A DNA stretch of 27,996 nt from a virus (taxonomy: Duplodnaviria > Caudoviricetes), in the IMG/VR virus record IMGVR_UViG_3300030372_002969, positions 1 through 27,996 of that record; one strand, given 5' to 3'. Positions 1 through 27,996 of the stretch are shown here, in pieces (within the stretch, counting starts at the first letter, position 1; each line of letters begins with the position of its first letter). The notes under the pieces were generated by a model that saw nothing but the letters and a program-made list of their open reading frames with translations, made no database searches and had not been told where the DNA came from. The translations under genes and the position numbers were made by a program.

Positions 1-1386
1 CTCTATTTCGGTGTCACATGACGCCCGCCAGACCGACGACCCCCGCGCACCGCGCGCAGAATCCTTGCCTGTGTGGTGAATTAACATCACATGCGCCCCG
101 GTCAGCGCCCGCAGCTTGTCCGCTGACGCCACCACAATCGACGCATCTTTGGCGCTATTTTCATCCGCACCAGCCGCAACACGCGACAAGGTATCCAGCA
201 CAATCAACCGCAAGCCGCCCATGTCGCGCGCCAGCACCCGCACAGTATTGATCAGGCGGTCTAAATCCTCATCTGAATCAAACATATTGACCGCCTGCGG
301 CAGCACCGCAAACGGCACATCGCCGGAAACGTCATAATGCTGGCGGAACGCCACCAACCTATTCTTGATCCCCCACGCACCCTCGGCGGCAATATAAAGG
401 CACCCGCCTTGGCTCACATCGCGGTCGCGCCAGGTGCGCCCCAGGGCAACATGCGCTGCCAGATCGGTGGCGAAAAACGTCTTGCCCGAGTTCGACGGCC
501 CGTAAACCACCGACATCTGGCCGGCGATCAGCAAGTCCTCGACGAAATCATCCGACGCGAACGACGCCTGAATGTCAGAGAACCCAAAGGTGTCAAAGAC
601 GTTGGCTTCATCCAAAACGACAGGCGCATCCGCAACCGCAAACTCACCAAGAGCAGCCATGACGCCGGCGCCGCCAAGCTCGGTCGCCTCAAGCCAATCT
701 GAAACGTCAGCCCGCCTACCAAGATCAGCGCAGACCTCGCAGAACCGAACCGACGCCGCGACGCCATACAAAGCCGCGACAGCAGCCTCGCCCTTATCAC
801 GCCCAGCCGCATCGTTGTCGGGGACGACAAAAACATGCTTGCCCGCAAAAAACTGCTCAAAGCCGTCCGGCCATTTGCCCGCATATCCCGGTCGCGTCGT
901 GGCGCACACGCCGAGCGCAGCCAGCGCATTAACATCCTTTTCGCCCTCACAAAGCACCACCGAGTCAGACGCCATCAACTCCGGCAGTCGATACGGCACC
1001 ACCCGCGCACCTTTGGCACCCATGCGGAACCCGCCGTCTGGCAACGGAACACGCGGGCGAAAGTCCTTGGGGATATAGCGGCACACTTGCGCAACTAGAT
1101 CGCCGCCCTCATCCCGATAGTCATATGTATGTGTAATCAACGAATAGCCCTCGACCCGCAGCGGGCGGACTTCGCGGGCAGCCTCGCCCCATAGACCTCG
1201 ATCCCGCAGCGCCGACACAACGTCGCGTTGGTCGCAACCCGCAAAGCATTTGAGCAACAGCTTGCCGTCCTTCTCATCTACCGACAGAGATGGATTGCGA
1301 TCATCATGCGCAGGGCATTGCACCATGTAGCCGCTGCCTTTTTTGGTGCCGCCAAGCGCGCGAAATATGTCTGCTGCGCTGGTCAT
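1..1386 (-). CDS. Primase-helicase fusion (Zn-binding + TOPRIM + RepA/AAA_25-type helicase); 3' end lies outside the window
   Basis: Hand translation from ATG 1386, not in the ORF track because it has no stop: MTSAADIFRALGG..QCPAHDDRNPSLS..KCFAGC (Zn domain), LCEGEKD and VVPDND (TOPRIM), YGPSNSGKT (Walker A), LIVLDTL (Walker B), LIHHTGKD..RGSS. The frame is open to base 1. Confidence 0.92.
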   Translation of the reverse strand, partial: MTSAADIFRALGGTKKGSGYMVQCPAHDDRNPSLSVDEKDGKLLLKCFAGCDQRDVVSALRDRGLWGEAAREVRPLRVEGYSLITHTYDYRDEGGDLVAQVCRYIPKDFRPRVPLPDGGFRMGAKGARVVPYRLPELMASDSVVLCEGEKDVNALAALGVCATTRPGYAGKWPDGFEQFFAGKHVFVVPDNDAAGRDKGEAAVAALYGVAASVRFCEVCADLGRRADVSDWLEATELGGAGVMAALGEFAVADAPVVLDEANVFDTFGFSDIQASFASDDFVEDLLIAGQMSVVYGPSNSGKTFFATDLAAHVALGRTWRDRDVSQGGCLYIAAEGAWGIKNRLVAFRQHYDVSGDVPFAVLPQAVNMFDSDEDLDRLINTVRVLARDMGGLRLIVLDTLSRVAAGADENSAKDASIVVASADKLRALTGAHVMLIHHTGKDSARGARGSSVWRASCDTEIE

Positions 1387-1403
1387 ATTTGCTTGCAATT
1401 CAC

Positions 1404-2498
1404 TCAGCCGACAAATTCGTGGCTGTAAGCCACCCTGTAAATGTGCGCATCTTTATAAGCACGCTCCTTTGTGTTGCGGTCCGGTATGTAATCAAGTCGC
1501 GCTTTTTTGTTTTTCGACGTTGCCTTCCATAATTCTGATCGTTCTCGGTATTCGCCCATGCGCGGGTGTGCGGTTTTGCTAAAATAACGGTGTCCTTGTT
1601 TGCAAAAATGCTGCGCGATTGCGTCAGAAAACCTAACGCCAATCCCCAGACCTTGATAGTCTGGCAAAACTACGGTTCGGTGTTCGCGCCACGCGCTTTC
1701 GAAGTGCTGGTTGGGGAATGCAATAGCTGAACCAAAAGCGACCGGGTTGCCATCTAAATAACCTAAAAAACACCGCGCCGATTTGTTCAGCGCGTCGTTC
1801 AAATAATGATGCTGCCTAAATAATCCCCACCAGTTGTTCGTTGTTTTGTGAATTTCAAGGTTAATTGATGGTCGTCGAAGGCACCCCCTTGACGCATCAA
1901 GCTGCGCCTTTGCCGTGTCAAAAACCCAATCGGGTTGCAGCCATTCAACAACGTCGTAGTGACAAGTAGAAAAAACAACGCCGGTCATCTCTTGCGACCG
2001 AATGTACCGTTGCACTGCGTGAGCAGAAGATTTTGCAACGGTACGGTCAATCACGCTCGTGAACTCATCGACACCGACATTTGTTTTAATCATTGCAGCC
2101 AAATCCGCACGCCACGCCTCGCCGTTGCTCAAAACATGATAAGGGCGGCACCATGTCGGGACAGAATTTAAGCCAACCGCGCTAAGTTTTGCGCTGTCTA
2201 CTTGCGAGGCAATAGCTTTGTTGGGATTCCATTTTTTTCGTTTCGCGACACCGTAATCCCTCTTCAAGATTTGCGTTTTGCCACTGCCCGACGGCCCGAC
2301 AATCAAACCAATTTGCCAACTTTTATCGCGGGGCGGTGCCTTGAACGCTGGCAAAACAAAGCGGCTTGTCCCATCAAATTGATAATCGAACGGGCGGATC
2401 GCATCTGCGAGTAAGTCGTCATAGTCAACTTTGATTTCTATTTGATCCATTTTGCGTAACCCAAAATCAGTGTGAGCTTGATGATGTGAACTATACAT
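1404..2498 (-). CDS. ABC-type ATPase fused to a C-terminal GNAT acetyltransferase (soluble; possibly DNA modification)
   Basis: Walker A GPSGSGKT, signature LSNGE, Walker B VGVDEFTS, H-loop STCH; then FRQHHYL and GNAT motif A VVLPDYQGLGIG. Start 2498 overlaps the upstream stop (TGATG); alternative ATG at 2450. Confidence 0.85.
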   Translation of the reverse strand: MYSSHHQAHTDFGLRKMDQIEIKVDYDDLLADAIRPFDYQFDGTSRFVLPAFKAPPRDKSWQIGLIVGPSGSGKTQILKRDYGVAKRKKWNPNKAIASQVDSAKLSAVGLNSVPTWCRPYHVLSNGEAWRADLAAMIKTNVGVDEFTSVIDRTVAKSSAHAVQRYIRSQEMTGVVFSTCHYDVVEWLQPDWVFDTAKAQLDASRGCLRRPSINLEIHKTTNNWWGLFRQHHYLNDALNKSARCFLGYLDGNPVAFGSAIAFPNQHFESAWREHRTVVLPDYQGLGIGVRFSDAIAQHFCKQGHRYFSKTAHPRMGEYRERSELWKATSKNKKARLDYIPDRNTKERAYKDAHIYRVAYSHEFVG

Positions 2499-2857
2499 CA
2501 GAACGGCAGCGCCAAATCATCGGGATCGCTGTCCATCTCAGCTTCCCATTTCTTGTGCCAGTCAGGCCGCACCTCTGCCAACCGCCCAACTAAACAACGC
2601 AGGAACATCGTCCACTGCACCTTATTCAACCGCCCCAAATCTGTGACGCCAATGCTGTCGAGATATTCGCCGCCCGCCTGACCAGCTTGCAGCAGCATCT
2701 CGTCTTCCTCTTTCGTCCAATCGACCATCAGAAACTCCTTCACGAACCGAACTTGATGCTCCCGTGAGCAAAACCAGACGCCACGCCGCAAACCCTTGCG
2801 ATAACCAAAACCGCGCTCGTATTTCCAGCACGCCACGCAAAGACCGCGCGGCGTCAC
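2498..2857 (-). CDS. Conserved phage protein, DUF6511-like
   Basis: CxxC...RGFG...FCS N-terminus and GGEYLDSIGVTDLGRL..QW pattern recalled from this family; coupled to both neighbours. Confidence 0.65.
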   Translation of the reverse strand: MTPRGLCVACWKYERGFGYRKGLRRGVWFCSREHQVRFVKEFLMVDWTKEEDEMLLQAGQAGGEYLDSIGVTDLGRLNKVQWTMFLRCLVGRLAEVRPDWHKKWEAEMDSDPDDLALPF

Positions 2858-3090
2858 CGCACCAACCGATTGAAAACACGCCGCAGCACATACGAGCGCG
2901 CAAGCGACAGAATGAAATAGCTAGCCGTGATGCCGGTGGCGTCGAGCGGCGACGGCTCCAGCCCAAACCACGGCAGACAAAAGTAAGTAAACAGCCAAGA
3001 CACCAGCAGGCCGACAACCGCGTTAGACTTCGCCTCTACTAACGACATGAGGCGCGATTGCCGCGCACGAATGGAAGGCAGCCCGCTCAT
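2854..3090 (-). CDS. Small two-TM phage membrane protein, DUF7220-like
   Basis: QSRLMSLVEA.SN..VG...PWFGL...SLARSYVLRRVFN pattern with two hydrophobic segments; 4-nt overlaps at both ends. Confidence 0.7.
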   Translation of the reverse strand: MSGLPSIRARQSRLMSLVEAKSNAVVGLLVSWLFTYFCLPWFGLEPSPLDATGITASYFILSLARSYVLRRVFNRLVR

Positions 3091-3785
3091 AACAGCGGCT
3101 CCTGCACCGCGAACGTGGGCTGCGGCACAAACATATCGGGCTGCGCGTACGCGTCCTCAATACGCTTGCAGGCGATGTCAAAATACTTTGGCTCCAACTC
3201 GATTCCGATGAACTTTCGGCCCATCTTGGCGCAGGCTACGCCGGTTGTGCCGCTGCCCATAAAGGGGTCGAGGATGGTTTGGGCATCGGCTGGCAGGTGT
3301 CCAATGCACCACTCTATAACGCCGACCGGCTTCTGCGTGGGGTGGTGGCGTTCCTCGTGGCCCTTGCGGATCATGCCGTTCCAGCGCCATTGAATTAGTC
3401 GGACGGCCTTGGGCAAGTTTGTCCACGCCATTTCGGCATCAGCAAAGTCACCGCTATTTTGCTTGTCCCAAATCAGCCAACACGAAGTCGGTGGCAGGTT
3501 GTAATAGTTGCCACCAAAAATTATCCCGTACTGTGATGTTTTTAGGGCTAATTCAACAGCCTCATCTGCCGTTGCGTTGTCCCAATGTTGTTTTTCATAA
3601 TGGACAACCCGCGTCTTTGTCCCTAGGCGACTTTTTCCGGGCATCTGTCGCCCGTTGTTTCCCGTTTCACCAATCCCATAAGGCGGATCAGTCACGACCG
3701 CATCGACCTCACCAAGCGTCGGCAGTATTTCAAGGCAGTCGCCCTGATGCAGCGTGCAGTCGCCTATGATGACAGGCTCAACCAT
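3087..3785 (-). CDS. Orphan DNA methyltransferase (N6-adenine/N4-cytosine, beta class)
   Basis: GDCLEIL, catalytic TDPPYG, HPTQKP, SAM-binding LDPFMGSGTTG, IGIELEPKYF. Start set to ATG 3785 (MVEPVIIG) rather than 3815. Confidence 0.92.
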   Translation of the reverse strand: MVEPVIIGDCTLHQGDCLEILPTLGEVDAVVTDPPYGIGETGNNGRQMPGKSRLGTKTRVVHYEKQHWDNATADEAVELALKTSQYGIIFGGNYYNLPPTSCWLIWDKQNSGDFADAEMAWTNLPKAVRLIQWRWNGMIRKGHEERHHPTQKPVGVIEWCIGHLPADAQTILDPFMGSGTTGVACAKMGRKFIGIELEPKYFDIACKRIEDAYAQPDMFVPQPTFAVQEPLL

Positions 3786-4734
3786 CGGCACCCTCGTCCG
3801 ACCACAACTCGCCATTGGTCATGCGGTAGTCGATGCGGTCGTCATGCACCTCGACCACTTCGCCAGGCACAAGCACAGGGCGGAAACGCTGATCGCTACA
3901 GCCCTCGATTTGCTCACTAGCCGTCAGCGATTTGTCATGGCGATTGCAAAGCCAGCCGCCGTTCTCGACCGGCGCAGACCAAACGCATGTGCGGCAGTTG
4001 CGATTGGCGGCAGTCTCGCCGTAACAAATCTGCGAGAACTGACACCAGCGGCACTTATAAAAGTCAGGAGAGTCCGCAATGCGTGGCGGCAATGCGTCAG
4101 GCGTGAAAATGATGTCGGCGGCGCGGGCTGAATAAAACTCTGCCGCCTTGCGATCAAAGTCAGTGCGACACGAATCCCAATCGCGTCCGCCAGCCGTGGC
4201 GACAACCATCCACCCGCGCGTTCTGCCGCGATAGAGCATGTAGACTTGGTGCTGCGCGTAATACGTCTCATTCCATTCGCGCAGTGCAGCCTTCTCGCCG
4301 TGCTTTTCCTTGCACTTTTGAAAACGCGCAAACACCTTTTCTGAAGTGCATTTGACCTCGAAAACGTGCGGAGTTTTTGGCGCTTGCAGCAGCCCAAACG
4401 CCTCACCGTCGAGGTGCCCGAGAAAATGGCCCTCGTGGTCCGAGACTTCTAACTGCCTGCCCGTGTCAGGATCGCGGTCAATGATCGTCAGACCATCAAC
4501 GGCCCGCAGTCGCACGATCACCAAGTCCTCAGTGCGATGTCCGTCTGCGAAGTTCTTCAGCGTCTTGGCGGCGAAAGGCTGCTGCCCCGCCGCATAGAAT
4601 TGATAATAAGATTTGCGCGGGCAGTCGCCAATGCCGCTCATGCCGAGATAGCCGCGCTGCGGCTTGGACAACTCGGCGGCTTCGAGCGCAGCGTCAGCGG
4701 CAGCGAGCGTCGGATCAGTAAACGATAGGTTCAT
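3778..4734 (-). CDS. Cas4-like / PD-(D/E)XK phage recombination exonuclease
   Basis: RGYLGMSGIGDCPRK, GHRTE, GHLDG, FEVK, YYAQ.Q.Y, and C-terminal CRWCQFSQIC plus NCRTC cysteine clusters; adjacent to Sak4-like and SSB-like genes. Confidence 0.8.
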   Translation of the reverse strand: MNLSFTDPTLAAADAALEAAELSKPQRGYLGMSGIGDCPRKSYYQFYAAGQQPFAAKTLKNFADGHRTEDLVIVRLRAVDGLTIIDRDPDTGRQLEVSDHEGHFLGHLDGEAFGLLQAPKTPHVFEVKCTSEKVFARFQKCKEKHGEKAALREWNETYYAQHQVYMLYRGRTRGWMVVATAGGRDWDSCRTDFDRKAAEFYSARAADIIFTPDALPPRIADSPDFYKCRWCQFSQICYGETAANRNCRTCVWSAPVENGGWLCNRHDKSLTASEQIEGCSDQRFRPVLVPGEVVEVHDDRIDYRMTNGELWSDEGADG

Positions 4735-4744
4735 AAGAAAGCGC

Positions 4745-4776
4745 GGGGGCGGGTTGGAGGAACAACGCCCGCCCCC
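4745..4776 (-). promoter_or_regulatory. GC-rich intergenic stem-loop between a strong SD and the exonuclease start codon
   Basis: GGGGGCGGG (4745-4753) and CCCGCCCCC (4768-4776) form a perfect 9-bp inverted repeat; only a weak U-tract follows on the minus strand. Confidence 0.6.
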
Positions 4777-4784
4777 TCTCCTTG

Positions 4785-5273
4785 CTAGCTCCAGGGAGTC
4801 GAAGAAGCTGGCGAAGACACCGGCTGTGGGGCCGGTGGCGCGGATGCAGCGGCGGCGGGCTGCCCCTGGCTAGGCATTGATGCCGCTGCATATCCTTTGA
4901 TTTCATTTGAAGCGTCGTAGCCGTTAGCTGGCGGCCTTACGCCAACATTGACCGACAACGGTTTGGCGATCAGGTCATCGGCTTGTGCAATGACTTGCAG
5001 CCCTAGCGCCGAACCGATGCTATCCAACCGCTGCTTTGCGATCTCAATCGCCGTCGCGCTTTTGGGGTTGCTGGCGTCGGCCGCCTGCATCACTAGGTAG
5101 TCCCAGAGGACGCGCCCGTTTTCCAACCGAACCTGTAACTTAAGGCACTGGTTGCCCGACTTTGAGGTGTGTTCTGCCCACTCCACAATCTGACCGGGAT
5201 AGGTGCCAGCAGCCAACGGCTGAAAATCATTCTGCGGTGCGGGCGAACTGCCCACCTGATAGTTAAGCTGCAT
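4785..5273 (-). CDS. DUF669-family protein (probable single-stranded DNA-binding protein)
   Basis: DFQPLAAGTY...SKSGNQCLKL...GRVLWDYL...NEIKGY, Pro/Ala-rich tail ending PWS; SD AAAGGAG before ATG 5273. Confidence 0.78.
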   Translation of the reverse strand: MQLNYQVGSSPAPQNDFQPLAAGTYPGQIVEWAEHTSKSGNQCLKLQVRLENGRVLWDYLVMQAADASNPKSATAIEIAKQRLDSIGSALGLQVIAQADDLIAKPLSVNVGVRPPANGYDASNEIKGYAAASMPSQGQPAAAASAPPAPQPVSSPASSTPWS

Positions 5274-6021
5274 TTTTTTCTCCTTTTCCAACAATCGCGT
5301 CCACAAGCGCCGACCATTCCAGCGGCAACTCATGCGGTATGGGGTAGCGGGATTTGGCGATGAACGCGGGGCGTTCAGAGGTAAACAGCACGCGCTCGCC
5401 AGTGCCGACTGCGCGTGTGATCTTGCGACCAAAGCCGCCATCAATCTGCTTGGTCGCCGTGCGATAGTTGGCGAAGCCGATCAGGTCAGACGCCTCCATG
5501 CACAGGTCGCCCGCCTTGCGGTGCAGCTTGATCTCATAGCGGTCGTAGGGTTCGCCTGACGGGTCATCGAACTTGCGAATGTGCGAGTGCGCAATCATGA
5601 CGACCGCCATACCGCGCTGCTTACGCAGTGCCGCGACGCCGTTTAAGAACCGCCGCCAGAAGTCGAGCGCGAACACATAGCCCTTGCCGTAGCCAGCGTC
5701 CTCAATGCTTTTGAGACCCTGAACTTCGCAGACCTTTGCCCAAACCAGGCTTTCCAACCAATCAAGGCTGTCGATCACCAGCGTCTTAAAGTCGTGATCC
5801 TCTTTGACCAGCGTGCCTAGCTGCTGCTCGACTGCATCGTAACTTTCGGCCAGCGGAAAGCGGTCAGCGCCAACAACGTTGGCACCATCCTCTGTCTGGA
5901 TAAAAATCGGCGCGGGTGCATTGCCGGCAAAGGTTGTTTTGCCCACGCCAGGTGGGCCATAGAGCAAAACAACCGGCGGACTGAAACTCTGCCCGCTTAT
6001 GATGTCCTTCAGACTACTCAT
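5263..6021 (-). CDS. AAA_24 / Sak4-like phage NTP-binding recombination protein
   Basis: LYGPPGVGKTT, IQTEDG, TLVIDSLDWLE, GYGKGY, IAHS, YDRY, AKSRY; SD AAGGAG. Confidence 0.85.
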   Translation of the reverse strand: MSSLKDIISGQSFSPPVVLLYGPPGVGKTTFAGNAPAPIFIQTEDGANVVGADRFPLAESYDAVEQQLGTLVKEDHDFKTLVIDSLDWLESLVWAKVCEVQGLKSIEDAGYGKGYVFALDFWRRFLNGVAALRKQRGMAVVMIAHSHIRKFDDPSGEPYDRYEIKLHRKAGDLCMEASDLIGFANYRTATKQIDGGFGRKITRAVGTGERVLFTSERPAFIAKSRYPIPHELPLEWSALVDAIVGKGEKNAA

Positions 6022-6034
6022 CTGCTTCTCCTTT

Positions 6035-6307
6035 TCATTCTTTCCACGTCAACCAATCTTCATTCGGATGCGTCAGCAGCCGCCGATAGTCCTTCCCGCT
6101 GTGCGTGCGGCGCGCCGGAGCGATTGGCTGCTTGCGAGGCGGCAGTGCAAGGCGGTGCGCTTTGCCAAGCACGGCGTCGCGCGACCGGCGAGTGCCGGTG
6201 GTGTTTTTCATTTCGGCAGCGATCTGCGACGCGCTTTTGCCGTCCGCCCACAACTTCGTAAGCAGCAGCACCTCGGGCGCAGACCAAGGCTCGTCAAACC
6301 TCTGCAT
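6035..6307 (-). CDS. gcrA: GcrA-family cell-cycle regulator homolog, N-terminal domain only (90 aa)
   Basis: WSAPEVLLLTKLWADGKSASQIAAEM...RSRDAVLGKAHRLAL matches the GcrA N-terminal pattern (W..E.V..L..LW..G.SASQIA..L...RNAV.GK.HRL.L). Start moved to ATG 6307. Confidence 0.82.
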   Translation of the reverse strand: MQRFDEPWSAPEVLLLTKLWADGKSASQIAAEMKNTTGTRRSRDAVLGKAHRLALPPRKQPIAPARRTHSGKDYRRLLTHPNEDWLTWKE

Positions 6308-6503
6308 CAGCCACCTCGCCCCACCCGCCGCAGCGTTCGCACTCCGTCCAGCGGGTGCGGTAGCTCTGCCACGGGCCGTTATGGTCAACTCCACCGTGTG
6401 TGATTTCTTCCTCAACGCGGCCATGCCCCGCGCAATCCGGGCATTCAATAAATTTGCAATCCCTTTGCGGATGGCGCAGCAGACCGCAATCAGGGCACAT
6501 CAT
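6294..6503 (-). CDS. Small Zn-finger protein (DnaJ-type CxxCxGxG motifs)
   Basis: CPDC, CPDCAGHG, CERCGGWG; coupled to the upstream gene. Confidence 0.7.
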   Translation of the reverse strand: MMCPDCGLLRHPQRDCKFIECPDCAGHGRVEEEITHGGVDHNGPWQSYRTRWTECERCGGWGEVADAEV

Positions 6504-6820
6504 TGCTTCGCCTCACGCATGAGAGTCAGCAACGTTTCTTCACGCAGCACATACAAACGCGGCGCACGATCCTGGCGGACAACAAGAAGGTCGGCGTCGT
6601 CCTGCGCCAGCGCATCCATCAGCAACTTGAAGCCGCTTTTGCGGCGCTTGGCCTCGACCGACATGCCTTCGAGGCGAAGGTCGCCAGCGTAGTCATCGCC
6701 AAGCTGGCCCTTGTAAGCGCCGGAGCCAAACACGCGGGCGCAGTCAAAGCCGTGGGACTGCCAGAAATCGACAGTCTCTTTTTCAAGCTCATAGCCGCGT
6801 TGCTTGTTGCGGGCGCTCAA
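6500..6820 (-). CDS. Holliday-junction-resolvase-like PD-(D/E)XK nuclease (Hjc-like)
   Basis: NKQRGYELEKE, GSGA, GDL, VEAKRRK motifs. Confidence 0.75.
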   Translation of the reverse strand: MSARNKQRGYELEKETVDFWQSHGFDCARVFGSGAYKGQLGDDYAGDLRLEGMSVEAKRRKSGFKLLMDALAQDDADLLVVRQDRAPRLYVLREETLLTLMREAKQ

Positions 6821-7002
6821 CGTGCGAAATCAGCGACCGTCACTGCTCCACCCGTGGCGCGTTCGATCTTAGCTAATGTGTCAATTCCCGGTCGCTTCAC
6901 CCCTGCGCACATCATGCTGATGAACGCCGGAGTAACACCGACCATGGATGCGAATTCTGTCTGCGTGTAATTGTGGTCACGCAACCATTGGTTAAGTTTC
7001 AT
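6817..7002 (-). CDS. Cro-like XRE HTH regulator
   Basis: MKLNQWL...TQTEFASMVGVTPAFISMM..G.KRP...IERATGGAVTVADF; first gene of the early operon, divergent from the repressor. Confidence 0.85.
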   Translation of the reverse strand: MKLNQWLRDHNYTQTEFASMVGVTPAFISMMCAGVKRPGIDTLAKIERATGGAVTVADFAR

Positions 7003-7118
7003 AATTTGCGATTACGCAATCAAAAAATGAATGGCAAGCATGTTGTTGACTGGCGGTTACGTCAGGTGGCAGTGTGTCACTACAGGTCGGGAATAGTTTT
7101 TTTAGCGGGGAACCACAC
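6981..7118. promoter_or_regulatory. Divergent cI/cro switch region with candidate promoters and operators
   Basis: Minus-strand TTGCCA(7037-7032)-17 nt-TAATCG; plus-strand TTGACT at 7046; palindrome TTGCG-ATTA-CGCAA at 7006-7019; TTAAC-N5-G-like boxes at 6981-6995 and 7046-7060. Confidence 0.65.
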
Positions 7119-7421
7119 ATGACCATCGGCAATGCAATGCGGGCAGCGCGTAAGGCGTCCGACATGACGGCGGCCCAGGTAGCCGACAAAATTGGTCTGA
7201 AAGAGGCGACTTATCTGCGTTATGAGCGCGATGAGGTGTCGCCGCAAGCGCACGTTTGCGTCGCTTTAGCTGAAGCGTATGGCATCAGCCTCGACCAGCT
7301 TTTGCGCGGAATCGACACTGCCACAGACATGCCGCGACAGGTCATCAACTTTGATGTCACCGAAGGGCAGACTTTATCAGTTGAGATAAACGCTACCGTC
7401 AAGCACGGAAAAGCGTCTTAA
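7119..7421 (+). CDS. CI-like XRE repressor without an S24 peptidase domain (100 aa)
   Basis: IGNAMRAARKASDMTAAQVADKIGLKEATYLRYERDEVSP...LAEAYGISLDQLL is a classic XRE HTH; start at ATG 7119. Confidence 0.85.
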   Translation: MTIGNAMRAARKASDMTAAQVADKIGLKEATYLRYERDEVSPQAHVCVALAEAYGISLDQLLRGIDTATDMPRQVINFDVTEGQTLSVEINATVKHGKAS

Positions 7422-7441
7422 TCCACAGGTAACTTTTTTGC

Positions 7442-7469
7442 TTGCACACAACTGACAGTTAACTATTAT
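7442..7469 (+). promoter_or_regulatory. Sigma70-type promoter for the plus-strand small-gene operon, with a palindrome in the spacer
   Basis: TTGCAC(7442-7447)-16 nt-TATTAT(7464-7469); AACTG-A-CAGTT at 7450-7460; upstream T-tract. Confidence 0.6.
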
Positions 7470-7495
7470 GTGTCGCCCGAAGAAGGGAGACACAG

Positions 7496-7672
7496 ATGGT
7501 AACTCATTCATCAATCGAAAATTTGCGCGTCGTCGAGCAATGGCTTGCCGACCGTATTACATTTTTGAAAACAGACAACACAATTACCGCCGACTGTATC
7601 GAGGTTGCGGCGCTTAACCACTCCCTCGCAACTGTGCGCGATGAGATCGAGGGGGTGCGCAATGATCAATAG
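7496..7672 (+). CDS. Hypothetical protein, 58 aa (MVTHSSIENLRVVEQWLADR...)
   Basis: Hand translation; SD AAGGGAG just upstream; first gene after the promoter; below the ORF-track size cutoff. Confidence 0.65.
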   Translation: MVTHSSIENLRVVEQWLADRITFLKTDNTITADCIEVAALNHSLATVRDEIEGVRNDQ

Positions 7673-7766
7673 CTGGATCACCGGACTGCTACTTGCTGCG
7701 TTTCTGCTGCTGTTGCTGCACGCCGCATGCTTTGTCGGCGGCTTTTGCGCTGGCGGTGCACTATGA
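7662..7766 (+). CDS. 34-aa single-TM peptide (MINSWITGLLLAAFLLLLLHAACFVGGFCAGGAL)
   Basis: Hand translation; GAGGGGG upstream; exactly fills the gap between neighbours and ends in an ATGA overlap with the next gene. Confidence 0.6.
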   Translation: MINSWITGLLLAAFLLLLLHAACFVGGFCAGGAL

Positions 7767-7945
7767 GCGTATATGCCAATCTTACGGAAGCTGCACAATA
7801 TCTGTTCGGCGAACCCACTGATGCCAACATGCGGACGATCAGAAAAATGATCCGCACTGGACATTTGCGTGCGCTTGATAATGGCGTACGCCGAACATGG
7901 GTGCGATGGGACGATCTTAGAAAGTTTGGTGACGATGATGACTGA
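7763..7945 (+). CDS. Excisionase-like (HTH_17/MerR-type) DNA-binding protein
   Basis: NLTEAAQYLFG...RTIRKMIRTGHLRA...RRTWVRWDDL; start at ATG 7763 (ATGA overlap). Confidence 0.72.
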   Translation: MSVYANLTEAAQYLFGEPTDANMRTIRKMIRTGHLRALDNGVRRTWVRWDDLRKFGDDDD

Positions 7946-8213
7946 CCAAATGGAACGCGAGGAAGTTCTGGCAGAGGCCGCGCAGCTTATCAGCAAAGAC
8001 CGGAACGAAAGCTATGGCGGCAAGGAAAACTTGCGACGCACTGCTGCCGGTTGGTCAACGATTGCGGGCGTAGACATTACGCCAGAGCAAGTCTGCCTGA
8101 TGATGGCTTGGTTGAAGATCGCGCGCCTGTGCCACGCTTCACACAGGGACAGTTTTGTTGATGCGCTCGGATACCTGGCGCTCGGTTACGAGTGTTCCAG
8201 CGATGCTTCGTAG
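7938..8213 (+). CDS. DUF6378-family phage protein (all-alpha nucleotide-pyrophosphatase-like, by inference)
   Basis: REEVLAEAAQLISKDRNESYG...AAGWS...VCLMMAWLKIARL...HRDSFVDALGYLAL. Confidence 0.8.
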   Translation: MTDQMEREEVLAEAAQLISKDRNESYGGKENLRRTAAGWSTIAGVDITPEQVCLMMAWLKIARLCHASHRDSFVDALGYLALGYECSSDAS

Positions 8214-8334
8214 TTTTTGGAGCCGCTGGATTGCGGCAAAACCTCAAAAGCATCAGCCGATGCGCAACGCTCATTATCTGGGGCTGCACATCGCAGAGGC
8301 AACTCGCAAGGCGGGTTATGGCCGGTGGCGCTAA
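8203..8334 (+). CDS. Hypothetical basic protein, 43 aa (MLRSFWSRW...HYLGLHIAEATRKAGYGRWR)
   Basis: Hand translation; overlaps both neighbours in operon fashion. Confidence 0.45.
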   Translation: MLRSFWSRWIAAKPQKHQPMRNAHYLGLHIAEATRKAGYGRWR

Positions 8335-8528
8335 CGCCAGCGCAGACCGCACTGTGCGAGACGGCGTGCAGATTGTATTACGCTGAACGGAAAAGCACCG
8401 CTGAAGTTGCGCGTTTGCTGCGCGAGCCAGAACATGTCGTTTGGAATTTGCTTGCGCATTGCTCCAAACGCCATCGCTCAATCAGTCAAAAAATTACTGC
8501 GCTGTTTCTGCGAAAGTCTGATCTCTAA
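8325..8528 (+). CDS. Small HTH protein (sigma region-4-like helix pattern)
   Basis: LTPAQ...RLYYAERKSTAEVARLLREPEHVVWNLL; GTG start at 8325 chosen. Confidence 0.55.
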   Translation: MALTPAQTALCETACRLYYAERKSTAEVARLLREPEHVVWNLLAHCSKRHRSISQKITALFLRKSDL

Positions 8529-8721
8529 TTGTTCGCGCACCGTCTGAGCGGTACCCTGGAACGCAGTGTCCGAAAACATACTCTAACTCATCTGCCGCCA
8601 CCAAAGCGCGGTCTCTATCCGGGCAGTTAAAAGCTAAAGTGCCGTCAATTACGGCGCTGTCGGTGGCGTGGAAGATCACGTCGCACGAACCGTCCTCTCG
8701 GTTTATTAGTCTGAATGCCAT
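8494..8721 (-). CDS. Hypothetical protein, 75 aa (MAFRLINREDGSCDVIFH...)
   Basis: SD AAGGA before ATG 8721; sits downstream of a terminator and converges on the plus-strand operon. Confidence 0.55.
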   Translation of the reverse strand: MAFRLINREDGSCDVIFHATDSAVIDGTLAFNCPDRDRALVAADELEYVFGHCVPGYRSDGARTIRDQTFAETAQ

Positions 8722-8767
8722 AACTGTGTCCTTGTTGTTGACCAGTAGCATGGCAAATCTAAAAAAC

Positions 8768-8814
8768 AAAAAAAAGCCAAACGCATTTGGGGTGTGACCC
8801 AAACGCATTTGGCT
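8768..8814 (-). terminator. Rho-independent terminator built from two direct copies of CCAAACGCATTTGG
   Basis: Copies at 8777-8790 and 8799-8812. Minus-strand RNA forms a 17-bp stem (two G.U pairs, 6-nt loop) followed by a U-run. Confidence 0.75.
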
Positions 8815-8836
8815 GTTTTTGTAATTTTATTACAAT

Positions 8837-9400
8837 CTAGTCGAGGCGCTCCGGTTTGCCTTCCGCTGTGTTCAAGATGTGAATCACGTCAGCCAGGTCG
8901 CGCAGTTCTTGCATGTCAAGAATTGCGTCGATTCGATCAAAGTAAAGCCCTAGGCTCTGCTCGGTCAGCAGCAAGTCCTCATCTAAGAAGTCACCCGCCA
9001 AACCAGTTTTGACCAGCTTTGCCACGAACGGTTGAGAAACGGCAAGATCGTCTTGTAGCTCACTTTTGGTAAGGCTTTCTTGAGCAAATGTCTTCCACGC
9101 TAGATGCAGAAAAACGGTAATCATCGTATCGTTTGCGTACCAAAACTGATGAGCAGCGCTTGGCGCTTGGCCGTCGCGCACCAAACGCTCGGCCTCGCGT
9201 CGATGCAGTTGCACATTGCTGATAAATTTCGCCCAACGCACTTGCGCTGTTCGACGCATCGTTTGTCGCGCTCTGCGGCGGTCTATCGCCAGTTCGTCAA
9301 GATCAACATTACCCAAACGCGTTTTCTTTTTCTTGCCAACGTGTTTTGCGCTCTGTGGATTAGTTTTTTTCTTTCTCGCCATTTTTTCGTCCTCCGTCAT
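8837..9400 (-). CDS. Probable winged-HTH DNA-binding protein, translationally coupled to the integrase
   Basis: ATGA overlap with the integrase stop; Lys-rich N-terminus; LTKSELQDDLAVSQPFVAKLVKTGL resembles a MarR-type HTH. Confidence 0.55.
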   Translation of the reverse strand: MTEDEKMARKKKTNPQSAKHVGKKKKTRLGNVDLDELAIDRRRARQTMRRTAQVRWAKFISNVQLHRREAERLVRDGQAPSAAHQFWYANDTMITVFLHLAWKTFAQESLTKSELQDDLAVSQPFVAKLVKTGLAGDFLDEDLLLTEQSLGLYFDRIDAILDMQELRDLADVIHILNTAEGKPERLD

Positions 9401-10686
9401 AACTGCAACCCACCCGATGCAATCTGCTGCATAACCGGCGGCTGTTGCAATTCGCCCGACGCCTGTAGTTCCTCATAGGTGCGCGCATATTGCTTTCTTG
9501 TGAAGTCCGTCGATTCGTGGCCCATTAAGTCTGCCAGCGTGTGCCACTCGTCGCCGAACTGTATAAGCAGCAGTGTTGCATAGTAGTGGCGAAAATCATC
9601 AAGGCAGATTGCATTGAATGTTCTGTTCGCAGGATCGACGCCTTCGTTGTATTCGGCGCGGAAATTTTCTTCAAAGTCCTTCCAATACTCACCGCGCACA
9701 TGATCGGTGCCGTTTTGGGGTTCTCCGTCTTTCAACGGAAACACATAATCATCACCTTGTGAGTAGGGAGACGCTAGCTTCCACGACAACAACAGGTCAT
9801 GTAACTCGGGAACAATCGGAATTTTGCGAACGCGCTTCGGCAACGTGCCATCAGACTTGACGTTTTTGACCTCTTGGGTGTCCCAATATATGTCGTCGTT
9901 GTCATCGAGGCATGGTCTGCGTGTGAAAATGATATGAACATATTTCTGGTCTAATTTGCAGTTACGCCACGACAGACCGAGTGCTTCTGCTGGCTGAACA
10001 CCAGTATATGCATAGAACGCAATCAGGATGCCGTAACACCAATCAAATCTCTCGACTGCTGCATCCACAAGCGCACGGACATAGCTGCGGTCGTAGATGT
10101 ATTTTTTTACCTCGGCCTCGACCTCTGCTTGAGTGCGTTTGTGCTTCCGCGCTTTGATCGTGATCGCCGCAGCGGGGTTTGCGACAAAGGCACCTTCGGC
10201 AACGGCCTTTCTGCAAATTCGGTTGAACGTGCCTTTTGCAGCGCGGCGCACGCTTATGCCGTACGCTCCCCATTTGCTGTCGAATCTTTCTGCGACAAGC
10301 GTTTGCGAACCTTCTGCAAAAAAATGCTCCGCCGTCCAATCGCCATAAATTTCGGTGAGCCAATCGCAAAAGCGCATTTCGCGCTTATAATAACGGGCGC
10401 TCACCGCACCACGTTTTAGGTCGCGTTTATAGTCTTTTCGATACGCTGGCACGAAGTCAGCGAAACTGGGCAACGTGGCGTGTCTGCCGCTACGGATCGT
10501 TGGCGCTGGTGTGGCGGAATTGTTGAGACGTTCAAGCTGCAACAGAGCTTCAGTCGGCGGGTGTTCGGTGTCCCCAGGCCAAGTCTTTAAAACTTTCTGT
10601 TTGCTGTTTTCGTGTTTCACCAGCGTCCATTTCTGCACGTTGCCGGTTCGATGCTGGCGATTCCATTTCGCTAGGCGATAAGTCAT
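9397..10686 (-). CDS. int: Tyrosine recombinase/integrase with an atypical active site
   Basis: NPAAAI linker, YTGVQPAEALGLSW (box I), RKIPI, YVFP, DDFRHYYATLL and LMGH...T...Y (box II); SD GGAG; adjacent to a tRNA and arm-type repeats. Confidence 0.88.
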   Translation of the reverse strand: MTYRLAKWNRQHRTGNVQKWTLVKHENSKQKVLKTWPGDTEHPPTEALLQLERLNNSATPAPTIRSGRHATLPSFADFVPAYRKDYKRDLKRGAVSARYYKREMRFCDWLTEIYGDWTAEHFFAEGSQTLVAERFDSKWGAYGISVRRAAKGTFNRICRKAVAEGAFVANPAAAITIKARKHKRTQAEVEAEVKKYIYDRSYVRALVDAAVERFDWCYGILIAFYAYTGVQPAEALGLSWRNCKLDQKYVHIIFTRRPCLDDNDDIYWDTQEVKNVKSDGTLPKRVRKIPIVPELHDLLLSWKLASPYSQGDDYVFPLKDGEPQNGTDHVRGEYWKDFEENFRAEYNEGVDPANRTFNAICLDDFRHYYATLLLIQFGDEWHTLADLMGHESTDFTRKQYARTYEELQASGELQQPPVMQQIASGGLQL

Positions 10687-10843
10687 GATGTCTCCGTTGG
10701 TTAACTGCCAGACAACTTATAGTAAACCAACGGTTAAGGCTTTGCACAAAAAAAAGCGCCCGCGGCATAGGCGCGGCATATGCCGCGGCATGAAAACGAC
10801 TATTTCTATGCCGCAAAAGCCTTACGAGGTATTTAGAACGCAT

Positions 10844-10876
10844 AAAAAAAACGCCTTAACCGATTGGTAAGGCGTT
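10844..10876 (-). terminator. Rho-independent terminator downstream of the tRNA
   Basis: AACGCCTTA (10850-10858) / TAAGGCGTT (10868-10876) stem ending in a U8 run on the minus strand. Confidence 0.8.
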
Positions 10877-10893
10877 AACATTTGAGTTGCAAG

Positions 10894-10971
<78 letters not shown>

Positions 10972-10997
10972 TCGATACCTACTGTCGCCTGTAGAAC

Positions 10998-11088
10998 CTG
11001 TGGCGACCTCAAATGTTTGACTACCTTACAGTTGTCAATGACCTACAGGTACTGTGGCGACCTCGAGGTTGTCAAGCGACCTCTACTT
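10998..11088. repeat. Degenerate tandem array of five 17-19 bp units upstream of the tRNA
   Basis: ACCT-NN-AGGT-like 10-mers begin at 11006, 11023, 11041, 11060, 11079; CTGTGGCGACCTC is exact at 10998 and 11052; GTTGTCAA at 11031 and 11068. Confidence 0.7.
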
Positions 11089-11099
11089 CATGCCGCGCT

Positions 11100-11546
11100 T
11101 TATGCCGCGCTCGTAAGGCTCGGGTCCAAAACACACCGCGTTGACGCCTGCCACGACCTTGACTCAGCAGCAACCTTAAAAGCGTCGCGCGCTGCACGCC
11201 GCAAAGTTTTTTTGCCCGCGATCTGGTCTGCGGACATAAAAAAAGCGCGCCGGGCATCGAGCCCGACGCAAGCTAAAATTTCATATTCATCTGGATCAAC
11301 GCCGCGCTTTGCATAGCCAGCGCCAAGTGACCATTGATACGACAGACTTCCTTTGTGCAGCCTTGCACCTTCCGTCGTTTTGACTTGAATCCGCAGCAGC
11401 CGATCCTGCCTTGTGGCTATCAAATCATAAGGCGCATTGGCGACAAACGTCGCGTGCCAGCCAAGTTCTGTAATTATGGCAGCAGCAAGGTATTCGCCAA
11501 CACGCCCGATCTGCACCTGATTTCGTTTTAGTACGACCACACCCAC
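11100..11546 (-). CDS. Free-standing PD-(D/E)XK endonuclease (PDDEXK_5 / homing-endonuclease-like)
   Basis: IGRVGEYLAAA...PYDLI...LRIQVKTT catalytic pattern; exact start uncertain. Confidence 0.75.
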   Translation of the reverse strand: MGVVVLKRNQVQIGRVGEYLAAAIITELGWHATFVANAPYDLIATRQDRLLRIQVKTTEGARLHKGSLSYQWSLGAGYAKRGVDPDEYEILACVGLDARRAFFMSADQIAGKKTLRRAARDAFKVAAESRSWQASTRCVLDPSLTSAA

Positions 11547-11929
11547 GGGCGTGCGCCATTTGCTTCCCCCGGCTCAAGCTGGTCCAGATGGATAAAGCGG
11601 CTGCTGTGGCTTCCCTTCTGGCTGACACCAATTCCGGGAAACAGGTTTTTTGCCGCCAGCATCAACAGCCGGTGGGCGCTGTGGCCGCTGCACCTTATAT
11701 CTGCCGCCTTGCCGGTTGTGTGTGGCCCTGTCGCACCAGTGCTGCTCACCTTGGCGTTGTGTTCAGCGCAGCGATACCCGCTGGCGATTATCATCGGGCC
11801 AAACTCATCGCGCACCATTTGCAGCTTGCGCATAAAGGTAGCGTCCATGTCAGCACGACCGCAGCCGCACTGGCAGGCAAACTCGTCAGGCGTGAAGTTT
11901 GGCGTGGCGCTCGGGTTCCACTCGCTCAT
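11528..11929 (-). CDS. Endolysin, Zn peptidase M15A family
   Basis: NFTPDEFACQCGCG, SGYRC..HN, H..GKAADI, FIHLD. Confidence 0.88.
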   Translation of the reverse strand: MSEWNPSATPNFTPDEFACQCGCGRADMDATFMRKLQMVRDEFGPMIIASGYRCAEHNAKVSSTGATGPHTTGKAADIRCSGHSAHRLLMLAAKNLFPGIGVSQKGSHSSRFIHLDQLEPGEANGARPWVWSY

Positions 11930-12327
11930 TTGCCCACACCCTTCGCGCGCTCAAACGAGCGGTAGCCCGCAAGCCCCAATAATCCCATTAGGATTGGCAT
12001 CATCTGCGACATATCGAGCGACGGCAGTTCGACCAAATTGCCAATTTGCGCCAGCGCAAACGACGCCATCGGCTGAAATAAGTAAACCCAACCAAATGAA
12101 AGCGCGGCAATCCAGCCCGTGCAGGGTCGCCAGCCCGCCTGAAACCAGTTGCCCTTTGCTTCTTCTCGATTGACCGCAATCTGCGCCAAATCAACGGCGG
12201 CAAGATGCTGCGCTAGTTGCGCCTCAATTTCCTGCTCTGCCGCGCGCCGCTCCTCCTCGTCTTCCGGCAGGAATCTGCCAGCCGCCTCAATGACGCTTGG
12301 CAGAACGGCAGTGAGCAGCCCAATCAT
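11926..12327 (-). CDS. Holin, GTA 3-TM type
   Basis: VNREEAKGNWFQAGWRP..GW, hydrophobic segments, LLGLAGYRSFERAKG; start ATG 12327 via ATGA overlap. Confidence 0.82.
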   Translation of the reverse strand: MIGLLTAVLPSVIEAAGRFLPEDEEERRAAEQEIEAQLAQHLAAVDLAQIAVNREEAKGNWFQAGWRPCTGWIAALSFGWVYLFQPMASFALAQIGNLVELPSLDMSQMMPILMGLLGLAGYRSFERAKGVGK

Positions 12328-12551
12328 AGCCAGCCCCTCGCTAGTGTGCCCAAAGCCGCCACGACAACGGTCGTGACAACTAGCCACGCCAAGCGCTCCC
12401 ACCTGGCACTGTGGTTCCTCACGATCTCGCCGAGCAGCTTCATCTCCGCAGCCGCTTCTGCCCACCGCTCGCCGCACTCTTTTTCATGTCGAGCAATCTT
12501 GTCGAGCGCATCGAGCGCCATCTGCGTGCTTGATTTCTTCGCGGCTGCCAT
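12324..12551 (-). CDS. Small coiled-coil protein with C-terminal TM (lysis-cassette accessory, XhlA-like layout)
   Basis: IARHEKECGERW motif, C-terminal LAWLVVTTVVVAALGTL; SD GGAGGG before ATG 12551. Confidence 0.65.
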   Translation of the reverse strand: MAAAKKSSTQMALDALDKIARHEKECGERWAEAAAEMKLLGEIVRNHSARWERLAWLVVTTVVVAALGTLARGWL

Positions 12552-12566
12552 GCTGCCCTCCAAAAA

Positions 12567-12704
12567 TTAAGCCCGCCGGGTGGCGGGCTTTTTGTATCCT
12601 GCTGCGCGGGCTGCTCTGCCCTGGCGCTCTGCTGCTGCGCGGGTCTTGTGAACCTTCCCGCGCTTGCCCCAGCGATAGCCGCCTTTGACCTTGTTAACGG
12701 GCAT
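12567..12704 (-). CDS. 45-aa very basic phage protein (MPVNKVKGGYRWGKRGKVHKTRAAAERQGRAARAAGYKKPATRRA)
   Basis: Hand translation; fills the gap between the ejection and lysis genes; I recall the MPV.KVKGGY.WG..GKV...A.RQG.A pattern from other phages (not searched). Confidence 0.7.
   Translation of the reverse strand: MPVNKVKGGYRWGKRGKVHKTRAAAERQGRAARAAGYKKPATRRA
12569..12593. terminator. Terminator-like hairpin at the start of the lysis cassette
   Basis: AAGCCCGCC-GGGT-GGCGGGCTT, running into a T-tract on the plus strand and followed by AATTTTT on the minus strand. Confidence 0.6.
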
Positions 12705-14265
12705 CAGTTTTTAATGCTGCCTGCATAATCATCTGACTCATGGCGGCAAGCCTGCCTTCATCTATTTCGCCTTTGCCGAGCCGCGCAAGCCGCTCCAAAT
12801 TTCTGCGGCCAGTTGGTGTTAGCAAAACTTTCATCAATGCCTCGGGGCCGCGCGTGCCAGCGATACCGCCTATGACTGCTCCGGGTGTCCCCGCTATTGC
12901 TGCACCCACTGTAGCGCCACCAGCCGCGGCCGCGCCACGAACGACAAGTGACCCTGCACCGGCTGGATTGACTGACTCTTTTGTAATTTTTGATAATTTC
13001 GTCAAAGTTGATTGTATTTCCGGCAAAATATCCCCTGCGCCTTCGGTAAAAAGTTTATCGTATTTTTTATGCTTGGGATTTGTCATTTCAAAAAGCGCCT
13101 TCCGCAAACCATTCACATTCAATGTCAACGATTCTTCGCCTGGCACTTTCGACACAAAACCTTCAACTACCCGTTCTAGCTCTTCCCCAGCCCTTTCAAT
13201 TTTGAAACGCTTGTTTGCAGCTAGTGCAACTTGCGCTGCACGCCTGCTAACTCCCGGCTGCTTTGCCAACGCGGCCAAATCATCTGATAGTGCAGCAAAT
13301 GTTGTGCCAGCGGCTAAAACCTTTGCGCCACCTCCGGATTGGCTTCTTTCAAATTGGTGCAATAGCTTTCCCACTTCAGATCGTACTTTCAACACCTGTG
13401 ACAATGGAATCGGCTGCATACTCGATTGCTGCTTAATGACGTTATCAACCAATTTTTTAGCAGCCTTTGGCGCTGCAAAATCTGTCAAAGCGTCAAGTTC
13501 GTCGCTTAAAGCGCGTAAATTTTTGAAGGTTCCCGTAAATTGATTAGGGGTAACTGTTACGCCAACATCGTCAATAATTTGATATAGCTTCGATGACGGA
13601 TAACTGACTAGCCCCCTGTGTTGCAATTTCGATATTAGCGCCGCGTTAACATTTCCAAACTCGCGCACGGCACTTTCTTCAGTCATTACTCTTTCGGCAG
13701 ATTTTACGACCGGGTTTGCACGCGCTAACGAGCTGGCCGTACGGCCAACCACTTTAGCCCCCTTTACAACACTCGGTCCAATCAGAGGCGCAGCAGCACT
13801 AAGGGTAATGTTTTGATTACTTCTGGGACTAAAACCAAGAAGCTGCGACAAATATTCTGTGGCCCCACCACCAATCATGCCGCCACCCAACATTCCTAGC
13901 GGACCTAACGGCGCCCCAGCGGCGGTCCCGATGGCCGTGCCGATGGTTGTGGGCCCTGTTTCAAGAATAAACCTGTCAGCAGGTGGTTGTGATGCAACAT
14001 ATTCGCGCAAATCTGTCCGAAGGGGAAAGAGCAAACGCCCCAAAGGCGTCTCTGTTGCAATATTGTCTGGCGGATACTCTGGACCATCAAGCATCCCTGC
14101 CGGGTCTGGCGGCGTTCCTGCCATCAAACCGGACTGCATTTTCTCCCGTTCGCGCGTTACACGCTCTTTGATTTGCGGGCTGTCGGGAGCAACATCGTCT
14201 GGAATACCCTCAATAACAAACGCATCAATGTCGCCTTTTGCCGAGACTGAAAGATTGTATGGCAT
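12694..14265 (-). CDS. Putative internal virion/DNA-ejection protein 3
   Basis: 523-aa helical Ala/Gly-rich protein with glycine-zipper segments (GTAIGTAAGAPLGPLGMLGGGMIGGG; GAAIAGTPGAVIGGIAG); last gene of the podoviral tail block. Confidence 0.65.
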   Translation of the reverse strand: MPYNLSVSAKGDIDAFVIEGIPDDVAPDSPQIKERVTREREKMQSGLMAGTPPDPAGMLDGPEYPPDNIATETPLGRLLFPLRTDLREYVASQPPADRFILETGPTTIGTAIGTAAGAPLGPLGMLGGGMIGGGATEYLSQLLGFSPRSNQNITLSAAAPLIGPSVVKGAKVVGRTASSLARANPVVKSAERVMTEESAVREFGNVNAALISKLQHRGLVSYPSSKLYQIIDDVGVTVTPNQFTGTFKNLRALSDELDALTDFAAPKAAKKLVDNVIKQQSSMQPIPLSQVLKVRSEVGKLLHQFERSQSGGGAKVLAAGTTFAALSDDLAALAKQPGVSRRAAQVALAANKRFKIERAGEELERVVEGFVSKVPGEESLTLNVNGLRKALFEMTNPKHKKYDKLFTEGAGDILPEIQSTLTKLSKITKESVNPAGAGSLVVRGAAAAGGATVGAAIAGTPGAVIGGIAGTRGPEALMKVLLTPTGRRNLERLARLGKGEIDEGRLAAMSQMIMQAALKTDAR

Positions 14266-14268
14266 CTA

Positions 14269-15507
14269 TCAATCCTCCTCAAAGGTCACTGTTCTGACTG
14301 TAGGGTTGTCACCTTGTTCAGGCGTTTGTGTGCTTTGTCCAAGTGCCTTTTGCGCTATGTCTTGTGAATTGCGAAGCTCTAACAACGCTTCTTCCAATCT
14401 AGCTTTGACAGCAGCCGATGATCCAAAGCCCCGCAACTTCAAGTCCTCACGGGTGCGCTCAAATTCTGATTTCAAAGAACGAATGCCGCCCTCTCTTACG
14501 TTAATTCGATCAGCAGCGAGTTGGAAAGCAATGGCATGTATTGCGAGTGTTGACTTTGGTAATTTTGGGTCAAAAAATGGGTCAAATTCTTCACGCGCTT
14601 GCACATCGTCAGGATACAACTTTGCGATTTCCTTTTTTATAGAACCAGTGAAGTTTGTTGGGTCAAGGTCCTCTAATACGCCTCCAACATCCTGAACCAC
14701 ACCTTTGACAGCGCCAACAACACCGTAGTTGTCTGGATTTGCGCCTACGTCTGCAAGCAAATCTTCTAAGCGTTCTATGACTACTGTTCGTTGGCCTAGC
14801 CCCTTCCCTTCAGCAACTGCGCGTGATGCAGGGATTGCGGCTGCAACGCCTTGATTTCCTGTTTTCAATGAAACACTGCCGTCTTCGCCTATTTCCAAAC
14901 TTAAAGTGTCTCCCGGCGGGTTAGCAGGCACCCAGCCCGCGTTTAGTAGCTCTTGCACTTGTTCCTGTGATTCTGGATTTGCTACAAATGCTTTTGTTTC
15001 CTCGCCATTTGTTAAAGTTATTATTTTCATATTGCGTGGTGCGGTATACGGCGCAACCTTGTCGCCCGCCGCCATAGCGTCCTGCTGCTCACCGGAAGTC
15101 ATCCTCGTCGGCACGCCATTGAGCAGCACATTTTCGTACTTTGGCGGGCGGTTTTGCGCTTCAACGTTTTTTAGGTCCTTTGCGCTTCGTGCTGAAAACT
15201 GTGCTGCGCCAGCATCACGCGCTCCCGGCAATTCGCTTGCGAATAACGCAGCTTCGCCAGGCGTAAACCCCGCGCCACTCAACATGCTCGCAAGGCTTGC
15301 CGCGTCAGCCGCCTGCTCTTCCTTATACTTTTGCTGCCCACGGTTTTGTAGCAACGCGCCACCAAGCGCCTGCGCTATACGCGCAAGTCCCTGCGATGTC
15401 GCATAGACCGGCTGGCCTGCCTGATCGGCCGCCTGTTTCGACAGCGACTGCCCGAGCAGAAACTGCTGCGTTGCTGGTGAGCGAATGAGTCGAGGTGCGA
15501 TTGCCAT
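14269..15507 (-). CDS. Putative DNA-ejection/transfer protein 2
   Basis: QGLARIAQALGGALL N-terminal motif; SD AGGAG; synteny. Confidence 0.65.
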   Translation of the reverse strand: MAIAPRLIRSPATQQFLLGQSLSKQAADQAGQPVYATSQGLARIAQALGGALLQNRGQQKYKEEQAADAASLASMLSGAGFTPGEAALFASELPGARDAGAAQFSARSAKDLKNVEAQNRPPKYENVLLNGVPTRMTSGEQQDAMAAGDKVAPYTAPRNMKIITLTNGEETKAFVANPESQEQVQELLNAGWVPANPPGDTLSLEIGEDGSVSLKTGNQGVAAAIPASRAVAEGKGLGQRTVVIERLEDLLADVGANPDNYGVVGAVKGVVQDVGGVLEDLDPTNFTGSIKKEIAKLYPDDVQAREEFDPFFDPKLPKSTLAIHAIAFQLAADRINVREGGIRSLKSEFERTREDLKLRGFGSSAAVKARLEEALLELRNSQDIAQKALGQSTQTPEQGDNPTVRTVTFEED

Positions 15508-15516
15508 CTGTGTCTC

Positions 15517-16818
15517 CTAGCTCAATGCGAACGGCGCGGCGGCCGTGACGCCTGCCGCCGCCAAGTCAAACAGGCCAGCGCGTTGCGCTGCGGCCTGCTG
15601 GTTAGCCGCGTTGTACCCTGCAAGCGCGTTTTGCTGCGCGAGTTGCTGCGCGCCAAGGACGTTGACTGCACCCGGCATCTGAAACGCGCCGGTCTGATAG
15701 CCGGGGCCGCCGAGCAGGCTAGACAACTCTGCAAGCTGCTGCCCGCGAATGTTCTGTCGCTCAGTGAGCGCCGTCTGCCGCGCCCGGTTTGCCTGATCGG
15801 ACGCGAGCAACTGATCGGCAATCGCCTGCTGTCGCGCTGCGTTTGCCAGCGCTGTTTGCTGCCCTTGCTGGGCAAAAGCCTGTTGTTGAGCGCCCAAGCC
15901 AAATGCACCGGCACCCGTTGCCTCGTTAAACGCTGCCTGGCGCTGCTGGTTTGCAAGCTGCGCACGCGAGAAGGCGTCTGCAAGCTGCTGCTGACCGATC
16001 TGGTTTGCAAGCCCTGCTTGCTGCGTCCGCTCGCCAAACTGCTGCCCGCGTGCGGTCGATTGCAGTCCAAACTGCCGCGATGCTTCCGTGCCAGCGCCAA
16101 TCCGTGCGCCTTGCGCCAAGCGACCAAGCTGTTCGCCCTGAGAGCGTTCAAGTCGGTCCACAGCCTCATTGTAGGCTGCGCTGCCAATCGGCAGACCACG
16201 GTTTGCAAGGTTTTGTTCAAGCGTTTCGCGCTGGCGCTGAAACTCAGGATTCAACAACCCAAACTCGCGATTGTAGATGTCCTGCTCGATGCCGCTGCGG
16301 AACTGCGCAAAGTCTGTCGGCAGACTAGCAAGGCCAGCGGTGTCGATGCTGCTCTGATAATTTGGCGTAACATCAACGCCGGTGACGCGATCCGGCAAGC
16401 CGCTCAGTGCAAGCTGCTGCTGTGGTGCAGCCACGCCGCCAATGCTCGAAACCTGTTCCGGCACCGCCGTAAAATCGACGCCAAACTGGCTTGGCGGCAA
16501 CGTCGCCGTGTCAAGCGTCGGCACTGTGCTGCCTGCGCCGTAGATGTTCCCGAATTGCGTTTGCGCCTGACCAATCAAATCGCGCGACAGTGCTTCTTCG
16601 CCAGCGCGACGCGAAGACTGGAACGGCGTTTCCTGAATGAAAAGCGCCTCTTCTGTCGGCCGCTGCACGAAGTCACCTTCATCGCTCACGCTGCCAAACA
16701 GCAGATTGCCGTATGGCGTGAATTGCGTGAACTGGTTGGCGGCTTGTTGCGCTTGCGTCAGTTCTGCAACGGATGGCACCGCAGGCAGTGTCGGCGTGTC
16801 AGGTTTCAGAAATCCCAT
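15517..16818 (-). CDS. Putative DNA-ejection/pilot protein 1
   Basis: MG start, NQFTQFTPYGNL, LEQNLANRGLPIGSAAY, Gln/Ala-rich helices; follows the tail GNAT; start set to ATG 16818. Confidence 0.72.
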   Translation of the reverse strand: MGFLKPDTPTLPAVPSVAELTQAQQAANQFTQFTPYGNLLFGSVSDEGDFVQRPTEEALFIQETPFQSSRRAGEEALSRDLIGQAQTQFGNIYGAGSTVPTLDTATLPPSQFGVDFTAVPEQVSSIGGVAAPQQQLALSGLPDRVTGVDVTPNYQSSIDTAGLASLPTDFAQFRSGIEQDIYNREFGLLNPEFQRQRETLEQNLANRGLPIGSAAYNEAVDRLERSQGEQLGRLAQGARIGAGTEASRQFGLQSTARGQQFGERTQQAGLANQIGQQQLADAFSRAQLANQQRQAAFNEATGAGAFGLGAQQQAFAQQGQQTALANAARQQAIADQLLASDQANRARQTALTERQNIRGQQLAELSSLLGGPGYQTGAFQMPGAVNVLGAQQLAQQNALAGYNAANQQAAAQRAGLFDLAAAGVTAAAPFALS

Positions 16819-16819
16819 G

Positions 16820-17221
16820 TCATTTGATCCATTTGCATTCGGAGACAAGCATCCCGAAAATCTCGGTGTTTTTGCCGTCCATGTATTCTCGAAGGGTGCC
16901 TTCGCGCCTAAATCCCAACCGTTCGTTCATGTCGATGGCGGTTGCGTTGTCAGCGGTGACAGTGGTCGTGATGCGCCGCACCTGAAGCGTCCCAAACGGG
17001 TAAGCAAAAAGGTCGCGGATATGCGCGCGCGTCGCCCACTTTGGCGACTGCGTGGCAATACTCATTTCTACATTTTCGTTGGCGAGGCGGTGATAAACGA
17101 CGCCGCCGAGAAACTTTTTGTCGAGGGTAATTCCAACGGCACGCGCAGGGGCGAAACTGTCTGCGCCAAGCTGCTCGGCAACCCACTTTTCTACACTGCC
17201 GTCAGCATCAAAAAACAGCAT
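16820..17221 (-). CDS. Tail-region GNAT-fold protein (RimJ/RimL-like)
   Basis: GGVVY, FAYPFGTLQVRRI, N..AIDMNERLGFRREGTLRE, FGML..EC.W; TGATG coupling at 17221. Confidence 0.82.
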   Translation of the reverse strand: MLFFDADGSVEKWVAEQLGADSFAPARAVGITLDKKFLGGVVYHRLANENVEMSIATQSPKWATRAHIRDLFAYPFGTLQVRRITTTVTADNATAIDMNERLGFRREGTLREYMDGKNTEIFGMLVSECKWIK

Positions 17222-17586
17222 CAGGCGTCGCTCGCTTCGTCGCGCGCCATGATGATGGTGAACGTCACGCGAGTTGCTTGCGGCAGCAGCCCCTGCCAAA
17301 CCTCACTTTGCGCGCCATCTGCGTCTGTGTAAGCGTAGATTAGACTGACTAGCCGAAACGGCTGTGGAGATAACGCAAAGCACTGGTATCCGCGTAGCTG
17401 CGCTTGCATAAGGCCAACCATGTCCTCGATTGTGCGTCCTGGGCGCTCATCAAGTGCTGCTAACTCCATTATTGCAGGCTCTGTAATACACACATATGAC
17501 GCCGCTGCCTGGTTGTCGTTTGCGTGCGCTGGGCTCACAAAAAAAGCCGCCAAAAAGGCGGCGGCTGCGGCAACGGTTCCGCGCAT
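17221..17586 (-). CDS. Hypothetical exported protein with Sec signal peptide
   Basis: MRGTVAAAAAFLAAFFVSPAHA ends in an AxA cleavage motif; two Cys in the mature part; TAATG/TGATG coupling on both sides. Confidence 0.65.
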   Translation of the reverse strand: MRGTVAAAAAFLAAFFVSPAHANDNQAAASYVCITEPAIMELAALDERPGRTIEDMVGLMQAQLRGYQCFALSPQPFRLVSLIYAYTDADGAQSEVWQGLLPQATRVTFTIIMARDEASDA

Positions 17587-17885
17587 TAGCTTGGTTTCGG
17601 GTACGCGGCCTTGACGGCCGCGATGGCATCGGCCCAGGTCGTCGTGTCGTTCACGCCATCCCAGTAAATCATGTCAAGTTGATCGCCGATGGGCGGATAA
17701 GCTGCTGCGCGGTTGCGCGCATATGCCTGCGCCGCATAGTCGGCGTCGAGGCGCGCGATCTCTGCGTCAATCTCGGCGTCGCTCGGCTGCTCGATGTCGG
17801 GGCTGTCCCACCTGATCGTGTCGCCTGACAACACCCATTCAGCGTCGGGTACGAGGCTCGCGAGTGCTTCTGCTTTTGTTGCCAT
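17586..17885 (-). CDS. Tail-fibre assembly chaperone-like protein (XkdW-like N-terminus)
   Basis: L.PDAEW...I.W...QPSDAEI...YARNRAAAYPPIGDQLDMIYWD...W.DAIAAVKAAYPKP; directly after the fibre. Confidence 0.72.
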   Translation of the reverse strand: MATKAEALASLVPDAEWVLSGDTIRWDSPDIEQPSDAEIDAEIARLDADYAAQAYARNRAAAYPPIGDQLDMIYWDGVNDTTTWADAIAAVKAAYPKPS

Positions 17886-19507
17886 CAGCTGTAGTCCAGT
17901 TCGATAAGGGTGATGGTTGAGGTGGCGTTGCCACTGCTGTCATTCCGCTGGGCAGTCACCGTGCCCGATTGGTCGATCCTCTTGAACTCTGTGTGATAAG
18001 TCGTGCTTGACGTTGAACTCGGGCTGTCGAGGTGTTGTATGAAATGCTGACCCATTTGATTTTCAGCATTGGAAACCTGCGAGTATTCCTCGATCTCTGT
18101 CGAGCCGCGCAAAATTCTGAGCGCGCCGCCAGCGCGTCCGCCAACGCTGCTTATGCTTTGCGAAACCAGCACAAGAATCTTGTTGCTGCTGTTCGCTGGC
18201 GTGATGTCGGCAGTCAGGTTTGTGTCCGCGTAAGTCGTACTGGTAGATGTCGCCTCGGTGCTGGTCGCAGCCGTCACGACTTGCAACACCTTGCCGCCGC
18301 CCGCAGCAGCGGCCCACGAAATGTCGGTGCCATCGCTGGTCAGCACTTGGTTTGCAGACCCCGGACTCAGCAATGCGCTTGCGCCGCTGGCATTGCCGTA
18401 AATTATTTTTCCGCGTGCCACGGCGTCAAGCAAGTTGAGTTCACTGGTGCTGCTCGTAATGCCGTCAAGGACATTGAGTTCCGCCGCCGTTGTGGTCACG
18501 GCTGTACCGCCAATCATCAACTTGTCTTTGACGATATCGATTGAATCACCGCCAGCGGTGAGCAGCTTATCGGCTGACGCATCCCACAAAAGGTGTGCGC
18601 TTGCCGTGGCACCAAACAGCTTCACATCGTAGCCGGTATCGTCAACGCCAACAGTAAGCGTGCCGTCGAGTTGCACGTTGCCGTCGATGTCTACAGCATC
18701 GAGGTTCGTCGTGCCGTCGATGTCTGCGTCGCCAGACACGTCAAGCGAGCCTGCGTCGAGTTCTCCGGTCAGCGTGACATTGCGGAAGCTGGCGATGTCC
18801 TTGTTCGAGTCAACAACGACACCCTTGGATGCGGCGACCGTGCCAGCGGTCACGCCATCCAGCACGTTGAGTTCAGCAGCGGTTGTTGTGACCGCCGTGC
18901 CGCCGATCATCAGCTTGTCTTTTACGATGTCGATTAAAGCGCCACCGGCAGTCAGCAACTTGTCCGCAGACGCATCCCAAAGAAGATGCGCGGACGCCGT
19001 AGCGCCGAAGAATTTTACATCATATCCGGTATCATCAACGCCAACGGTCAACGTGCCGTCAAGTTGAACATTGCCATCAAAATCGACCGCGCCGCTTACC
19101 GCCAGCGCGTCGGTCGTCACCGTCCCATCAAAAAATGCGTTCTTAAATTCTGCGCTGCTCGTGCCAAGGTCGATGTCATTGTCGGTGGCCGGCTCAATGG
19201 TGCCGTCCGTAAACTTCACCTGGTCCGCACCATTGGCAGACACAATGATGATGTTGTTTGTGCCTGCCGTGATTGCTGACGAGTTTGCCGGGTCGAGTTG
19301 AATTGACTGCCCGCCCATCTTGATGCCTGCGGCAAACGGAATGCGAGCCGTTGCGGTCTGCGTGCCGTCCTTGAGCAGACAGGTCGAAAGACCTGTCGCC
19401 ATGCCGTCCATTTCGCCATCCATGCGATCCGCACGGATTTTGATGCCGTTTGATTGGTCGGACGCCCATGAATACAGGCGTGAAAATGTGCCGCCAGAAA
19501 AAGCCAT
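17885..19507 (-). CDS. Tail fibre protein
   Basis: MAFSGGTFSR..ATGLSTCLLKDGTQTATARIPF virion-attachment N-terminus, AAELNVLDG repeats, GSANQVLTSDGTDISW, and a GGGKVLQVV...STITLIE C-terminal domain. Confidence 0.85.
   Translation of the reverse strand: MAFSGGTFSRLYSWASDQSNGIKIRADRMDGEMDGMATGLSTCLLKDGTQTATARIPFAAGIKMGGQSIQLDPANSSAITAGTNNIIIVSANGADQVKFTDGTIEPATDNDIDLGTSSAEFKNAFFDGTVTTDALAVSGAVDFDGNVQLDGTLTVGVDDTGYDVKFFGATASAHLLWDASADKLLTAGGALIDIVKDKLMIGGTAVTTTAAELNVLDGVTAGTVAASKGVVVDSNKDIASFRNVTLTGELDAGSLDVSGDADIDGTTNLDAVDIDGNVQLDGTLTVGVDDTGYDVKLFGATASAHLLWDASADKLLTAGGDSIDIVKDKLMIGGTAVTTTAAELNVLDGITSSTSELNLLDAVARGKIIYGNASGASALLSPGSANQVLTSDGTDISWAAAAGGGKVLQVVTAATSTEATSTSTTYADTNLTADITPANSSNKILVLVSQSISSVGGRAGGALRILRGSTEIEEYSQVSNAENQMGQHFIQHLDSPSSTSSTTYHTEFKRIDQSGTVTAQRNDSSGNATSTITLIELDYS
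18455..19087 (-). repeat. Intragenic duplication of an 80-codon fibre module (18848-19087 and 18455-18694)
   Basis: Hand alignment: 75/80 amino acids identical but only about 28/80 codons identical. Confidence 0.9.
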
Positions 19508-21060
19508 TAGATTGGGCCCCCGGGTTTGATGCCGTAACTGGCACTAAGCCAGGAAACGGTCTGTGTTGATGTAGAAACCTTGAGTCGCATACTTGCGGCA
19601 TAGCCGAGCGCCGCTGTTGCCAGGCGCGGGCGTGTGCGTGACACGCTGCCAGCCCATTCTTCCTCGTTCCAAGCTGCGACGTTCCAAGTCGCGCCGCTGG
19701 AATCAAAGGTCGAGGTCGCAAAGGCGACGAAGTTGTTGTCGAAATCGGTCGAAAGCGCCGTTGAAATCGTCAGCGTGCCTTCGCTCTCCAGAAACGGCTG
19801 CACACTTGCAAACTGCTTTATGCGATTGCGGTCGCCAAAGTAATTGAACGCGGTGCGGCAATCGGCTTGGATAACGCTGCCCGCATCGCTCGCGCTGTCG
19901 GACGAGAACTTGTAGACGACGCCGCCAGCGCCGCCGAAATAAACATCGCCGTTGAACTTTCCCCAAGTGAATGAGTTGATGCCAGTAAACCGGCACCACG
20001 CACCAACCACGGGATTAAACACGAACTGTTCGTGCGGGTTTGCCGTGTTTCCAGTCGGGTAGTTGCAGAACATTTTGTCGCCATTGGGCGACAGGAAAAG
20101 TTCCCAACCGGCTGTCGTGCCGGTCGTCGCAACTTGATCTATGAAGCTGCCGCGTATTTTTTCAGATAGCGCCTGCGCCTTTTGCGCAACCGTGGCCGAG
20201 CGAAACACGCTCGACATGGCGATGATGCCTTCTTTTGTGACGACCGCCACGTCGCCGCCCAATTTGATTGCGGCGCGAACATGCGGCACCGGCTCTGCAA
20301 TGCGGAATGTTCCGACAAGCGCGAAGCTGTCTGCGCTGCCCGGATTGTCGCCGCTATAAACAATGACCTCGCCGCTGGTCATCACGAAGGCAATCAGGTC
20401 ATCAATGCCCTCGCCGCCGTCTTGCGTGAGCGTCGTCACCATTAGAAGGTCGCCGCCAAAGTTGCCGACGCGGTTCAGCGGGAACACGGTGAAGTTGCCT
20501 TCGAGCGTGTTGACCGTGGCGCTGTAATAAAACTTCTGATCCGTACCGCGCCAGTAATACACCCGGTTTTTAAACACATGCACGCCATCGAGCGTAGTCA
20601 CACTGCTGCTGTCAGACAGCGTGATCGACAAGTTGCTGGCACTGCTGCCGTCAAACTTGAACGGCGTATCTGCGCCGGTCACAAAGATCGTGTTGCCGTC
20701 GAACTCTGCGGTTTGCGCGATGGCAGAACTTAAGCCCGTCTTCAGGCTGCTCGGGCTACTCCCCGCGCTTGTCGCATCGTAGAGCGTGCCGTTGCTGCCG
20801 ATGGCGAGCAGCTTGCGCGTATCGCCTGCGTGATGCTCGACCAGCGTTTTAACATCGCCGGACCCGACGCCAGTTGCGTGGCTGGCATAGCCTTCGCGCA
20901 GCGTGATCTTGCCGGTCGTAGGAAACCAGTTGTCGAGCAAGATGGCGTCTTCAGGCGCCATCGCGTCGATGCTATCGCGCGTGTTCAGACCACCCACAGG
21001 CGGCGGCACGCTCACATTCGTCGTCTGCGGACGCTGTGATTGTGGTAGCGGCTGAAGCAT
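19507..21060 (-). CDS. Tail nozzle / packaged-DNA stabilization protein (beta-propeller type)
   Basis: PPPVGGLNTRDSIDAM..DAILLDNWFP N-terminus, beta-rich; position between adaptor and fibre. Confidence 0.78.
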   Translation of the reverse strand: MLQPLPQSQRPQTTNVSVPPPVGGLNTRDSIDAMAPEDAILLDNWFPTTGKITLREGYASHATGVGSGDVKTLVEHHAGDTRKLLAIGSNGTLYDATSAGSSPSSLKTGLSSAIAQTAEFDGNTIFVTGADTPFKFDGSSASNLSITLSDSSSVTTLDGVHVFKNRVYYWRGTDQKFYYSATVNTLEGNFTVFPLNRVGNFGGDLLMVTTLTQDGGEGIDDLIAFVMTSGEVIVYSGDNPGSADSFALVGTFRIAEPVPHVRAAIKLGGDVAVVTKEGIIAMSSVFRSATVAQKAQALSEKIRGSFIDQVATTGTTAGWELFLSPNGDKMFCNYPTGNTANPHEQFVFNPVVGAWCRFTGINSFTWGKFNGDVYFGGAGGVVYKFSSDSASDAGSVIQADCRTAFNYFGDRNRIKQFASVQPFLESEGTLTISTALSTDFDNNFVAFATSTFDSSGATWNVAAWNEEEWAGSVSRTRPRLATAALGYAASMRLKVSTSTQTVSWLSASYGIKPGGPI

Positions 21061-21777
21061 TTAAGTGCCGTAGTTTGCTTCTGGCACGTTGTAGGAATAC
21101 GGCCCAACGCCCGACTTGTATCGGTTGTCGAAAGCCAGCTTCGGCGCACCACCATCAGCGCCAAGCGCACGCGCGACGTTGATCTGGTAGTCGCGGAAGT
21201 CCTCTGCGTAGTCGAGGCCGTGCAACTGCTTGAAGCGCCAGGTCACGCCCATCTCCAGCAGCAGTTCGTCAAGAATGCCGGTGTCGGTGTCCGCAGCCCA
21301 TGCGGTCTGCGCACTGCCGCCACTTGATTGGCACCACGCGTTGCTGACGTAATCATAAGCAATCGTCTCAGTGCTGGTTGGCGTTGGGTCGATAAAAAAC
21401 TTTTTGGCGTTGCTGTCGGCCTTCACGCGCCAACGCTGCTGTGTGCCTGCGGTGACAATGCCGCTTTTGACAAACTGCCATTGCTGGGCGTTAAGCGGCC
21501 CACGCATGGCCTCTTGATCGGCGCGGTTATACTGCGTGTCATTGCGGAAGCGGTCGAAGTCAGACGGCAGCGCATAGCTGGCGGTCCCGCTGCCCGTGCT
21601 GAACGTGTGTTCTTTTTCGAGTATTGCCCACGGTCCGCGCTTCACCAGCGTCTTGCCTTCGCGCTGGGCGCAGACAAGAAGCTGGCGGGCAGTTGCATCG
21701 ACGTTGCCGACCACGGAGGTCGGCCGCTCGAAGCCTACATAGTCAGCCGTGTTCTGGCAGATCGTCAGCAGAGTCAT
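21061..21777 (-). CDS. Head-tail adaptor protein
   Basis: MTLLTICQ, W..L, YALPSDFDR, IDPTP, Y.SNAW, WRFKQ.HGLDY; start set to ATG 21777. Confidence 0.78.
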   Translation of the reverse strand: MTLLTICQNTADYVGFERPTSVVGNVDATARQLLVCAQREGKTLVKRGPWAILEKEHTFSTGSGTASYALPSDFDRFRNDTQYNRADQEAMRGPLNAQQWQFVKSGIVTAGTQQRWRVKADSNAKKFFIDPTPTSTETIAYDYVSNAWCQSSGGSAQTAWAADTDTGILDELLLEMGVTWRFKQLHGLDYAEDFRDYQINVARALGADGGAPKLAFDNRYKSGVGPYSYNVPEANYGT

Positions 21778-22207
21778 TGTCGATAACCTTTCGCGGTCGT
21801 CCGCGCTTCTTGGCCGGTTCGTCTGCAACAGGTGCATCGGATCGACCGTTGGCTTCTAAATAGAGAGTGGCGATTTTCTTAAACTCGCCAAAAATTGGGC
21901 CCATGTTTTGAGCCGCTAAATCGGAAATGTCCGCAAGCTCCTCGACCGTCTCAATGTTGGCGACGGTGAGTTCGCGGACGCGCGCTTCGTCAAGGCCAGG
22001 TAACTTTGCCAGCGGTGTGCCGGTCTTCGTCTCAGCTTTGCCTTCGCGGTAGGCTGCCCATGCAGTCGGGAACCGCTCAAGGTCAGACGCGCGAACCGGG
22101 CCAACAAAAGTGTCCCGGTTGCCTGTGACTGAGATGGAAACAAAGTCTTTTTCAACGCCGTTTAAGCTGGACCTGTAAAAGGTTGCCTTCACGTTTGCCT
22201 CTGGCAT
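21743..22207 (-). CDS. Conserved head-region protein with HhH-like motif and basic tail
   Basis: RFP.AW..Y...GTPL..LPG...L...NIETVEELA; KKRGRPRK near the C-terminus; SD AAAGGAG. Confidence 0.65.
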   Translation of the reverse strand: MPEANVKATFYRSSLNGVEKDFVSISVTGNRDTFVGPVRASDLERFPTAWAAYREGKAETKTGTPLAKLPGLDEARVRELTVANIETVEELADISDLAAQNMGPIFGEFKKIATLYLEANGRSDAPVADEPAKKRGRPRKVIDNDSADDLPEHG

Positions 22208-22237
22208 AACGCATTTCTCCTTTAGATATGTGGGATG

Positions 22238-22269
22238 AAAAAGGGGCCGCCGAAGCGACCCCTTTTTTT
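22238..22269 (-). terminator. Rho-independent (likely bidirectional) terminator after the capsid genes
   Basis: Minus strand GGGGTCGC-TTCG-GCGGCCCC-TTTTT with a cUUCGg tetraloop; T7 run on the plus side. Confidence 0.88.
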
Positions 22270-22271
22270 AC

Positions 22272-22745
22272 TTACATCGGGAAGGTGCAGATGATTTCCT
22301 TATCTGAAATGTCCCCGGCGATTGCACAGACGTTATCTGTAGCAGCCGCTGACACGTCGAGCGTGCCATCGCCACTTCCGGTCGGCGTCAACGGATCGCC
22401 GTCCGCACCAGCCGTCAACGCAATCGAAAGCGTTGCCGGACCAGCAATCTGAATCCAACAATACTGACCATCGGTCGGTGCGCTGTTTAGAACGCCCGCG
22501 CCGATCTCAACGCTGTCGGACAGGTCGCTAGTGACCTGATTGTTTTTGTGGCCGTCGAGCGTGTAATAGTACGCCACCTGGCCAGACACGGCGGCAACAG
22601 AACCGCTGCCCGTGTCATATTGAACATACTTGTAAATCTTGGTCACGCCGCCGGAGTCGATGACCGACCCAAGCTGACCAACACCATATTCGGCGGTGCT
22701 GGAAACTGCGGCGGGATCAATACCGATTACAGGAATCGTAGACAT
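22272..22745 (-). CDS. Capsid decoration/cement-like protein
   Basis: Small beta-rich Gly/Ala/Ser protein (YKYVQ, GQYCWIQIAGP) between the capsid gene and its terminator. Confidence 0.65.
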   Translation of the reverse strand: MSTIPVIGIDPAAVSSTAEYGVGQLGSVIDSGGVTKIYKYVQYDTGSGSVAAVSGQVAYYYTLDGHKNNQVTSDLSDSVEIGAGVLNSAPTDGQYCWIQIAGPATLSIALTAGADGDPLTPTGSGDGTLDVSAAATDNVCAIAGDISDKEIICTFPM

Positions 22746-22757
22746 ATCAAGCCCCCC

Positions 22758-23702
22758 CTAAACGTGAATCACGCCCTGAAGGGCGCGGTTGGAACAAGTA
22801 AGATTGCCGGACCAAACCATCGGCACTACCATCGCATCCTGATTGACAGACATGCGCGTATCGAGCGGCACAAAGTTGCGGTCTGCTGCAACTTCAAGAC
22901 GCAGATAACTGGTGTTGATGAAGTACATGTGGTTCGTCGGCACCTGGTCGTCATAATACACATCACTACCCAGGTAGCGCGTGGTTACGAAACCAGAGTT
23001 AGCTTCATTCGCATCAGCGACACGCTGAATTGCCTGAAGTGATCCGAGGAACGACTTATAGGCGTTCGCATCGGCGGTCACGATGTCGGGCTTATCAACG
23101 CCACGAACAAGAGACAGATAGATGTTATTCATATCGGTCTGCACGTTTGCGACACTAAAAGCCGACGAGGTGGCCGTGGTCTGTACGTTTTGCCAGAAAG
23201 AGAATGTCGAGGAATTGATCCCTCCGACAGTTCCCGTGCCAGCATCGGCAATGACCAACTGAAGACCGCCAACTTCCTTGCCGCTGGAACCCGTACCGTC
23301 GCTATACAGCGAAGTCGACAGGGAGTTTTCCAGTGATTTTTCAAGGACGCTAATGCGGGCCTCAAGCAGATTGATGATTGCTTCTGGACCTGAGTTTTTG
23401 ATTTCCTCAAGACCGGAGATCGTCACCGTGCCTGCAAGCTGTTTCCAATCGAAAACCGCTGAACTCAATACATCGGCAGGCGAAGTGTCTAGCACTTCAT
23501 AGCCGGAGTAAAAGTTCACGGTATCGTTGGCCTGATATTCGAGTTCACGAACAATGTCTCGACCACCAGAGAGTTCGACTACGTTTCCGCGTTCCCGCAT
23601 TTTGCGAAGCAGAGCGTTGTGATTGGTCACATTGTCTGCAAGCTGGCGAGATCGGTTACGGAGCGTCGTCGTGACTATTTCCGAAAGATTCGGAGATGCC
23701 AT
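22758..23702 (-). CDS. Major capsid protein (podoviral type)
   Basis: SEIVTTTLRNRSRQLADNV..HNALL, SGGRDI, YSGYEVL, WKQ, YSDGTG, GNLTCSNRALQG; SD AAAGGAG. Confidence 0.9.
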   Translation of the reverse strand: MASPNLSEIVTTTLRNRSRQLADNVTNHNALLRKMRERGNVVELSGGRDIVRELEYQANDTVNFYSGYEVLDTSPADVLSSAVFDWKQLAGTVTISGLEEIKNSGPEAIINLLEARISVLEKSLENSLSTSLYSDGTGSSGKEVGGLQLVIADAGTGTVGGINSSTFSFWQNVQTTATSSAFSVANVQTDMNNIYLSLVRGVDKPDIVTADANAYKSFLGSLQAIQRVADANEANSGFVTTRYLGSDVYYDDQVPTNHMYFINTSYLRLEVAADRNFVPLDTRMSVNQDAMVVPMVWSGNLTCSNRALQGVIHV

Positions 23703-23724
23703 TGTCTTCTCCTTTATTTGGTTT

Positions 23725-24768
23725 CTAGGATTGCAACTCCTTCATTGTGTGAAGCAGTGCGTCTCGCACGCTACTGCCGCTAGGCAATGCTTCCCTTGCC
23801 GGTGCACCGCTGCCTTTCACATTCGCCTGTTGTGCGCGTTTTGCTTTGCGCACATTTTCTGCCTGCTTTTGCTTGGCAGTCACTTTCTCCGCTTGCTGGT
23901 CGATCAGGCTTCCCCGCAACTCGGGGTTCGCGTAGACCGCCATCTCGTAAGCGGCGTCCATGTCTTGCGCGACGCCGGATTGGATGAGACCGCCCATAGT
24001 CGTGCGAACCGCATCAAAATGCGGGTGCGCGAGCGATCCATCTTCCACTGTCGCCTTGGCAAATGTGTCAATTTGCTGCTGGGTGTCGGCAACTGCGGCC
24101 TGCTGCTGCTGTTGCGCTTGTGTTTGCAAATAACCTTGCAACTGAGACACCTGGTCTCTGAGTTGCTTCACTTGCGGGTCGGCAAAATCGTCTTCAGCTT
24201 GCTCGCTTACGGCGAGTGCTTCGGTGTTAATGCCATAATTTTGCGCCAGCCATGCAATCGCTTGCTGAGGGCTTTCGCGCAAAAACTTGTGTGCGCCAAG
24301 TAGCTGGCGGACGGCTCCAATGTCGTCTAGGCCAGCACGGGCAAATTCATCTCGGAAGGGAACCATCACCTCATCAAGCGCAGAGGCGCGGCGGCGAATA
24401 TCTGCCACTTCCTGTGTCTTGCGAGTGTAATCGCCTTCCATGTCTTTATAGCGTTGAAGGAACACTTCCTGCGCGTCCGGGGGAAGCGCGTTAAAGCTGT
24501 CCTTAAAATCAGCAGCCCAATGCGCTGGCGCTTCAATGCCGCGCGCTACTTCTTCCGGCTCGTCTGCTGCCTCGTCGGCAACCTCGCTTTCAAACTCCAC
24601 ATCTTCAGCGGGCGGCGCGTCATCCTCTGCCGCAAGCGGCTCCGGTTCGGGCGTAGGCTCTGGCTCACGCGGTTCTTCGCGTGTCGCCAAAGCGGCGGCG
24701 ATACTCTCTCGAACTGTCTGCGGCGCTGGCTCCTGCGGCTCAGGAGTGCTTTCCATTTCTTCGCTCAT
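23725..24768 (-). CDS. Capsid scaffolding protein
   Basis: Acidic Pro-rich N-terminus, APAHW, DYTRKTQE, coiled coil, AYEMA...NPE; immediately upstream of the capsid gene. Confidence 0.8.
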   Translation of the reverse strand: MSEEMESTPEPQEPAPQTVRESIAAALATREEPREPEPTPEPEPLAAEDDAPPAEDVEFESEVADEAADEPEEVARGIEAPAHWAADFKDSFNALPPDAQEVFLQRYKDMEGDYTRKTQEVADIRRRASALDEVMVPFRDEFARAGLDDIGAVRQLLGAHKFLRESPQQAIAWLAQNYGINTEALAVSEQAEDDFADPQVKQLRDQVSQLQGYLQTQAQQQQQAAVADTQQQIDTFAKATVEDGSLAHPHFDAVRTTMGGLIQSGVAQDMDAAYEMAVYANPELRGSLIDQQAEKVTAKQKQAENVRKAKRAQQANVKGSGAPAREALPSGSSVRDALLHTMKELQS

Positions 24769-24780
24769 TATTTTCTCCGG

Positions 24781-25005
24781 TTAGGTGCGAGGCAGCCCAA
24801 ACTTCGCTTGCTGTTCGTTTCCTATTTCAACCAGGTTGTTGTCTCGAAGGTGCTGGCGATGCTGCTTCCGCGAGTTGATAATTTCGCCAGTCGCAATCGA
24901 GCGATACGGCTCGATGTCGCCAATGATCTGCGTGCGAGCAGCAGGCGCGGCCTGCGGCCCCTTCGGCACAATCTTGCCGTCCTGCCAGACGTAAACCTTA
25001 CGCAT
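24781..25005 (-). CDS. Small conserved head-region protein
   Basis: DIEPYRS..TGEII.SR.QHR.HL..N..VEIGNE motif; start set to ATG 25005. Confidence 0.7.
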   Translation of the reverse strand: MRKVYVWQDGKIVPKGPQAAPAARTQIIGDIEPYRSIATGEIINSRKQHRQHLRDNNLVEIGNEQQAKFGLPRT

Positions 25006-26101
25006 GTTTGCGATCTCCAAACGGAGGCAACCAGCCGCGCGCGTTGCGCTTGCCGATGAAGCGGCAGACCGGAATGCCGACTTTCATCATCACCTTGCCA
25101 GCGAGCGATCCACGCCCGCGACCCGTCTCTCGACGGTACATCTCCCGCGCCCACGGCTTCGCAAACAGCGCGACAAACCATGAGAAGGCGCACGACTTTT
25201 TCATAAGGCTGACAACCTTCGTTGCCCATGCGAGGTAGCCATCCATCACATAGGGGTCAGTCTCGCGGATATGCTCGCCGAACTCCTGGTCGGCCAGATA
25301 GACTGGGCCGCTAATCCGTCCCTGGCGGTGCATCTCGCCGCAAATGACTTTTTCACCGTCGCCGCCACTATCTGATGCTGTGCTTTCGCCAAATTGGTCG
25401 CCGAAAGTTTCTGTGGGATCAGCGGCTTGCGTCTGGTCTGCGCTTAGGCCGAAATCTTCTGGCGAGAAAACATCAGGCGACGGCGCTGGCCCCATGCTTT
25501 GCCCGGTCGTCGGGTCAGTAAACTCGGCTGTCTCAGGATTAAAACTTGCGATGGATGCAAGATTGTCAGGCGAGCCAACGACATTGCCGAACATATCCAT
25601 TGTTTCATTTCCAAAGCCAAACGCTTGCGTTTGTCCGAGCGAGTTTGTCTGCGGTGGTCCAATGACTTCATCGGCTATATTCGCCAGCGAATAGGCAAGA
25701 CTTACCGGCGCGAGCGCGGGCACCGCCATACTGAGCGCAGACAAACCAAGACCTAGCGGCGTTGGGTTCAAAGGACCAAGGCCGAAATCAACAACCGGGG
25801 CGGTTAACTCCGACGGCAGACCTAAATCAAGACCCAGATTACCACTGCCCGATTGCTGCGCGTCTGCAACGCTTGTGTCTGATTCTGCGAATCCAGTGTC
25901 GTCAAACGGCTGAAAAACGTTCGGCTGAATCGGCATTGCGACTGGCACAGGAACCGGCGCTGGCGGCTGCATCAACTGCTGGCCTAGAAGTTGCACCACG
26001 GTTCCGGGCGCATAACCTGTTGGTGCAACACCGGCTTGCTGGCCGTCACGCAGTACGGGAACGCCAGCAACGCCGGGAATCTGGATGGGTGCGAATGCCA
26101 T
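24998..26101 (-). CDS. Hypothetical protein: low-complexity N-terminus, hydrophobic segment, acidic linker and C-terminal KVIC (CFI-box-CTERM-like) domain
   Basis: DSGGDGEKVICGEMHRQG...D..FG...GY.AWA..VV..M...PWA.EM...G.P.C..IG; TAATG coupling to the portal stop. Confidence 0.65.
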   Translation of the reverse strand: MAFAPIQIPGVAGVPVLRDGQQAGVAPTGYAPGTVVQLLGQQLMQPPAPVPVPVAMPIQPNVFQPFDDTGFAESDTSVADAQQSGSGNLGLDLGLPSELTAPVVDFGLGPLNPTPLGLGLSALSMAVPALAPVSLAYSLANIADEVIGPPQTNSLGQTQAFGFGNETMDMFGNVVGSPDNLASIASFNPETAEFTDPTTGQSMGPAPSPDVFSPEDFGLSADQTQAADPTETFGDQFGESTASDSGGDGEKVICGEMHRQGRISGPVYLADQEFGEHIRETDPYVMDGYLAWATKVVSLMKKSCAFSWFVALFAKPWAREMYRRETGRGRGSLAGKVMMKVGIPVCRFIGKRNARGWLPPFGDRKHA

Positions 26102-27996
26102 TACTGCCTCATTACTTTTGCGGCGTCGATGTCGAGTTTCTGCTGCCGCAGATTTATGTCCGCTTCAGCCTTCTCGCGGTCGAGCGCAAGTTTCTGTAGC
26201 GCCACCTGTGCATCGGCTTGCGCCTTGGCGGTCTGCGCCTGCACCTTGGCGGCCTCAACTTCCACCAGCTTGTCAGCCGGGTCCGGCGCTGGCTGCGGTG
26301 GCGGCTGCGTGCCAATGGCTTCAAGCGCGTCTTCGAGTTCGCGTGCGCCGGGGAATGCACGCGCAGCAAACAGCAGGAACGACTTGGCCTGCTCTAGCGT
26401 CAGCGCACCTTGGCTGACAATCGGCCCGATGGCTTGAATGTACTGCACCATCGCCGTCAGAAACTCGACGCGGCGCTGTTGCTCGGTTGCGTTATCAACT
26501 GCAAGGCTGTCTTCCGTCTCGACGTTCAAGCGGAAGCCGCGCAAGCGGTCGCTTTCCAGCAGGGCCGCGACTTGCGGGCCGACCGGCAGATTGGTCATCT
26601 GCGCCAGCAGTTGCGGCTCGATGTTTTCGGCAATCATCTCAGCCTTGATGCCGTAGAGCGCGGTAATAAAACGCTCGATGCCACGCTGGCGGTTGGTTAG
26701 GCGTAGAGCGCCAAACTGCCCCTTGATGCGCTGCGCGGTTGCCGTCTCGCGGCTTGCACTTGCGCCACGCATAATGTCGGAGATGCCGGTGATTTCGTAG
26801 ATTGTCTGAATGACCGCTTGGCGCTGGTTGTAAAGCTGGTTTAGCGCCTGAATAAGCGTGCCAAGGTCAGCTTCCTGCATCACTGCTGCAAGGCCGCCAG
26901 AGCCTTGCATCATCGCGTAATTGTCAACGGGGATAAACTCGTTGTCGTTAGCGTCTGCGAGGCGGGTCAGTTCTGAAAAGCTGCTGTCGTAGATGCCGCG
27001 TCGTTTTAGCGCCTCAGTCAAAACCGCGATGCGCTGCGTGATGATGTCGAGTTCGTTGACCTGATCCTCGTACTCGAAGAACTCAGGAACCGGGATCGTG
27101 CTGTCGGTCGTCTTGATTGCGTAAAGCGGCTCGGGGCACGGCCAAAAGCCGTCGAGCTGGTATGGGTCTTCGGCCTCTTCCAGTATCTCGGCAAAGCCGG
27201 TCGCCACAAATATCTGCTTGCCCGACCGCTTGTCCCAAATCTCGTAGCACTCAGCGCGCATCGGCTGACTGGTGTCCTCGGTTGAGTAGTTCGTGTCCGC
27301 GTCGTCATATTCGTGCGTGAGCGGAATGCGGTTGCCCTTGGCAGCGCCAAAGCGTTCGATCAGGTCGGCGCGGGTCATCAGCTTGCGGAAGGCAATCCAG
27401 TTGACATCCGCCCAACGCTGGCTCGGCTCAATCACGAAGTCCTGCCAATGCACATACTCGCAGCGGTATGCCTGATCGGCAATAAACTCGTAGGCTTCGC
27501 CGCGCGTAAACGGTGCGCCCGTCTCGTCAAACTCAATCAGGCTTTCATCAACCTCGTCAGCTTGCGGGCCGCGCGTGTAACTCATGCGCGACTGCTCGCC
27601 CATGTCGTTAAACATTGGCAGCATGTTCACCGCTTCGCGGTTGTCGCCCTCCATGACGGTGGGGCTGTAGACAACGCGCACGACGCCACGACCGACAATC
27701 AGATAGTCGCGAATAGCGCTAATCAGTTCGCCGTCGAGGTCGTACTGCTCTGCCTGGTAAGTCAACGCGCGTTCGATTATCTCGGCGGCCTGTCTGCCAA
27801 TCGGGTCTTGATCGCGATAGCGGCGCACGACACGCGCACGCGGTGCGCCAGAATAAAGCGCGGCCTGTAGCGTCTCGACGTTGCTGTAAAAAATGTTCAT
27901 GCGCGTGACGCGCTCTTGGCGCGAATAGTCGTCATCGCGGTAACGGGCGACGAGCGCGGCGGATCGGTTGCGCCAACTGCGCTCGTAATTGCGCGC
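26101..27996 (-). CDS. Portal protein; 5' end lies outside the window
   Basis: Frame is open beyond the track start to 27996 (ARNYERSWRNR...). NIFYSNVETL, GRGVVRV, YEIWDK, FWPCPEPL, IYEITGISDIMRG, ETATAQRIK and a helical C-terminal barrel. Confidence 0.88.
   Translation of the reverse strand, partial: ARNYERSWRNRSAALVARYRDDDYSRQERVTRMNIFYSNVETLQAALYSGAPRARVVRRYRDQDPIGRQAAEIIERALTYQAEQYDLDGELISAIRDYLIVGRGVVRVVYSPTVMEGDNREAVNMLPMFNDMGEQSRMSYTRGPQADEVDESLIEFDETGAPFTRGEAYEFIADQAYRCEYVHWQDFVIEPSQRWADVNWIAFRKLMTRADLIERFGAAKGNRIPLTHEYDDADTNYSTEDTSQPMRAECYEIWDKRSGKQIFVATGFAEILEEAEDPYQLDGFWPCPEPLYAIKTTDSTIPVPEFFEYEDQVNELDIITQRIAVLTEALKRRGIYDSSFSELTRLADANDNEFIPVDNYAMMQGSGGLAAVMQEADLGTLIQALNQLYNQRQAVIQTIYEITGISDIMRGASASRETATAQRIKGQFGALRLTNRQRGIERFITALYGIKAEMIAENIEPQLLAQMTNLPVGPQVAALLESDRLRGFRLNVETEDSLAVDNATEQQRRVEFLTAMVQYIQAIGPIVSQGALTLEQAKSFLLFAARAFPGARELEDALEAIGTQPPPQPAPDPADKLVEVEAAKVQAQTAKAQADAQVALQKLALDREKAEADINLRQQKLDIDAAKVMRQ

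Follow-up and report, generated by a model that had tools for sequence, protein, structure and literature searches.

A marine phage integrase without the first catalytic arginine: candidate relocation to the loop after the catalytic lysine

IntDOT lacks the first catalytic arginine of the tyrosine recombinases (Arg-I) and uses an alternative arginine instead (PMC8138268), which sits at the end of the first β-strand (bioRxiv 10.1101/542381). For Cre, the account in PMC2943603 describes only lysine and histidine as active at the Arg-I position, histidine robustly so, and reports that aspartate or glutamate in place of the box II histidine (His-II) abolishes recombination; it gives this histidine of the HxxR motif a moderate conservation of 87%. 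MrpR is presented in PMC10516654 as a dead recombinase turned repressor in which four of seven catalytic residues are lost. Integrases without Arg-I are usually taken to be dead, and the phages that encode them to be non-integrating. A literature search covering mostly open papers returned no account of the integrase clade described below or of an arginine at the position we call Arg285; the sequence logos in the appendix of PMC8138268 may bear on this, and the accessible part of PMC2817482 holds nothing on arginine relocation.

The integrase studied here lies in a window of 27,996 nucleotides, which is the whole of the viral contig IMGVR_UViG_3300030372_002969 and has an estimated completeness of 82%; ‘marine’ refers to the origin of the sequencing runs that contain it. 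The window encodes portal, capsid, tail adaptor, holin, endolysin, Sak4, RusA-like and methyltransferase genes, and its capsid protein shares 38-45% identity with counterparts from phages of Bradyrhizobium, Myxococcus (Mx8/Mx9) and Ruegeria. It also carries a GNAT/ABC-like protein (1404-2498) and a GcrA-like helix-turn-helix (HTH) gene (6035-6448). The integrase gene occupies 9397..10686 on the minus strand as an open frame of 429 codons for a three-domain tyrosine integrase, with a PF00589 score of 29.8 bits against a cut-off of 27.1 and a match to phrog_1 at E 1.6e-25. PF00589 is its sole profile match at E up to 0.01, and an Arm-DNA-bind_5/SAM_5 N-terminus is absent. A first structure model built from four near-identical sequences was unusable (pLDDT 46.5); the model used here has a pLDDT of 87.2 and predicts arm-binding (residues ~1-58), core-binding (~72-190) and catalytic (~196-429) domains. 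Its best match among solved folds is Tn1549 Int (Z 22.8, rmsd 3.4, 298 aligned), and the match to lambda Int (Z 17.7-18.0) begins at residue 3, within a modelled three-stranded arm-binding domain (strands 2-12, 15-26 and 29-37, helix 45-58). A hairpin insertion at 254-272 in the model contains R256 and R257. Sequence searches of solved structures with the integrase or a shallow profile gave chance ribosomal matches only.

Two catalytic positions of this protein are altered. An earlier note on this DNA had placed glutamine at Arg-I and aspartate at His-II, and both assignments hold in pairwise alignments and in a multiple alignment of 139 rows (A6), made up of 16 clade rows (7 Gln, 8 His and 1 gap at Arg-I) and 123 others (121 Arg, 2 Ser). 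Gln231 (CAG 9996-9994, minus strand; 9994..9996) lies in a box I that reads YTGVQPAE and aligns with the arginine of TGxRxxE; Asp363 (GAT 9600-9598, minus strand; 9598..9600) lies in a box II that reads CLDDFRH and aligns with the histidine of HxLRH, a position held by His in 103 of the 123 outgroup rows. The remainder of the active site that the note had listed as retained is indeed present: Arg366, G389-H390 and the nucleophile Tyr400 are in place, together with Arg402 (9481..9591, minus strand), and R366, H390 and Y400 are kept in 15/15 full-length clade rows. The frame is open, and the att-like repeats and a xis-like gene are likewise there, as the note had it.

The same note observed that each change is one nucleotide from a canonical codon, which is correct for both codons and is the point in favour of a recent knockout or a sequencing error, but the distance does not mark a recent change. 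Among 20 close homologs (83-93% identity, some of them near-duplicates), Gln231 is found in all 20, and 19 have Asp at residue 363, the other one Glu. The two codons are identical in 8/8 related loci with dS up to 0.25, and contigs from the runs of two other studies show no differing letter at them (X3 record 11 covers the Q231 codon, X4 record 17 both). Purifying selection acts on the catalytic domain, where pairs at dS 0.19-0.25 show dN/dS of 0.07-0.13; the ratio is 0.61, from 9 changes, in one pair of near-identical sequences, and evolution is much faster over the first 70 residues of the integrase (0.3-1.7). Three relatives (P0004, P0018, P0173) have in-frame internal deletions of 24-39 residues, either assembly artefacts or true variants.

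A full HMMER search at E up to 1e-30 gave two matches, one close relative and P0021, the first member of a sister lineage at 36% identity; word-indexed protein searches had given 3, 5 and 18 matches only. In P0021 and its relatives the Arg-I position is His and the His-II position is Ile. Their loci and the window have a common phage backbone (endolysin 92%, Sak4 94-100%, RusA 92-93%) in the same gene order, their catalytic domains have dN/dS of 0.06-0.16, and Glu234, Lys277, Arg366, His390 and Tyr400 are invariant in both lineages in all rows covering them. Because this lineage, distant in sequence and with a common backbone, is also without both residues, Arg-I and His-II were lost long ago. 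Clade-wide fixation, selection and the sister lineage leave the recently inactivated module that the note had offered without support, and we rejected recent knockout and sequencing error alike, giving them next to no weight.

If the protein is active, another residue would have to stand in for Arg-I, and the alignment points to Arg285 (9832..9834, minus strand) in the KRVR segment. Its column lies two residues before the invariant strand arginine Arg287, and the model puts Arg285 in the loop between strand 287-290 and Lys277 (9856..9858, minus strand), the likely catalytic lysine (Lys in 16/16 clade and 122/123 outgroup rows; a smaller alignment places Lys274 there as an alternative register). 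All 17 rows lacking Arg-I have Arg at the Arg285 column, and the 121 canonical rows have mostly Gly, Ser or Ala (48, 37 and 17 rows), with Lys in 7 and Arg in 3. In an unbiased scan of all 561 columns after realignment this column ranked first, with Arg in 1/116 canonical rows against 23/121 for the next best, and it was the only column common to the three Arg-I-less lineages yet rare elsewhere. The association with Arg-I loss has a Fisher p of 6e-5 with three units counted.

A tree of 42 of the A6 rows over 194 columns, weak at its deep nodes, joins the Gln and His rows in one clade (UFBoot 100), pairs P0069 with the canonical P0080 (100) and pairs P0028 with the canonical P0034 (70). These canonical sisters, P0080 and P0034, have Ser and Ala at the Arg285 site, so that the exchange of Arg-I for Arg285 appears, from the sequences, to have arisen in about three separate lineages. 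In four relatives of P0069 added later, Arg-I is replaced throughout (Ser, Ser, Ser, Ala), and the new arginine and His-II are both present; the same 3′ half of tRNA-fMet lies upstream in three of them. Upstream of a P0028 relative at 97% identity there is a complete tRNA-Met. Outside A6 there were 34 shorter matches, of which two were unreadable, P0129 was ambiguous and 0/31 others had Arg at the site. P0129, a distant integrase in which Ser stands at Arg-I and a KKRR run follows the lysine, has Lys at the Arg285 site when aligned and Arg only when residues are counted from the lysine; it is possibly a further case of the swap.

The His-II position can be read in a similar way. Where the His-II residue in A6 is Lys or Arg, an acid stands two places after the nucleophile in 3/4 rows, against 5/103 rows with His (p 0.001; numbers small, one mis-registered row excluded from the count); where it is Asp or Glu, in 7 rows of one lineage, Arg always stands two places after the tyrosine. 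This charge pairing between the two positions therefore suggests an Asp363-Arg402 ion pair. A bolder proposal is that the relocated arginine and the carboxylate of Asp/Glu363, acting as direct general base for Tyr400, make up a new catalytic set, which we consider doubtful; just as doubtfully, boxes I and II would have been freed for such chemistry by the arginine move, which recurs in at least three lineages of marine phages. With Asp, Glu or Ile at this position, the clade offers a natural test of the role of His-II.

The sequence upstream of the integrase gene has the layout of an attachment site. A full-length tRNA-fMet copy (10895..10971, minus strand) would form an attP-like core. Two of its anticodon-stem bases (10928-10929) differ from 12/12 matching cellular copies and weaken the stem; the same bases make the stem match three GAGGTCGC repeats in the left arm (10998..11083, minus strand), which may be sites for an accessory protein. 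The right arm (10762..10814, no strand assigned) contains five copies of a 7-base repeat and the left arm two direct copies of it (11090..11108, minus strand), putative arm-type integrase sites; the seven copies fall within 520 bp around the core, against 0.19 expected from the remaining contig. Positions 10857..10869 (minus strand), one mismatch from the consensus, are presumably an IHF-like site, present in 6/7 loci examined across both lineages. Here and below we take the terms attR, IHF site and arm-type site from lambda biology. A sigma-70-like promoter was sought at the tRNA-fMet copy and none was found. A PD-(D/E)XK nuclease gene adjoins the att region (11100-11546).

The core with arm repeats on either side recurs in 7/7 loci examined. 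The whole tRNA copy is found in the window type, and the 3′ half only in L004, L018 and the sister lineage. At matching offsets, locus L004 (4583-4924) carries a different repeat, in six copies, together with a different integrase N-terminal domain; a third repeat is present six times in the sister lineage, and L043, whose integrase N-terminus is different again, has a fourth variant. These offsets are thus occupied by at least four or five arm-repeat sequences (L004 4583-4924; L040, L041 and L043; L059 4447-4697), which track the N-terminal domain. These pairs of arm domain and arm site are a natural specificity series on one tRNA-fMet target. The same core is also found in unrelated viral contigs beside canonical tyrosine integrases (L010, L012) and large serine recombinases (L013, L014). 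Six of the 12 matching cellular tRNA records, four of them titled Rhodospirillaceae MAGs, share three more upstream bases with the phage, which is a lead to the host only.

Besides the tRNA-fMet copy, the integrase gene is surrounded by a coupled gene, a xis-like gene and a CI/Cro pair. The 187-aa gene (8837..9400, minus strand) overlaps the integrase stop, is 80-100% identical in 8/8 close loci and probably encodes a winged-HTH protein, with MarR/IclR-like atlas neighbours as a lead only. A similar-looking gene follows the sister-lineage integrase; tblastn gave no match between the two genes at E 1e-3. The small xis-like HTH gene (7727..7945, plus strand) matches HTH_17 at E 0.05 only, and is 87-100% identical in 8/8 close loci and 30% identical in 5/5 sister-lineage loci. 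The Cro-like (6817-7002, minus strand) and CI-like (7074-7421, plus strand) genes are divergent, together span 6817..7421, match HTH_3 at E 2e-10 and 2.5e-13, respectively, and are kept as a pair in the sister-lineage loci.

We also looked for traces of integration in 46 genomes of the order of G001, in 27 of which the tRNA was matched. In G046, an 816-kb contig matches the tRNA end and right arm of both Gln-lineage types, at two places separated by 8 kb; these right arms are decayed (81% over 128 and 152 bp) and keep the arm repeats in part. The same genome contains a further element (L058, G046:C10:27059-27112) with an attR-like junction at this target: upstream of its tRNA-fMet 3′ half are repeats of its own, and the flank on the downstream side is of host type. 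Two of the 46 genomes contain the left arm of the sister lineage, and another gave a weak match of 26 bases. On a 65-kb contig of G019, this arm continues into the tRNA 3′ half (93% over 186 bp), beyond which the DNA is no longer that of a phage; the copy in G041 (87% over 254 bp) comes after transporter, isochorismatase and dehydrogenase genes. The G019 junction has the attR layout, but it could be an assembly chimera, because a scaffold gap immediately precedes it and a 52-base tRNA piece is shared. These chromosomal arm pieces fit past integration and do not single out the enzyme responsible. No integrase gene lay near them in the stretches fetched from G019, G041 and G046. Searches for an integrated copy of the integrase gene gave none in genome_contigs with the protein or the arm pattern, 0/5 in a set of five genomes, one weak match among the 46 genomes and 2/401 matches class-wide, both canonical integrases. 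A check of the contigs of eight runs for att junctions returned none; the phage contigs end inside the tRNA, which makes this negative result uninformative.

Taken together, we consider it probable that this is an active lambda-type integrase whose first arginine has moved to the loop after the catalytic lysine. Arg285, appearing where canonical relatives have Gly, Ser or Ala, would take over the job of the missing Arg-I; the shorter Gln (His, Ser or Ala in relatives) would leave room for it to reach the scissile phosphate. Asp363 would be neutralised by Arg402 and have no His-II-like action. The N-terminal domain would bind the arm repeats, and the enzyme would recombine attP with the tRNA-fMet gene of its host, a presumed marine alphaproteobacterium, with the crossover probably at the anticodon loop. 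Against this stand the low confidence of the modelled loop 271-290 (pLDDT 62-79), the account of Cre, in which Asp or Glu at His-II is inactive and nothing but Lys and His is described as active at Arg-I, and the lack of an integrated gene copy among the genomes searched.

This last point would also suit a catalytically dead protein that persists at the att region as a regulator binding DNA or as an architectural factor, as in MrpR or SroF and as the earlier note had suggested. The altered catalytic positions, one of them carrying a residue that inactivates Cre (PMC2943603), also favour such a protein, and MrpR, as far as PMC10516654 describes it, shows that the route exists with Lys and Tyr kept. 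According to the same source, though, MrpR lost Arg-I, His-II, Arg-II and His-III and is without an arm-binding domain, whereas the window integrase has a predicted arm domain and invariant Arg-II and His-III. The phage already has a CI/Cro pair, and the fold matches to YopR and SroF (Z 11-12) are far below that to Tn1549 Int. Loss of function would also leave unexplained both the repeated gain of the same arginine and the arm DNA at tRNA ends in bacterial assemblies, and we regard it as unlikely. A protein that merely organises the recombination complex, with a host or helper recombinase cutting the strands, would accommodate intact att sites and the chromosomal arm pieces without appeal to an altered active site, and the integrases at L010 and L012 do use the same tRNA core. 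It does not account for the selection on Tyr400, His390 and Arg366 or for the gain of Arg285, and the phage records hold no second recombinase (one tyrosine recombinase and zero PF00239 serine recombinases in each of 5/5 records, two of them 92% and 100% complete); this arrangement is very improbable.

Activity with compensation by a residue other than Arg285 is a further alternative, the candidates being Lys274, Lys284 or Arg256, the last at the end of the first strand. The earlier note, in proposing a rewired active site, had named arginines of both the TRR and the KRVR segments, and it is the KRVR part that stands, with Arg285 covarying with Arg-I loss. R256, K274 and K284 are invariant in 16/16 Gln/His clade rows, R256 occurs in only 11/123 outgroup rows, and in that clade it occupies the place of the IntDOT substitute as located in bioRxiv 10.1101/542381. 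However, the two independent Ser lineages carry Val and Asn at 256, and the TRR arginines R256/R257 sit in the Tn1549-type hairpin, show no covariation across lineages and have a Tn1549 counterpart that contacts the backbone of the binding-site DNA (PMC5871717, as far as consulted). R256/R257 and K274 had been our first candidates and were dropped after the covariation and column-scan results; we now hold compensation by any residue of this group to be improbable.

Should Arg285 be the substitute, it would define a second, repeatedly used route for arginine relocation besides that of IntDOT. It would also supply a rule for rescuing annotations, namely a small or polar residue in box I together with an arginine two before the strand arginine.

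Comparison with described systems places the window integrase, most likely, near lambda Int in its working, while it fails two motif features of the family (Arg-I and His-II). With lambda Int it shares arm-binding, core-binding and catalytic domains, arm repeats flanking a core, an IHF-like site and a xis-like gene; it differs in the two replaced residues, the 254-272 hairpin and the use of a tRNA-fMet copy as core. The Tn1549/Tn916-type integrases provide the closest solved fold and the β-hairpin insertion, but Tn1549 Int retains both R225 and H344, carries Gly where the window integrase has Arg285, and is a transposase of low target specificity. MrpR (YopR) and SroF of SPbeta-like phages resemble it, in the parts of their descriptions available, in having a tyrosine-recombinase fold without Arg-I and His-II and with Lys and Tyr kept; they lack Arg-II, His-III and an arm domain, are not known to recombine DNA and are not tied to attP, whereas the window integrase keeps five catalytic residues. 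The IntDes subgroup of Desulfovibrio, as partly described, likewise combines a shifted or replaced Arg-I with a change at His-II, there to Tyr. IntDOT and IntCTnDOT of Bacteroidota conjugative transposons, on the portions of the literature cited above, are alike in that Arg-I is gone and a downstream arginine has its role, a role that for the window integrase is our inference. The window integrase differs in that its putative substitute follows the catalytic lysine, in being also without His-II and in being a tRNA-targeting phage enzyme; given this phage context and its different N-terminus, it is not a member of the IntCTnDOT group.
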